Below, piece by piece: positions 1 through 64,000 of a DNA stretch of 64,000 bases; position 1 is the stretch's first letter; each line of letters begins with the position of its first letter. The translations under genes were made by a program, and so were the position numbers. Under the pieces are notes generated by a model. That model was not told where the DNA came from. It saw only the letters and a list, made by a program, of their open reading frames with translations, and made no database searches. Source of the DNA: Verrucomicrobiota bacterium. Lineage in GTDB: Bacteria > Verrucomicrobiota > Verrucomicrobiia > Limisphaerales > UBA11358. Location of the stretch: positions 6,758 through 70,757 of the forward strand of contig JBEKMW010000009.1 in assembly GCA_049523455.1 (NCBI GenBank). The letters are read 5' to 3'.

Positions 1-323
1 AAATTAGTGGAAAACTGTACAAACAATACCGCGGCATGGGCAGTTTTGCGGCCATGAAGGCCGGTTCGGCAGCGCGTTACGGCCAGCCGGCCCATGCTAC
101 GCAAAAGGTCGCGGCGGAGGGGATTGAGGCGCTCAAGGAAGCCTGCGGGTCAGTGGACCGGGTGCTGGCCCAGCTCATCGGGAGCATTCAAAGCGGCATG
201 GGTTATCTCGGCGCGGCCAATCTCGCCCAGCTTCAGGAGAAAGCCCGGTACATCCGCGTCAGCCCCGCTGGCCAGCGCGAAGCCGCGCCCCACGACGTCG
301 TCGAATTGAAGACCGGTAACTAG
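1..323 (+). CDS. guaB: IMP dehydrogenase, C-terminal fragment (gene continues upstream of the window)
   Basis: Frame is open from base 3. The translation [17 protein letters not shown]...[19 protein letters not shown]...[16 protein letters not shown] matches the conserved IMPDH C-terminus (YRGMGS, xSGMGYxGA, HDV tail). Confidence 0.9.
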
Positions 324-327
324 TGGA

Positions 328-1040
328 GTGCGGCGACTTGTCGCCGCTTTCCTCGACGCGACGTGTCGCGTCGAAACAAAGCGCGGACACGTCCGCGCAC
401 TCCCAAAAACCTGCGGCTGGCCAGCCGGTTCATGGGGAGCCTCCTTTCGATCTTTCGCATGCACTGGGACCATGAACCCAGTAGGGACTTCTCCCTCTCC
501 CCGCCAAACGGGGAGGGCCGGGGTGAGGGGTCGTTTTCTGTCTTCTGCCTTCATTGGCTATTGGCTATCGGCTATTGGATGTCGAATGTTCCCCCGGTTC
601 ATGGAAAGCCTCCTTTCGCCTTTGCGCATGCACTGGGACCATGAACCTGACGTAAGCTGCCAGTCTGCCGAACCAGGTTCGCGGGCCACCTGCTGTCCCC
701 TCTCCTATTCCCTCGCCCATTCTGATGGGAGAGGGACAGGGTGAGGGTATTAACTCTGATGGGAGGGGAGAGGGTCAGGGTGAGGTGAGGGTTCCGCCTT
801 CATTGGCTATCGGCTATTGGCTATTGGCTATTGGATGTTCGATGTTCCCCCGGTTCATGGAAAGGGCCGGGGTGAGGAGCCTGATTCTATTTGGAACTTT
901 GAGCCTGCCGATGCCACACGACCCTCCGAATATGAATGCTGCCCGCCTGCCATGCCCTCGCCCATTCGGATGGGAGAGAGGGAGGCCGAAGGCGGGTGAG
1001 GGTGTTAATTCAAATCAGCAATCGGCAATCGGAAATGATC
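328..1040. repeat. Mosaic of intergenic repeat families: palindromes, GGTTCATGG...CCATGAACC hairpins, GGGAGAGGG/GGTGAGGG units and heptamer arrays
   Basis: Three back-to-back palindromes at 330-398. Hairpin copies at 427-478 and 596-647. (ATTGGCT)n-type heptamers at 551-580 and 801-836. (AATCGGC)n at 1013-1040. The ORFs predicted here (328..744, 725..1153 and others) only read through repeats. Confidence 0.85.
330..350 (+). terminator. Possible guaB terminator hairpin (also the first unit of a REP-like palindrome triplet)
   Basis: GCGGCGA (330-336), CTTG loop, TCGCCGC (341-347), followed by TTT. It is followed by the palindromes TCGACGCGAC/GTCGCGTCGA (353-374) and GCGCGGAC/GTCCGCGC (381-398). 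Confidence 0.35.
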
Positions 1041-1092
1041 GACATTCTTCCGGCCCGATGGCACTCTGGGCGCCACCGGCACCAATGCCAGT

Positions 1093-1404
1093 GTGCTCGC
1101 CGCCTACTCGGATGCCGACGCGCGCGCCATCTTCGCCGCGCGCGCCAAATTGAATGGCAAATTTGTCCCGCTCAAAATCGCTTTCACGCCGGCCATTCGC
1201 ACCACCTGGCGCCAGCTCATCCGCTGGCGCCTCCGCGAGTGCGGCGGCACAGCCACCCTCGAACAGCTTTACGAACTGGCGGCCGGCCATCCCAAGCTCG
1301 CCGCCAATCCCAACTGGCAGGCCAAGATCCGCCAGCAGGTCCAGCGCGAAGCCGACCGCGTCGGCCCCGCGCTCTGGAAACAACGCTTCCTTTTGCCCGC
1401 ATGA
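1093..1404 (+). CDS. Hypothetical small protein, possibly with a winged-helix-like C-terminus
   Basis: GTG-started 103-aa ORF with strong GC3 bias. Contains ...GGTATLEQLYELAAGHPKLAANPNWQAKIRQQVQ.... No family recognised with certainty. Confidence 0.5.
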   Translation: MLAAYSDADARAIFAARAKLNGKFVPLKIAFTPAIRTTWRQLIRWRLRECGGTATLEQLYELAAGHPKLAANPNWQAKIRQQVQREADRVGPALWKQRFLLPA

Positions 1405-1478
1405 AAATGACCCAAGTGCAATGGATTCTCGCCTGCAGCGCGATGTTGTTAGCAGCAAAATCGTCACAGCTCAAATCC

Positions 1479-1652
1479 TCATGGCTTGGGGTCATCGTGC
1501 AACTTGTGCGCAATCTCCTCTGCCGCGCCAGCTATCCGCTCCGATGCTTTGACCAACCGGCTCAAAAGAATGACCAAAAAAACCGCCAAAGCAATCATGC
1601 CGACATAAATGAGAAGCACGAATAAAACCCAAATAAATCCTGACATCATCAT
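1479..1652 (-). CDS. Small (57 aa) single-pass membrane protein, hypothetical
   Basis: Hand-translated, below the ORF-track size cutoff: MMMSGFIWVLFVLLIYVGMIALAVFLVILLSRLVKASERIAGAAEEIAHKLHDDPKP. One clear TM helix. Confidence 0.35.
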   Translation of the reverse strand: MMMSGFIWVLFVLLIYVGMIALAVFLVILLSRLVKASERIAGAAEEIAHKLHDDPKP

Positions 1653-1694
1653 ATCTTGCCTTTTGTGTTGTGGTTAACTTTGCGTGTGTCTTGT

Positions 1695-1776
1695 TGCCTA
1701 ACGTTCCAATATAGGTAATCCGAAGTTATTCACCGGCGGGGCGGTGGGCCGAAGGAAATCCCCCGCCGCGCCGACG
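1695..1776. repeat. About 82-bp repeat, copy A (an inverted copy lies at 16918-17000)
   Basis: TGCCTAACGTTCCAATATAGGTAATCCGAAGTTATTCACCGGCGGGGCGGTGGGCCGAAGGAAATCCCCCGCCGCGCCGACGAG is, with a few mismatches, the reverse complement of 16918-17000. Contains a GGCGGGG...CCCCGCC stem. Confidence 0.85.
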
Positions 1777-1840
1777 AGAAGGGGTCGGTCAATAGTAATA
1801 TAGTATTTTAGTATTGACGATCGGGAATTAATTTTGCAGG

Positions 1841-2785
1841 ATGACAACCATGGCGCGGAAGCTGCGAGTGGAGTATGGCGGGGCGATTTATCATGTGATC
1901 AACCGCGGGGACCGGCGCGAACCCATCTTCAAGGATGACGAGGACCGGCGCCGTTTTCTGGCGACCCTGGGCGAAGCCTGTGCCAAAACCGACTGGCAGG
2001 TTCATGCGTTCTGCTTGATGCCCAACCATTTTCATTTAGTGGTCGAGACGCCCCAAGCGAACCTGGCGGCGGGGATGAAATGGTTTCTGGGGACCTACAC
2101 CAGCCGATTCAACCGGCGGCACAAACTGTTTGGCCATTTGTTCAGTGGTCGTTACAAGGCATTGATTGTGGATGGCAGTGGCAGCGGTTATCTGAAGACC
2201 GTCTGTGATTATGTGCATTTGAACCCGGTGCGAGCCCGGTTGCTCAAGGCGGAACAATCGCTGGGGGAGTATCGCTGGAGCAGTTGGCCCGAATACCTAA
2301 ACCGTCCGGGGCGGCGGCCGGCATGGTTGCGCGTGGACCGGTTGCTGGGTGAATATCGCGTGCCACGGGACAGTGCGGCGGGTCGGCGGCATCTGGCCGA
2401 GGCGTTGGAACAGCGCCGTGGGGCGGAAGCTGGCGACGCGTTCAAAGCGATCCGGCGAGGCTGGTTTTTCGGCAGCCCGGAGTTGAAGCAGGAATTGCTG
2501 GCGGCAATGTCGGAGCGGACGGGCCGATGGCATTATGGGGAGGCGGTGCAGGAGTCGTCGGTGGCCAGGGCGGAGCGTATGGTCCGGCAAGAAATGGGCC
2601 GGCGGAAATGGGATGAAGCGACCTTGGCTGCGCGGCGCAAAGGCGATGCCCAGAAGGTGGCCATGGCGCGGCGATTGCGGCGCGAGACGACGGTGACAGT
2701 GGCTTGGATAGCGGAACGGCTACGGATGGGAACCCCGACCTACCTGGCGCATTTGCTGTACTGGAACCGACGCAATGAAAAATAG
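1841..2785 (+). CDS. REP-associated tyrosine transposase (RAYT, IS200/Y1-like) with a C-terminal DnaA-type HTH tail
   Basis: N-terminal YHVINRG...HAFCLMPNHFHLVVETP (HuH motif) ...GHLFSGRYKA (catalytic Tyr region) ...YVHLNPVRA. C-terminus RRLRRETTVTVAWIAERLRMGT. Confidence 0.85.
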   Translation: MTTMARKLRVEYGGAIYHVINRGDRREPIFKDDEDRRRFLATLGEACAKTDWQVHAFCLMPNHFHLVVETPQANLAAGMKWFLGTYTSRFNRRHKLFGHLFSGRYKALIVDGSGSGYLKTVCDYVHLNPVRARLLKAEQSLGEYRWSSWPEYLNRPGRRPAWLRVDRLLGEYRVPRDSAAGRRHLAEALEQRRGAEAGDAFKAIRRGWFFGSPELKQELLAAMSERTGRWHYGEAVQESSVARAERMVRQEMGRRKWDEATLAARRKGDAQKVAMARRLRRETTVTVAWIAERLRMGTPTYLAHLLYWNRRNEK

Positions 2786-2915
2786 CATTATACCATTGAC
2801 CGACTCCCTCACATTCTGTCCCGCCCCCTGGCTGACGCCGTCCACCCGCGGCACAAATTCGTAACGTTTGGATTTCTGCATCCTACCTTCTGCCTTCTGC
2901 CTTTGTTCCGGCGGG

Positions 2916-4733
2916 TCAGGGCGAGAGTTGGCGCTGGCGGTCGGACAGGAACATTCCCGAACGAGAGGGCAGCACCGTGGTATTCTTGAGGGGGAAGCCG
3001 GGGGGAATATGGTTCAATGCGCCGGCTTGCAGCAAAAAGCGTCCCCAACTGTTGGGGGCGGCCAGGGCCATATCAGAATAGAACTTGCTGTCGAGGGTTT
3101 TGGTGGTGAGGTAAAGGCCCTGGACCGGTTTCAAGTATGTGTCGCTGAGGGCGTTGAAGTCGTCCTGGGCGTTCGCGGTGAGCCAGACGCATTCATGGCG
3201 GCCATACCACGCCACCGCCCAGGGGATGTCGCTCATCAGCAGTTCATTCTCACCCATTGCCCCGGAAATCTGCTGGATGTCCGGCGGGTAATACGGTGGA
3301 AAGGCCAATGGGGAAGCCTTGACCAACAGCGTAAAGACCATGGGCAGCCAGCATAACGCGACGAACAGAATGATGACGGCGTAATGCAACTGCACCAGCG
3401 GGAGCTTCATCTGCTCGAGGAACACCTGGAAGATAACCACGCCGTATATGAACACCAGCGGCGCAGCCAAAACGATCAGGTTGTCCGCGCTCACGTCCGT
3501 GGCCTCATCCGCCGGCCCGGTACGGCCGAAGGCTTGAAAAATAATGAGCATGCCGAGGCTCATCAACAAAAAGTAGCGCATCCGCCTGGGCGCCATGCTG
3601 CGGAACCCCAGCAGCAAACCGGCGAGGAACAACATGCTGGCCCAGTTCCCGCCCAGCTTGGGCAGGCCGCCTTCAAAAATGTCGCGGATATTGACGAGCC
3701 CCTTGTGCAAAACTGCCGCCGGTGAAAAGACCGAGGCCAGGTTCGGCTGTGCCGAACGTTCCAGGATGGTCGCCGGGAAGGTGGCGCCGGCAGCCATGGC
3801 ATAGCCAGCCGTGCCGAACGGCGTGCCGCTGACCGCCAAATTTCTTATTACCCAAGGCATCAGCACCAACAAAAATGCCGCCAACGCAACGAAGGCATGC
3901 GGCACCCGCCGCGGCCCGCCGAACAGAATCAGGAACACCACGACTGGAATGATCAACCCGCCAAACGAATAGCGGGTGAGGGCGCCCACGCCGGTGAGCG
4001 CGCCGGCCGCCGCGACCCAACCAAGCAATCGCCCGCCACCTGGCGTTTCCCGCGCCAAGGCTTCGATTCTCCAGATGCACCATGCCAGCCCCAGGAAAAG
4101 GACGATCAGCATCATCGTGGAGAGGCCGGACAGGCTGAACTGCCAAAGCTGGGCACAGCCGAACACCAGCACCGTCGAGATCCAGGCAACCGTGGAGTCA
4201 AACAGTTTTCGCGCCAGGAGGAAGGTGAGGACCACGACCACCATCAAGAGCAGTTCATTGAAGATATCCATGAGAAATTCCGGCTGGTAACGCTGGAAGC
4301 GTCCGCTGTCCGACCAGAAGGGCTTGGAGGTCTCCGCGTTGAAATTGAAGGGCAGAAGCTTCATCAAGCCGGCCAGCACCGTGGGATACACCGGCGGGTT
4401 GGCCAGGTCCGGATGCCCGGTCTGAATGTGTGCGAAGTCCGTGCCGGGAGCCGACTGGCTGCCCGCGCTTCTGGCCTCATTATGGGTCTGGACCAGATAG
4501 AGGCTGAACGGGCGGATGAACAACGTCGTGTAACCCTTTCCCTGTGCCAGGTTTCTGGCCACTTGCGCCGCGTCCATGGCTTCCGGCGCCGAGAAGTCGC
4601 GCAGCGCGCGCAAGTCCCACAGCAAACCCATGCCCACAACCGCCAGGATGACCAGCGCCACGCGCATGACGCGCGCTCCCATCCCGGTTTCGAGTTGGTT
4701 AATGAGTTCCTGGAGCGATCCGCCGATATGCAT
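2916..4733 (-). CDS. Polytopic membrane glycosyltransferase, GT-C fold (family 39/83, ArnT/PMT-like)
   Basis: 605 aa, more than 10 predicted TM segments, first-loop motif PEAMDAAQVARNLAQGKGYTT. Lies 3 nt downstream of the response regulator gene. Confidence 0.6.
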   Translation of the reverse strand: MHIGGSLQELINQLETGMGARVMRVALVILAVVGMGLLWDLRALRDFSAPEAMDAAQVARNLAQGKGYTTLFIRPFSLYLVQTHNEARSAGSQSAPGTDFAHIQTGHPDLANPPVYPTVLAGLMKLLPFNFNAETSKPFWSDSGRFQRYQPEFLMDIFNELLLMVVVVLTFLLARKLFDSTVAWISTVLVFGCAQLWQFSLSGLSTMMLIVLFLGLAWCIWRIEALARETPGGGRLLGWVAAAGALTGVGALTRYSFGGLIIPVVVFLILFGGPRRVPHAFVALAAFLLVLMPWVIRNLAVSGTPFGTAGYAMAAGATFPATILERSAQPNLASVFSPAAVLHKGLVNIRDIFEGGLPKLGGNWASMLFLAGLLLGFRSMAPRRMRYFLLMSLGMLIIFQAFGRTGPADEATDVSADNLIVLAAPLVFIYGVVIFQVFLEQMKLPLVQLHYAVIILFVALCWLPMVFTLLVKASPLAFPPYYPPDIQQISGAMGENELLMSDIPWAVAWYGRHECVWLTANAQDDFNALSDTYLKPVQGLYLTTKTLDSKFYSDMALAAPNSWGRFLLQAGALNHIPPGFPLKNTTVLPSRSGMFLSDRQRQLSP

Positions 4734-4736
4734 AGT

Positions 4737-6101
4737 TTAAAAGTCTTCCAGATGATACGCGTGTAATTTGCGATGGAACGTGCGTCGGCTCATACCGATT
4801 TTTTGCGCCGCCAGTGTGCGGTTGCCGCCGGTATCTTTCAAGGCGCGAATGATTAATTGTTTTTCCGCGTCTTTGACGGTCAAATCATTGGCCGGCAGCA
4901 TGGGCGCTTGCGCCACCGGGGCCACCCGCTCCGCCGCCAGGTGTCGCGGCAGGTCACGCGCCGTGATTTTGTCGCCGCGGCAGAGCACGACCGCGTGCTC
5001 GATGGCGGTGCGCAGCTCGCGCACATTGCCCGGCCAGGAGTAATTCATGAGCCGCGCCACCGCGTCGCTGGTAAAATCCTTCACCGGCTTGTGGTTTTCG
5101 TCCGCAAACTCGCGCAAAAAACTTTGTGCCAGCAGCGGAATGTCGTCCGTGCGCTCGCGCAAGGGCGGCAGGTGGATTTCCACGACGCGCAACCTGAAAA
5201 ACAGGTCTTCACGGAATCTGCCCGCCTTCACCTCTGCTTCCAGATCGCGATTGCTGGCGGTCACCACCCGCACGTCCGCCGTCAGCGTTTTGTTCGACCC
5301 GACCCGTTCAAACGTGCGTTCGCCGAGAAAGCGCAGCAGTTTCACCTGCAGTGCCGCGTCAATTTCCCCAATTTCGTCGAGAAACAACGTGCCGCCCTCG
5401 GCCTGCTCGAAACGCCCGATCCGCCGCTCGTGCGCTCCGGTAAAAGCGCCCTTTTCGTGGCCGAACAATTCGCTTTCCAGCAGGGTCGGCGCCAGGGCGG
5501 TGCAATGGACCGCCACCAGCGGCTGCCGGGCGCGGGGACTGAGTTGATGGATGGCCCGCGCCACGAGCTCCTTGCCGGTGCCGCTTTCGCCGGTGAGCAA
5601 CACCGTCGCTCGCGTCGGCGCCACCTGCTGAACTGTCTCCAGCAACTCCTGCATGGCCGGCGATTGGCCGATCAGGTTTTTCAGACCGAACCGGGAATCC
5701 AGTTGCTGGCGGAGCGAAACATTTTCCGATTCCAGGTTCTGCCGGCGCAACGCGCGGGCGATGCGCATCTCCAATTCATCTATCTGCATCCGGCCCTTGG
5801 CGATGTAATCATCCGCGCCGCGCTTCATCGCGTCCACCGCCAGTTCCTCCGAGCCGTAGGCGGTCATCAGAATGCAAATGGGCGGCCGGGCCAGCGATTT
5901 CGCCCGCGTTATGAGTTTGAGGCCGTCTTCGGTGGGCAACCGAAAATCCGTGAGCAGCACGTCGAAGTTTTCGCCTTCGAGCAGCTCCATGGCTGCCTTC
6001 GCGTCGTCGGCCACATAGACATCGTAGCGGTCCTCCAGTGCCGCGCGCAGTCCGTCGCGCGTCGGTTTTTCGTCGTCCACTATCAGCAAGGTTGGCTTCA
6101 T
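4737..6101 (-). CDS. Sigma-54-dependent Fis-family response regulator (NtrC class)
   Basis: Receiver domain (LIVDDE...D), AAA+ GESGTGKE, ESELFGHEKGAFTGA, C-terminal Fis HTH (GNRTLAAQKIGMSRRTF). Confidence 0.93.
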   Translation of the reverse strand: MKPTLLIVDDEKPTRDGLRAALEDRYDVYVADDAKAAMELLEGENFDVLLTDFRLPTEDGLKLITRAKSLARPPICILMTAYGSEELAVDAMKRGADDYIAKGRMQIDELEMRIARALRRQNLESENVSLRQQLDSRFGLKNLIGQSPAMQELLETVQQVAPTRATVLLTGESGTGKELVARAIHQLSPRARQPLVAVHCTALAPTLLESELFGHEKGAFTGAHERRIGRFEQAEGGTLFLDEIGEIDAALQVKLLRFLGERTFERVGSNKTLTADVRVVTASNRDLEAEVKAGRFREDLFFRLRVVEIHLPPLRERTDDIPLLAQSFLREFADENHKPVKDFTSDAVARLMNYSWPGNVRELRTAIEHAVVLCRGDKITARDLPRHLAAERVAPVAQAPMLPANDLTVKDAEKQLIIRALKDTGGNRTLAAQKIGMSRRTFHRKLHAYHLEDF

Positions 6102-6254
6102 CGGCGATTTACGATTTATAATTTATCCACCCTCCCTGGCAGACTACTGCCCAGGACGGGCGATTTACGCGAGGTGAGGTTTTGGGGTGCGGCGGCAGTG
6201 CGCTCTGCGCCCCCCCCCTGTCCGCCGCAAGTGGGCGATATTGGGCGATATTGG

Positions 6255-7496
6255 TCAGTCATGGGTGGAGGCTTCCAGCAACCGGGGTTTGCGCTCGTGC
6301 AAAGGCAGCCAGATGCGGAAGCTGGTGCCGCGACCGACGCGGCTTTCCAGTTCAATGCGGCCGCCGTGGGCGCGCACGATCCGTTGCACAATCATCAACC
6401 CCAGGCCGGTGCCTTTCTTCCGGGTGGTGTAGAAAGGCTCAAAAATACGGCTGATTTGCTCCGGTGGGATCCCACCGCCGGTGTCGCCCACGCTCACCCA
6501 CACGCCGTCGTCGGTCTCGCCGGTTTGCAAGCTCAGCGTGCCGCCGCGTGTCATGGCGTGCAGGGCGTTTTTGACCAGGTTCACCAGGACCTGCTGCATC
6601 TGCGTGGGGTCTATCGGCGTGGCCGTCAATTGCCGCGCCAACCGGGTCTTCACCGCAATATCGCGGTTCTCAATTTCCGGCCGCAACAAATCCAGCGTGG
6701 TTTCCACCACGTCGTTCAGCGACGCGATCTTCAATTGCAGGGGGGCGGGCCGGATGGCGCCGAGGAACTGGGTAACAATGTAGTCCAACCGCGCAATTTC
6801 ACCTTTGGCCACCTCGAGATACCGCGACAGTTTGAGCGCGGATTCAGCCGTGGAACGGGCTTCCAGCCGGTCGGGTTCGCGGGTCTTTCCGGAGATCGCC
6901 GGCGCCGGCCCCGCCGTCAGCTTCTTCAACTCGCGTTCCATGAGCTGCAGGTGAATATGCAGGGCGTTGAGCGGATTGCCGATTTCATGCGCTACGCTCG
7001 CCGCCAGCAGTGTGAGCGCCTGCACGCGCTCGCTTTCGATGGCGGCAAACGTCTGCTGCCGCGCCTCCGTGGCGTCCTGAAAAATCAACGCTACGCCGGC
7101 GGTGCCGGCCGCTTCGCCGTCGAGCGGCGCCGCGTAGAGCCGCAGGATACGGGGACGCGGATAGTGAATTTCAAATTCGTGGCGCACCACGCGCTGGCCG
7201 CCGCGGGCATCCGGCCGGGAAATTCTCTCCCAATCCATCTCCGGCAATAGCGTCGAGATGTGCCGGCCTTCCACATCCGGTTGCAGTCCGATCAGCCGGG
7301 TAACGGCCTGATTGAAGTAGATGACCTCCCCCTTCTCGTCCACCACCAGCACGCCATCTTCGATGGTATTGAACAGCGTCTCCAGGAAACTGCGCTCGCG
7401 CGCCAGCCGCTGGACCACCGTCTGGAGGCCTTCGGTGTCCAGCCGGCTGATCCGGCCAAGCACTTTGTCGAGAAAACTGGATTTGGGCACTGGCAT
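6255..7496 (-). CDS. PAS-domain sensor histidine kinase (NtrB-like)
   Basis: PAS region, H-box SVAHEIGNPLNAL, N-box LVNLVKNALHA, G-boxes DTGGGI and GTGLGL. Confidence 0.92.
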   Translation of the reverse strand: MPVPKSSFLDKVLGRISRLDTEGLQTVVQRLARERSFLETLFNTIEDGVLVVDEKGEVIYFNQAVTRLIGLQPDVEGRHISTLLPEMDWERISRPDARGGQRVVRHEFEIHYPRPRILRLYAAPLDGEAAGTAGVALIFQDATEARQQTFAAIESERVQALTLLAASVAHEIGNPLNALHIHLQLMERELKKLTAGPAPAISGKTREPDRLEARSTAESALKLSRYLEVAKGEIARLDYIVTQFLGAIRPAPLQLKIASLNDVVETTLDLLRPEIENRDIAVKTRLARQLTATPIDPTQMQQVLVNLVKNALHAMTRGGTLSLQTGETDDGVWVSVGDTGGGIPPEQISRIFEPFYTTRKKGTGLGLMIVQRIVRAHGGRIELESRVGRGTSFRIWLPLHERKPRLLEASTHD

Positions 7497-7500
7497 TGCA
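7485..7500 (+). promoter_or_regulatory. Near-consensus sigma-54 (-24/-12) promoter-like motif with no obvious downstream gene
   Basis: GGGCAC-TGGCA-TTGCA compared with the consensus TGGCAC-N5-TTGCA. GG-N10-GC spacing is exact. It overlaps the start codon of the kinase gene on the opposite strand. Confidence 0.3.
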
Positions 7501-7971
7501 AAAAATCAACGAAACGCACCTGCAAAACAGAGTGTCAATTTGGCGCAAATCTGGAATTCGTCAATGGCAAAAGCAGCCAATGGCACAGTGTCATGGCACG
7601 CCGAATTTCAGGGTCAGCCGGAAAACCCAAGTTGGCACAGCGCGTTTTGCCTCATTGCGTCGTAGCGCGGGCATCCAGCCTGCTGTATCGCCGATTTCCA
7701 ATCGGCAGCGCTCGAGACTCTATTGGGCTTGGGGAGATTCTGCCGTGGTATCCGCCACCGCATGAAGCTATGGCGGGAGAACCACCGTCACGACTCGTCG
7801 CGCCGTAGCTTCGACGCGAAGGCGGAGGCGGGCACTTGTCCGGTCGTAGCCTTGGCGAAGACCGAAGGCGCTGGGATGTCTCGTCGCGTCGAAGCGCAGC
7901 GTAGGCGGATGAGTTGTAAGCGGCCGGTGAACTACCCTGACTGGATGGCACAAGAGCTGATGGCAGGAGGA

Positions 7972-8226
7972 TTAGGACTGGCGGGCAGCTTTACGTTTTG
8001 CGCTGAGCCAGGCTGCAGGCGTGAGGGATTTGACTTCGGAGGTCTTGGCCTTGGGCAAACGCTCAAAGACATCCTGGAGATATTCGGCAGGATTGATGCC
8101 CAAGCGCCGACAACTGCCCAGCACTGAGTAGATCACGGCGCTGCGCTGGCCGGCCTCGGCATGGCCAATGTTGGCCGGTCCATTTGTTTTTTCCACAATG
8201 CGCCGAAGGTGTTCCATGGGTGGCAA
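7972..8226 (-). pseudogene. IS66-family transposase, C-terminal remnant only
   Basis: ...GHAEAGQRSAVIYSVLGSCRRLGINPAEYLQDVFERLP...LTPAAW matches the conserved IS66 TnpC tail (AG-ERsAviYSLi-tck-gvnP-aYL-dVl-rl). The catalytic body is absent. Confidence 0.75.
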
Positions 8227-8356
8227 TCCCTCGAGGCACTTTTCAACCGCCGTTTACAATTAAGACCAGCCACGAAAAGCATGAGCACGGTCACGATAAG
8301 AACTATTCTTTTCTCTTTAGGATTATCCTGAATTGTTTGTTTATTGATGGTTGGAA

Positions 8357-9445
8357 TTAGTCAGAATTCATGGGAATAACCGAAGCAAAGATGGCCACCT
8401 TGTTTAGAACCATGAGTTGTTGTTTTGTAATGTTACTACCCACAAGGTCAATAGTCACAGCGGATGACAAAGTGAGTCCATCATCAGTTCCATCGTCCTT
8501 GATGGTGTCTTTATACTTCATTGTTCCATTTAACCCTGGCACAGAGGTATTGCTTGTGAAAAATGCCGACTCGTCCGTTGGTGCAGCAAATGCACCAGAA
8601 GCATCGGGAGCAGGTTCATTAACACGAATATCGTATTCATACTGCCCGAGTCCATTGATTTTACGTTGAGCATTTTTTACCCAGCGAATAGTTCCAGTTA
8701 CACGGTCAATTTTGACCACGCTGTTATCGGCATATTGCACAGTGAAGTTGTTGAAGAACCAACAATTCTTATCATAATCATACAGCATTTGACCATTGAC
8801 GGTAACTGGTTGATAGATTTGAACTGGTCCTTCTGCAAGGACAACGTTGTGAAATTCCATCTTATCATATCTTTTCAATGAGACAGTCATGGGTTTTCCA
8901 TTGACAAGACGATTGATATTTACGGTTTCACGAATTGTATCAGTCCAATTGGCGGGGCGAACGAGTGGTTTGCCTGCCGCTTGCCCGCTAAACTTGCTGG
9001 TGAATCCCCCTGCACTACCCATCGGGAGAATGTCAATGACAAGTGAACTCTTATCATAATCATAGACACCATCGGACGTGATTGGCACAATGCCATACAT
9101 ACGGCCAATATTGCGGGTTTGTGAGGGATTAGCCGGATTAACCACATCACAGTCAACGTCATATTTCAGAGTGCGGGGCTGAGTGACAGACTTGCTGAAC
9201 ATACCCTCAATAATTTGTGGGCTGTCAGTCATCTTGCCGTGGAATACCACACTATTTGCCACGTTGAGGTTGATCTCATAGACATCTTGGATACGCTTCG
9301 TGCCAGCGGGATTCTGGTGCGTGTTATACGTGATATTCATCGTTCCCCTGATGAATAAATTGGTATTGGCATTGGTTTGTGCAGTGGCAATAGAGGCAAT
9401 TGCCATAAGTGCAGGGGCAATAGATAGAAGTGATTTACTTTTCAT
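8357..9445 (-). CDS. Secreted protein of unknown family (signal peptide, beta-rich)
   Basis: MKSKSLLSIAPALMAIASIATAQT signal peptide. 362 aa, rich in N/T/V/Y. No motif I recognise. Confidence 0.8.
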   Translation of the reverse strand: MKSKSLLSIAPALMAIASIATAQTNANTNLFIRGTMNITYNTHQNPAGTKRIQDVYEINLNVANSVVFHGKMTDSPQIIEGMFSKSVTQPRTLKYDVDCDVVNPANPSQTRNIGRMYGIVPITSDGVYDYDKSSLVIDILPMGSAGGFTSKFSGQAAGKPLVRPANWTDTIRETVNINRLVNGKPMTVSLKRYDKMEFHNVVLAEGPVQIYQPVTVNGQMLYDYDKNCWFFNNFTVQYADNSVVKIDRVTGTIRWVKNAQRKINGLGQYEYDIRVNEPAPDASGAFAAPTDESAFFTSNTSVPGLNGTMKYKDTIKDDGTDDGLTLSSAVTIDLVGSNITKQQLMVLNKVAIFASVIPMNSD

Positions 9446-9487
9446 AGTAATGTATTGGATGTTGTGTTAGTTAGTTCATAGTAGATA

Positions 9488-9616
9488 TTAAGTGGATTGT
9501 GTTGATGGGTTATAATCGTGATTGTGGTCATCTGTATTGTTCCTTCCGCCAAACAAATATGTTAGAATAAGGAGAAACACTACGACGATTACGGTTGCGA
9601 TAATGCTACACTTCAT
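9488..9616 (-). CDS. 42-aa single-TM mini-protein
   Basis: Hand-translated: MKCSIIATVIVVVFLLILTYLFGGRNNTDDHNHDYNPSTQST. Sits 13 nt after the PspA-like gene and 42 nt before the secreted-protein gene. Confidence 0.45.
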   Translation of the reverse strand: MKCSIIATVIVVVFLLILTYLFGGRNNTDDHNHDYNPSTQST

Positions 9617-9629
9617 AATGGTTGATTAG

Positions 9630-10316
9630 TTAATAGTTATGTGGGCGTAAGTAACTATTGCGCCGAGACGTTTTAAGGGGCACAGGACCTGCGTCAATTG
9701 TGATGGGTTCTTCCAAATCCAATTGTGGCATGGACACGGAACACGCCGAAGACGTTTGTGCAATTGCTTTTGGAGCAGCAGGAGCGGCAACAACAGTGGC
9801 AGATGTAGGTGCTTCATCCAACAGTGCGGTATCCAATTCTGCAAAGGCCAGATTAAGACCATCTTGAACCGTGGTGAGGGCAGTATCCTGCATCAGTTGT
9901 GATTCAAAAGCTTCACCTACATTGGCGAGCGTGTTAGCCTGTGCCATTGTTTGTGCAATCTTCCAATCGGAACGCGTCTCGTCAATGATAGCGCTAAAGT
10001 CCTGCAACTTCACCTTGGATGCTTTGTATTTCTCGCCACGCAGTTCTACCAACGCCTTCAACTTGTTATACTTATCAAGCCATTGAGAAGGCTTGCCAGG
10101 ATAAGTGGCATCGTGCTCTTTGATTTGGTTGTATAGGTCTTGAAGGATGGCATATGTGGCATTAATATTTTCACGGGATGCGGCGAGTGCATTCATCTTG
10201 TCACGATAAATCATTTCGAGATTTTCAATGGGGTTCGCAGCAGCGACAGCCTTGAGTGCCTTGAGACGCCAATTGCCAACGAGACGAGCGAATGCGGGAA
10301 TGAGGTTGATGACCAC
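9630..10316 (-). CDS. PspA/IM30-like coiled-coil protein (tentative)
   Basis: GTG start. The N-terminal amphipathic segment VINLIPAFARLVGNWRLKALKAVAAANPIENLEMIYRDKMNAL parallels the PspA N-terminus ([34 protein letters not shown]). Helical repeats continue to about residue 165. Confidence 0.55.
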   Translation of the reverse strand: MVINLIPAFARLVGNWRLKALKAVAAANPIENLEMIYRDKMNALAASRENINATYAILQDLYNQIKEHDATYPGKPSQWLDKYNKLKALVELRGEKYKASKVKLQDFSAIIDETRSDWKIAQTMAQANTLANVGEAFESQLMQDTALTTVQDGLNLAFAELDTALLDEAPTSATVVAAPAAPKAIAQTSSACSVSMPQLDLEEPITIDAGPVPLKTSRRNSYLRPHNY

Positions 10317-10423
10317 GAATGCTACGGCCGAGAAAACGCCGAAAAAGGTGTCAACCCATAGAATGGTTCATTTTTCACGCGGATTGGTTTTGTTGCATCC
10401 ATTCGTGCAGCCGAGCATTTGCG

Positions 10424-10560
10424 CTCTTCCGACCTGCCTAAACCCACACGAGCCGTAATCGCTTTGAGCCAAAGCGTCGTCTCCCGGCGCAACCGCGCCG
10501 CCATCGTCAGCTTGTCCCGCCTGTTTTTCCGCTCTTCATCCACGTTCATCTGCGTCCATC
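10424..10560 (-). pseudogene. C-terminal remnant of a second RAYT-type transposase
   Basis: ...DKLTMAARLRRETTLWLKAITARVGLG parallels QKVAMARRLRRETTVTVAWIAERLRMG of the intact RAYT at 1841-2785. No catalytic domain. Confidence 0.6.
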
Positions 10561-10703
10561 CGCGGTTTACATTCTGCTCTTGCTTGTCATCCGTGTCCCT
10601 TCGTGTTGACCCCTGGCAAAAGCCCATTTTTGTGCCTCTTGTGCCTTGTTGCGGCTGATCCCGCCGTGGTTCAACATTTGGTTGCGCCCTTGCCACGCCG
10701 GGT

Positions 10704-11033
10704 TCATTCGTGGCTGGTAACATATAGGCTCATTTGTGCCGCCCGCGGGCCGTTCAAAACATTCGCGGCCTGCAATGCGCCGTGTTCTGTGAAAACACGG
10801 ACGCTCTTGAAAAACCTGAGGTTCTGCAAGGATGTCACAGTTTGTGATATGCTCAAAATCTCATCCCGGGCGAGGGTAAAGCTGAATTCCGTCGGAAAAC
10901 GGTCAAGGTTGCGCTTCACCGCTTGGTTCAAGGCGCGCGTTTCGACGCCATAAAGCCGGGCAAGATCAACATCCAGCAAGACACGCTGATCACGAACTGT
11001 GAGGATGCGAAGTTTGGGAATTAGGGATTTCAT
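10704..11033 (-). CDS. ORF6N (KilA-N-like) DNA-binding domain protein
   Basis: VRDQRVLLDVDLARLYGVETRALNQAVKRNLDRFPTEFSFTL...FTEHGALQAANVLNGPRA is the characteristic ORF6N signature. Confidence 0.85.
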   Translation of the reverse strand: MKSLIPKLRILTVRDQRVLLDVDLARLYGVETRALNQAVKRNLDRFPTEFSFTLARDEILSISQTVTSLQNLRFFKSVRVFTEHGALQAANVLNGPRAAQMSLYVTSHE

Positions 11034-11254
11034 GACACTTTGATTTCGTAAGGCGTCTACCGCACGATCATGCCGATGCTATGCCTGCCCCGCTCCTCCC
11101 GCAACTGCTTTTTGCAGAAGGACGATTCCATTTCAGCCATCCGCGGTTCAAATGACGGGCCTTTGCTCATTTTCGAGCCGTCCCAAAGCCGTCCCAAAGC
11201 CGTCCCAAGCCGTACCAGACGCGCTGCCTGGATTTATCCCTCTCATGAACCGGG

Positions 11255-11289
<35 letters not shown>

Positions 11290-11462
11290 CAATGAAAGAG
11301 CAGGATTCCGGTCGTCCCCAGGAACTCCCGTCAGGTTCAGGGGTTCAATGCGCGATGTTATCGGGGAAATCTCTCCCCGCCCAACGGGGAGAGGTTCTTT
11401 CCGAATTGAGTGCAAAGTCGAAATTTCTTTCCGTCGCCGCGCCTTTGCGGGAAATTCCTCGC

Positions 11463-12251
11463 GTGGAACGGCTGGGTAAAAACCATGGAGGCTATCGCGG
11501 CGAGACCATTGACATCCGCGCCGTGCTGCGCGACATCACAGACGCCGCGCAAACGCACGGCTGGACGGCGGAAATTTTCCACTGCACCAGAGAATTCGAC
11601 CTGGCCGCGCTCCATCGCCACCCGACGACGGGCCATCCGCCGCCGCCGGCCCGCATTTATATTTCAACCGGCATCCACGGTGATGAACCGGCCGGCCCCC
11701 TTGCCGCCTTGCGGTTGCTGCACGACAACCGCTGGCCCGACAACGCGGAATTGTGGCTCTGTCCCTGCCTGAACCCCGCCGGCTTCACCCGGAACACCCG
11801 CGAAAATGCCGAAGGCATTGACCTCAACCGCGGCTATCGCAACCCCGTGACGCCGGAAATTCTGGCGCACATTGCCTGGTTGCAACGGCAGCCGGCCTTC
11901 GACCTCTACCTCCTGCTCCACGAGGACTGGGAGACGCACGGCTTTTATCTCTACGAACAGAATCCCGACGGCCGTCCGTCATTGGCGGAAAAAATGATTG
12001 AGGGCATTGAAAAGGTCTGTCCCATTGAGCAGTCCGAAATGATTGAAGGGCGTGAAGCCAAAGGCGGCATCATCCGCCCGAACCTCGACCCCCGCGCGCG
12101 CCCGCAATGGGCTGAGGCGTTTTATCTGATCATGCGCAAGTCCCGCCTGGGTTACACCCTGGAAGCTCCGTCTGATTTCCCTCTGTCCGTCCGCGTGAAT
12201 GCCCTCGTCACCGCCGTCCACGCCGCCTTGAAAAACTTTCGCTCCCTTTGA
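11463..12251 (+). CDS. M14-family zinc carboxypeptidase / MpaA-AstE-like amidase
   Basis: STGIHGDEPAG, CLNPAGF, GIDLNRGY, LLHEDWE. Start uncertain: the ORF is open from 11070, but 11070-11460 is repeat DNA, so GTG 11463 was chosen. Confidence 0.75.
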   Translation: MERLGKNHGGYRGETIDIRAVLRDITDAAQTHGWTAEIFHCTREFDLAALHRHPTTGHPPPPARIYISTGIHGDEPAGPLAALRLLHDNRWPDNAELWLCPCLNPAGFTRNTRENAEGIDLNRGYRNPVTPEILAHIAWLQRQPAFDLYLLLHEDWETHGFYLYEQNPDGRPSLAEKMIEGIEKVCPIEQSEMIEGREAKGGIIRPNLDPRARPQWAEAFYLIMRKSRLGYTLEAPSDFPLSVRVNALVTAVHAALKNFRSL

Positions 12252-12268
12252 ACCCGAAAAGCAAAGTT

Positions 12269-12412
12269 GGGGAGCACGCCCGCCCCGGGCGTTGCTGCAT
12301 ATGCCTCGTATCCAGCCGTGGGCACGTAGAGTATCGCCGGTAGGAAATTTTCTGTACCTCCGAGGTTTTCCGCGAGGCGCGGAGAACGGCGTCCGAGGCG
12401 GGCGCGCTCCCC
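12269..12412. repeat. 144-bp intergenic element with 16-bp terminal inverted repeats
   Basis: GGGGAGCACGCCCGCC (12269-12284) against GGCGGGCGCGCTCCCC (12397-12412), 1 mismatch. The left arm recurs inside purL at 45359-45381. Confidence 0.8.
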
Positions 12413-12699
12413 ATGCTAACTTCAGTTTTGGGGTTGAACGTTCGGCGTTCGAGGTTCAATGTTTTCGTCTTCCTGCTGCCGGTTTAACTTCGACGAAAAT
12501 ATAACTTGAACGCGTAACGACGGGGTGCTTCACTCGGAAAGCAGGTGCCGGGACAATTTAAGGCGAATGTGCTAATGCACTTTTGGCGGGCCGGGGTGCA
12601 CGTGCGGCAGCTTGTTGTTCCCTCAAGGCCTTCAGGGCCGGGAAGGGCACTGGTCTCGAAGGGGGGGATGGTTTTCAATTCAGGCCGGACGCACACTTT

Positions 12700-13017
12700 A
12701 TGAAAACATCACTCATACTCGTTTTGGCGTTCGTCTTTGTCGGCTGCGAGAGTTCGCGGCAGAGCGCGTCGCTGACCGCAGACCAAGCCGAGACACTCGC
12801 CATGAGGTTAGCCAACGACAATGCAGCCACGCTTTATCATTCCCGGCCTTTTGTAGCAGGCCAGCCTGCACAGATTGTGGCAGGTCATTGGCTTTGGGTC
12901 GTACAGCAGGGATTCGGGCTCGGTGACATCCAGGCGACCGTTGAGGTTGCGATGGACGGTTCGACCAACCACGTTGATCTACAGATATTCACCAGCCAAA
13001 ACCCAGTTGGCCCATGA
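12700..13017 (+). CDS. Small lipoprotein, hypothetical
   Basis: MKTSLILVLAFVFVGC lipobox. 105 aa. Confidence 0.7.
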   Translation: MKTSLILVLAFVFVGCESSRQSASLTADQAETLAMRLANDNAATLYHSRPFVAGQPAQIVAGHWLWVVQQGFGLGDIQATVEVAMDGSTNHVDLQIFTSQNPVGP

Positions 13018-13187
13018 TTGCCAGTTGACCGAGGACCTTAGATATATCTATGACGCCAACGAGGCGGCGGAGCCGACGCCCACTGTGATGGCAGTTGCCA
13101 GAATTATATTTGTCATTTTGTTCCTTTCTCCTTTTGGCTGCGTCCCTCTTGGGCGCGGCTCAGTTGGCCGTTAGGCCACTCAACACT

Positions 13188-13556
13188 ATGCACATTATGA
13201 AAACAAGATTAGCATTATTCGGACTTGTCAGCGCAGTCGCACTGACCGGCATCGCAGGTTGTAGCCGTTCAGACACGGTTGCAGAGGGCGTCATTTGCGA
13301 TGCGGAGTATCAAAATCCAGGCGGAGGCACAGAAGGATTCACACGCTTAAATAATGCGAAAGCAGTTCCCGGCGGCAACGGCTCTTGGAATATTGACGCT
13401 TATGGTCGGCTGACGCCGGAGTTTCTTGTCATTACGAGACCGCAGCGTCCAGACTTGGGTCAGCAGGTGATTCCGGTATCGCGGCTGGTGAGCGTCCAGT
13501 TCGGTGACGGCGGTATTAAGGAAGTCAATGAGGGACAGCCAAGCCTGTCGAAGTGA
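13188..13556 (+). CDS. Small lipoprotein, hypothetical
   Basis: MHIMKTRLALFGLVSAVALTGIAGC lipobox. An alternative start lies at 13197. Confidence 0.7.
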   Translation: MHIMKTRLALFGLVSAVALTGIAGCSRSDTVAEGVICDAEYQNPGGGTEGFTRLNNAKAVPGGNGSWNIDAYGRLTPEFLVITRPQRPDLGQQVIPVSRLVSVQFGDGGIKEVNEGQPSLSK

Positions 13557-13586
13557 TTTGCAGGACGAGTGGAGTATCAACGCGCC

Positions 13587-13750
13587 GGAACCGACGGCCA
13601 CTGGCCCTTCCGCCTTCGCTCCTGCCATCGTTTCGCTTCGACGCGGCAAGGCGCTACGGCGGGACACGTGAGATTTGGGTTGAGCGATGAAGATTGGATG
13701 TCATAATTGCACTCGGAGCCTGGCCGCCGGTGGCCGCGGGTCGGCGTTGA
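13587..13750. repeat. Composite repeat, copy 1 (related to 16783-16910)
   Basis: Shared blocks: GGAACCGACGGCCACTG(G/C)CCCTTCCGCC and GAGATTTGGGTTGAGCGATGAA(G/A)ATTGGATGTCATAATTGCA(C/T)TCGGAGC.TGG.CGCCGGTGGCCGCGG. Confidence 0.85.
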
Positions 13751-13764
13751 AAAGTTAACCTACT

Positions 13765-14049
13765 ATGCGCTTCCTTGCGATATTGGTACTGCTGCTGATT
13801 GGTGGTTGTGTGTATTTAGTTGAACAACGGCCTCATTTTAGCGGTTCCTCTCCGATAGCTATAGATGTGACGGTATTCGGTTATGTTACTGGCACAAACG
13901 AATACAGAGCTAGTATAACAGATCGTGCCGCGTGTGACGCTGTCTTGCAGGAATGTCGTCAGGCCAACTGGGTCTTTGGGAGCGAAAAGGAGATGGGCAC
14001 ATTTGCAATTCGATACGATAATGGCAAGATGGATGATGTGCCTGTCTAG
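13765..14049 (+). CDS. Small lipoprotein, hypothetical (lower GC)
   Basis: MRFLAILVLLLIGGC lipobox. 94 aa. Confidence 0.6.
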   Translation: MRFLAILVLLLIGGCVYLVEQRPHFSGSSPIAIDVTVFGYVTGTNEYRASITDRAACDAVLQECRQANWVFGSEKEMGTFAIRYDNGKMDDVPV

Positions 14050-14287
14050 CATGGTTTCCCGAATGGATATTACAGTATTATACGTCCAGGCGGGACGTAC
14101 CGGATGCCTATCGAGCGCTTTCGAGATGTATTGAAAAATGCCATCGCCTGCCGGCTTGCGCTGGATCAACCCGCGCACCAATCCGCCGCAGCGCTTCTTT
14201 CGCGTGAAATGTCCTTGCATGGGCAAACTGCACGGAAGTGCCACTATACGGATAACTTTAAAAAATATAAACCTGACAAGGAAAACC

Positions 14288-15634
14288 ATGAACATTAAAA
14301 ACGTGATTCACATCTGTCTGCTTGGTTGCACGATGCTGCAAGCGGACACCAGCGGAGCACAACCTGTGACGAAGGTTTCCGCTGGAGAATATTACACTCT
14401 ATTGCTCAAGGGCGATGGCAGCCTGTGGGCCGTGGGCGATAACTATTATGGCGAGTTGGGCGACGGCACTTACGGCTCTGCCCCTGACTATGGAACCAAC
14501 TACCCCGAGCAGATTGTGGCTACCAACGTCACGGCCATCGCCGCAGGAGAAGGCGACAGCAGCATGTTCCTCAAGAACGATGGTAGCTTGTGGGCAATGG
14601 GTTACAACGGTTATGGCGAGTTGGGCGACGGAACCGACAACACCACGGATAGTCCCGAATTGATTTTGGCCACCAACGTCACCGCTATTGCCTTGGGAGA
14701 AAATCACACCCTGTTGCTCAAGAGCGACGGCAGCCTGTGGGCCATGGGCGAGGACAATTATGGCCAGTTGGGCAACGGCGCTTATACGTTCCCCTACCCA
14801 GACCGGCCCCTTCAGATTTTGGCCAGCAACGTCACGGCCATCGCCGCCGGAATGTGGCACAGCCTGTTGCTCAAGAGCGACAGCAGCGTGTGGGCCATGG
14901 GTTTCAACGGTGACGGGCAGTTGGGCGATGGCACTTACAACAAAATCAACCACCCCGAGCTGATTGCCAGCAACGTCACCGCCATTGCCGCTGGAGGAAG
15001 CCACAGCCTGTTGCTCAAGAGCGACGGCAGTTTGTGGGGCATGGGTTACAACAATTATGGCCAGTTAGGCGACGGCACTTACAACACTGCCAACCACCCC
15101 GAACAAATAGTGCCTAGCGGGGTAACCGCCATTGCTGGGGGCGGCGAACACAGCCTGTTTCTCAAGAATGATGGCAGTTTATGGGCCATGGGCTGGAATG
15201 GATATGGTCAGTTGGGCGACGGCACTTACAATAATACCAACCGCCCCGAGCAGATTGCGGCCGGCGACGTCACTGCCATTGCCGCAGGATGGGACCACAG
15301 CTTGTTTCTGAAGAGCAACGGCAGTCTCTGGGCCATGGGCGACAACGGAAGTGGCGAACTGGGCGATGGCACTTACAATACTACCAACCGCCCCGAGCAG
15401 ATTCTGGCGGCTTTCAATCAAATCTCCGGCCAGCTTTTGGGCGGCACCAATATGCAATTCTCCTTTGTGGGCATCGCCGGGGCGAATTATGTGCTGGAGC
15501 GTTCCAGTAACCTGTCATCACCCGACTGGATTCCGCAAGCGACCAATCCCGCCAGTTCGTTCGGGGCACTGGTGTTCACCAACCCGCCGGACCTCACCAC
15601 GAACAATTTCTGGCGCATCCGTTCCGTGCCATGA
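14288..15634 (+). CDS. RCC1/BLIP-II beta-propeller repeat lipoprotein
   Basis: MNIKNVIHICLLGC lipobox, then about 8 repeats of the form HSLLLKSDGSLWAMGxNxYGQLGDGT. The ORF is open from 14138, but ATG 14288 gives the signal peptide. Confidence 0.9.
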   Translation: MNIKNVIHICLLGCTMLQADTSGAQPVTKVSAGEYYTLLLKGDGSLWAVGDNYYGELGDGTYGSAPDYGTNYPEQIVATNVTAIAAGEGDSSMFLKNDGSLWAMGYNGYGELGDGTDNTTDSPELILATNVTAIALGENHTLLLKSDGSLWAMGEDNYGQLGNGAYTFPYPDRPLQILASNVTAIAAGMWHSLLLKSDSSVWAMGFNGDGQLGDGTYNKINHPELIASNVTAIAAGGSHSLLLKSDGSLWGMGYNNYGQLGDGTYNTANHPEQIVPSGVTAIAGGGEHSLFLKNDGSLWAMGWNGYGQLGDGTYNNTNRPEQIAAGDVTAIAAGWDHSLFLKSNGSLWAMGDNGSGELGDGTYNTTNRPEQILAAFNQISGQLLGGTNMQFSFVGIAGANYVLERSSNLSSPDWIPQATNPASSFGALVFTNPPDLTTNNFWRIRSVP

Positions 15635-16465
15635 TCTTTCCACACGCAAACAATCTAAGAAAATCAATTTATACGTCTGGATTATGGCAAAAACCGGTGG
15701 TTTCAGACCCAAACCTTTCATCTGCACGGCGTCACCTTCCCAACCTGTTGCCGCGAGCAGTTCGGAGAAAACCGATTTACCTTGTGGGTTACGATGGAGT
15801 TCGAGTGATTGATGGCGATTTGGAGTCATTGAGGAATGGAAATGACAAGTGTTCAGATTTGTATGAGGCAGCCCAGCGGGTCGTCACAGAGTTGCGCCTG
15901 ATTACACAAGAGCAGCAAGGTGAGAGACGATGACCATGTGGGCTAACACCTATTAAGCCCGGACTGTCAACAGGGAAAAAGAAATTATGACGGAAAGATG
16001 TTTCCTTCCGTTTAGCAACCAACCAACGAGGCGCTTCCGCCTCCGCCCAGAGGCTACGGCGGACAGGCCCGCCTTCGCCAAGGCTAGGGCGAGGCAGGCC
16101 GACTTAATTTCAGTTCGTAGTTGCGGACGCGGCGCGTCTGACTAAACATCCGCCTTCGCTCGGAGCTACGGCGGGACAGGCCTATACGGACTCGATCGAG
16201 TGGGTCTAAGCGCTCCCTGATCCCTTGCACTCGTTGACCCGCTTTCCAGGGACGCGATCCAACGCCGCGTCCCGGTCCAGAAACACTGTGCAGTTCACCC
16301 ATCCGCTATCCATTCAACGCGAAGACGGCTGCCCCGATCGCATCGGGGCTCCAGTGTTTTGCGGACGTGCGGTTGGGGCGGAATCGCCAAATTATTTTTT
16401 GCTGGCTGGTGATGTAGTTCGCACGGTAAAACGAGCCGGGGCGGCAGCGAGCGTTCCACACCAAA

Positions 16466-16819
16466 ATGTCCGACAACAAACAACAAGCAGAAGTTCCAGT
16501 TGCGTTGCTTTCGAAAGCCTTGGTCGATTTGCGCGAGGCTCGCAGCAGCCAGCGCGCGACTCGTGAGGCTGTGATTTGGTATTTCAAATTCGGCATCACT
16601 GGCGGTTTCACAGTTGGTTCACTGATGCACTGGTTGTTCCTTTGGCCAGATTCGAAGCAGTCGGTGTTTTCACAGGTTGGCTACTCAGCCAAGGAGATCA
16701 GCGAGTTTATGGAGATTCTCAAAGAGAAACATTCTGCCCAAGAGTTAGGTTTGCAAGACGACCAAATGCCGCCTAACACGCTGGAACCGACGGCCACTGC
16801 CCCTTCCGCCGTCGCTTAG
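16466..16819 (+). CDS. Hypothetical protein with one TM segment
   Basis: 117 aa. The last 12 or so codons (LEPTATAPSAVA) are encoded by the composite repeat, so the C-terminus is repeat-derived. Confidence 0.4.
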   Translation: MSDNKQQAEVPVALLSKALVDLREARSSQRATREAVIWYFKFGITGGFTVGSLMHWLFLWPDSKQSVFSQVGYSAKEISEFMEILKEKHSAQELGLQDDQMPPNTLEPTATAPSAVA

Positions 16820-17000
16820 AAGCTATGGCGGGACTAGTGAGATTTGGGTTGAGCGATGAAAATTGGATGTCATAATTGCATTCGGAGCGTGGTCGCCGGT
16901 GGCCGCGGCTCAGCTCATCGTCGGCGCGGCGGGGGATTTCCTTCGGCCCACCGCCCCGCCGGTGAACAACTTCGGATAACCTATATTGGAACGTTGGGCA
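16783..17000. repeat. Composite repeat, copy 2 (16783-16910 relates to 13587-13750; 16918-17000 is the inverse of 1695-1776)
   Basis: Direct comparison of the three loci. See the finding on this repeat. Confidence 0.85.
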
Positions 17001-17046
17001 CCACCGGCTGCCGAGAATTGACATCCAGACAATCAGAACGATTGTC

Positions 17047-17298
17047 ATGACGTCTATGAGCACACATCAATTATGGTTTCAAGACGCACTCGTCACAATC
17101 CGGGTGTCCACGTCGGATGGCCAAGATGGCATTTCAATCCTTGAGCATCTTGTGCCGTATGGCTTTTCACCGCCCTTACATCTTCATCGCACCGAAGATG
17201 AGGTCTTCCACGTCTTGGAGGGCGAATTTCGCGTGAGGATCCAGGACCAAGAGCAGCGACTCGGCGCTGGGGATGTTCTGCTCACACCAGAAAGGTAA
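17047..17298 (+). CDS. Cupin domain protein, N-terminal half of a probable bicupin (ends at an in-frame TAA)
   Basis: PPLHLHRTEDEVFHVLEGEF...GAGDVLLTP is a cupin motif 1/2 region. Stop at 17296-17298. Confidence 0.6.
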   Translation: MTSMSTHQLWFQDALVTIRVSTSDGQDGISILEHLVPYGFSPPLHLHRTEDEVFHVLEGEFRVRIQDQEQRLGAGDVLLTPER

Positions 17299-17304
17299 GA
17301 AAAC

Positions 17305-17787
17305 ATGCCTACACATACGACTAGAGTGAATCCTTCGGAAGAGGCCATCAAGATGGGCGCGACAGGGATAGGGATACGGTTTCTCCTGACGCGGGAGGAC
17401 ACCAACGGCAGCATGTCCGTGTTCGAGGTTCGCGTCCCCGCCGGGCAGAAGATACCGGCACCGGCCCACAAGAACGACGCCTACGAGGAGGTCCTCTACG
17501 GCATCAAGGGCGTTCTGACCTGGACGGTCGATGGCGCACCCATCGAGGTTGGTCCCGGACAGGCGCTGTGCATCCCCCGGGGCGCGGTGCACCGGTTCGA
17601 TAACTTCGGCAGCGAGGATGTGAAACAACTCTGCCTCATCAGCCCGGCGGTCATGGGTCCTGCCTATTTCCGCGAAGCGGCCGAAGTAATCGGCGCTGCC
17701 GCCAGCGGCCCGCCCGACCGGGCGAAGATGAGCGAGATCTTCCGGCGTCATGGCATGACGATCGTCGCGCTCCCGCCCGCGAAATAG
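17305..17787 (+). CDS. Cupin domain protein, second half, in the same reading frame as 17047-17298
   Basis: PAPAHKNDAYEEVLYGIKG...GPGQALCIPRGAVHRFDN. Confidence 0.7.
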   Translation: MPTHTTRVNPSEEAIKMGATGIGIRFLLTREDTNGSMSVFEVRVPAGQKIPAPAHKNDAYEEVLYGIKGVLTWTVDGAPIEVGPGQALCIPRGAVHRFDNFGSEDVKQLCLISPAVMGPAYFREAAEVIGAAASGPPDRAKMSEIFRRHGMTIVALPPAK

Positions 17788-17816
17788 CGAGTGTTGGTAT
17801 CCGACATTAAGTTATC

Positions 17817-18263
17817 CTACCTTGTCCAGGCCGGGTCGCGCCGTTTCATCCATTCGCTCCCCATGCTCGTCAGCGTCTTGGCCTTCAACACCTCTTCGGC
17901 CAGCGGAAACACAATGCGTTCTTCCTTGTCGAAGTGCTCGCGCGAGCGCAACACGGCCTTTAAAAGCAGTTCGCGCGCTTGTTTCGGGCCGCGGGCCTTC
18001 TGGATCTCGGCCAGTTGCGCGTCAATTTCCTCGTGTTCCTCGTGAAAGGTCTCGCTCTGCCCGATTTGCTCCAGGCAATGTTCCAGCGGTTTCACCAGCA
18101 GGTCATCCTCGGTGTTGGCGTGCGGACGCATCAGCGCGTCCAACCCCGCGGCCAGCGCCTTGATTTCCGCCAGGCTCTTGAGCCGCGGCACGGTCTTCTC
18201 CAGGTGGTCGAATAAATTGTGGAATACCACGTGCTCGGCCACCAAAATTTCTGTAATTTTCAT
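17817..18263 (-). CDS. Hemerythrin-like (HHE cation-binding) domain protein
   Basis: ILVAEHVVFHNLF...HEEHEEID...REHFDKEERIVFP spacing of His/Glu ligands. Confidence 0.8.
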   Translation of the reverse strand: MKITEILVAEHVVFHNLFDHLEKTVPRLKSLAEIKALAAGLDALMRPHANTEDDLLVKPLEHCLEQIGQSETFHEEHEEIDAQLAEIQKARGPKQARELLLKAVLRSREHFDKEERIVFPLAEEVLKAKTLTSMGSEWMKRRDPAWTR

Positions 18264-18341
18264 GGTCAGGAACTTTGCTTCGTCTGCCCGCTACCATCTC
18301 CCCTTTGCCCCCCGCCAACCAACCCTTTCTTGGCTTTTGCT

Positions 18342-21299
18342 TTACCCCGTGCAGGTGCACACCGGATTACGGTCGCCATAGACGTTGTCCACGCGGCCCA
18401 CGATGGGCCAGAATTTGTATTCGCGCAGGCCCGGTACCGGATACGCCGCCTGCTCGCGCGGGTACGGCCGGTCCCAATGGTCCGCCGTCACCACGTCCGC
18501 CGTGTGCGGCGCGTTTTTTAGCACGTTGTTCTGCCCATCCGCCGCGCCGGATTCAACCGCCGTCATCTCGGCGTGGATGGCGATCATCGCGTCGCAAAAA
18601 CGGTCCAATTCGCATTTTGCTTCGCTCTCGGTCGGCTCCACCATCAGCGTGCCCGCCACCGGAAACGACAACGTGGGCGCGTGAAATCCGTAATCCATCA
18701 GCCGCTTGGCCACGTCCTCGGCGGTGACCCGCTTGAACCCGCGCAATTCCAAAATGCACTCATGCGCCACCAGCCCGCCGGGCCCGCGATAGAGCGTGGG
18801 AAAATATTTCTCCAACTGCTTGGCGATATAATTCGCGTTCAAGATCGCGAAGCGTGTGGCCTCCGTCAGTCCCTCCGCTCCCATGGCGGCGATGTACGCC
18901 CAGGAAATCGGCAGGATGCCTGCGCTGCCCCAAGGCGCGCCGGCAACCGCGCCGATGTGTTGCTTCGAATGCTTAGGGCCCAACCGCCCTGTGAACACCG
19001 GATGGCTCGGCAGGAACTCGACCAAGTGTTTCGCCACGCCAATCGGCCCCACGCCCGGCCCGCCGCCGCCATGCGGGATGCAAAACGTCTTGTGCAGGTT
19101 CAAATGGCATACGTCCGCGCCGATGCGCCCCGGTGAGGTCAAGCCCGCTTGCGCGTTCAAGTTCGCGCCATCCATATAGACCTGTCCGCCGTGCGCGTGG
19201 ATGATTTCGCAAATCTCCCGGATCGTTTCCTCAAAAACTCCGTGCGTGGATGGATACGTGACCATCAAGCACGCCAATTCGTCTTTGTGCGCCTCGGCTT
19301 TGCTCCGCAAATCCGCCACGTCAATATTGCCATCGCTATCGCACGCCACGACAACGACTCTTAACCCGGCCATTGCGGCGCTGGCGGGATTGGTGCCGTG
19401 GGCGGACGTCGGAATCAGGCACACCTTCCGCTGCGCCTGGCCGCGCGACTCGTGATAGGCGCGAATAACCAGCAGGCCGGTGTATTCACCCTGCGAACCG
19501 GCATTGGGCTGCAAGCAAATCCCGGCGAACCCGGTGATTTCCGCCAGCCAGTCCTCCAAGTTCTGAAACAGGATTTGGTACCCGCGCGCCTGTCGTAACG
19601 GTGCAAACGGGTGAATGCCGGCAAATTCCGGCCACGATATCGGCAGCATTTCAAACGCCGCATTGAGCTTCATCGTGCACGAGCCCAGCGGTATCATCGA
19701 AGCCGTAAGCGACAAATCGCGCGATTCCAGTCGCTTGAGATACCGCATCATCTCGGTCTCGCTGTGGTAGCGGTTGAAAACTTTGTGAGTGAGGATTGCC
19801 GATTGCCGGTCGCCGACTGCCGATTGCCGATTGCCAGCCAGTTCGGCCACGGAAAATTTAACGGGTTTATTGCCATTGAAGATTTGCCAGATTTCGGCCA
19901 CGTCTTTGGCGCCGGTCGTTTCGTCCAACGAAATACCGATGGTGTGGCCGTCAACCACACGGAAATTGACGTGGCGTGCCTCGGCAAGTTTCACAATTTC
20001 CGCCGCGCGCTTGTTGCCAAGCGAAACAACGAGCGTGTCAAAGTAGGACAGGCGTCCCGCCTGTCCCGCTCCTTTTGCGCTTGCCTTTAAAGATGGAGAC
20101 AGGCGCGACCCGTCCTTCGTGGCAGGGCTACTGCGGAGGGCGGACGCCTGTCCTACGGTGAAGCCAAGTTTCCCCAAACCCGCGGCGAGCGTGGCCGTCA
20201 ATCCGTGGATGCGTTCCGCAATTTTCTTCAGCCCTTCCGGCCCGTGATAGACGGCGTACATCGCGGCCATGCTCGCCAGCAACGCTTGCGCCGTGCAGAT
20301 GTTGCTCGTCGCCCTCTCACGGCGGATGTGCTGCTCGCGCGTGCCGAGCGCCAACCGCAGCGCCGGCTGGCCGCGTGAATCCCGCGACACGCCTACCAGA
20401 CGGCCCGGCATCTGCCGCTTGAATTCGTCGCGCGTGGCGAAGAACGCCGCGTGCGGCCCGCCGTACCCCAGCGGCACCCCAAACCGTTGCGCGCTGCCCA
20501 CCGCCACGTCGGCGCCGAATTCACCCGGCGGTTGGATGAGCGTGAGCGCCAGCAAATCCGTGGCCACCGTCACCATCGCTCCGGCCGCATGCGCCTTCTC
20601 CACCAGCGACCCGTAATCCTCAATCGCTCCAAACGTGTCCGGATACTGCACCAGCACGCCAAAAACTTTTTCGCTGAACGGGAAATCTTCGGGAGACCCG
20701 GTCACCACTTCGATTCCCAATGCCCTTGCCCGCGTGCGGACGACCTCGATGTTTTGCGGATGGCAGGTTTCGGAAACCAGGAACACGTTGCGTTCCTCTC
20801 CGCCTTTGAGCCGATGGCACATCATCATGGCTTCCGCGCAAGCCGTGGCTTCGTCGAGCAAAGAGGCATTGGCCACCTCCAGCGCCGTGAGATCGCACAC
20901 CATCGTCTGGAAATTCAAGAACGCCTCGAGCCGCCCTTGCGAAATCTCGGCCTGATACGGTGTGTATTGCGTGTACCAGCCCGGATTTTCCAGCAGGTTG
21001 CGCTGGATGACCGCCGGCGTGATGCAATTGTAGTAGCCCATGCCGATGAACGAGCGGCAGACCCGGTTCTGCGAAGCGATCTCTTTTAGCGCCGCGAGCA
21101 CCTCATGTTCGCTGCGTGCCGGCGGCAGATTCAATTTCTTGTCGAGCCGGATTTTCCGCGGCACGGCGGCGTCCACCAGTGCGTCGAGGCTCGGAAAGCC
21201 GAGCAACGCGAGCATTTCCTTCGCCTCCCGGGCATTCGGTCCCACGTGGCGTCGTACAAATTCGTCTGGGTGTGCAGTTGGATTTTGGGTCACAGCCAT
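18342..21299 (-). CDS. gcvP: Glycine dehydrogenase (aminomethyl-transferring), fused P-protein
   Basis: 985 aa. [42 protein letters not shown] (PLP-Lys), [16 protein letters not shown]. Confidence 0.97.
19794..19835. repeat. Six tandem GATTGCC-type heptamers (42 bp) inside gcvP
   Basis: gattgcc gattgcc ggtcgcc gactgcc gattgcc gattgcc. Encodes [14 protein letters not shown] on the minus strand. Confidence 0.9.
20043..20156. repeat. 114-bp REPIN-like element with perfect 15-bp terminal inverted repeats, in frame within gcvP
   Basis: GTAGGACAGGCGTCC (20043-20057) and GGACGCCTGTCCTAC (20142-20156). 38 codons. Confidence 0.9.
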
Positions 21300-21454
21300 C
21301 TGCCGAAATTATAGTTCCACGCCCGAAAAAGCGAGATTAGAATTGCCATCTGGCACATGAACTCCCCCATGAACCGGGGAGCATCGAACACTGCAGACCA
21401 CAGACCACAGACGGTCGGAAACGCTAAAACGCTAAAACGCTGAACCGAGGCGGG

Positions 21455-21582
21455 ACCTTTTGGACTGCGCCGGCAAAGCGAAGCGGCGACGGCGCTTTGG
21501 AAATGGCAAGGCGTGTCCGGTGGTTTAATTGAACTTCGGAAAGCGGTGTCGTGCTGCGCTTGCCACCGCAGTCCAAGACGCA
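21455..21582. repeat. REPIN-like inverted doublet (TTGGACTGCG..GGCAA.GCG...CGCTTT family)
   Basis: The 21457-21503 arm and the reverse complement of the 21536-21580 arm align: ttggactgcgccggcaaagcgaagcggcgacggcgctttgg against ttggactgcggtggcaagcgcagcacgacaccgctttcc. Confidence 0.75.
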
Positions 21583-22029
21583 GGCGCCTGATTCGTTAGC
21601 ACCCTGCCTGCCTGCGGTTCTGATGACCTAAAGGTCGTTTGGCGGCATTGTGGATTGTCCAGCGATTTCGAATGGAAGAATTGACGCCCCCTCTCCTCTC
21701 CCCCCTCTCCTATCGGGAATACACCTGCCGAAATCAGGGCAATAAAGGGCAATAGAGGGCGCTAAAGGCCACCACAGGACGCTCTCCATGAATTTGGGAA
21801 CATCGAACATCGAACGTCGAACATCGAATGAAAAGGAGCCCTCACCCCGGCCCTCTGCGCCCCATCCTCTCCAGGCGCTGCCTCCAAGGTTGCGCTCGCG
21901 GCTGGTTTTGGTTTATTCTCGCCCGAATGAAATGGCGCCTGACCAGCCGCAGGAATTACTTTCTCAAACATTCCCCTCGCGGCAGGCAAGCGGCGTCGCC
22001 TTGACCAGCTTGATTCGTCCAATTGAATT

Positions 22030-24123
22030 ATGAAGACCTACCAACCAGCGGATATCCGAAACTTCGCCATCGTCGGCCACGCCTCGTCGGGCAAAACCAT
22101 GCTCGCCGAGGCCATGCTCATGTGCGGCGGCGTCATCAACCGCATGGGCCGCATCGCCGATGGCTCCACGGTGTCCGATTATCATGTCGCGGAAAAGAAC
22201 CGCCAGATATCCGTCTCCGCTTCGCTCCTGCACGTGGACTGGACCGGGAAAAAGTTCAACATCATTGACTCGCCGGGCTACCTGGATTTCATCAGCGAAG
22301 GTCTGGGCGCGCTGCGGGTGAGCGATTTCGCGCTGGTGGTGGTCCATGCCCAGCACGGGCTTGGCGTGGGCACCGAGCGCGTGTGGAATTACGCCACGAA
22401 TTACGGCATCCCCAAATTCATCGCCGTCAATGCCGTGGACAAGGAGAACGTGGACTTCGAAGCCACCGTCAAGCAAATGCAGGAGCGGTTTGGGCGCCAC
22501 GTTTTTCCGCTGGCCGTGCCCATCAACGCCGGCCCGGGTTTCAACCGCGTGCTCGACATGCTGCGGAACGAAATCGTCACCTACGCCACCGACGGCTCGG
22601 GCAAATACCTAGAGGAGCCGGCCACCGGTGAATGGGAAGCCCGGGTCAAGGACCTCCACGGCCAGCTTATCGAGCACATCGCCGAGTCGGACGACGAACT
22701 GATGAACAAATTCTTCGAGCATGGCAGCCTGTCGGAGGAGGAATTCCGCGCCGGCATCCACGCGGCCGTGCAAAAGGAATCGTTCATTCCCCTGTTCGCG
22801 GTCTCGGCCGAAAATAATATTGGCGTGGCGCGCCTGATGGATTTCATCGCCAAATACGGCCCGTCACCCGTGGACCGCAAAAAGGTGCAGGCGCTGGACG
22901 CCAACGACAAGGAGATCGAAGTGGCCCTCGATAGCCATGACACCGTGGTTTACATATTCAAGACGATGGCCGAGGCGCACTTTGGCGAGCTGTCGTTCTT
23001 CCGTGTCTATTCAGGCTCCATCTCCACCGGCATGGATTTATTCAACAGCAACCGCAAAGCGAACGAACGCATCGGGCAGATCTACGTGCTGAATGGCCAA
23101 AACCGCGAGGCCGCCAACACCCTGGGCCCCGGCGACATCGGCGTGGTCGTAAAATTGAAGGTCACCCACACCGGCGACACGCTCTGCCACCCCAAACATC
23201 CCCTGGCGCTGGCAAAGGTTGCCTATCCCAAGCCCAATATCCACGCCGCGCTGGTCGCCCGGGTCAAGGGCGAAGAAGACAAGATAGCCTCCGGCCTGGC
23301 GGCCCTGCACGGCGAAGACCCCACATTCATATACGTGGTGGATGCGGAGTTACACCAGACGATCATCTCGGCCCAGGGCGAGTTGCATTTGGAAGTGGTG
23401 GCCGACCGCTTGCGGCGGCGCCACAACGTCCACGTGGAACTGGCCGAGCCGCGGGTGAAATACCGCGAGACGATCAAAGGCAAGGGCGATTCCAAGTACC
23501 GCCACAAGAAACAGACCGGCGGCGCCGGGCAATTTGCCGAGGTCTGGATGCGGATCGAGCCCAAACCGCGGGATAGCGGCGTGGAATTCACCAACTCGCT
23601 GGTGGGCCAAAACGTGGACCGGGTGTTTGTGCCGTCGGTGGAGAAAGGAGTGAACCAGGCGTGCATCGAGGGCATTCTGGCCGGCTGCCGGGTGACCGAT
23701 GTGAAGATTGACTTTTACGACGGCAAGATGCACCCGGTGGATTCCAAGGACATCGCGTTTCAGATCGCGGGCTATTTTGCGTTCAAGGAAGCGTTCCTGG
23801 CCGCCAGGCCGTGCCTGCTCGAACCGATTGAAACCGTCGAAATCCGCATTCCGGAGGACTGCATGGGCAAGGTCATGGGCGACCTCTCATCGCGGCGCGG
23901 AAAAATCATCGGGATGGACAGCGACGGCGTCTTTCAAGTGATCAAAGCCAGCGTGCCCGCCAAGGAGCTTTACCACTACTCCAGCACGCTGCGTTCACTG
24001 ACCGGCGGACGCGGCGTACATACCGAGGAATTCAGCCATTACGAGGAAATGCCGCGCGAGACCACGGAAAAGGTGATTGAAGAGGCGAAAAAACGAAAGG
24101 CGGCGGCGGCGGAAGCGCACTGA
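22030..24123 (+). CDS. Elongation factor G family GTPase (EF-G paralogue)
   Basis: 697 aa. G1 GHASSGKT, DSPGYLDF, NAVDK. Domains II-V are recognisable (for example GELHLEVV, GGAGQFA). The N-terminal G1 diverges from canonical AHIDAGKT. Confidence 0.9.
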   Translation: MKTYQPADIRNFAIVGHASSGKTMLAEAMLMCGGVINRMGRIADGSTVSDYHVAEKNRQISVSASLLHVDWTGKKFNIIDSPGYLDFISEGLGALRVSDFALVVVHAQHGLGVGTERVWNYATNYGIPKFIAVNAVDKENVDFEATVKQMQERFGRHVFPLAVPINAGPGFNRVLDMLRNEIVTYATDGSGKYLEEPATGEWEARVKDLHGQLIEHIAESDDELMNKFFEHGSLSEEEFRAGIHAAVQKESFIPLFAVSAENNIGVARLMDFIAKYGPSPVDRKKVQALDANDKEIEVALDSHDTVVYIFKTMAEAHFGELSFFRVYSGSISTGMDLFNSNRKANERIGQIYVLNGQNREAANTLGPGDIGVVVKLKVTHTGDTLCHPKHPLALAKVAYPKPNIHAALVARVKGEEDKIASGLAALHGEDPTFIYVVDAELHQTIISAQGELHLEVVADRLRRRHNVHVELAEPRVKYRETIKGKGDSKYRHKKQTGGAGQFAEVWMRIEPKPRDSGVEFTNSLVGQNVDRVFVPSVEKGVNQACIEGILAGCRVTDVKIDFYDGKMHPVDSKDIAFQIAGYFAFKEAFLAARPCLLEPIETVEIRIPEDCMGKVMGDLSSRRGKIIGMDSDGVFQVIKASVPAKELYHYSSTLRSLTGGRGVHTEEFSHYEEMPRETTEKVIEEAKKRKAAAAEAH

Positions 24124-24267
24124 GGGCGGACAAATCCGTTTGTTCGCCGACCATTGTGGTTTGCCCCTTCAAGGCAAAAAAGGTTTTCCGATTTTTCCGA
24201 GGGCGTTGCCCTCGGCTACGATGGTTCAGGCCTTTGGCCTGTGACCATTTTACCCACCATAAACGTC
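24124..24267. repeat. REP-like element (CCGAGGGC...GCCCTCGG hairpin followed by CTACGATGGTTCAGGCCTTTGGCC) inserted after the EF-G stop codon
   Basis: Same architecture as 38395-38515 (CCCAGGGCGG...GCCCTGGGCTATTATCGTTCGGGCTTTCAGCCC). Confidence 0.7.
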
Positions 24268-24401
24268 GAAGAAGCAAGGAACCGAAGGCGGCGGCGGAAG
24301 CGCACTGACCCGGGGAAAAACCCTGCCCTCAGGTGTTTTGAAACCTTGATCCCAATTTCGACCCGGCGGAGCCCCGTCCGTCGGATTGAATTGCCCGGCG
24401 C

Positions 24402-24656
24402 TCAGTGTGCCAGGAAAGTTGCGATGCGGCTGACGGCGGTGTACAGCGCGTCCTTCAGCTTGGCACGCTTGAATTTCAGTTCGTCAATCTCCTGATCGGT
24501 GGCGAATTCGATTTCTTCTTCGATTCGGCAAATGAGATCATCCACTTGATGGTATTCCTCGAACATCTGGCGAAACAAGTTGTCACTCAGCCGCAAGTGG
24601 CGGACGGTTTCGCGATGTTCGGGGAACTCGCTCAAGAAGGGGTGATGAATATCCAT
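24402..24656 (-). CDS. DUF465 (YdcH-like) protein
   Basis: HLRLSDNLFRQMFEEYHQVDDLICRIEEE...DELKFKRAKLKDALY is the DUF465 pattern. Confidence 0.85.
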   Translation of the reverse strand: MDIHHPFLSEFPEHRETVRHLRLSDNLFRQMFEEYHQVDDLICRIEEEIEFATDQEIDELKFKRAKLKDALYTAVSRIATFLAH

Positions 24657-24862
24657 TGGAACTCCTCCGGTGGAAGGTTAATCGGTCGCTGAACTATGGT
24701 CCTGGGTCCCATGACCTGTCCCTAATAAAGCGCAAATGGCAACGACGCGCCAGTAAAATTTTGTAAAATTTTCAACGGCGGTGGTCATTGCGTTTGTCCT
24801 CGGATTGCCTTTCCGGCTTTCCAAGACGGTGGGGATGGCCTAATTTGTGTCATCCTCGTGCC

Positions 24863-26365
24863 ATGCCGAGTGTTTACCTCAAGACTTTTGGTTGCCAGAT
24901 GAACGAGCGCGACAGCGAAGCCGTCGCCGCGCAGCTCGTGGCCAGAGGCTACACGCTCGCGCCGTCCGAAGCGGTGGCCGACGTGATTTTGCTCAACACG
25001 TGCAGCGTGCGCGACCTCGCGGAGCAGAAGGCGCTCGGCAAAATGACGGCGCTCATCGGCGATACCCGCCGCACGCGACCCAAGGTGGTGCTCGGCTTCC
25101 TGGGTTGCATGGCCCAAAGCCGCGGACAGGAACTCATTGACCGGTTGCCGGACGTGGATTTGGTCCTCGGCACGCAAAAGTTTCATCGCGCAGCGGATTA
25201 CCTGGACGAAATCCTGTCCGGCCGGCGTGAAAAAATTGTGGACGTGGCGGAAGAGGACGGCAGTGAAGCCACGATCCGCGAGCACTTGCTTTATGGCAAT
25301 GCCGCGGCCAATGGCAATGGTCATAGGCCGCCGCCGGTGACGGCGTTTGTCAGCATCATGCAGGGCTGCAACCAGTATTGCACTTTTTGCATCGTGCCTT
25401 ACACGCGCGGCAGGGAGCGCAGCCGCACCATTCCCGACCTCGTGGCCGAATGCCGCCAACTGGTCGCCCAGGGCGCGAAGGAGATCACGCTGCTTGGCCA
25501 GATTGTGACCAGTTATGGCAAACGCGGAGGTGTGGCGGCGGGCATCCTGCCTGCCTTAGAGCCGGGCTTCCAGCCCGGCGGGATGACCGTGGATAAGTCC
25601 GACGGTTCAACCATTTCAGAGAACGGTCCGGGCGGCAGGATGCCGCCCTCTACGGCAGGCAGGATGCCTGCCGCCACGAGCCCTTTTGTCCACCTGCTTG
25701 AAGCCGTCCACGAGATCGAAGGATTGGAACGGATCCGCTTCACCTCGCCGCACCCGAAAGGTTACGGCGACGATTTGATTGACGCTTACGCGCGGCTGCC
25801 GAAATTGGTCGAAAGCGCGCACCTGCCCGTTCAAAGCGGCAGCAATCGCGTGTTGAAATTGATGCACCGCGGCTATACGCGCGAACGTTACCTCGGAATC
25901 ATCGAGAAATTGCGGCGCGCCCGCCCCGGCATGGGCATCAGCACCGACCTGATTGTGGGCTTTCCCGGCGAGACCGAAGATGACTTTGAACAAACCCTTT
26001 CCCTGGCGCGCGAAGTGGAATTTGACCAGGCATTCATTTTCAAATACTCGCAACGCCGCGACACGCCCGCGGCCCAAATGCCGGACCAGGTTCCGCAACG
26101 CCTCCGGGAGGCGCGCAATCAGCGATTGTTGGAAGTCATCAACGAAATCGCGGGGCGCAGACATGCCGCGTTCGTGGGCCGGCAAACGCAAATTCTGGTG
26201 GAAGGCCCGAGCAAAAAGAACCCGGCGCGGATGACCGGCCGGACGCGCTGCAACAAGATAGTGGTCTTTGACGGCTCGGACCGCCATCGCGGCCAGCTCC
26301 TGGACGTGCGAATCATCCGCGCCGGTTCCTTTACGCTTTACGGCGAGCCGGATGTTCTGGAATGA
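24863..26365 (+). CDS. miaB: tRNA-2-methylthio-N6-dimethylallyladenosine synthase
   Basis: YLKTFGCQMNERDSE, radical-SAM CNQYCTFCIVPYTRG, LPVQSGSNRVLKLMHR, TRAM tail. The ORF is open from 24788 but ATG 24863 fits. Confidence 0.95.
   Translation: MPSVYLKTFGCQMNERDSEAVAAQLVARGYTLAPSEAVADVILLNTCSVRDLAEQKALGKMTALIGDTRRTRPKVVLGFLGCMAQSRGQELIDRLPDVDLVLGTQKFHRAADYLDEILSGRREKIVDVAEEDGSEATIREHLLYGNAAANGNGHRPPPVTAFVSIMQGCNQYCTFCIVPYTRGRERSRTIPDLVAECRQLVAQGAKEITLLGQIVTSYGKRGGVAAGILPALEPGFQPGGMTVDKSDGSTISENGPGGRMPPSTAGRMPAATSPFVHLLEAVHEIEGLERIRFTSPHPKGYGDDLIDAYARLPKLVESAHLPVQSGSNRVLKLMHRGYTRERYLGIIEKLRRARPGMGISTDLIVGFPGETEDDFEQTLSLAREVEFDQAFIFKYSQRRDTPAAQMPDQVPQRLREARNQRLLEVINEIAGRRHAAFVGRQTQILVEGPSKKNPARMTGRTRCNKIVVFDGSDRHRGQLLDVRIIRAGSFTLYGEPDVLE
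25534..25675. repeat. About 142-bp multi-hairpin repeat element inside miaB
   Basis: GGCGGCGGGCATCCTGCCTGCC (25534-25555) matches the reverse complement of GGCAGGCAGGATGCCTGCCGCC (25654-25675) at 21 of 22 positions. Internal hairpins GCCGGGCttccaGCCCGGC and GGCGGCAggaTGCCGCC. Confidence 0.85.
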
Positions 26366-26409
26366 AATTTTCGTGTCCATTCCTGTCCATTCGTGGTTAA
26401 CTTTTCTCA

Positions 26410-26964
26410 ATGAAACTATCGCTGTTGACGATTTTGCTGGGGCTGGGCATGGCCGTGCCGCAGCTTTATGGCCTCGCCAACCCGCAAAGGTTCATGGCCA
26501 CGGCGCGCCAGTTCCCGCGCAATCTGCCCGTCGGCATCGCGCTCATGCTCCTGGGCACGGCGTGGTTTCTGTGGAACGTGAACATCGAGCCCATTGCGGA
26601 CTTCTCGGCCTATAAAACGCCCATGATGGCCGGATTCGCCGCGGTGGGCATCTTGTCGTGCATCTACGTGCAGGACTTTCTGGCCGTGCGCGGCCTGGCA
26701 GTGGTGATGCTGTTGCTGGCCAAATTGATGGTGGATACGGGGCGTCCTCATTTGGCGGAGTCGCCTTGGGTGCTGGTGATTCAGGTCTGGGCCTACGTGC
26801 TGGTGGTGGCGGGCATTTGGTTCACGGTCACACCGTGGAGGCTGCGTGACCTGGTTAACTTCGCCACGGCCAACGAAACGCGCGTGCGCGTCGGCAGCGC
26901 GATCCGGCTGGCGTTTGCCTGCTTTGTGGTCATCCTGGGCCTGACGGCGTTTCGCGCGATGTGA
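26410..26964 (+). CDS. Integral membrane protein, hypothetical (about 5 TM segments)
   Basis: 184 aa, hydrophobic. Its stop overlaps the start of the next gene (GTGA). Confidence 0.6.
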   Translation: MKLSLLTILLGLGMAVPQLYGLANPQRFMATARQFPRNLPVGIALMLLGTAWFLWNVNIEPIADFSAYKTPMMAGFAAVGILSCIYVQDFLAVRGLAVVMLLLAKLMVDTGRPHLAESPWVLVIQVWAYVLVVAGIWFTVTPWRLRDLVNFATANETRVRVGSAIRLAFACFVVILGLTAFRAM

Positions 26965-27899
26965 GCGCCACCAAACCCAAGATTCTGGTCATTCGCGGCG
27001 GGGCCATTGGCGACTTCATTCTCACGTTGCCGGCAGTAGCCGCTTTGCGCCGCCAATTCCCCCAGGCCCATCTGGAAGTGCTCGGCTATCCGCACATCGC
27101 CCGGCTGGCGCTGGCCGGCGGGCTGGTAGACCGGGTGCAGCCGATTGAGGCGCCCAGCCTGGCCGGTTTTTTCGCGCGGGACACGGTGCTGGACCCGGAT
27201 TGGCGGGATTATTTCTCCGAGTTCGACCTTATCGTTTCGTATCTCTACGACCCGGATGAGATTTTCAAGGCCAACGTCTGTCGCTGCTCGGTACGACAAT
27301 TTATTTCCGGCCCCCATCGGCCCGGCGACGCCGAATCCGTCCACGCCACGCAAGTTTATCTCAAGCCGTTGGAACGGCTTGCCATCTTTGACGCTGACCC
27401 TATTCCGCGCCTGACGCTCAACGCTAGCCAACCGGGGCGCGGCCAGAACGGGAGCACCCAGCAATTGGCCCTTCATCCCGGCAGCGGCAGTGAGCGGAAG
27501 AATTGGCCAGAAGCCAAATGGGCTGAGCTGATTCAACGGATACGGCTCACCACCGACTGGCACCTCCTGCTCGTGGGCGGTGAAGCGGAAGGCGGACGCT
27601 TACGCCGTCTGGCAGGGCTGTTGCCGCCAGCGCGGTTTTCGCTGGCGCAGAGCCTGCCCTTGGTGGAGCTGGCCGAACGGCTACGGCCCGGCTCGGCGTT
27701 TGCCGGGCACGATTCCGGCATTACGCACCTGGCCGCGGCCTTGGGGCTGCCTTGCCTGGTTTTGTGGGCGGACACCTTGGAGGAAATCTGGCGTCCGCAA
27801 GGCGAACGACTGGTGATATTGAAGGAAATCACCGGCATCCGAGACATCAGCGTGGACAAAGTGATGGGAGAATTGCGGGCGTTGATCCAAAAAGGATAA
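26961..27899 (+). CDS. Glycosyltransferase family 9 (heptosyltransferase-like)
   Basis: KILVIRGGAIGDFILTLPAV...GHDSGITHLAAALGLPCLVLW. Confidence 0.85.
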   Translation: MSATKPKILVIRGGAIGDFILTLPAVAALRRQFPQAHLEVLGYPHIARLALAGGLVDRVQPIEAPSLAGFFARDTVLDPDWRDYFSEFDLIVSYLYDPDEIFKANVCRCSVRQFISGPHRPGDAESVHATQVYLKPLERLAIFDADPIPRLTLNASQPGRGQNGSTQQLALHPGSGSERKNWPEAKWAELIQRIRLTTDWHLLLVGGEAEGGRLRRLAGLLPPARFSLAQSLPLVELAERLRPGSAFAGHDSGITHLAAALGLPCLVLWADTLEEIWRPQGERLVILKEITGIRDISVDKVMGELRALIQKG

Positions 27900-27905
27900 C
27901 GAAGC

Positions 27906-29000
27906 TCACGTAATCCATCCGGCAGCCTGCGCCATCTTGACCAGCAAGTACGCTGCGCCACCGCTGGCGGGCAGCGTCATGATCCACGCCCAGACAATGC
28001 GCTCCACCACGTCGAATCTGAGATGGTTAAACCCTTTGGCACAGCCAACGCCCATAATGGACGTAGTGACGGCGTGCGTGGTGGACACCGGCATGCCAAA
28101 GAGCGCGGCGGTGCTCAAAACCGTGGCGGCGGTGGTTTCGGCAGCGAAACCGTGCACCGGATGCAGCCGGACCATTTTGTGGCCGAGGGTTTTGATGATG
28201 CGCCAGCCGCCGACCGCCGTGCCCGCGCACATGGTCAAAGCGCAAAGGGCCTTTATCCACGCGGCGATTTCCAGCGATTTCCCTGGCACCGGTTCGGTCG
28301 CGCGCAAGAAGGACAACCAATCGGGGACATGATCAAACATCCCGTTGCGGGTGGCGGTCAACAATACCAGCGCCACGATGCCCATGGTTTTCTGGGCGTC
28401 ATTCATGCCGTGGCTGATACCCATGTAGCTTGAGCTCCCAAGCTGAAGGATGCCGAACGTTCGGTTGACCGTGGCCGGACGCCAGTTGCGCAGCAGAAAA
28501 TACAAGGTCCCCATGAACAGAAACCCGCCCACCAAGCCCAGTACCGGAGACAGGATCATTGGCACGATGACCTTCCAAATCAACCCGCCGCCCAGCCACC
28601 AATGTTTGGCGCTGGGGATGGACCAGACGAGGACGCCCCACTGGTTGTGCGCGGCGGCCACGCACGCACCGCATAATCCACCGATGAGCGCGTGAGATGA
28701 ACTCGAGGGCATGCCGAACCACCACGTCAACAAGTTCCAAAAAATGGCCGCGATCAAGGCACAGAGCAGCACATGCGACGTCGCCACCTGGGGATCCACC
28801 AGTCCGGAGGCTATCGTGGTGGCCACGGCGCTGCCTAAAAAGGCGCCGGCCAAATTCGTGATGGCCGCCAGCATCACCGCCTGGCGCGGCGTGAGCACCT
28901 TGGTGGCCACGACGGTGGCGATGGAGTTGGCGGTGTCGTGAAAGCCGTTGATATAGGTAAACACCAACGCCGCCAGTATGACGAGAAGGATGACGGTCAT
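27906..29000 (-). CDS. Inorganic phosphate transporter, PiT family
   Basis: INGFHDTANSIATVV and a second half with GMNDAQKTMG. 364 aa polytopic. Confidence 0.92.
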   Translation of the reverse strand: MTVILLVILAALVFTYINGFHDTANSIATVVATKVLTPRQAVMLAAITNLAGAFLGSAVATTIASGLVDPQVATSHVLLCALIAAIFWNLLTWWFGMPSSSSHALIGGLCGACVAAAHNQWGVLVWSIPSAKHWWLGGGLIWKVIVPMILSPVLGLVGGFLFMGTLYFLLRNWRPATVNRTFGILQLGSSSYMGISHGMNDAQKTMGIVALVLLTATRNGMFDHVPDWLSFLRATEPVPGKSLEIAAWIKALCALTMCAGTAVGGWRIIKTLGHKMVRLHPVHGFAAETTAATVLSTAALFGMPVSTTHAVTTSIMGVGCAKGFNHLRFDVVERIVWAWIMTLPASGGAAYLLVKMAQAAGWIT

Positions 29001-29007
29001 CGTGTGG

Positions 29008-29637
29008 TCAGGAGTTCTTCAACACGATGTGTACCACCACGTTGCCGGCATCGCGGCAGCGGTCAATGGCTTTCTCAATCAATTCAAACACATCGCGGAT
29101 GACCATGGCCTGCGTGGCGCCGTATCGTCCGCTGTAAAGCTCCTTCAACAATTCCATCATCAGCCGGTCCGCCTCGTTTTCGAGATATTGCAGCTTGGTG
29201 TTCAACTCGTGAATTTTCTCCAAATGCTTGATGTCGCGCAGTTGCTTGACCATAACCAGCACCACATCGGTCGCCTGTTCCAGAATCTCAATCTGGCGGC
29301 TAAAATCCACTCCTTGAATATGCTGATGGCCGAGATGGACCCGCTCGGCCAGCTTTTCGATGGTCTTGGGGATTTTGCGCAGCGCCAGCGCCAGCGCCTC
29401 GATGTCCTCGCGTTCCAGGCCGGTAACGAACGTCTTCACCAATTCGGCCGTGATTTGCTCGCCGATCTTCTTTTCCTTGCGCCGTGACAGCACGAGGTCA
29501 TCGAGGTTCTTCGCGGAAGTCGGCGCCTTCATCATCTCCATGACCAGCCGGACGCTTGCGTGCGCTTCGGTGGCCGCGTCTTCCAGTAGTTGATAGAACA
29601 GATCCGATTTGCCAAAGAGAATTTGGAGCGAAAACAT
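29008..29637 (-). CDS. DUF47 / PhoU-like Pit accessory protein
   Basis: Start MFSLQILFGKSDLFYQLLED. Helical PhoU-like repeats (ENEADRLMMELLKELY). The ORF is open to 29898 but the upstream part is non-coding-like. Confidence 0.85.
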   Translation of the reverse strand: MFSLQILFGKSDLFYQLLEDAATEAHASVRLVMEMMKAPTSAKNLDDLVLSRRKEKKIGEQITAELVKTFVTGLEREDIEALALALRKIPKTIEKLAERVHLGHQHIQGVDFSRQIEILEQATDVVLVMVKQLRDIKHLEKIHELNTKLQYLENEADRLMMELLKELYSGRYGATQAMVIRDVFELIEKAIDRCRDAGNVVVHIVLKNS

Positions 29638-29756
29638 CTTGGGCACAGGATGTTGAAACCGCGGAAAAAATCCATTCAATTCCGGATGGCGCCGCGAACC
29701 GCCAGCCCAAAATTGGGTCGCCGAAACTCCCGTTCCATTGTAAGCTGCGCGCCCAT

Positions 29757-30452
29757 ATGGCACTGGCGGACATGCGGCGGGAATACTCGCTGGGCGGCTT
29801 GCGGCGCGCTGATTTGGATGCCAATCCGATGGCGCAATTTCAAAGATGGTTCGCGCAGGCGTCGGGTGGCGGGCGCGCCCGTAAAATCGGCATCGCACTC
29901 TACGAGTTATGGCATGCCCTCTTGGGCCACACGCCGCCCGAGGTGAACGCCATGGTGCTGGCCACGGTGGACCGGAACGGCAAACCTTCCACCCGCACGG
30001 TATTGCTCAAAGGCGTGGATGAACGCGGCTTTGCCTTTTACACGAACTACGACAGCCGCAAAGGGCTGGAATTGGCGGACAATCCAAACGCGGCGCTGAC
30101 TTTTTACTGGCCGGATTTGGAGCGGCAAGTGTGCGTGGCGGGCACGGTCACCAAATTGTCCCGCAACGAGTCCGAGGCCTATTTTAAAACCCGTCCGCAT
30201 GGCAGCCGCCTGGCAACCTGGGCGTCGAACCAGCGGGACGCGGTGGCTGACCGCGCGGCGCTGGAGGCCAAATGGAATGAAATGGGAATGAAATACCCCG
30301 GAGACGTGCCGCTGCCGCCGAATTGGGGCGGTTACGTGCTTAAACCGGAGCGCATCGAATTTTGGCAGGGCCGGCCCAGCCGGTTGCACGATCGGTTTTG
30401 TTACACGCGCCAGTCTGATGGCTCGTGGAAATTGGAACGGCTCTCGCCTTGA
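29757..30452 (+). CDS. pdxH: Pyridoxamine 5'-phosphate oxidase
   Basis: MRREYSLGGLRRADL...MVLATVDRNGKPSTRTVLLK...IEFWQGRPSRLHDRFCY. Confidence 0.93.
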   Translation: MALADMRREYSLGGLRRADLDANPMAQFQRWFAQASGGGRARKIGIALYELWHALLGHTPPEVNAMVLATVDRNGKPSTRTVLLKGVDERGFAFYTNYDSRKGLELADNPNAALTFYWPDLERQVCVAGTVTKLSRNESEAYFKTRPHGSRLATWASNQRDAVADRAALEAKWNEMGMKYPGDVPLPPNWGGYVLKPERIEFWQGRPSRLHDRFCYTRQSDGSWKLERLSP

Positions 30453-30533
30453 ATTGGTTTGCGTGGCAGAAATGGCGCCGGGACGCCCGCCCCCAGCAGG
30501 ACCGTCATCAGCCGCGGTTGTCGGCGCTCAAAG

Positions 30534-31313
30534 TCAAAATTTGTAGCCCAGCCCGCTAACCAATCGCACGTCATTGTCCTTGTGGCCCGGCGCAGGTTCA
30601 TTGGCAAAATAGTCCTGCAACACCGTTCGCAGACTGATTTTTTTGGTAATGGCGGCTTCCACCCCCACCTCGGCGTTGACGAGGAAATTATCGGGCCGGT
30701 CCACCTGGGGCAGAATTTCCAGGTTGTCCCAAACGTGCGTGTGGTCGTCAATCTTCTGATCGAGCCGCTCGGCCACGCGCGCGGTCATGTAATAGTTCTG
30801 CTCGCTGTCCAATCGTTCGGCAATCGCGCCGGGGCCGGTTTCGCCGGCCAGCACGGTCTGCTTGGTTTTGATAAAATAATAACCGGCGCCCCGGCTCACC
30901 GTAACGCGGTAACCCACGTCCGCAATTCCGTCATGCAAGGCGTCGGCACTGCCGTAGCCAAACCAGCGCTGGGTGAACAGGTGGTCATATTGACCGTAGC
31001 CGTGGAGGATTTCGGTGTTTTCCACCGCGTCATTTTCACCGTACGCTGCGTCGCCGCCAAAGGTCCATTGGTTGGTGGGGTTGTTCCGTTGCACTTTGAT
31101 CGTGGTGCTGGCCAGGACACTTTCGCTGTTGCCGCCCGTCAACGTCAATCCGGCCGCCAGCGCGCCGCTCCAGGGCGGCTGGTTGGTGGGCGCACCGACA
31201 GCGGGCAATACGCCGCCCACATTGCCCGCCCCCATGGCGGCCAAGGCGCTGCTGTCCAACAACAGGTGGTTGGTGTCGCCGGCGCGAGCGCACGCCGCCA
31301 ACACGGCAACCAT
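30534..31313 (-). CDS. DUF481-like outer-membrane beta-barrel protein
   Basis: The C-terminal strand ends ...VRLVSGLGYKF (terminal aromatic). Alternating beta pattern. Start uncertain (ATG 31313 or 31460). Confidence 0.55.
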   Translation of the reverse strand: MVAVLAACARAGDTNHLLLDSSALAAMGAGNVGGVLPAVGAPTNQPPWSGALAAGLTLTGGNSESVLASTTIKVQRNNPTNQWTFGGDAAYGENDAVENTEILHGYGQYDHLFTQRWFGYGSADALHDGIADVGYRVTVSRGAGYYFIKTKQTVLAGETGPGAIAERLDSEQNYYMTARVAERLDQKIDDHTHVWDNLEILPQVDRPDNFLVNAEVGVEAAITKKISLRTVLQDYFANEPAPGHKDNDVRLVSGLGYKF

Positions 31314-31664
31314 GACTGCAATCCAGATGTTCTCTCTCAGATAAATAAATTGCCGATGACGACCCAAACCGGGCCGGAATAACCGGCGGCGGTCGGTCGC
31401 ACGAAACCACCATCCGGCGACATGCGTGATAGGGGCCAACATTATATGCGCTTTCAACATTCTGCCGTTTAGCGGCCTATACCGGTATTCAGGCGTGACC
31501 TTGCATGAATTCCAACCGAGGAAACCGATGAAGCAGAAACTCTGACAACAACCAGCCCCGGATACCAATCGGGCAGCAATACTTTATCTGAAAAACACCA
31601 TCTAGCAAGCGGACGCAGGCAGGTTTAAGGCACGTTACTTGTCCGTTTCAGTATTGCTTTCACG

Positions 31665-34304
31665 CTACTTCTGCTCTTCGTCGCCCGCGGCGTCCTCCTT
31701 GTCCTCGCCGATGACCGGGGCGATGGCCTGCAATTTGTCGCCGGCGTCCAAGCCCACGAGCTTGACACCTTGCGTGTTGCGGCCGGCCTCGCGGATGCCA
31801 TTGACGGAAATGCGGACCATCTGGCCTTTGAAGGTGATGAGCATGATTTCGTCGGTGTCGCGCACGGTGAGCGCCCCCACCACTGCGCCGGTCTTATCGG
31901 TGGTCTTCATGGTGATAATGCCCTTGCCGCCGCGCGATTGGACGCGGTATTCCTCGAAGTCGGTGCGCTTGCCGATGCCGTTTTCGCCGGCCACCAGCAA
32001 CTTGGCGTCCGCCACCACGATGGCCAGCGCTACGACTTCATCGCCTTTTTCCAAGTTGATGCCGCGGACGCCGCCGGCGGGCCGGCCCATCGGGCGGGCA
32101 TCCTCTTCGTTGAACCGGATGCTCATGCCGTCGCGCGTGATGAGCACCACTTCGTTCTGGCCGGTCGTAAGCTTTACGTCAATCAGTGTGTCGCCCGGCT
32201 CGATGCCGATGGCAATGATGCCGCCCTTGCGGACGTTGGCGAAATCCGCCAGCTCGGTTTTCTTGACCGTTCCCTGTTTGGTGGCGAAGAAAATATAGCC
32301 GGGCTGCGACCAGGTGGCGTCTTGCTTGTTGGCATCCGTCTTGGAAAGAACGCGGATGAGGGCGGCGATGGTTTCCCCGGATTTCAATTCGAGCAAATTG
32401 GCGATGCTCCGGCCCTTGGCGGCGCGGCCCATGTCGGGGATTTCATGGACGCGCTCCACGTAAACGCGGCCGGTGTTGGTAAAGAACATCAAGTAGTCGT
32501 GGGTGCTGGCGGTGAACAGGTGTTCGATGAAATCCTTGTCCTCATCAGTCGCGCCTTCGCGGGTGATCATGCCGATGACGCCCTTGCCGCCGCGGCGCTG
32601 GGCGCGATAGCTGGACATGTTGGTGCGCTTGATCAGGCCGTTGTGCGTGAGGGTAATGATGACGCCTTCGTTGGCGATGAGGTCTTCGATGTTGATTTCG
32701 CCCTCGTCGGGCACCAGGTCGGTGAGGCGCGGCGTGGCGTATTTTTCCTGGATGGCCCGCAGTTCGGCCTTGATGATGCCCAACACGCGTGCTTCCTTGG
32801 CCAGGACGTCCATCAAATCCTTGATGCGGGCGAGCAGCTCCTTGTATTCGGCCTCGACCTTGTCAATTTCCAAACCGGTCAACTGGTAGAGGCGCAATTC
32901 CAGAATCGCATCCACCTGCCGCTCGGTGAGCGCGTAACGGCCCTTGGTCAGGCGCTCCTCGTTGCGGATGAGAATGGCCCAGCGTTCGACCTGCTTTTGC
33001 GTCCATTCAAACGCGAGCAATTTCACCCGCGCTTCCTCGCGCGTCTTGCTGCCGCGGATGAGCTTGATGAATTCATCCAGGTTGGCCAGCGCGCAGAGGT
33101 AGCCTTCGAGTATTTCCGCGCGTTCCTCGGCTTTCTTCAACAGGAACCGGGTGCGGCGCAAGATCACTTCCCGCCGGTGCTCGATGTAACATTGGATGAG
33201 ATCTTTGAGACCCAGCGTCTTGGGCCGGCCGTGGTCAATCGCCAGCATGTTTACCGCAAAACTCGTCTCCAACGCCGTCTGCTGGTAAAGGTTGTTGATG
33301 ACCACCTTGGCGATGGCGTCACGTTTGAGTTCGACGACCACGCGCGTGTTCTCGTCCGACTCGTCGCGGATGGCGGTGATGTCGGTGAATCCCTGCTCCT
33401 TTTCGTTGACCAATTCGGCAATGCGTTCCACCAGCAGCGCCCGGTTGACGCCGTAGGGGATTTCCGTGATCACGATCTGTTCTTTGCCGCCCTTGAGTTC
33501 CTCCACGCCCACCTTGCCGCGCACCTTGAGGCTGCCGCGGCCACTGGTGAAATACTCCTTGATGCCTTCGAGGCCGCAAATCATGCACCCGGTCGGGAAA
33601 TCCGGGCCTTTGACGAACTTCATCAGCCCCTTGACCGGGATGTCCGGGTCGTCAATCTGCGCGCAAACCCCGTCAATGATTTCGCCCAGGTTGTGCGGGG
33701 GAATATTGGTGGCCATGCCGACCGCGATGCCGGTGCCGCCGTTGACCAGCAGGTTCGGAAACGCGGCGGGGAAAACCGTCGGTTCACTCAGCCGTTCATC
33801 GTAATTCGGAACAAAATCCACCGTGTCCTGATCCATGTCCTGCATCAGGGTGCCGCCCAAGTGGGTCAGGCGCGCTTCGGTATAGCGCATGGCCGCCGGC
33901 GGATCGCCTTCGACGGAACCGAAGTTCCCCTGCGGATCCACGAGGCGCTCGCGCATGGCCCAAGGCTGGGCCATGTGAACGAGCGTGGGATAGATCACCG
34001 CTTCGCCGTGCGGATGGTAATTTCCGGAAGTGTCGCCGCAAATTTTGGCGCACTTCATGTGCTTCTTGGGCGGGTACAGCCCCAATTCGTGCATCGCGAA
34101 CAGAATCCGGCGTTGCGAAGGCTTCAGGCCGTCGCGCGCATCCGGCAGCGCGCGCGAAATAATCACCGACATCGAGTAATCAAGAAACGAGTTCTTGATT
34201 TCATCGGCCACGTTGACCTTGGCGATTTTTTCGCCGGCGGCAAACAATGGCGTGTTGATGACCGGCAAATCGTTTGACTTTTTGGATTTTTCTTCGTCAG
34301 GCAT
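31665..34304 (-). CDS. gyrA: DNA gyrase subunit A
   Basis: 879 aa. DGLKPSQRRILF, GNYHPHGE, PPAAMRYTEARL (active-site Tyr), C-terminal beta-pinwheel repeats. Confidence 0.98.
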   Translation of the reverse strand: MPDEEKSKKSNDLPVINTPLFAAGEKIAKVNVADEIKNSFLDYSMSVIISRALPDARDGLKPSQRRILFAMHELGLYPPKKHMKCAKICGDTSGNYHPHGEAVIYPTLVHMAQPWAMRERLVDPQGNFGSVEGDPPAAMRYTEARLTHLGGTLMQDMDQDTVDFVPNYDERLSEPTVFPAAFPNLLVNGGTGIAVGMATNIPPHNLGEIIDGVCAQIDDPDIPVKGLMKFVKGPDFPTGCMICGLEGIKEYFTSGRGSLKVRGKVGVEELKGGKEQIVITEIPYGVNRALLVERIAELVNEKEQGFTDITAIRDESDENTRVVVELKRDAIAKVVINNLYQQTALETSFAVNMLAIDHGRPKTLGLKDLIQCYIEHRREVILRRTRFLLKKAEERAEILEGYLCALANLDEFIKLIRGSKTREEARVKLLAFEWTQKQVERWAILIRNEERLTKGRYALTERQVDAILELRLYQLTGLEIDKVEAEYKELLARIKDLMDVLAKEARVLGIIKAELRAIQEKYATPRLTDLVPDEGEINIEDLIANEGVIITLTHNGLIKRTNMSSYRAQRRGGKGVIGMITREGATDEDKDFIEHLFTASTHDYLMFFTNTGRVYVERVHEIPDMGRAAKGRSIANLLELKSGETIAALIRVLSKTDANKQDATWSQPGYIFFATKQGTVKKTELADFANVRKGGIIAIGIEPGDTLIDVKLTTGQNEVVLITRDGMSIRFNEEDARPMGRPAGGVRGINLEKGDEVVALAIVVADAKLLVAGENGIGKRTDFEEYRVQSRGGKGIITMKTTDKTGAVVGALTVRDTDEIMLITFKGQMVRISVNGIREAGRNTQGVKLVGLDAGDKLQAIAPVIGEDKEDAAGDEEQK

Positions 34305-34315
34305 GATGTAAAGTT

Positions 34316-36844
<2,529 letters not shown>

Positions 36845-37039
36845 TTAAAAATACTCGTGTTCCGAGCGTTTAATTTCAGACAGAAAATTATAGGAAAATT
36901 GTTGTTTTCAGACAATGCTAAAACTGCAGATTTTTTGGGTGAAAACACTATTAGTTGTGGCCTATTATCAGCAAACGCCAAAATATTGTAGGGGCGCGGA
37001 CTGGCGAAATTTCCACGATTTTATGTGGAAGTGAACGGG

Positions 37040-37190
37040 CACGAACCCCGAAAAGCGCCAGAGGGCTGGCGTATTCTACGATGCCTGTGTCGTGTCACAG
37101 AAATGCGTTTCCAACCCCAATCCCAACGGGATTGAATCTATCAGCCCAGGGTTGCGAGGAACGAGCTACCCTGGGTGAACGAAATGTGCC
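37040..37190. repeat. REP-like intergenic element (…CCCAACGGGATTGAATCTATCAGCCCAGGGTTGCGAGGAACGAGCTACCCTGGGTG…)
   Basis: Contains the stem CCCAGGGT...ACCCTGGG. From memory it is a widespread repeat in PVC genomes. Only one copy in this window. Confidence 0.4.
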
Positions 37191-37197
37191 GGCTGGG

Positions 37198-38301
37198 TCA
37201 ATGCGCCAGCGCGGTTTTCAGGGCGGACAGACAGCGCTCGTTTTCCTGCGGGGTGCCGATGGAGATGCGCACCCATTCGGGCAGTTGATAGCCGCCCATG
37301 GGTCGGACAATCACGCCCTGCTTTTGCATGGCGTCGAACACCTTCTGGCCCTGGCCGACGCGGACGAGGATGAAATTGGCGTACGAGGGAACGAATTCGA
37401 GCTGCAAGGCGCGAAAGGCGCGCTCGAAAAATTCCAGTCCGGCGAAGTTGTTTTGCCGCGTCCGGTTGACGTGCGCCGAGTCGTCCAGCGCCGCGAGCGC
37501 CGCGGTTTGCGCCAGGAGATTGATGTTGAACGGCTGCCGGATCTTCTCCAGCACGGCGATGAAGTCGGGATGGGCGATGCCGTAGCCGATGCGCAACCCG
37601 GCCAGGCCGTAAATCTTGGAGAAGGTGCGCATCAAAATCAAATTGCGCCGGGTTCCCTGCCGGACCAGCGGCGACAAATCGAGGGGGTCCTGAAGGTACT
37701 CGAGGTAGGCCTCGTCCATGGCCAGGAGCACATGGTCGGGGACGTCGTTGACAAAGCGGATGATTTCGTCGCGCGGGGCGAGCGTGCCGGTGGGGTTGTT
37801 GGGGTTGGCGACGAAGACGATGCGGGTGCGCGGGGTAACGGCGCGGAGCATGGCCGCCAGATCGTGCCCGTAATTTTTGGCCGGCACGACCACGAGGTTG
37901 GCGCCGAACAATTTGGTGACGATGGGATAGACGGCAAAACAATATTGCGACACCACGACTTCGGCGCCGGCGGCGGCTCCCAGGCCGTCCAGCAGCGCGT
38001 GCCCGATGAACTCGATGACTTCATTCGAGCCGTTGCCGAGGATGAGGTGGGCCGGCTCCACGCCGAGTTTGGCGGCGAGTTTTTGTTTCAGATAAAACGC
38101 ATTGCCATCCGGATAGAGGTTCACGCCGGCCAGCGCCTTTTGCATGGCGGCGACGGCGAGTGGAGACGGTCCAAACGGGTTTTCGTTGGAGGCCACCTTG
38201 ATGATGTCCTCGGGGGACAGGCCGAGCTCGCGCGCGACCTCCTCAATGGGGCGGCCCGGTTGATAGACGGGCAGATCGTTCAGGAATGCATTGGTCTTCA
38301 T
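37198..38301 (-). CDS. hisC: Histidinol-phosphate aminotransferase
   Basis: SNENPFGPSP, PNNPTG, TFSKIYGLAGLRIGY (PLP-Lys). The ORF is open to 38340. Confidence 0.93.
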   Translation of the reverse strand: MKTNAFLNDLPVYQPGRPIEEVARELGLSPEDIIKVASNENPFGPSPLAVAAMQKALAGVNLYPDGNAFYLKQKLAAKLGVEPAHLILGNGSNEVIEFIGHALLDGLGAAAGAEVVVSQYCFAVYPIVTKLFGANLVVVPAKNYGHDLAAMLRAVTPRTRIVFVANPNNPTGTLAPRDEIIRFVNDVPDHVLLAMDEAYLEYLQDPLDLSPLVRQGTRRNLILMRTFSKIYGLAGLRIGYGIAHPDFIAVLEKIRQPFNINLLAQTAALAALDDSAHVNRTRQNNFAGLEFFERAFRALQLEFVPSYANFILVRVGQGQKVFDAMQKQGVIVRPMGGYQLPEWVRISIGTPQENERCLSALKTALAH

Positions 38302-38394
38302 TCGCACCAATCTGGAATCAAATCCCGTCCGGGGAAACAAAAAAATAGCCGCCGGGGATTTTGTTCGGTAGGAACTTTTGGCGATGGAGCATTT

Positions 38395-38515
38395 CTGTCG
38401 CCCCTTCAGGGCGGGGAAATTATTTTTTGAAACGCATACCCAGGGCGGCGCTCGAAGACTCGCTTGCCCTGGGCTATTATCGTTCGGGCTTTCAGCCCTC
38501 TGAGCTTCCAGCCCA
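38395..38515. repeat. REP-like element, same family as 24124-24267
   Basis: CCCCTTCAGGGCGGGG...CCCAGGGCGGCGCTCGAAGACTCGCTTGCCCTGGGCTATTATCGTTCGGGCTTTCAGCCC. Confidence 0.7.
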
Positions 38516-38621
38516 TTGAGTTTTGAGCGGAGTCACGCGCCATTGCTTGGTTTCGCTGCGCCGAACCACGGCACACGGCGCACGTAGCGCAGCCGTCCGC
38601 CAGCGCTGCGCTCGTTGCATT

Positions 38622-39710
38622 TCAAAGCGACTCGATAATCTTCTCAACGTTCACGTTCTGCGCCACGAGGTCGCGGATGAGCGAAATTTTTTCGCCGTCG
38701 GTCGGCCGGGTCTTGACCGTGAGGTTGTGAACCCTGGAGGCAACCCGATAGCTGTCAGCTTGCACGAGCATAAACGGGATGGGCGTGGCGCGGATGAGCT
38801 TCAGGACACTTTCCGCCGGACGCAAGCCGCCCGTTAATACGATGCCGGCCATTTGCCCGGCAGCGGGAACTTCAAAACACGCGGTCAAGATGATGTCTTC
38901 GCGGTCGCCGGGCGTAATGAGCAGCACGCCCTGCTTGAAGAATTTCTTCGCGTTTTGGGCACCCATCGCGCCCACCACCACGTCATCCACCAGCGTGTCG
39001 AGGGTGGCGGGCTGATTGAGCAGTTCGGCGCGCAACTCTTCGCGGATCAAATCCACCGACGGTTTGCCCAGGATCTGTTCGTAGGGCAGTACGCCCAACA
39101 GTTCGAGTCCCTTGCGCTTGAGGCCGCGGCGCGCGAAATCGGAGACGGTATCCACCTTTTCGTGGAGGACCTTGTTCAAAATGACGCCGATGACCGCGAC
39201 GCCCTCTTTTTCAAACAGCGCGCGGTTGAGGCACACCTCGTCAATGGGTTTGCCGATGCCGCCCTGGGTGACGATGACGACCTTGGTGCCCAGGATTTTC
39301 GCGACCTGCGCGTTGGACAGATCGAAGACCGAGCCGACGCCGGCGTGGCCGGAGCCTTCGCAGAGCACAAAATCCTTTTCCCAAGCCACGCGGTCAAAGG
39401 CTTTCTGGATTTTTTTGACGAGCGCCTCGTTGTTGGCGGTCTGGAGATACTTGCGGGTGAAATCGGGCTCGACGGCAATCGGACTCATGTCCACGAGCGG
39501 GCAATCGAGGCGATAGACCGCGTCCATGAGCACGGTGTCTTCATCAATTTTCTGCTCCTCGATTTCGACGAAACGCTGGCCGACGGGCTTGATGTAGCCA
39601 ACGCGCGGGAAGCGCTCGCGCAATGCGGCAATCAAGCCCAGCGAGGCGGTCGTTTTGCCGTCGTTTTGGCGTGTGGCCGCGATGAAAACGCGTGGCGTTG
39701 AGGTATTCAT
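38622..39710 (-). CDS. Stand-alone Pta N-terminal module (BioD-like AAA_26 plus DRTGG domains)
   Basis: VFIAATRQNDGKTTASLGL..., LCEGSGHAGVG, LITPGDREDIILTA...GIVLTGG parallels residues 1 to about 350 of E. coli Pta. Confidence 0.8.
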   Translation of the reverse strand: MNTSTPRVFIAATRQNDGKTTASLGLIAALRERFPRVGYIKPVGQRFVEIEEQKIDEDTVLMDAVYRLDCPLVDMSPIAVEPDFTRKYLQTANNEALVKKIQKAFDRVAWEKDFVLCEGSGHAGVGSVFDLSNAQVAKILGTKVVIVTQGGIGKPIDEVCLNRALFEKEGVAVIGVILNKVLHEKVDTVSDFARRGLKRKGLELLGVLPYEQILGKPSVDLIREELRAELLNQPATLDTLVDDVVVGAMGAQNAKKFFKQGVLLITPGDREDIILTACFEVPAAGQMAGIVLTGGLRPAESVLKLIRATPIPFMLVQADSYRVASRVHNLTVKTRPTDGEKISLIRDLVAQNVNVEKIIESL

Positions 39711-39713
39711 GTG

Positions 39714-39800
39714 TCAAAGCGTTGAAGCGTTGAAGCGTTAAATGGTTAAATGGTTAAGACGTTAAAACGTTAAAGCGTTGGAAACGTCTCCAACGCTTCC
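39714..39800. repeat. Octamer tandem array (T[G/A]AANNGT period 8)
   Basis: caaagcgt tgaagcgt tgaagcgt taaatggt taaatggt taagacgt taaaacgt taaagcgt. Confidence 0.9.
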
Positions 39801-39813
39801 GCCCTGAAACCAA

Positions 39814-40866
39814 TCATTCGACCGGCAATTCGGCATCGGCGCCGGGATACAATTTTTGGTAATCGGTGGCCTGGACGCCGATGATGGCGGCGACGCCGAG
39901 AATATCATGAGCGTTGGAGCCGCGCGAAACGTCCGCGGCAGGCCGGTTCAGGCCGATGAGAATATGGCCGTAGGCATTGGCGTGGCCGACGAGCCGCATG
40001 AGCTTGCTGGCGATATTGCCGGAGTTGAGCTCGGGGAAGATGAGCACGTTGGCGCGGCCGGCCACCTTGCTGTCATGGAGCTTGCGTTCAGCAATTTCGG
40101 GCACGAGCGCGGCATCCACCTGGAGTTCGCCGTCGAAATCGGCCTCCAGGAACAACTGTTCGGCCTTGACCCGGGCCTGGGCGGTGGCGGCCTGGACCTT
40201 GCCCACCGACGGGTGGCTCGCGCTGCCCCGGGTGGAAAACGACAACAACGCCACCCGCGGCCGCACACCCAGGAGGTGCCGCGCCAGGCGCGCCGTGGAA
40301 ACCGCGATATCGGCCAATTGTTCGACCGTGGGATCCGGCACCACGCCGCAATCGGCCATGAAGACCACGCCATTTTCTCCCAGCCGGGAATCTTCCACCT
40401 CGATGACCATGCAGCTCGAAGCGGTGGCGATGCCAGGGGCGACCTTGATAATTTGAAAGAGCGGGCGCAACAGGCTGCTGGTAATGTGCGACGCGCCGGA
40501 TACCAAACCGTCCGCCTGATGCATCGCCAGCATCATGGTGCCGAAATAATTTGGCTGCAACACGGCTTCGCGAGCCTCGGTGGCGCGGATGCCCTTGTCG
40601 CGACGTAGCGCCAGAAACCGCCGGGTGAAATTCTCCAACTCCTCGCTCGCGGCCGGATCAATGATGCGGATGCCATCGAGGGGAATGCCCAAGACCTCGG
40701 CGGCGGCCTTCACCCTGGGCGGTTCACCGAGCAGAATGGGGGCGCCCAGCCGCAACGCCTGAAACTGGCGCGCCGCCTGCAGGATGCGCGGCTCCGTGCC
40801 TTCGGGGAAAACCACCCGCTTGGGATGCCGTTGCAATTTTTCAATAGCACTGCCGATAAAACGCAT
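39814..40866 (-). CDS. pta: Phosphate acetyltransferase, catalytic PTA_PTB domain only
   Basis: VVFPEGTEPRILQAA..., DGLVSGASHITSSLLRP, DCGVVPDPTVEQLADIA, PELNSGNI. Confidence 0.9.
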   Translation of the reverse strand: MRFIGSAIEKLQRHPKRVVFPEGTEPRILQAARQFQALRLGAPILLGEPPRVKAAAEVLGIPLDGIRIIDPAASEELENFTRRFLALRRDKGIRATEAREAVLQPNYFGTMMLAMHQADGLVSGASHITSSLLRPLFQIIKVAPGIATASSCMVIEVEDSRLGENGVVFMADCGVVPDPTVEQLADIAVSTARLARHLLGVRPRVALLSFSTRGSASHPSVGKVQAATAQARVKAEQLFLEADFDGELQVDAALVPEIAERKLHDSKVAGRANVLIFPELNSGNIASKLMRLVGHANAYGHILIGLNRPAADVSRGSNAHDILGVAAIIGVQATDYQKLYPGADAELPVE

Positions 40867-40974
40867 GGCCGGACAGTGTCGGGATTCGAGCAGCCGGTTT
40901 CAAGCGCAGAATACACCACCGGTCGAAGGCGCGCATTGACTTGGCGAAAAACGGGGGCTAGTCTCCGGCCGTCA

Positions 40975-41703
40975 ATGTTGGAGACAATCGAGAAGTTGTT
41001 GATCTTGCAGGATCGCGACCAGAAAATCCGCCGTGCCGGCGGCGAACTGGCGCACTTGGGCCCGGAGCGCGAAGGCTTGCGCGCCAAGGCTGCGGCCAGC
41101 CGGTCCCAACTGGAAACCTTCAAGGCGCGACTGAAACAAACGGAGGCCGACCGCAAACGCCTGGAACTCGACGTGCAGGAGAAGCAGCAGCAAATCGAAC
41201 GCTACGCCAACCAGCAGCTTCAGACACGCAAGAACGAGGAATACCGGGCGCTGGCCCACGAGATTGACGCGTGCAAGACCGAGATTACCAGGATTGAGGA
41301 CCGGGAAATCGAGCTGATGGAGCAAGCCGAACAGTTGCAGAAAGAAATCAGCCGTGCGACCCGCGAAGGGGACGAGACGGGCAAATTGGTGGAAGGCCAG
41401 GTGGCACAACTGAATCAACGCGAGGAGAATTTGAAAAAGGAGCTGGCGGTCTTGCAACAAGGCCGCGCGGAACTGGCGGCGGCGGTGGATGAATCGGCCC
41501 GGGCCCGGTACGAGCGGTTGATCAGAAGCAAAGGCGAGAACGTGGTGGTGGGCGTGGACCACGGTGTGTGCGGCGGCTGCCACATGAAGCTGCCGGCGCA
41601 AGATCTCGTCACGTGCCAGGCGCAGCAGGAAATCGTCGCGTGCATCCATTGCGGACGGATTCTCTACTACACCCGCGACATGGCGCTGGCGGCGGCGGAG
41701 TAG
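40975..41703 (+). CDS. COG1579/DUF164 coiled-coil protein with a C4 zinc ribbon
   Basis: LLILQDRDQKI..., long coiled coil, then CGGCHMKLP...CIHCGRILY. Confidence 0.85.
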   Translation: MLETIEKLLILQDRDQKIRRAGGELAHLGPEREGLRAKAAASRSQLETFKARLKQTEADRKRLELDVQEKQQQIERYANQQLQTRKNEEYRALAHEIDACKTEITRIEDREIELMEQAEQLQKEISRATREGDETGKLVEGQVAQLNQREENLKKELAVLQQGRAELAAAVDESARARYERLIRSKGENVVVGVDHGVCGGCHMKLPAQDLVTCQAQQEIVACIHCGRILYYTRDMALAAAE

Positions 41704-41708
41704 GTTTT

Positions 41709-41742
41709 GGAGCGCGGGTCTGCGACCCGCAGCACTTTTTTT
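41709..41742 (+). terminator. REP-family hairpin followed by T7, a likely intrinsic terminator
   Basis: GGAGCGCGGGTCTGCGACCCGCAGCAC followed by TTTTTTT. The same REP occurs at 56002-56026. Confidence 0.55.
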
Positions 41743-41764
41743 ACGAAATTGCGAACGAATTGAG

Positions 41765-41974
41765 TTGATCGAGAAAGTGCGTCAGAACGCCAAACACATC
41801 CAACGCAGCCTCGAGAAACACGCGCTGTGGCTGCTCGAACACCGGCTGTCCGCGGAAACGGAGAGGTCCGACGAGTTGGCGGACCGCATTTGGCGGGAGC
41901 CAGTGCCCAAAGCTGACCCCGCGAAAATTGACGCTTATCTCCGGAATCGGGGGCGACGGTCAACTCGCTCATGA
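41765..41974 (+). CDS. Hypothetical small helical protein (weak call)
   Basis: 69-aa ORF with a TTG start. No recognised motif. Confidence 0.25.
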   Translation: MIEKVRQNAKHIQRSLEKHALWLLEHRLSAETERSDELADRIWREPVPKADPAKIDAYLRNRGRRSTRS

Positions 41975-42069
41975 TTGCCGACCGTTAGCGCTTGGAAAGA
42001 CAACGTGCCGGGCCGCCGCGCTCCGTGATTTGCTTGTTTCGCAGGTGAAAATCGCGCAGCGTCTCGTTG

Positions 42070-42092
42070 ACTGAAACGCAGTCACTGAAACG
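42070..42092 (+). promoter_or_regulatory. 9-bp direct repeat (ACTGAAACG x2) just upstream of the DUF4160 gene, a possible operator
   Basis: 42070-42078 and 42084-42092, overlapping a TTGACT -35-like hexamer at 42067. Confidence 0.2.
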
Positions 42093-42102
42093 ATTACACA
42101 GC

Positions 42103-42336
42103 ATGCCGACGATTAAAATTGAGCGCTACAAGTTTAGATTTTACTCCTCGGACGTGGGCGAGCCACCACATGTTCACGTGATTGACGGCGACAGGGTCGC
42201 CAAAATCTGGTTGCAGCCGGTTTCGACCGAATACAATCATGGTTACAACGTGGCACAGTTGAACTATATTTTGAAGCTGACAAGAGAAAACCAGGCCCGT
42301 TTACTGGCGAACTGGAATGAATACTTTGCTCGATAA
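42103..42336 (+). CDS. DUF4160 domain protein
   Basis: MPTIKIERYKFRFYSSDVGEPPHVHV...AKIWL is the typical DUF4160 N-terminus. Confidence 0.85.
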   Translation: MPTIKIERYKFRFYSSDVGEPPHVHVIDGDRVAKIWLQPVSTEYNHGYNVAQLNYILKLTRENQARLLANWNEYFAR

Positions 42337-42583
42337 AACAATGGAAACGGTGAAGGCGCGCCACGCGAGTTTCGTCGGCGACCGCCTTTGCATCGAATTG
42401 TCCGACGGACGCGAATTGAGCGTGCCCTACAAAAAAATTCCGTGGCTCAAATGGCTCGCCAAGGCTTCGCCCAGGCAGCGCGCCGCCTGGTCGCTCGAAC
42501 CCGGCGGCTACGCGATTTATTGGGATCAGCTCGACGACGGCGTGGAAATCGGCCATCTGCTCGGCATGGAAAGCTTAAAGTGA
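42317..42583 (+). CDS. DUF2442 domain protein
   Basis: ...LCIELSDGRELSVPY...PWL...ASPRQRAAWSLEPGGYAIYWDQLDDGVEI. Overlaps the DUF4160 gene by 20 nt. Confidence 0.85.
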   Translation: MNTLLDKTMETVKARHASFVGDRLCIELSDGRELSVPYKKIPWLKWLAKASPRQRAAWSLEPGGYAIYWDQLDDGVEIGHLLGMESLK

Positions 42584-42590
42584 GCCGTTC

Positions 42591-42800
42591 ATGCGCTGCA
42601 CCATCATCATCGAACGCGGGCCGAAAAATTTCAGCGCGTACGCACCGGATTTTCCCGGCTGCGTGGCGGCGGCGGAGAGAGAACCGGAAACTCTCGCGCT
42701 GATGAAGGAGGCATTGCAAATGCACATTGAGGACATGCGCGAGCGCGGCGAACCGATTCCAAAGCCGAGCGGAATCCGCGAAGTGGAAGTGGCGGCGTAA
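42591..42800 (+). CDS. hicB: HicB-family antitoxin-like protein (UPF0150)
   Basis: CTIIIERGPKNFSAYAPDFPGCVAAAEREPETLALMKEALQMHIEDMRERGEPIPKP. Confidence 0.85.
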   Translation: MRCTIIIERGPKNFSAYAPDFPGCVAAAEREPETLALMKEALQMHIEDMRERGEPIPKPSGIREVEVAA

Positions 42801-42808
42801 AATAGCCC

Positions 42809-43945
42809 ATGAGTGATCCATCTTTCACACAACTATTTCGCCGAAGCCGGTATTCCCGGATTGGCCCGTCAGGAGACGATGAGCGGGATCAGGACCGCAA
42901 GGAAGTATTCGCCGTGGCAGCGGTAGGGTTTGCCTTAAAGCATGATGCCCAATTCCAAAAGAAATTCCTTGAAAAATTTGCCGGTATTGATGAAGATCCC
43001 GAAGATTACAAGCCAAGCCTCCAGCCGGCCGATTGCATAGACTTAAGGCTGGAAAACCCCCAAAAAAAGATTTTAGTCGCGGTTGAATTCAAAGTTGGCG
43101 CAGGACTGGCGGAACATCAAAATCCTTGGCTCGATTTCGACGAACGAAAGGCCAATCTCAGAAAACCCGATGACAAAGGTTTGCCGTTCTGGTGCAAAGC
43201 CAAAAATGGTTATGGCTTTCAATTCAGCAACGATTTTAAGGATTTTCCCACCGTCCATTATGTGATCGTTCAACAAAAAGAGCACGGAGATGTGCGTGAT
43301 GAGGAGCCAATCGAGCAACCTGGTAAAACTTTTCATTTGAAAAGGCGGAATTGGGAATGCCTTTTGCCACCGAATGCGGGGTTGGAGAGAGATTTAGTTA
43401 ATTCGTTGGGCGAACTTGGAATTACTGAACTCGTGGACTGGACTATGAAAACCATGAAAATAGACCCCGAATCCATTGAAGGTTGCTTCAAAGGATTGGA
43501 AGTAGGAGAAAAGCTCATCAAAATCCTCCTCTGGATTTCTAAGAAATTGAGGCTAACAGTCAAATTAGACGACTTTGTGACGGAAATATCGGGAGATTCG
43601 CGTTATTTAGGCATTGGTTTCTCAAATAAGGTTACGGCACGTCTATCGAAAGAACGATCTGCATATATCGGTAAGCGTGATTATGGCGCTGGATGGTTCG
43701 GCTATTCTTCGGAACAACAAGGAAAATTCCAACCCGAAGTGTGGTTTTATTGTAATGATAATATGAAGCCGAGGCTATTAAATATACTGAAAACTGAATT
43801 CAGTGATTCTGTAGAATTTCCTGAACCCCCGAAGGATGGGTGTGAAAACTACAATATTCGAATTCGCCGTTCGCAGACTTCGCGAAAGCCGGATGGGGCC
43901 TGGTTTTATGAAGTCTTAGGAATCAATGAATTTTCAAATGACTGA
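42809..43945 (+). CDS. Uncharacterised low-GC protein with a putative PD-(D/E)xK nuclease core
   Basis: 378 aa. ...[31 protein letters not shown]... fits D-x(n)-E-x-K on consecutive beta strands. Hand counts: line 43741-43800 has 17/60 G+C and line 43201-43260 has 22/60. Confidence 0.7.
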
Positions 43946-46427
43946 ACCCAAAGTTACACCGGAACTGGTTGCCAAACACAACCTGACGCCCGAGGAACAC
44001 CGGAAAATTCTCGAAGTGCTGGGCCGCGAGCCGAGCTATACCGAATTGGGCATCTTCTCGGTGATGTGGAGCGAACATTGCTGTTACAAGAGCACCCGCC
44101 CGCTGCTCAAAACCTTTCCGACCAAGTCCAAGAAAATCCTCGTCGGCGCCGGGGAAGAGAACGCCGGCATTATTGACATTGGCGACGGCCTGGCCATTGC
44201 GTTCAAAGTGGAGTCGCACAACCATCCGAGCGCGGTCGAGCCGTTCCAGGGGGCGGCCACGGGCGTCGGCGGCATCGTGCGGGATATTTTTACGATGGGA
44301 GCCAGGCCCATTTGCTCGGTAAATTCCTTGCGATTTGGACCGATCACCGGGAATTCGGAACGCGGAGCGCGGAGTGCGGAATCAAAAAGTGGGAAGGAAG
44401 CTGCGTTGAAGAACAACCGCCGCCTCTTTGCGGGCGTCGTCGCTGGCATTGCGCATTATGGTAATTGCTTTGGCATTCCCACCATCGCCGGCGAGGTTTA
44501 TTTCGACCCATCCTACGAGGGCAATCCGCTGGTCAACGCTTTTTGCCTGGGCGTCCTCCGCCACGAGCAAATCGCGCGCGGCGCCGCCAAAGGCATCGGC
44601 AATCCGGTCTTTTACGTGGGCCCGGCCACGGGCCGCGACGGTCTGGCCGGCGCCGCATTCGCCTCGCAGGATTTGACCGAGGAATCGGCCGAGCAGCAGC
44701 GCGGGGCGGTGCAGGTGGGCGATCCCTTCATGGAAAAACTCGTGTGCGAAGCCTGCCTGGAATTGCTGGCCACCGGCGCGGTGGCGGGCATTCAGGACAT
44801 GGGCGCGGCGGGCCTGACCTGTTCCACGTGCGAGACGGCGGCGCGCGCCGGCACGGGCATCGAAATCGAATTGGACAAGGTGCCGCAACGCGCGCCGAAC
44901 ATGAGCAGCTACGAAATCATGCTCAGCGAATCGCAGGAGCGGATGCTCATCATCGTTAACCGCGGCCGGGAAGCGGAGGTCAAACGCATTTTCGACAAAT
45001 GGGATTTGCCTTGGGCGGAAATCGGTTTCGTCACCGACACCGGCCGCATGGTGGTCAAACACCACGGCCAGGTGGTGGCGGATATTCCGGCCAGGAAAAT
45101 CGCCGATGAGTCGCCGGTTTGCCAGCGGGAGGCGGCCGAGCCGGAGTACCTGAAGGACGTGCGGGCCTTTCGGCTGGATGGAATTGCCGATTGCCAATCA
45201 CCGGTTGACGATTTGAAGAAGTTGCTGGCGTGGCCGACCATCGCGTCGAAAAACTGGGTGTACCGCCAATACGACCACATGGTGCGGGATGGTTCGGTGG
45301 TTTGTCCCGGCAGCGACGCGGCCGTGTTGCGCATCAAGGCGGACAGTTTGCCGGATCTGGGGAGCGCGCCCGCCCCGGGCGCCGCGGTTGACGCCCCGTC
45401 AACCGCAAAAGCCGGCGACATGTCAGCCGCCAGCGACGCACTTTCAGTTCCCGAGAAATTTATCGCCCTGACCTCGGATGGCAACGGCGCTTACGTCTAT
45501 CTCGATCCCTACGAAGGGGCGAAGGTCGTCATGGCTGAAGCGTGCCGCAACCTGGCGTGCTCCGGCGCCGTGCCATTGGGGACGACGGACAATCTCAACA
45601 TGCCCAGCCCCCTCAAGCCGGAACTGTTCTGGCAAATCAAGGAATCGGTGCGCGGCTTGGCCGACGCGTGCCGGGCCTTCAACGCGCCCGTCACCGGCGG
45701 CAATTGCTCGCTCTACAACCAGAGCCCCAACGGCCCGATTGACCCGACGCCCACCGTCGTGGTGGTGGGGTTGGTCGAAAAACCGGAACACGTGACGACG
45801 CAGTGGTTCAAGGACGAAGGCGACGCGATCATTTTGCTGGGTGAAGCGGTGGATGCGAGCGATCCGCTGTCCGGCCTGGGCGGTTCCGCTTATCTGCAAG
45901 TGATCCATGGCCAAAAGACCGGCAGACCGCCGCGTTGTGATCTCGAGCAGGCCAAAACCCTGCACACGACGCTGCTGGGCTTGATCCATTCCGGACTGGT
46001 AAAAAGCGCGCATGATTGCAGTGAAGGCGGTTTGGCGGTTTGCCTGGCCGAAAGCTGCATTTCACAACTCGCCGCCCGCGAAACGCCCCGCCTCATCGGG
46101 GCCACGGTGGATTTGAGCCTCGTAGGACAGGCTTCCAGCCTGTCTCAAACGAAAAAAGAAGATGGAGACAGGCAGGATGCCCGTCCTCCGGCGCGCTTGG
46201 ATGGCCTGCTCTTTGGCGAAGCCCAGTCGCGCGTGGTTATCACCTGTCACCCGCTGAATGCGGTGAAAGTGGTCGAACGCGCGAAGTTGATGGGTGTGCC
46301 TGCGGCACAAATCGGCAAAGTGGGCGGTGACCAGTTGACCATAAAAACCGCCGCCGGCGAAATCAGCGCGCCAGTGGCCGAATTGCACGACGTCTGGTGG
46401 AACGCCATCGCGCGGGCGATGGCCTGA
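43926..46427 (+). CDS. purL: Phosphoribosylformylglycinamidine synthase subunit PurL
   Basis: 833 aa. [52 protein letters not shown]. The start may be ATG 43938. Confidence 0.96.
44356..44383. repeat. Four CGGANNG heptamers inside purL
   Basis: cggaacg cggagcg cggagtg cggaatc, within a segment of about 19 aa ([19 protein letters not shown]) that is absent from B. subtilis PurL as I recall it. Confidence 0.8.
45339..45455. repeat. 117-bp (39-codon) insertion in purL carrying one arm of the 12269-12412 element
   Basis: GGGGAGCGCGCCCGCCCCGGGCG (45359-45381) against GGGGAGCACGCCCGCCCCGGGCG (12269-12291). Confidence 0.8.
46122..46190. repeat. In-frame copy, inside purL, of the same element family as gcvP 20043-20156
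   Basis: GTAGGACAGGCTTCCAGCCTGTCT...AAGATGGAGACAGGCAGGATGCCCGTCCTCCG against GTAGGACAGGCGTCCCGCCTGTCC...AAGATGGAGACAGGCGCGACCCGTCCTTCG. Confidence 0.85.
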
Positions 46428-46439
46428 CGAGTCGGCGCG

Positions 46440-48575
46440 TCAGGCGGACATCTTTTCCGCCGTTTGTGCAATTTCCGCCAATTCGTCTGCCATCCTTTTA
46501 TACTTAGTCAACCACTGTGCGGTTTTTTGCCTGAGCGATTCGCAGTCGTCCCCACTTAAATGACTCTGGCCTCTGGCCAATTGAAGACGGGGACCGGGAG
46601 CTGCACTGTCCGCTTCGGACGGTTCCGCACTCAGCGAATTCACCATTTGCTTTTGTGCCTCTAGCGCCTTTGCCAACACCGGCGCCTCGCCCGATGATTC
46701 TCCCACCGCCGCCATCTCATCCAGCACTGCCAGCGCGTCCATGAGTTCGCAGTTCTTTTTGCAAGCGCTGCCGGCTTGGTTCACCGCCGCTACCAACTCA
46801 TGGATGCGCTCCGACGAAACCGGATTTGCCCCCGCCCCACTTATGCCCGAAAGCGTAAGGGACAGGGCCAGTTGCATCCGGCGATTCAATGCCGCGGCGA
46901 CCTCGTGCAGCGAATTCCTCAAGGCCTGGCGTGCCGCAAGTGCGTCGGCCGCCGCCGTTTCGGCCGATTCGATGGTCTGGTCGGCGAGGGCGAAGGCTTC
47001 CGGCTGAATGAGAACGTCCGACTCCAGCAGCCGCACAGCGGCGCGGGCCTTAATCAGTTTCTGGGAGGCATCGGAATATTGGGATGCAATGGGCGCCAAA
47101 TGGCCGGCCACCCCTTGAAGTCCGGCGGACAGTTGATGCAGTTCCGCCAAGGCCGCTTCCGCATTCACCGGCGCCGGCGCCGGGACTTGGAGCGGCATCA
47201 ACAGCGGAAATACGCCGAGGAAAAATTCGTCGGTGGCGCTGCGGAAATCGGCCGCCGCCGCATACCCTTGAGCCGCCTTGGGATGCGTGGACTCCACGTG
47301 CAGCAGCATTCGCTCGGTAATGGGTATTCCCAGGTCGTCGGTGTAATGCAGCAACGTAACAAAACGCGCCGGATGCTCGAAACTGGCGAACAAGGATGAA
47401 GCCGGGCGGTCGTCATGAAAAATTCCGGGCTCGCCCGCCATGCGGGCTCGGCGGATGCGGTCCGCGGGCGATGGATGCGAATCAAACAGCGTGGTGCGAC
47501 GAAAGCCGAGGGTGTCGTCAATTTTTTGCAGGATGTTCGGCGCGAGGTTTTCATGCACCTGGCGCACCATTTCACTCAGGTTGTCTGGCAATCGGCGCTC
47601 CTTTTTCCATCGCAGCCGGATTTGTTGAAATGTCCCGTCCATGGCCGCGCCGAGCGTCGCGAGTTTGCGGTGGGTCGCCTCAAATGTTTCGCTGCCGACC
47701 ACTTTGATTTGCCAGGCGTCCGCGTCATATTCCATCTGGCGCAGCATGAAACCGGCGAGGATGTGGCCGATCAGCATCAGGAGTTTCAAAACCAGGCGCG
47801 AGAGCCAGACGGCGATCTGGATAAACCAGACCAGGAGCGCCACGCGGCCGTCCCGCACCTCGTTCGACCAGTTCTCGAGCGCCTCGTCCCAGGCGTCGCG
47901 TTCATACGCCACCCGCGCAAACCAGAAATTGATCGAACGAATCATGTAGCTCAACCGCATGCCGGCGCCCTGGGCGAAGTGGCCGAATTCGTGGGCAATG
48001 ACCCCGGCCAGCTCGCGCGCCGATAAATTAGCGGCCAGCGGCAGGCCGATGGTCAATACCAGATCGTTGCCCGCCAGGCTGCGCCATCCGTGGCGGAAAC
48101 TGGCGGACGCATTGAGGTCGCAATTCAGGTCAATCCGTTTCGGTGCGGGCGCCCGCACCACGTCGCAGATTTTTGCGATGAAGGCGTAAAGCAAGGGGTT
48201 GTCGGCCGGATTGAGAGCCAGGGGTTGTGCGCGTTTGGGGCGCCCGGCGAAAAGCGGCTTGAACATGAAGAACAAGACCACCACGCCAGCGAACAGTGGC
48301 GCCAGGTAAAGGAGGAATTTGGCAACGATGATGTATCCGACCCCAATAAAGCCGCCGAGGCCCATGATAGGCCTCAAATCATACACGGCGTGATAGTAAA
48401 CCAACCGCGCCAGAACCACCAACAGGGCGAGATAGACCAGTGGCAACACCAACATGGCGCCAGCGACGAGCAACAGACATGTGTGGTAAAGCATGCCGGT
48501 TTTGGGGCGCGCTAGGGTGGTATTCAGCGCCGACAAAATGGAATAATCGGGGCCTGATGTTTCGTTCACTGGCAA
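46440..48575 (-). CDS. M48-family zinc metalloprotease with N-terminal TM segments and a long helical C-terminal region
   Basis: AGVIAHEFGHFAQG (HExxH). 711 aa. Confidence 0.85.
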   Translation of the reverse strand: MPVNETSGPDYSILSALNTTLARPKTGMLYHTCLLLVAGAMLVLPLVYLALLVVLARLVYYHAVYDLRPIMGLGGFIGVGYIIVAKFLLYLAPLFAGVVVLFFMFKPLFAGRPKRAQPLALNPADNPLLYAFIAKICDVVRAPAPKRIDLNCDLNASASFRHGWRSLAGNDLVLTIGLPLAANLSARELAGVIAHEFGHFAQGAGMRLSYMIRSINFWFARVAYERDAWDEALENWSNEVRDGRVALLVWFIQIAVWLSRLVLKLLMLIGHILAGFMLRQMEYDADAWQIKVVGSETFEATHRKLATLGAAMDGTFQQIRLRWKKERRLPDNLSEMVRQVHENLAPNILQKIDDTLGFRRTTLFDSHPSPADRIRRARMAGEPGIFHDDRPASSLFASFEHPARFVTLLHYTDDLGIPITERMLLHVESTHPKAAQGYAAAADFRSATDEFFLGVFPLLMPLQVPAPAPVNAEAALAELHQLSAGLQGVAGHLAPIASQYSDASQKLIKARAAVRLLESDVLIQPEAFALADQTIESAETAAADALAARQALRNSLHEVAAALNRRMQLALSLTLSGISGAGANPVSSERIHELVAAVNQAGSACKKNCELMDALAVLDEMAAVGESSGEAPVLAKALEAQKQMVNSLSAEPSEADSAAPGPRLQLARGQSHLSGDDCESLRQKTAQWLTKYKRMADELAEIAQTAEKMSA

Positions 48576-48826
48576 CTCAACGGGTTTCCCCAGCTTGGGC
48601 CGGGTGGTTTTGATGCGTCAACAGAAATCTTGAATGAAATTGGGGCCCGCCGGTTGAATCGGATGGGGGTACGCGTTTTGTTTTGTCCCCTTCATAACTC
48701 ACATCCACTTTGAACACCTCCCCGGCTGTTCGCTCTATTTAATTGGTAATCCGGCGGGTCGCGGCTTGTTCAGCAATTAACCGCTGGCCTTTCGCGCCCG
48801 GATTCGTATGCTTTTCTGGAGTTTAC

Positions 48827-49801
48827 ATGCGACAATTTTGCACTATCGCCGCGAACGCCTTTATGGAGCTCATCCGGCAGCCGGTTTTTCTGCTGATGAT
48901 GACGGCGTCGGTGTTATTTGAGCTTTTTCTGGCGGTGCCGTATTACTTCGCGTTCGGCGACGAACCCAAGTTGGTGAAAAACAGCACGTTGGCGGTCATG
49001 CTGATGTCGGGCCTGGTGGGCGCGGTGTTGAGCGCTTCGTCCTCGCTGGCTCGTGAAATCCGGACGGGCACGGTCCTGGCGGTGCTGTCCAAGCCAGTGG
49101 GCCGGGCCCAGTTTTTGCTGGCCAAATACGCGGGGCTGGCGGCGGCGCTGACGGTGATGACTTATGTGAACCTCATCGGGGTGTTGGTGGCCAGCCGGAT
49201 GGCGTTCGACGCCTACGGCCGGACCGACATGGCAGCGCTGGGAATCTTCGCCGCGGGCCTGACGCTGGCTTACGCACTGGCAGGCTTCAGCAATTTTTTC
49301 CTGCGGCGGCCGTTCGTGGGCGATGCCGTGCTGGTGGTGGTGGTTTTCGCCACGCTGGCGGCGTTTGTTATTTTTCAGTTTACCACCCAGATGGAAAGCC
49401 TGAGCACACCGGCGCACGTGGACTGGGACCTGGTGCCGCCGGGAATCTTGATCCTGTTCGCGCTGTGGATTCTGGCGGCGCTGGCGCTGGCGTGCTCGAC
49501 GCGCTTGGACACGATCCCCACTCTGGCGGTCTGTTCCGCGTTCTTTTTGCTCGGGCTGATGTCGGATTATTTTTACTGGAAGGCGGGTGGCCGGACCGAA
49601 GGGGGCGGACCGTGGTGGGCTTCGACGCTTTACACGGTCATCCCAAACTGGCAACTTCTCTGGTTTGCAGATGCCTTGAACATGGGTAAGAGCACTTTCC
49701 ATTGGGCGTATGTCGGCAAGGCGTTCGTCTATGCCGTGGCTTACGCGGGCGCGGCGCTGGCGGTGGGCACGGCGCTCTTTGAAGAACGGGAATTGAGCTA
49801 G
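48827..49801 (+). CDS. ABC-2-type permease-like polytopic membrane protein (no adjacent ATPase)
   Basis: FMELIRQPVFLLMM...REIRTGTVLAVLSKPVGRAQFLLAKY is typical of ABC-2/NosY-like permeases. Confidence 0.7.
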   Translation: MRQFCTIAANAFMELIRQPVFLLMMTASVLFELFLAVPYYFAFGDEPKLVKNSTLAVMLMSGLVGAVLSASSSLAREIRTGTVLAVLSKPVGRAQFLLAKYAGLAAALTVMTYVNLIGVLVASRMAFDAYGRTDMAALGIFAAGLTLAYALAGFSNFFLRRPFVGDAVLVVVVFATLAAFVIFQFTTQMESLSTPAHVDWDLVPPGILILFALWILAALALACSTRLDTIPTLAVCSAFFLLGLMSDYFYWKAGGRTEGGGPWWASTLYTVIPNWQLLWFADALNMGKSTFHWAYVGKAFVYAVAYAGAALAVGTALFEERELS

Positions 49802-49951
49802 TGAAATAAGTTAAATGGTTAAATGAGTTAAACAGGCAAAGGGTTAAATGAAAAAGTCACACAACTTCAACTACGGCAGCCAGAACCCGGCGCGTCTGCC
49901 GGCGCGCCTTTCATTTGACATATTTAACCAGCCACTCATTTAACCAACCCC

Positions 49952-51856
49952 ATGGAACGCAACGTTCAGAGAAATGGTTTGATAAATCTGGTTGCCGCGA
50001 TGGTGATTTTCATCGCCGCGTTTGCCGCCACCTGCTTTGTGAATTCACTGGCGGGCCAGGGCTGCTCGATTTTCCTCGGCCTGGGCGTGCTGGTGACGTT
50101 TGCAAGCTGGTTCCAGATGCGGTTGGAAGAGAACGAGCGGCTGGAAAAACTCGAGGTGGAGGAACTGGCGCGCGCCAAGGGCGACTCCTCGCTGTTCACG
50201 TCCCAGGACGCAGAGGTGTTCCCGGCGCAGCGCGCGCGCGAGCAGTTTGAGAAATTTTTTGTGCCGGGCTTCAGCGTCTTGCTGTTCGTGCTCGAAGCCG
50301 GGGGCGCGTGGCTCCTCTGGCGCTGGATCGGCCGCACCACCAACGTCATCGTGCCGGAACGCGCCATGGCCTCGCTTTCGCTCTTCGCCATTTTCGCCCT
50401 GATCCTGTTCTTGCTGGGGCGCTTTTCCGTGACCATCGCCCGGCTGGAAGACCAGCGGTTGTTGCGGCCGGGAGCCAACTTCCTGCTGGCCGGCGCCTAT
50501 GTCTGCTTCCTGTCGGCGGTGGGCATTGCCGGCGTGGAAGTCAAATTTCCCAGCGCCGACGCCTGCCTGGGACGGGCCTTGTGCGTGCTGCTGGGGTTGA
50601 TGGCGCTGGAAACGTTCATTACGCTGCTGCTGGAGATTTACCGGCCGCGGGTGAAGGGAAAAGTGGTGCGCGCCCTTTACGACAGCCGGCTCGTTGGCTT
50701 GCTCGCGCAACCGGAGAGCCTGTTCACCGCCGCGGCGCAGGCGCTCGACTACCAGTTCGGATTCAAGGTTTCGGAGACGTGGTTCTTCCAATTGCTGCGC
50801 CGCGGACTGCCCATATTGTTCCTGGCGCAACTGGTGGTATTACTGCTGTCCACGAGCGTCGTTTTCATCGAACCGGGCGAGCAAGGCGTGCTGGAACATT
50901 TTGGCAAACTCGACTCCTCGCAGCCGGTCTTGAATCCGGGCGGCCACCTGGTCTGGCCGTGGCCGGTTGACCATGTCTATCGCTATCGCACCGGCCAGAT
51001 TCAAATGTTTGAGGTCGGTTACATACCCGAGCCCCAGAGCCAGGCGGTCCAGACCATTTTGTGGACCCAACCGCATTACAAGGCGGAGGTCAATTTTCTC
51101 GTCGGCAACCCGCAAGCGGCAACGATCACCAATCAAACCCCCGTAAGTGAAACCACCGGGGGTGAAAATGGCCAGGCGCAGAAAGTGGCCTCGGTGGGCT
51201 TGCTGGACATCAGCATCCCCGTGCAGTTTCAAATTACCAACGTGCTGGACTGGGCCTACGTGAACGCGGGCCCGACGAACCTGCTCCAGGACCTGGCCAC
51301 CCGCGAGGTCATTCGTTATCTCGCGGGCTCGGATTTGGACGCGGTCTTGTCACAATCCCGTGCCGAGGCGGAACTGCAATTGCAGGACCAGATTCAAGAC
51401 GACGCCAACCGGCATCAGCTCGGCGTCAAAATACTGTTTGTGGGTGTGCAAGACTTGCATCCGCCGCAAACGGTGGCGGCCGACTACGAGAGGGTGGTCG
51501 CGGCGGATCAATCCCGCATCGCCACCAACAATTTCGCCCTGGCCGACGCCATCCAGACCAATGCCCTGGCCGGTGCGCTCGCCTTTGCCGAAGTTGCCCA
51601 AGCCGGGGCGGCGCAACAGCAAATCGAACAGGCCGCGTTTGCGCGGGCGGATTTGTTTACCAACCAGCTCGCGGCGTATGAAGCCGCGCCTTCGGTCTAT
51701 CGCCAACGGGCCTATTACCAAATGTTCCCCGCCGCCACCGCCAATGCCCGCAAATACATCCTCCTCGTGACCAATGTGCACAACGTCATCGTTTTCGATC
51801 TGGAGGACAGAATCCGCTCCGATCTTGAAAATCTAACCTTTACCAATTCGCCATGA
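49952..51856 (+). CDS. SPFH/band-7 (HflK-like) protein with an N-terminal multi-TM extension of about 280 aa
   Basis: 634 aa. SPFH core VFIEPGEQGVLEHFGK...GHLVWPWPVDHVY...GVKILFVGVQDLHPP. Confidence 0.8.
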   Translation: MERNVQRNGLINLVAAMVIFIAAFAATCFVNSLAGQGCSIFLGLGVLVTFASWFQMRLEENERLEKLEVEELARAKGDSSLFTSQDAEVFPAQRAREQFEKFFVPGFSVLLFVLEAGGAWLLWRWIGRTTNVIVPERAMASLSLFAIFALILFLLGRFSVTIARLEDQRLLRPGANFLLAGAYVCFLSAVGIAGVEVKFPSADACLGRALCVLLGLMALETFITLLLEIYRPRVKGKVVRALYDSRLVGLLAQPESLFTAAAQALDYQFGFKVSETWFFQLLRRGLPILFLAQLVVLLLSTSVVFIEPGEQGVLEHFGKLDSSQPVLNPGGHLVWPWPVDHVYRYRTGQIQMFEVGYIPEPQSQAVQTILWTQPHYKAEVNFLVGNPQAATITNQTPVSETTGGENGQAQKVASVGLLDISIPVQFQITNVLDWAYVNAGPTNLLQDLATREVIRYLAGSDLDAVLSQSRAEAELQLQDQIQDDANRHQLGVKILFVGVQDLHPPQTVAADYERVVAADQSRIATNNFALADAIQTNALAGALAFAEVAQAGAAQQQIEQAAFARADLFTNQLAAYEAAPSVYRQRAYYQMFPAATANARKYILLVTNVHNVIVFDLEDRIRSDLENLTFTNSP

Positions 51857-52764
51857 AACGGAATCTCGTCACCATCATCATCGCCGCGGTGCTGCTGATC
51901 ATATTTGCACTGCTGCTGTTCACCTTCCAGGTCCGCCAGTCCGAAGTCGCCGTGGTCACCACCTTCGGCCGGATAAGCGGGCCGCCGTGCGAACCCGGGT
52001 TGCATCTCCGCTGGCCGTGGCCCATTCAGCAAGTCTATAAATTCGACCAGCGCATTCAGGACTTCCAGGACACCTTCGGCGAAAACTACACGGCAGACAG
52101 CATTACCCTGATGACCAGTGTCTATGTCGGCTGGAAGATTTCAGATCCGGCCGCGTTCCTCAACAGCTTCCGGGAGGGCTCAATCGCAGCGGCGCAGAGC
52201 CAGCTTCAGAGCATCCTGACCAGCGCCAAGGCGGCCATGGTGGGCAGTAATACGCTTTCGGCATTTGTGAACGCCGACCAAAGCCAGCTTAAATTCGATA
52301 AGATCCAGGGTGACATCGAGCAATTCGTTCAAAGTGAATTGCGGACCAACAATTACGGCATCCAAATCGAATTTCTGGGCATCAAACAACTGGGCCTCCC
52401 GGCAAGCGTCACGCAAACGGTGTTCGACCGCATGAAGGCGGAGCGCGAGGTCCTCATCAGCCACGCGCTGAATGAAGGCCAGGCCGAAGCCAACAAAATC
52501 CGGGCCAAGGCCGACAGTCAAGCCAAGATAACCCTGGCGGATGCCCAGGCGGAGGCCACCCGGATCGAAGGCGTGGGTGTCAATGAAGCGGCCACGACGC
52601 TCCGCACGTTCGAAGAAAATCCTGATCTGGCCGTCTTCATGCTTCGCCTCCGGGCTCTCCAGGATTCCCTTAACCAAAAATCCATCGTGATTTTTGACCA
52701 GCGCACCCCGCCCTTTGATTTGTTTCAAAGCATTTCCACCAACGCCTGGGGCCAATCACCATGA
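51853..52764 (+). CDS. SPFH/band-7 protein, HflC-like
   Basis: FQVRQSEVAVVTTFGR...GLHLRWPWPIQQVYKFD...IEFLGIKQLGLP...MKAEREV. ATGA overlap with the upstream gene. Confidence 0.85.
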   Translation: MKRNLVTIIIAAVLLIIFALLLFTFQVRQSEVAVVTTFGRISGPPCEPGLHLRWPWPIQQVYKFDQRIQDFQDTFGENYTADSITLMTSVYVGWKISDPAAFLNSFREGSIAAAQSQLQSILTSAKAAMVGSNTLSAFVNADQSQLKFDKIQGDIEQFVQSELRTNNYGIQIEFLGIKQLGLPASVTQTVFDRMKAEREVLISHALNEGQAEANKIRAKADSQAKITLADAQAEATRIEGVGVNEAATTLRTFEENPDLAVFMLRLRALQDSLNQKSIVIFDQRTPPFDLFQSISTNAWGQSP

Positions 52765-53864
52765 GTGACGAGCACGAACATCCGCACGAGCACGAGCCGC
52801 CGCCGGCGCCAACGAGACCGGTGACGCCGGACGATGCCGGCTCGCAGGCGCTGGCCGAAGCGTTGCGCAGCAGCTTTACCATCGTCAAATTCGTGATGGC
52901 GGCGCTGGTGGTGGTCTTTCTTGCGTCCGGCCTCTTCCAGGTCGGCCCCCAGGAAAAAGCGGTCATTTTGCGCTTCGGCAAACCCGTCGGCCACGAGCAG
53001 GAAGCGTTGCTCGGGCCCGGATTGCATTGGTCGTTCCCTTACCCGATTGATGAGGTGGTGAGAATTCCCATTACCGAAATTCAAAAGGTCTCTTCCACCA
53101 TCGGCTGGTATTACCTGACGCCGGAGCAGGAGGCCGCCGGCATCACCCCCTCCCCCGGGGTTTCCCTTGTGCCCGGCAAGGACGGCTATGTGATTACCGC
53201 CGACCGCAATATCATCCACACCCGGGCAACACTCTTCTACCAGGTGGACCAGCCCATCCACTACATGTTTGATTTTGTCTCGGCTTCCAACACCGTCCAA
53301 AACGATTTGAACAACGCTTTGCTCTACACCGCCGCGCATTTCAAGGTGGACGATATTCTTTACTATGACGTCGAGGGTTTTCGGGATGCGGTGAGGCAGC
53401 GTGTGAGCAGCCTCGTTGACAAACAACGGCTTGGCATAACGGTCAAAGACTGCACGGTGGACCGGACCGCACCCCTGCAGTTGAAAGACATCTTCGATCA
53501 GGTCACGGAAGCGCGCCAGAACCAAATCAAAGCCCTCGATGACGCCCACAGCGAGGAAAACCGACTGACCAACAGCGCCGACTGGCAGGCAGCATCCATC
53601 ATCAATGTGGCCCAGAGCGCGAGCACCAACTATGTCCAGTTTGTCCAGGCGGACGCCAACGTATTCAGCGGGCTGCTGACCAATTACCTGGTAAATCCCA
53701 GCCTCTTCAAACAGCAACAACTGGTGCAGATGATGGGACGGGCACTGACCAACGCGAATTTCAAGGCATATTTGCCCACCACCGCCAATGGCGAACCGAC
53801 CGAATTGAGGTTAATGTTGAACCGTGAGCCGCCGGGGCCGGGTTCGGCCTCGCCGGCTCCCTGA
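52761..53864 (+). CDS. SPFH/band-7 protein, HflK-like (third in tandem)
   Basis: FQVGPQEKAVILRFGKP...GLHWSFPYPIDEV...ITVKDCTVDRTAP. ATGA overlap with the upstream gene. Confidence 0.8.
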   Translation: MSDEHEHPHEHEPPPAPTRPVTPDDAGSQALAEALRSSFTIVKFVMAALVVVFLASGLFQVGPQEKAVILRFGKPVGHEQEALLGPGLHWSFPYPIDEVVRIPITEIQKVSSTIGWYYLTPEQEAAGITPSPGVSLVPGKDGYVITADRNIIHTRATLFYQVDQPIHYMFDFVSASNTVQNDLNNALLYTAAHFKVDDILYYDVEGFRDAVRQRVSSLVDKQRLGITVKDCTVDRTAPLQLKDIFDQVTEARQNQIKALDDAHSEENRLTNSADWQAASIINVAQSASTNYVQFVQADANVFSGLLTNYLVNPSLFKQQQLVQMMGRALTNANFKAYLPTTANGEPTELRLMLNREPPGPGSASPAP

Positions 53865-53867
53865 GTA

Positions 53868-53915
53868 CATTTTAACTATTTAACGATTTAACGATTTAGC
53901 GATTCAACGAATCAA
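53868..53915. repeat. Octamer tandem array (TTTAACGA period 8)
   Basis: tttaacta tttaacga tttaacga tttagcga ttcaacga. The reverse complement is related to the ACGTTAAA units at 39750-39780. Confidence 0.85.
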
Positions 53916-53919
53916 GTTT

Positions 53920-55968
53920 ATGCAGGTAACATCGCTTTTAAGCCGTGACGAGCACCAGCACGGGCCGGAGTGCGGCTGTGGCCATGACCACGAACACTCG
54001 GTAGTGCACATCTGGCAGGCCATCGCCGGCATCGTTTTTGTCATCAACGCCTATATCGTTGACTGGTTGTTTCAACAGGGCAGCGCCGTGGCCAGCGCCA
54101 GCGCGATGATTGGCGCCATCATCCTCATCTATCCCATTGTCGTCACCGCCATCAAGGATTTGCGCGCCGGCCGGTTGAGCATCAATGAACTCGTCGCGGT
54201 CGCCGTGCTCGCCGCCTTCGCCTCCGGCGCGGTGGGCATGTTGAACGCCCAAAACACTGGCGCCTTCGGAATGGAGGCCAGCGGCGGCTACAAAATCGCC
54301 GGGCTCATCGCCTTCCTCATGCTGATGGGAGAAGTCATCGAAACCCGCACGGCGGAAGGTGCGCGCGCCTCGATCGAATCGCTCATCAAACTCACGCCCA
54401 CCAAGGCCCGCCGCCTCAAGCCCGACGGCAGCGAAGAGGAAGTCGCCGCGAGCGAACTCGCCGTGGGCGACCGTATCCGCGTCCGGCCCGGCGACAACGT
54501 GGCCGCCGACGGCGTCATCGCCAGCGGCCAGGGGTCGTTCAACGAAGCCACCATCACCGGCGAATCGCTGCCGGCGGACAAGAAGACCGGCGACGAAGTC
54601 TTTGCCGGCACGCAGAACCTGACCGGCGTGCTCGAAATCAAAGTCAGCCGCGCAGGCGCCGATACCACGCTGGGCCGCGTGCGCGAACTCATTCTGGCGG
54701 CGGAAAAAACCAAGCTGCCGATCATGAAAATCGTGGATCAGTACATGGGCTTTTACACCCCGCTCGTGCTGGTCATCGGCGCGCTGGTTTGGGCTTTTAC
54801 CCATGATTTAAACCGTGTCATCGCCGTATTTGTGGTTTCCTGCCCCTGCGCCTTCATTTTGGCGACGCCGACCGCCATGGTCGCGGCGCTCTCCGCCGCC
54901 GCGCGTCTCGGTATTTTGATCAAGAACGTCGCTGACATCGAAGCGGCGGCCAGAATCAACGCGTTCATCTTTGACAAGACCGGCACGTTGACCACCGGTG
55001 AACTGGCGGTGAGCCGTCTCATGCCGCTGGGGGACACCAAACCGGCCGAGCTTTTGCTGCTGGCCGCTTCCGCCGAGAAATACAGCAACCACCCGACGGC
55101 CAAGGCCCTGGCCCAATTGGCCAGGGAAGCCGGCGTGCCGGTGGCCGAGCCGAAGGATTTTTCCGAAACGGCCGGCCGCGGCGTAAAAGCCCAGGTCAAC
55201 GGCACAACGGTTTTGGTTGGCCGCGCCCAATGGCTCAAGGACAACGGCGTGGATTCCAATTTCGAAAAATCGGTGGACCTGAACGAGACCGAAGGTTGGA
55301 GCTTGATCTTTGTCGCCCGCAACGGCCAATGCACCGGCTGGATCGGCTTGCAGGACCAGACGCGTTCCGAGGCCAGGGAATCGCTGACCGAACTTCGGGA
55401 AGCCGGGGTGCGGCGCATTTCGATGATTTCCGGCGACCGCCAGCTCGTGGCCACCCGCGTGGCCGCCGAAATCGGCTGCGAGGAGGCCCGCGGCGATTGC
55501 CTGCCGCAGAACAAGGTGGAATTCGTGCGCGCCATGAAGGCCAAAAGCTATCGCGTGGCGGTGGTGGGCGACGGCGTGAACGATGCCCCCGCTCTCGCGG
55601 CGGGCGACATTGGCATCGCCATGGGCGCGGCGGGCAGCGAAGTGGCCATCCACACCGCGACCATTGCGCTGATGAACAACGACCTGCGCCGGCTGCCATT
55701 CCTGGTGAAGCTTTCGCGCAGCACGCGCGCGGTCATCAACCAGAACTTCGTATTCGGCATTTGCTTTATCATCATCGGCCTTACGGCCTCGGCGTTTGGC
55801 TATATCGGTCCGATTACCGCCGCCATACTGCACGTGACGGGCACCTTTATCGTCATCTTCAACAGCGCGCGCCTGGTGCGTAAAGGCGAGGAACTGGAGC
55901 ATTTTCATCCCGAGCCGGAGGCGCCGCCGCGCGCCGCGACCGGCCCGTTGACGCCGAAGCTGGCGTAG
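53920..55968 (+). CDS. Heavy-metal-translocating P1B-type ATPase (Zn/Cd/Co class) with a His/Cys-rich N-terminus
   Basis: DEHQHGPECGCGHDHEH, TGES, SCPCAF, DKTGTLT, GDGVNDAPAL. Confidence 0.93.
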   Translation: MQVTSLLSRDEHQHGPECGCGHDHEHSVVHIWQAIAGIVFVINAYIVDWLFQQGSAVASASAMIGAIILIYPIVVTAIKDLRAGRLSINELVAVAVLAAFASGAVGMLNAQNTGAFGMEASGGYKIAGLIAFLMLMGEVIETRTAEGARASIESLIKLTPTKARRLKPDGSEEEVAASELAVGDRIRVRPGDNVAADGVIASGQGSFNEATITGESLPADKKTGDEVFAGTQNLTGVLEIKVSRAGADTTLGRVRELILAAEKTKLPIMKIVDQYMGFYTPLVLVIGALVWAFTHDLNRVIAVFVVSCPCAFILATPTAMVAALSAAARLGILIKNVADIEAAARINAFIFDKTGTLTTGELAVSRLMPLGDTKPAELLLLAASAEKYSNHPTAKALAQLAREAGVPVAEPKDFSETAGRGVKAQVNGTTVLVGRAQWLKDNGVDSNFEKSVDLNETEGWSLIFVARNGQCTGWIGLQDQTRSEARESLTELREAGVRRISMISGDRQLVATRVAAEIGCEEARGDCLPQNKVEFVRAMKAKSYRVAVVGDGVNDAPALAAGDIGIAMGAAGSEVAIHTATIALMNNDLRRLPFLVKLSRSTRAVINQNFVFGICFIIIGLTASAFGYIGPITAAILHVTGTFIVIFNSARLVRKGEELEHFHPEPEAPPRAATGPLTPKLA

Positions 55969-56001
55969 GCTCACGGCTTGGTAGTGTCCCGATTTGTTTT
56001 C

Positions 56002-56073
56002 GGAGCGCGGGTCTGCGACCCGCAGCGGCTTGGATTGCATGGGGATGTGCTGCGGCTCATAGAGCCGCGCTCC
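56002..56073. repeat. REPIN-like inverted doublet of the GGAGCGCGG...CCGCAGC REP family
   Basis: Left arm GGAGCGCGGGTCTGCGACCCGCAGC (56002-56026). The right arm GTGCTGCGGCTCATAGAGCCGCGCTCC (56047-56073) is the same unit inverted. Confidence 0.85.
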
Positions 56074-56132
56074 TGAATTTAGGACACCACCCACGGCTTG
56101 CCCGCCGGGAGAAATGCGGTTAATTTGAAAGC

Positions 56133-56309
56133 ATGAGCGCCACTGAAGTCATTGAAGAATTCAAGCAGCTTTCGCGCGAAGAGCAGCGGAAGGTGGCCGC
56201 GTATATTCAGGAATTTAACGCCGGCGGTGGCGTGAGCGACGAATTTAAACGCATCGCCGACGAAGTGTTCAACACGAATGACGAACTTTTCCGCAAGCTT
56301 GCCCAATGA
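56133..56309 (+). CDS. Small antitoxin-like (addiction-module component-like) protein, 58 aa
   Basis: Hand-translated: MSATEVIEEFKQLSREEQRKVAAYIQEFNAGGGVSDEFKRIADEVFNTNDELFRKLAQ. ATGA overlap with the next ORF. Confidence 0.5.
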   Translation: MSATEVIEEFKQLSREEQRKVAAYIQEFNAGGGVSDEFKRIADEVFNTNDELFRKLAQ

Positions 56310-56395
56310 ATCCGGGCGAGCCGAAATTCCTGACTTTCGCCGAAGTGTTGATTGCACAAAAACGGACTTGCCGCTGTCTTAAGACAACCGGCTGA
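56306..56395 (+). pseudogene. Truncated Doc/Fic-type toxin remnant (29 codons)
   Basis: MNPGEPKFLTFAEVLIAQKRT... resembles the Doc N-terminus (..FLT.eEVLaiH). Stops after 29 aa. Confidence 0.4.
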
Positions 56396-56415
56396 CAAAC
56401 AAAACTGAAAACACC

Positions 56416-57645
56416 ATGCCCGTCGCCGTTGAACCAAATCGTCAATCGCCAATCGGAAATCAAAAATCCGATGAGGTCGTCGTGTCCGTCCGCGGGCTGA
56501 CGAAAGTCTTCAAGGACTTCTGGAACCGCCCCAAGGCGCGCGCGGTGGACAACGTGGATTTCGACGTTCGCCGCGGCGAAGTATTCGGCTTGCTGGGCCC
56601 CAATGGCTCCGGTAAGTCCACCACCGTCAAGCTGCTGTTGGGCTTGTTGTATCCCACCAAGGGACTCATCGAGGTATTCGGCCATTCGCCCCGGCACGTG
56701 GCCACCAAATCGCGCATCGGTTATTTGCCCGAAGAATCGTATCTTTATCGCTACCTCGATTCGCGCGAAACGCTGCATTTCTTTGGCAACCTGTTCCATC
56801 TGTCGCCGGAGGAGCGCAACAACCGCGCCGGGCAATTGCTGGAAATGGTCGGCTTGAGCCAGGTCCGCACCCGTTCCGTCGGCGAGTTTTCCAAGGGCAT
56901 GCAACGCCGCATCGGGCTGGCCCAGGCGCTCATCAACGATCCCGACCTCGTCATTCTGGATGAGCCGACGTCCGGCCTCGACCCCATCGGCTGCCGCGAG
57001 ATCAAGGACCTCATTCTCGCGTTGTCGCGCCGCGGCAAGACGGTCATTTTGAGCAGCCATTTGCTCGCCGACGTCGAGGATGTTTGCGACCGTGTGGTGA
57101 TTTACTACGGGGGACGAATCCAGGCGATGGGTGCGCTCAAGGAACTGCTGGCCAAGCCGGACACCCTGCGCATCACCACCCCGGTGCTGCCGCGGGAGAC
57201 CCTCGAGCGCGTGCTCGAAGTCATCCGACGCGACGCCGCCGCCGACCAGGTGCAGGTGGACAATCCCACCCAAAATCTCGAAAGCTATTTTCTGGAAGTG
57301 GTTCAAAAGGCGCGCCGGGAGGCGGCGGAAACCAGCGGCGCCACCTCCGGCGCGCGAGTGGCCCCTTATTTGCGCGCCGGCGGAGAGGATCGGCCGGCAG
57401 CGGAAAGAATTCTTGAGCGCCTCGCCCTGCCGGCGGCGGCACAACCGCCGGCGCCCAAACCCGCCGCTCCCGTGGCCGCGCCGTCGCCGGACGACCGGAA
57501 ATTGGAAGCATTGGCCAAAGCCAATGCGCCTGCACCGGCGCCTGTCAAACCTTCACCGGCTCCCGAATCCAAGCCGGCGGATTTGTCCAAGGCCGACGAA
57601 AAACTGTCCGCGCTGCTCGGCGGGAAGAAACGATTGGGAAGGTGA
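56416..57645 (+). CDS. ABC transporter ATP-binding protein (ABC-2 exporter type) with a Pro/Ala-rich C-terminal tail
   Basis: GPNGSGKST, FSKGMQRR, LVILDEPTSGLD, SSHLL. The tail is ...AAQPPAPKPAAPVAAPSPDD...APAPAPVKPSPAPESKP. Confidence 0.92.
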   Translation: MPVAVEPNRQSPIGNQKSDEVVVSVRGLTKVFKDFWNRPKARAVDNVDFDVRRGEVFGLLGPNGSGKSTTVKLLLGLLYPTKGLIEVFGHSPRHVATKSRIGYLPEESYLYRYLDSRETLHFFGNLFHLSPEERNNRAGQLLEMVGLSQVRTRSVGEFSKGMQRRIGLAQALINDPDLVILDEPTSGLDPIGCREIKDLILALSRRGKTVILSSHLLADVEDVCDRVVIYYGGRIQAMGALKELLAKPDTLRITTPVLPRETLERVLEVIRRDAAADQVQVDNPTQNLESYFLEVVQKARREAAETSGATSGARVAPYLRAGGEDRPAAERILERLALPAAAQPPAPKPAAPVAAPSPDDRKLEALAKANAPAPAPVKPSPAPESKPADLSKADEKLSALLGGKKRLGR

Positions 57646-57649
57646 CTGG

Positions 57650-59017
57650 ATGCGACAGATTCTCGCCATAGCTGGATTGACTTGGAAGGCCGCCTTCCGA
57701 TTCCGGCTGTTCCTCGTCATGGCGGTGCTCTTGCTCGCGTCCGTGGTTGGCCTGCCATTGATCATCAAGGACGATGGCACGGCGCGCGGTTTCACGCAGA
57801 TCCTGTTGACCTACACCCTGAGCATCATCACGATGCTGCTCGGGCTTTCGACGCTGTGGCTGGCGTGCGGAACGCTGGCCCGGGACATCGAGGAATGCCA
57901 GATCCAGGTGGTGGCCACCAAGCCCGTCGCCCGCTGGCAGATCTGGCTGGGGAAATGGCTGGGCCTGGTGTCGCTCAACGCGGCGTTGCTGGCTTTGTCG
58001 GGGGCCTGCGTCTATGGGCTCTTATACTGGCGTTCCGCAAGGCTCCCGGTGGCCCAACAGAAGATTTTGCGCCAGGAAGTGCTGGTGGCGCGCGGTTCGG
58101 CCAAGCCATCCAACTTAAACGCGGAGATTGAAGCCCAAACCGACCAGGCTTTGAGGCGTGTGCTCACGAACACACCCGTGGCTCCGGCGGAAATCCCGGC
58201 GGTGCGCACGCAAATTCGCGAGCAGGTCAAAATGCAGTATGAACTGGTGCCGCCGGATTATGCGCACCGGTGGCAGATTGATCTCGGTTTGGCGAAAAAT
58301 TATTTGCGCGACCAGCCGCTCCAATTGCGCGTGAGATTCAACACCGCCGCGTGGGACGTAAACAGCACCTACCTGGCGTATTGGCGAGTGGGCGCGACGA
58401 ATTCGCCCAATGTCTGGGAACCGCCCGTGCCGATGAGTCTCTCCGCAAACACGTTCCATGAATTTCAAATCTCCCCAAATCTTTTCGACGCCCATGGCGT
58501 GTTAACGGTCATTTTTATCAATCCCAACAATACGGCGCTTACCTTTCCGCTCGATGAGGGAATTGAAGTGCTGTATCCGCAGGGCGGTTTTGCGCCGAAC
58601 TTTGCGCGCGGCCTGGGAATCATATGGTGTTGGATGGCGCTGCTCGCCGCGCTGGGATTGACGGCGGCAAGTTTTCTTTCGTTTCCGGTGGCGGCGTTCT
58701 TCTCGCTGGCCGTCCTGCTGGTCGTCCTGTCTGGCGGCGTGCTCGCCGAGGCAGCGGATGCCGGCACAATCGGCAACGGAGCCCCCGGGCCTGTTGACGT
58801 CGTGGTGATTCCGATCTTCAAGGCCCTGCTGGTGCCCATCCATCTAATCGGGGAGTTTTCGCCCATTGACGCGTTGAGTACGGGGCGCAGCATCCCGTGG
58901 AGTGAGTTGGGGGCGGCGTTCGGCCAGATCGTACTGCTCTTTGGCGGTGTGACGGCCATCATCGGCATCGCGCTGTTGCATCGGCGCGAACTGGCCACGG
59001 CCCAAGGCAGCCAATGA
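57650..59017 (+). CDS. ABC-2-type permease-like membrane protein with a large extracytoplasmic loop
   Basis: MRQILAIAGLTWKAAFRFRLFLVMAVLLL...ECQIQVVATKPVARWQIWLGKWLG. The ORF is open from 57131, but ATG 57650 follows the ATPase stop. Confidence 0.8.
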   Translation: MRQILAIAGLTWKAAFRFRLFLVMAVLLLASVVGLPLIIKDDGTARGFTQILLTYTLSIITMLLGLSTLWLACGTLARDIEECQIQVVATKPVARWQIWLGKWLGLVSLNAALLALSGACVYGLLYWRSARLPVAQQKILRQEVLVARGSAKPSNLNAEIEAQTDQALRRVLTNTPVAPAEIPAVRTQIREQVKMQYELVPPDYAHRWQIDLGLAKNYLRDQPLQLRVRFNTAAWDVNSTYLAYWRVGATNSPNVWEPPVPMSLSANTFHEFQISPNLFDAHGVLTVIFINPNNTALTFPLDEGIEVLYPQGGFAPNFARGLGIIWCWMALLAALGLTAASFLSFPVAAFFSLAVLLVVLSGGVLAEAADAGTIGNGAPGPVDVVVIPIFKALLVPIHLIGEFSPIDALSTGRSIPWSELGAAFGQIVLLFGGVTAIIGIALLHRRELATAQGSQ

Positions 59018-60558
59018 ACAGCCGCGCCAGAAGAATCCTCCTGCTCCTGCTGGCCGCCGCCTTGCTCGCCGGTGCGGGCCGCGTGCAGCAGTCTTTAAAC
59101 CGCGACCGGGACACGCTGGGCCTCACGCAGACCGCCACCCTCCAGAATGCCCCTCCCTTGCTGGCGTTCACCACCGTCGCGCTGGGCGGCTTTCGCGGCT
59201 TGATTTCCAATTACCTTTGGATTCGCTCGAATGACCTCCAATTGGACGATAAGTATTTCGAAGCCGCGCAACTGGCAGACTGGATTACGGACCTCGAGCC
59301 GCGCTTCGCGACCGTCTGGGTTTTTGAAGCCTGGAACATGGCCTTCAACATTTCGGTGAAGTTCAAGGATTTCTCCGACCGCTGGAACTGGCTGCAACGC
59401 GGCATCGAGCTGCTGCGCGACCGCGCCTTGCTATATAACCCGGACTCCGTCCCCATTTATCAGCAACTCGCCTGGTTCTATCAGTTCAAGATGGGCGGCT
59501 ACCTCGATGACGCGCAGGTCTATTACAAGGGGAAATGGGCGCTGGAAATGATGCCCTTCTTCGGTCCCAAAGGGACCAATTTCACCGCCCTGGTCAACCC
59601 GCAAACCGCGCAGGAAAAGGCCAACGCCGCCGGGTTCAAGGAGAAATACAAGATTGACCCGGTCTTCGCCGAAAAGGTGAATTCCCAATGGGGCCCGCTC
59701 GACTGGCGGTTGCCGGAGGCGCATGCGATTTACTGGGCCTCGGTCGGCCTGCAAAAGGCGAAGGAAGATCCTGACAAGGTCAAACCGGGCGACCTCATTC
59801 AACTGCGCCGCGTGATCTACCAATCCATGCTTCAGGCATTCCATCACGGGCGCTTTATTGCCAACCCCTTTACCAATCAGTACACGTTGGGGCCGAACCT
59901 GGACCTGGTGGCCAAGGTCAACAACGCCTATTTGACCGAGATGAAGGAAGACCCGCCCAGCAGCAATGAAATCGCCGTGGCCCACCGCAACTTCCTGCGT
60001 GATGCGGTCTATTTCCTTTACTCCAACAACCGCGTGGCCGAAGCGGCCAATTGGTATCGTGACCTTGGCCAGCGCTATCCCGATAAAACCATCCTTGACA
60101 AGGTTCCGGATTCTCTTCCGAAAAACCTCACCTTGGATCAGTATGCGGCTGACCGCGTGCAGGAAGACATTGGTGATTTTTCAGAGGAACGCACCATCTC
60201 GGATATCCAAGGATTGCTGGGCACCGCCTATTACAACCTGGCGATTGGAGAAGATGACCATTACCAGGGGCTTTTGTTAGAGGCCCACCAGCTTTATGAG
60301 AACTATCAAAAAAGATTGCAAGCCTTCGACACGACCAAGCGCATCGTTCTTCCTCCTTTTCCAACCATGAACCAAACCGTGCGGAATAGTATTCTTGATC
60401 CGAAGAACGGTGCGCCCTATGCCATGCGCGCCGTCATCCGCACCCAGTTGGGGCTGCAGCCGGAGTCCAGCAACCCTCCTGCTGCTTCCACTAACGCCCC
60501 GCCGGAGTCCGGGACCAACACCGTGGAGAACCCCGCCACCAATTCAACGCCGCCGTAA
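59014..60558 (+). CDS. Conserved-looking hypothetical protein, N-terminal signal anchor (514 aa)
   Basis: ATGA-coupled to the permease gene. Helical repeat-like body. No motif recognised. Confidence 0.75.
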   Translation: MNSRARRILLLLLAAALLAGAGRVQQSLNRDRDTLGLTQTATLQNAPPLLAFTTVALGGFRGLISNYLWIRSNDLQLDDKYFEAAQLADWITDLEPRFATVWVFEAWNMAFNISVKFKDFSDRWNWLQRGIELLRDRALLYNPDSVPIYQQLAWFYQFKMGGYLDDAQVYYKGKWALEMMPFFGPKGTNFTALVNPQTAQEKANAAGFKEKYKIDPVFAEKVNSQWGPLDWRLPEAHAIYWASVGLQKAKEDPDKVKPGDLIQLRRVIYQSMLQAFHHGRFIANPFTNQYTLGPNLDLVAKVNNAYLTEMKEDPPSSNEIAVAHRNFLRDAVYFLYSNNRVAEAANWYRDLGQRYPDKTILDKVPDSLPKNLTLDQYAADRVQEDIGDFSEERTISDIQGLLGTAYYNLAIGEDDHYQGLLLEAHQLYENYQKRLQAFDTTKRIVLPPFPTMNQTVRNSILDPKNGAPYAMRAVIRTQLGLQPESSNPPAASTNAPPESGTNTVENPATNSTPP

Positions 60559-60565
60559 CCCTGCA

Positions 60566-60590
60566 GTAGGACAGGCGTCGCGCCTGTCTC
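60566..60590. repeat. Intergenic half-copy of the GTAGGACAGGC...GCCTGTC element family
   Basis: GTAGGACAGGCGTCGCGCCTGTCTC forms the hairpin GACAGGCG/CGCCTGTC. Confidence 0.8.
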
Positions 60591-60622
60591 TGACTTTCAA
60601 ATCAGTATAATTTGTCCCACCC

Positions 60623-62377
60623 GTGACGAAGACGAATTCCAACGACGGCCCGACGCGGGACGTTCGACCGCGCAGCGAGCGTCCCCTCCGCGTCGGCTTG
60701 ATTTCGCTCGGCTGCGCCAAGAATCTGGTGGATGCCGAGGTCATGCTCGGTTCGCTCCTCCAGCACGGCATGGAAATCACCAATGATGCCGCGCAGGCCG
60801 ACGCGGTGATCGTCAACACTTGTTCATTCATTGACGCCGCACAGGAAGAAAGTGTGGACGCCATTCTCGAATCCGTCGCGCTGCGCGAGGCCAACCGTCG
60901 TGGCCAGGCCGTCATCGTGTCGGGTTGCCTGCCGCAGCGCTTTCGCGGGGAGCTGCCGCAGCTCCTGCCGGAGGTGGACGCTTTCATGGGCATTGATCAA
61001 GTCACGCGCGTCGGCCAAATCGTGGAGGATGCGCTCCAGAACCGGCGCAACCGGATGGGGAAACAGCCCACATCGCAGAGTGAATTCCGGCCCGCGAAAG
61101 CAAAAATCACCGGACGGATTGCGGTATTGGAGAAGAATCGTGCCGCCGAAGAGCGTGTTCGCCCCGCTGAGACCGGATTTCCCCATTTAACGCAACCCGC
61201 AACCCGCAACACCTCAGCCGCATCCGTGCCAATCCTCGAGGTCACCCCTCGTCCCGCCTTCGTTCCCGATTTTGCCACGCCGCGTTTTCGTCTTACCCCG
61301 CGTCATTTTGCCTACGTCAAAATCGCCGAGGGCTGCAACCATCCGTGCAGCTTTTGCATCATTCCCCGGATGCGCGGTCCGCACCGCAGCCGCCGGCAGG
61401 CGGACATCGTGGCCGAAGTGCGCGCACTCCTTGCCGATGGGGTCAGGGAAATCAACCTCATCTCGCAGGATTCCACCTACTATGGCCTTGATTTGCGCCG
61501 GCCCGCAGCAGGCATCAGTAGCCCGCAAGAAGCATCACACCCTTCGCGCGCGATTTCGTCGCCGGAAAAGTTCTCCGCCACGGTAGAATCCCTGCCGGCC
61601 AATGCCGCCACGCTTTGCACCCTGCTGCGCGACTTGAACTCCCTGCCCGGCGATTTCTGGATTCGACTCCTTTACACCCATCCGGCGCATTGGACGGATG
61701 AACTCATCCAGACTATTGCGGGCTGTTCCAAGGTGGCGCGTTATGTGGACATCCCCCTCCAGCACATCCATGAGAACATGCTCGAACGCATGCGGCGCGA
61801 GACTTCCCAGCAATACCTCGTGGACCTGCTCCGCAGAATCCGCGCCGGGGTGCCGGGCATCGCCTTGCGAACGACGTTCATCGTGGGCTTTCCCGGCGAA
61901 ACCGAACAGAGTTTTGCCACGCTGCTCGATTTTATCCGCGAAACCAAATTCGAACGCCTGGGGGTGTTCGCCTATTCCCGCGAAGCGGGCACGCGCGCAG
62001 GTGCCATGGCCGGCCAGATTTCCGAACGGGTGAAGCAAAAGCGCCGCGAACTCGCCATGGCCGAGCAGCGCCGGATCGCCCGGAAAGTGTCGGAATCGTT
62101 TGTGGGCCGTGACATCAAAGTTTTGGTTGAAGGCCCGGCCGACGCGAAACAAGGGACGCCAGCCAACGTCAGCTCCTGGGAGCACGGCTGGCTCCGCAGG
62201 CCGGCTGCCCGCGCCCCGCGTACCACGGCGGGCCGCTGCTTCATTGCCCGCGGCGAAGCGGACGCCCCGGATATTGACGGACGGGTCTTCGTTCGCGGCC
62301 GGTTGCCCGTGGGCGAATTTGCCCGCGTCAAAATCGTGGGCCACACGGACTACGATTTGCTGGCCGAGCCGGTTTGA
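60623..62377 (+). CDS. rimO: Ribosomal protein S12 methylthiotransferase
   Basis: ISLGCAKNLVDAE, VNTCSFI, LTPRHFAYVKIAEGCNHPCSFCIIPRMRG, IPLQH, FIVGFPGETE, TRAM tail ADAPDIDG. 584 aa compared with about 440 typical. Confidence 0.92.
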   Translation: MTKTNSNDGPTRDVRPRSERPLRVGLISLGCAKNLVDAEVMLGSLLQHGMEITNDAAQADAVIVNTCSFIDAAQEESVDAILESVALREANRRGQAVIVSGCLPQRFRGELPQLLPEVDAFMGIDQVTRVGQIVEDALQNRRNRMGKQPTSQSEFRPAKAKITGRIAVLEKNRAAEERVRPAETGFPHLTQPATRNTSAASVPILEVTPRPAFVPDFATPRFRLTPRHFAYVKIAEGCNHPCSFCIIPRMRGPHRSRRQADIVAEVRALLADGVREINLISQDSTYYGLDLRRPAAGISSPQEASHPSRAISSPEKFSATVESLPANAATLCTLLRDLNSLPGDFWIRLLYTHPAHWTDELIQTIAGCSKVARYVDIPLQHIHENMLERMRRETSQQYLVDLLRRIRAGVPGIALRTTFIVGFPGETEQSFATLLDFIRETKFERLGVFAYSREAGTRAGAMAGQISERVKQKRRELAMAEQRRIARKVSESFVGRDIKVLVEGPADAKQGTPANVSSWEHGWLRRPAARAPRTTAGRCFIARGEADAPDIDGRVFVRGRLPVGEFARVKIVGHTDYDLLAEPV

Positions 62378-62384
62378 TTTTGCC

Positions 62385-63197
62385 ATGACAATCCGGCCCT
62401 CCGGACGTACATTCCGCACGATGGCCAAACCGCCTTTGATTCTCGTATCGCCCAGCATCGAAAAACGAGGCGTTGAATTTCACGACCTTTCGGTGAGCCT
62501 TTCGGTCCAATACGATCTGGCGGTGCTCCAGTCCGGCGGCATTCCCGTGACGGCTCCCACCACGACTGATCGCGCCGTGCTGGCCGAATGCGTGCGCCGC
62601 GTGGACGGCGTGATGCTCACGGGGGGCGACGACATCAACCCCGATCTTTACGATGCGGATTTGCCGCGGCCGGTGCGCCGGACGGTGGGCCAGACCCCGG
62701 ACGGAGGCGGGCGCGATTTGCGGGAATTGACGTTGATTGACGAAACGTTCCGGCAGCACAAACCGCTGCTGGCGATTTGCCGGGGCCACCAATTGCTAAA
62801 CGTGGCGTTCGGCGGCGGGTTGGTGGCGGACATCCGGCGGCAGGTGCCGGGTGCGCTGAATCATCAACGGATGGACCAGGCGGAGGATTTGGTGCACGAA
62901 GTAGCATTGACAGCGGGGTCATTACTGGCCAAGATTGCGGGCGAGCGGATTGTGGGCGTGAACAGTTCACATCATCAGGCCGTATGGCAGCCCGCCAAGC
63001 CCCTGATGGCGGTGGGAAGGAGCCGTGACGGCATTGTGGAGGCAATGGAGTTGCAGCCGGAGGCCGCCAGGGCGGTGCCGTTCTTGTTGAGCGTGCAATT
63101 TCATCCCGAACGGCTGGCCGCAAAGTCCGCGCAACATCGCGCCATATTTGACCGGTTTATTCAAGTCTGTGCGCAGCCAAAGGGCCGCATATTATGA
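62385..63197 (+). CDS. Class-I glutamine amidotransferase, peptidase C26 / PuuD-like gamma-glutamyl hydrolase family
   Basis: LTGGDDINP, LLAICRGHQLLNVAFGG, NSSHHQA, SVQFHPE. An alternative start lies at 62421. Confidence 0.85.
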   Translation: MTIRPSGRTFRTMAKPPLILVSPSIEKRGVEFHDLSVSLSVQYDLAVLQSGGIPVTAPTTTDRAVLAECVRRVDGVMLTGGDDINPDLYDADLPRPVRRTVGQTPDGGGRDLRELTLIDETFRQHKPLLAICRGHQLLNVAFGGGLVADIRRQVPGALNHQRMDQAEDLVHEVALTAGSLLAKIAGERIVGVNSSHHQAVWQPAKPLMAVGRSRDGIVEAMELQPEAARAVPFLLSVQFHPERLAAKSAQHRAIFDRFIQVCAQPKGRIL

Positions 63198-64000
63198 AGG
63201 GTAAAATTCTGGTCGTTGACGATGAAGCCGACATCCGGCAGTTGTTGAGCGCCATTCTGGAGGAGCAGTATGAGGTCGCCGAGGCCGGCAGTGGCGCGGC
63301 GTTGCAGAAGCTGCTGGCCCAGGACGCGCCGGACGTGGTGTTGCTGGACGTGAAACTGCCGGACGCCGACGGCCTGGACCTGCTCCCGCAAATCAAACGG
63401 CGCTGGCCGGACACGGAGGTCATCGTGTTGAGCGGCCACGGTACCATCACCATGGCCGTGGAGGCAGGCAAGCGCGGCGCTTACAATTTCCTGGGCAAGC
63501 CCTTCGAAGCCGAAAAGCTGCTGGCCGACGTGAAGTGCGCCCTCGATCGCAAACAGCAGAGCGAGGAGAACAGCTCACTCCGGCGCGCGTTGGAAACCAT
63601 GAGCGGCACGGCTTCGCCCATCTTCCGCAGCGCCGCCATGCAGGAAGTCGTGCGCACCGTCGAACGCATCGCGCCCAGCGACGTGACAGTGCTCATCACC
63701 GGCGAAAGCGGCACGGGCAAGGAAGTCATCGCCGACCTCACCCATGCGCTCAGCCCGCGCAGCAAGGGCAAAATCATCAAAATCAACTGCGCCGCGTTGC
63801 CGCGCGAGTTGATTGAAAGCGAGCTGTTCGGTTCCGTCAAAGGCGCCTTCACCGGCGCGCATTCGGACCGCGAGGGCCTGTTCCGCCAGGCCGAGGGCGG
63901 CACGCTGCTGCTCGACGAAATTTCCGAAATGCCCGTGGATACGCAAAGCAAATTGCTCCGGGTGTTGCAGGACCAGGAGGTGCGGCCCGTGGGCGGCAAG
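63194..64000 (+). CDS. Sigma-54-dependent response regulator (NtrC class), N-terminal part, runs off the window
   Basis: MKGKILVVDDEADIR...LLDVKLPDADG, GESGTGKE, ESELFGSVKGAFTGA. ATGA overlap with the upstream gene. Confidence 0.9.
   Translation, partial: MKGKILVVDDEADIRQLLSAILEEQYEVAEAGSGAALQKLLAQDAPDVVLLDVKLPDADGLDLLPQIKRRWPDTEVIVLSGHGTITMAVEAGKRGAYNFLGKPFEAEKLLADVKCALDRKQQSEENSSLRRALETMSGTASPIFRSAAMQEVVRTVERIAPSDVTVLITGESGTGKEVIADLTHALSPRSKGKIIKINCAALPRELIESELFGSVKGAFTGAHSDREGLFRQAEGGTLLLDEISEMPVDTQSKLLRVLQDQEVRPVGGK

Follow-up and report, generated by a model that had tools for sequence, protein, structure and literature searches.

An in-frame segment of purL, an essential gene of purine synthesis, in a Limisphaerales bacterium is very probably a translated copy of a non-autonomous repeat cassette, built from hairpins and resembling REP and MITE elements as well as Rickettsia palindromic elements (RPEs). 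From sequence comparison it appears to be an inherited and remodelled cassette, not one freshly captured from a neighbouring locus. The window in which it lies is a stretch of 64,000 nucleotides of a single contig, and all positions given here are those of the window (Table 1).

The host is a soil Verrucomicrobium of the order Limisphaerales, represented by a 4.9-Mb metagenome-assembled genome of 219 contigs and 58.8% GC. Its PurL has Pfam matches to FGAR-AT_linker, two AIRS and two AIRS_C domains. Three separate loops of this protein (sites 1, 2 and 3) are filled with repeats, in agreement with an earlier sequence-only reading which had counted three repeat-derived expansions in the gene. Sites 1 and 3 are 22 and 25 residues long, against a median of 3 for each in diverse PurLs; the DNA of site 3 starts with GTAGGACAGGC and reads as VGQASSLSQ...DRQDARPP. 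Site 2 holds 39 residues here, whereas the median in 86 diverse PurLs is 3 (3 in 70 of the 86), and the Thermus PurL structure 3VIU, which aligns to query residues 15-474 and 514-711, has 3 chain residues between the two blocks. The same reading had recognised these residues as extra relative to B. subtilis PurL, and both comparisons bear out that they are extra. An AlphaFold2 model was built from an input of 91 diverse PurLs (an input of close homologues only gave a pLDDT of 40 and was discarded). Its overall pLDDT was 92.6 and dipped nowhere but in the three repeat-filled loops, and Foldseek matched it to 3VIU with a target-normalised TM of 0.96. The normal PurL fold is predicted to remain intact despite the cassettes. 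The site-2 cassette lies where the second AIRS half begins, in a beta-hairpin turn, and was modelled with no secondary structure and a pLDDT of 53-68 between strands 466-470 and 511-518. It is most likely a disordered excursion on an otherwise ordinary working PurL.

The segment had been described as a 39-codon insertion (residues 472-510). An extra segment is indeed present, but the ADSLP at its start and the E at its end are conserved across the order and are host sequence, so that the variable cassette comprises 33 codons. These encode low-complexity sequence of G, S, A, P, T and D in which no Pfam domain was found. The cassette aligns over its full length (99 bp) to the 105-bp cassette of L107 with one 6-nt gap. 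The left approximately 63 bp, made up of tag, arm hairpin, hairpin 1 and spacer, is by its sequence a clear family member. Hairpin 1, the second hairpin of the insert (GCGGTTGACGCCYCGTCAACCGC), encodes AVDAPSTA and marks a subfamily of short cassettes. Hairpin 2 has lost its loop through a 6-nt deletion, as seen against L107 and L035/L036. The right third is probably a decayed family arm and is the weakest part of the anatomy; it ends in ...GTTCCC here and in ...GGTCCCC in the sister PurL. The flank GAGAAATTTAT is identical here and in the sister L106.

Table 1. Features of the window discussed in the text
Feature	Position	Strand	Remarks
Intergenic member of the longer family	12253..12433	.	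Outer inverted repeat CCCGAAAAGCAAAGTT / AACTTCAGTTTTGGGG, two inner hairpins
purL (FGAM synthase subunit II)	43926..46427	+	833 aa, intact ORF
purL loop site 1 (residues 141-162)	44346-44411	+	Heptamers CGGAACG CGGAGCG CGGAGTG CGGAATC
39-codon segment of the earlier reading (residues 472-510)	45339..45455	+	Includes host sequence at both ends
Cassette proper, 33 codons	45354..45452	+	Fills the beta-hairpin turn; aligns to L107
Terminal tag GGGGAGC	45359..45365	+	Outer end of all family arms
Arm hairpin, stem GCGCCCG / loop CCC / stem CGGGCGC	45366..45382	+	Core of the 23-nt word
Hairpin 1, GCGGTTGACG-CCC-CGTCAACCGC	45384..45406	+	Perfect 10-bp inverted repeat
Spacer AAAAGCC and degenerate hairpin 2 (GGCGACATGTCAGCC)	45407..45428	+	Alignment to L107, comparison with L035/L036
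Right arm, probably decayed	45429..45452	+	About 59% identity to the L107 right arm (hand count)
purL loop site 3	46121-46190	+	Inverted doublet of GTAG-tagged REPs, CGTAGGACAGGCTTCCAGCCTGTCTC / GAGACAGGCAGGATGCCCGTCCTCCG

The repeat character of the cassette is most evident in its arm. The 23-nt word GGGGAGCGCGCCCGCCCCGGGCG at 45359-45381 matches 12269-12291 on the forward strand with one mismatch and 12390-12412 on the reverse strand with two, and with up to 3 mismatches allowed the window contains no match beyond these three, where dinucleotide-preserving shuffles gave 0.01 on average. Across the genome 35 matches were found at up to 3 mismatches, in 27 loci, while a reversed-pattern control gave none in all 31 genomes tested. 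Given the shuffles and the reversed controls, the arm is a real repeat family, as the earlier reading had it, and not a common GC-rich word. Its copy number is patchy across genomes (33, 41, 7 and, in others, 0-5). The arm hairpin covaries: among 26 members 97.3% of cells were paired, against 80.1% in shuffles, and the covariation score was 0.512 against 0.213, with none of 500 shuffles as high. Arms open with NNGGGGAGC, preceded by variable bases. CCGGAWCT precedes the arm in purL and in the aconitase gene but is absent from the other host genes, and is therefore not claimed as a target motif.

Besides purL, the arm lies in frame in six other Pfam-verified genes of this genome, namely nrdJ, valS, gltB, glnE, those for aconitase and an antiporter-like Proton_antipo_M protein. 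In six of the seven host genes it is read as GSAPA.GA, the exception being GlnE. Family elements have 3-6 stop-free frames, where shuffled sequences have about 2 and genomic windows of matching GC about 3, a modest and not decisive excess. Hairpin 1 preceded by the arm was found at 69 loci in other genomes, nearly all Verrucomicrobiota, in cassettes that measure about 100 bp and have their modules arranged as in purL. A genome-wide search found no second copy of this subfamily here; with the purL cassette as its sole copy, no donor copy is in hand. Of the 70 hairpin-1 loci, 30 sit at least 100 aa inside long ORFs, with Pfam-verified hosts that include AlaRS, DnaG, MetH, UbiD and XDH. All 30 are in one frame, giving AVDA(S/P)STA or AVD(E/G)ASTA, with 15 in each orientation, and none uses the other open frame of hairpin 1, RRLTPRQP. 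The integrity of the purL ORF and this frame bias suggest that the purL cassette is read in frame and translated. The earlier proposal that the segment is repeat DNA read in frame is upheld.

The history of the loop was followed on a tree built from the loop-free columns of 124 PurL orthologues. Nine cassette classes occupy site 2 in this set, with at least 53 changes of class, and well-supported sister pairs differ in class. The site is filled in most Limisphaerales PurLs, and 34 of the 124, as well as the sister PurL, have it filled by GGGGAGC-type cassettes. On this tree the PurL loop appears to swap cassettes unusually fast between related bacteria.

An alternative is a recent and simple event, confined to the lineage of this species, in which a truncated half-element of 72 bp (arm, hairpin 1 and tail) entered an ancestral loop of 9 residues (E-L/S-S-N-G-K-S-V-P). 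The genus representatives G001, G013 and G014 do have 9-residue loops ending in SVP or TP, the SDALSVP that follows the 72 bp is loosely like SNGKSVP, and the resemblance of the cassette's right third to a family arm is weak. However, all 33 residues align with two-armed cassettes of 35 residues, and the 9-residue loop is matched at about 48% of nucleotides, no better than chance (hand count). The nearest PurL, P0005 (92% identical, support 99), and its surrounding clade carry DLGSA... cassettes with identical flanks, and since the sister PurL and this clade have cassettes between the same flanks, a fresh species-specific insertion was downgraded and is considered unlikely.

The same purL cassette occurs in five independently assembled sequences, one of them from a strain at 93.8% nucleotide identity. 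Within the cassette there were 1 synonymous and 3 non-synonymous changes, compared with 103 and 32 in the rest of purL, and although these numbers are small, they indicate that the protein constraint on the cassette is relaxed. About 4 synonymous changes would be expected for the 1 observed, numbers again small, which hints at constraint at the DNA or RNA level and possibly at a function rather than pure selfishness. It could be envisaged that the loop is an adaptive, selected addition, such as a flexible linker, a docking site for PurQ or PurS, or an mRNA hairpin that sets the pace of translation from one enzyme half to the other. That strains at 94% identity retain the cassette and show few synonymous changes in its hairpins, that site 2 is filled in most PurLs of the order and that the hairpin structure covaries would all fit. 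Against this, nine unrelated classes and short versions of 7-9 residues alternate among close relatives, non-synonymous changes outnumber synonymous ones, the same cassettes occur in many unrelated proteins and the region is predicted to be disordered; an adaptive origin is decidedly unlikely.

The sequence-only reading had derived the purL segment from the terminal-inverted-repeat element at 12269-12412 on the same contig. That element in fact extends over 12253-12433, with an outer 16-nt inverted repeat beyond the arms at 12269-12291 and 12390-12412, and begins 2 nt past the stop of the ORF at 11070-12251. A 24-nt inverted repeat at 88% complementarity is present in addition to the outer 16-nt one, and elements measure 100-190 bp. 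An Rfam scan of the intergenic element matched no family, and a terminator and promoter scan around it found nothing. Direct copying or capture from it could explain the 23 nt in common, at 1-2 mismatches, but this terminal module is all that is common to both: identity ends with the arm, no homology was found between 45383-45452 and 12292-12389, and the remaining 70 nt or more match neither the element nor the rest of the genome. The hairpins of the approximately 150-bp family, TTTTCCGCG... and GCTGGATACG..., are unlike the GCGGTTGACG...CGTCAACCGC of purL, whose module order is that of the shorter subfamily found in other genomes. In the genome the purL cassette has its best non-self match in the aconitase copy, over 37 nt at 94.6%, and with the arm at 27 loci any copy, or none, could be the source. 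A GGGGAGC cassette is, moreover, already present at this position in the sister PurL. This derivation is very improbable, and to call the repeat families of purL unrelated and this one captured was too strong.

A chance GC-rich match or an assembly chimera at a repeat might be suspected in so fragmented a genome, but is refuted by the shuffles, the reversed controls and the five independent assemblies, with purL on both flanks and the frame kept, and its likelihood is practically nil. An intein or intron was rejected as well, with 33 low-complexity residues, no Pfam domain and a related element without an Rfam match.

We thus favour an inherited cassette, a mosaic of REP-like stem-loops set between inverted GGGGAGC...GCTCCCC ends, which would be neutral or slightly deleterious selfish DNA. 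Such cassettes may be spread, in the form of structured DNA, by an enzyme provided in trans, and the purL copy would be tolerated owing to its place in a surface loop and to its reading in the one frame whose residues are small and polar (G, S, A, P, T, D). Once filled, the loop would be remodelled fast, probably by nested insertion, by deletions from one hairpin to another, by template switching inside quasi-palindromes, and by homologous recombination in which the highly conserved purL flanks of related strains pair. A link to Y1 transposases was not seen: of the five PF01797 (Y1_Tnp-like) genes in the genome, none has GGGGAGC arms within 3 kb. The inverted repeats that flank the Y1 genes belong to other families, with the RAYT-like gene flanked by the CAGGCAGGGATGCCTG REP. 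No direct repeats indicative of target-site duplication flank the 12 aligned family copies, and a non-exhaustive search found no parent IS with matching ends.

A bolder reading, which we regard as doubtful, is that the Limisphaerales harbour coding-competent mosaic elements of an undescribed class. Between GGGGAGC/GCTCCCC ends, interchangeable hairpins would encode nearly the same small-residue peptide in either orientation, and a structure-guided enzyme would insert and excise them, and exchange one for another, at fixed slots of essential enzymes, the three PurL loops and slots in AlaRS, DnaG and MetH among them. If so, turnover of loop content would outpace species divergence. In a stronger form of this proposal, the hairpins would be kept for an action as mRNA or DNA, for instance pausing translation between domains.

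Among the closest known systems are the RPEs (Ogata et al. 2000; summaries in PMC10969869 and PMC3733652). As those summaries describe them, RPEs and the present family are both short palindromic repeats lying in frame in unrelated housekeeping genes, encode a conserved peptide in surface regions that tolerate it, and have intergenic copies too. The present family is likewise dispersed, with intergenic and intragenic copies, a preferred frame and a fold-compatible loop. In contrast to RPEs, it belongs to another phylum and sequence family, is a mosaic of exchangeable hairpins bounded by GGGGAGC/GCTCCCC, gives nearly the same peptide from hairpin 1 in either orientation, and occupies a loop that repeatedly swaps cassette family among close relatives. 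Membership in RPE-1 to RPE-10 is not claimed, since host phylum and GC content differ, and the likeness is one of description.

Opitutus terrae and Rickettsia conorii have the largest numbers of intragenic REPs (PMC3733652). The GTAG/CGTC REPs described by Di Nocera et al. (2013, PMC3733652) in Opitutus terrae and other bacteria share with the present cassette a host phylum, Verrucomicrobia. They occur within genes, those of tRNA synthetases included, as singletons or dimers encoding 20-30 residues, and may be inserted several times in one gene. Site 3 of purL, a GTAG-tagged REP doublet, resembles them. The site-2 cassette, in contrast, has no GTAG (or GTGG) at its end and no REPtron was found for the GGGGAGC family, while hairpin 1 may differ from CGTC-tagged REPs, described as having CGTC at one end of the stem-loop, in that its GACG-CCY-CGTC lies at the loop and not at the outer end. 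REPINs and BIMEs, which RAYT (Y1, IS200/IS605-like) transposases mobilise, share inverted doublets, mosaics of short hairpins, stem covariation and a position just downstream of genes, but the GGGGAGC family flanks none of the five Y1 genes. Bacterial MITEs (Correia/NEMIS, ERIC, Nezha and others) are similar in their 100-190 bp, terminal inverted repeats, non-coding nature and patchy copy number between relatives, and differ in that the present family showed neither target-site duplication nor, in the non-exhaustive search, a parent IS with the same ends.

Rickettsia and Opitutus are known for selfish DNA within genes, and the purL cassette is a further example. Hairpin repeats that colonise core metabolic enzymes in frame are no Rickettsia curiosity and pervade a free-living soil order. 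With at least nine cassette families among 124 orthologues, a single PurL beta-hairpin turn is a natural experiment that shows which loops and frames tolerate random peptide insertions. The range of PurL lengths, 768-909 aa, is real and not due to errors in gene calling, and as the cassette loops break alignments and inflate divergence, they should be masked in annotation and phylogenetics. The same loops are candidate permissive sites for engineered insertions in PurL-type enzymes.

Pfam assigned an FGAR-AT linker, two AIRS and two AIRS_C domains to the purL product, and the alignment of 3VIU (Thermus PurL), covering query residues 15-474 and 514-711, left 3 chain residues between the two blocks. 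When aligned with 86 diverse PurLs (38-51% identity), the loop holding the 39-codon segment at 45339-45455 (site 2) contained 39 residues as against a median of 3 (3 in 70 of the 86), and the other two filled purL loops (sites 1 and 3) contained 22 and 25 residues against a median of 3 each. Since ADSLP and the downstream EK are conserved throughout the order, the variable part of the segment is the shorter cassette listed below. An AlphaFold2 model built from a diverse alignment (mean pLDDT 92.6, pTM 0.93; target-normalised TM 0.96 and rmsd 2.7 Å against 3VIU) placed the cassette, devoid of secondary structure, between strands 466-470 and 511-518, with pLDDT dropping only at residues 141-150 (68), 481-510 (55, 53, 68) and 731-750 (65, 59).

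Positions of the purL loops and related repeat features (window coordinates unless a contig is named)
Feature	Position	Strand	Description
purL	43926-46427	+	ORF, 833 aa
Site 1	44346-44411		Four CGGANNG heptamers
Site 2, variable cassette	45354-45452	+	33 codons, inside conserved ADSLP / EK
Site 2, word GGGGAGCGCGCCCGCCCCGGGCG	45359-45381	+	23-nt arm word
Site 3	46121-46190		Inverted doublet of GTAG-tagged REPs, 26 nt, 85% complementary
Intergenic copy with outer repeat	12253-12433		Starts 2 nt past the stop of ORF 11070-12251
Y1_Tnp-like gene	Contig C19 of this genome, ~35950-37000		Outside the window; PF01797, 31 bits

Elsewhere in the window, the purL word was matched only at 12269-12291 (forward strand, one mismatch) and 12390-12412 (reverse strand, two mismatches), the arms of a 24-nt inverted repeat, and shuffles gave 0.01 such matches. 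The whole assembly (4.86 Mb, 219 contigs, 58.8% GC) held 35 copies at up to 3 mismatches, and the reversed pattern had no match in any of 31 genomes. These two controls thus argue against a common GC-rich word, the reservation attached to the sequence-only reading. Each arm consists of GGGGAGC and a 7-bp hairpin which, across 26 distinct versions, showed compensatory double changes at four of its seven pairs, 97.3% of cells paired (80.1% in shuffles) and a covariation score of 0.512 against 0.213 in shuffles, none of 500 shuffles scoring as high and slid controls reaching at most 0.128. Copy number is patchy among relatives, with 33 here, 41 and 7 in two related genomes (G022 and G009) and 0-5 in the others.

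The family element is approximately 150 bp long in this genome, and its 12 aligned copies run from GGGGAGCGCGCCCGCCYCGGGCG through a hairpin (GTTTTCCGCG-CCCY-CGCGGAAAAC), a spacer and another hairpin (GCTGGATACG-AGGG-CGTATCCAGC) to an inverted arm. Elements often also carry a 16-nt inverted repeat on the outside, CCCGAAAACCGAAGTT, which adjoins arms 13 times, and no target-site duplication was seen around the aligned copies. An Rfam scan of the intergenic element returned no match, and no terminator-like tail was found at it. This element had been proposed as the source of the purL insert, a derivation we abandon, as past the arm nothing else in the genome matches the insert; the best non-self match, to the copy in aconitase, covers 37 nt (94.6%).

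The purL cassette instead belongs to a subfamily marked by its second hairpin, GCGGTTGACG-CCC-CGTCAACCGC (hairpin 1). Hairpin 1 preceded by the arm occurred in 5 of 300 other Limisphaerales genomes and at 69 loci in species-representative genomes, nearly all of them metagenome-assembled Verrucomicrobiota. Cassettes at these loci are about 100 bp or longer and share one module order, GGGGAGC, arm hairpin, hairpin 1, further hairpins (e.g. GACGACG-RGG-CGTCGTC) and ...GCTCCCC, with covarying arm-hairpin stems (GCGCCCG, GCACGCG, GCACCCG, GCACAGCCG and others). The purL cassette aligned over all 99 bp with a 105-bp cassette (L107), with one 6-nt gap corresponding to loss of the hairpin 2 loop; conservation is good over the left ~63 bp, and the degenerate right third is probably a decayed right arm. 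The subfamily also occupies purL in other species, at site 1 in four loci (L036, L043, L071, L097) and at site 2 in three (L061, L069, L103). Ten loci (L055, L058, L060, L068, L074, L086, L090, L094, L095, L098) with 11 hairpin-1 copies between them come from a metagenome-assembled genome that bears the label Candidatus Sulfotelmatobacter (Acidobacteriota), and bins named as Bifidobacterium, Bathyarchaeota and Proteobacteria have one copy each. The contig from the Bifidobacterium bin encodes a Limisphaerales-type purL with site 2 filled. Such bins are likely mislabelled or contaminated.

Hairpin 1 is close to its own reverse complement and encodes AVDA(S/P)STA or AVD(E/G)ASTA, depending on its orientation. 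Thirty of 70 hairpin-1 loci are embedded in a long ORF, 100 aa or more from either end. This frame is read at every one of the 30, with 15 loci per orientation, and the other open frame (RRLTPRQP), stop-free at all 70, is used by none of the 30. Were both frames equally acceptable, the calculated probability of such a split would be ~1e-9. Because every internal locus uses one frame, we have indirect evidence that the cassettes are translated and that selection on the encoded peptide filters them. Pfam-verified hosts include AlaRS, DnaG, MetH, UbiD, xanthine-dehydrogenase-type enzymes and Eco57I-type methylases, among others, with the cassettes mostly between domains.

Within this genome, seven of 27 arm loci are intragenic, in Pfam-confirmed hosts: purL itself and six others, namely class II ribonucleotide reductase, a Proton_antipo_M protein, ValRS (between the catalytic and anticodon domains), GltB (central domain), GlnE (between its two halves) and aconitase (C-terminal domain). 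The arm is read as GSAPA.GA in six of the seven. Besides its arm, the ValRS ORF (L110, contig C28) contains three or more other in-frame stretches that resemble repeats (VGQASRLPQ...DRRDACPT, SERRDSEGRVTRVP... and heptamer-like DNA read as AECGVRSAE), and thus purL is not the only gene to have been colonised more than once. The ORF of a BipA/TypA-like translational GTPase on contig C74 contains a long insert of low complexity, GSAGASPAVSGASP...GSAGAAPAAS..., which may have been assembled from a related GGGAGCGCAGG-type cassette. Arrays of 7-nt repeats (e.g. AAATCGA, CTCCGAA and CGTGAAA) often directly adjoin GGGGAGC cassettes (L033, L035, L040, L065, L070 and others, and contigs C74 and C30 here), which suggests that arrays and cassettes travel or arise together.

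The same or a near-identical PurL was found in five independently assembled records. A strain at 93.8% nucleotide identity over purL keeps the cassette with four substitutions (one synonymous, three non-synonymous), as against 103 synonymous and 32 non-synonymous changes in the other 796 codons; the arm and hairpin 1 (66 nt) carry one change. Small as these numbers are, the pattern suggests that protein constraint on the cassette is relaxed while some force conserves the hairpin DNA. Upstream in that strain (L114, 1-200), a HicB-like gene stops 8 nt short of purL, and the 378-aa nuclease-like gene found here (42809-43945) is absent.

Among 124 PurLs (75-92% identity, 768-909 aa), simple patterns assigned site 2 to GGGGAGC-type cassettes in 34, the GTAG-REP types EVGQASS...DRQDACP and EVGRAELPLGQDAQQRVPTVP in 23 and 21, three smaller families in 11 together, a non-repeat 16-residue loop (VMSAEL...) in 4, short 7-10-residue loops in 20 and other contents in 11. 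On a FastTree from 783 loop-free columns, parsimony required at least 53 changes of class, and at least 22 between GGGGAGC-type and all others; as the sequences are closely related, the tree is imperfect and these counts are minima. Sister pairs with 99-100% local support differed in class. The nearest PurL (P0005; 92% identical, support 99) holds a shorter GGGGAGC...GGTCCCC cassette between flanks, GATCTG|...|GAGAAATTTAT, identical to those here, which points to a slot already occupied in the common ancestor and remodelled since. A 72-bp truncated insertion into a 9-residue loop, the length at site 2 in three genus representatives, seems improbable beside the P0005 cassette, and we favour remodelling of a filled slot.

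With heptamers at site 1 and a REP doublet at site 3, the earlier count of three repeat-derived expansions in purL holds. A palindrome related to the site-3 doublet, CAGGCAGGGATGCCTG (18 genome copies), lies on both sides of the Y1_Tnp-like gene on contig C19, a REPtron-like arrangement of this REP family. The window itself encodes a 317-aa ORF (1832-2782) that starts with a Y1 transposase domain (PF01797 at 1886-2218, 59 bits) and continues into a long C-terminal extension, with a paralogue on contig C35 and a fragment on C52; no GGGGAGC arm lies within 3 kb of it, and no transposase linked to the GGGGAGC family was found. Cassettes would be mobilised by an enzyme acting in trans, and only copies in tolerant loops and a small-residue frame would survive. 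Remodelling could then proceed by nested insertion and deletion between hairpins, by homologous recombination across the conserved flanks within purL, or by template switching within quasi-palindromes, which would also account for stems that are perfect yet differ in sequence.

Rickettsia RPEs are an established case of palindromic insertion in frame, summarised in a 2024 MITE review (PMC10969869), and intragenic REPs occur in several bacteria, R. conorii and Opitutus terrae, itself a Verrucomicrobium, having the most (Di Nocera et al. 2013, PMC3733652). In-frame palindromic repeats of the purL kind are thus already known; the mosaic architecture bounded by GGGGAGC, the coding of hairpin 1 irrespective of its orientation and the measured turnover of one loop, purL site 2, may go beyond the described cases.
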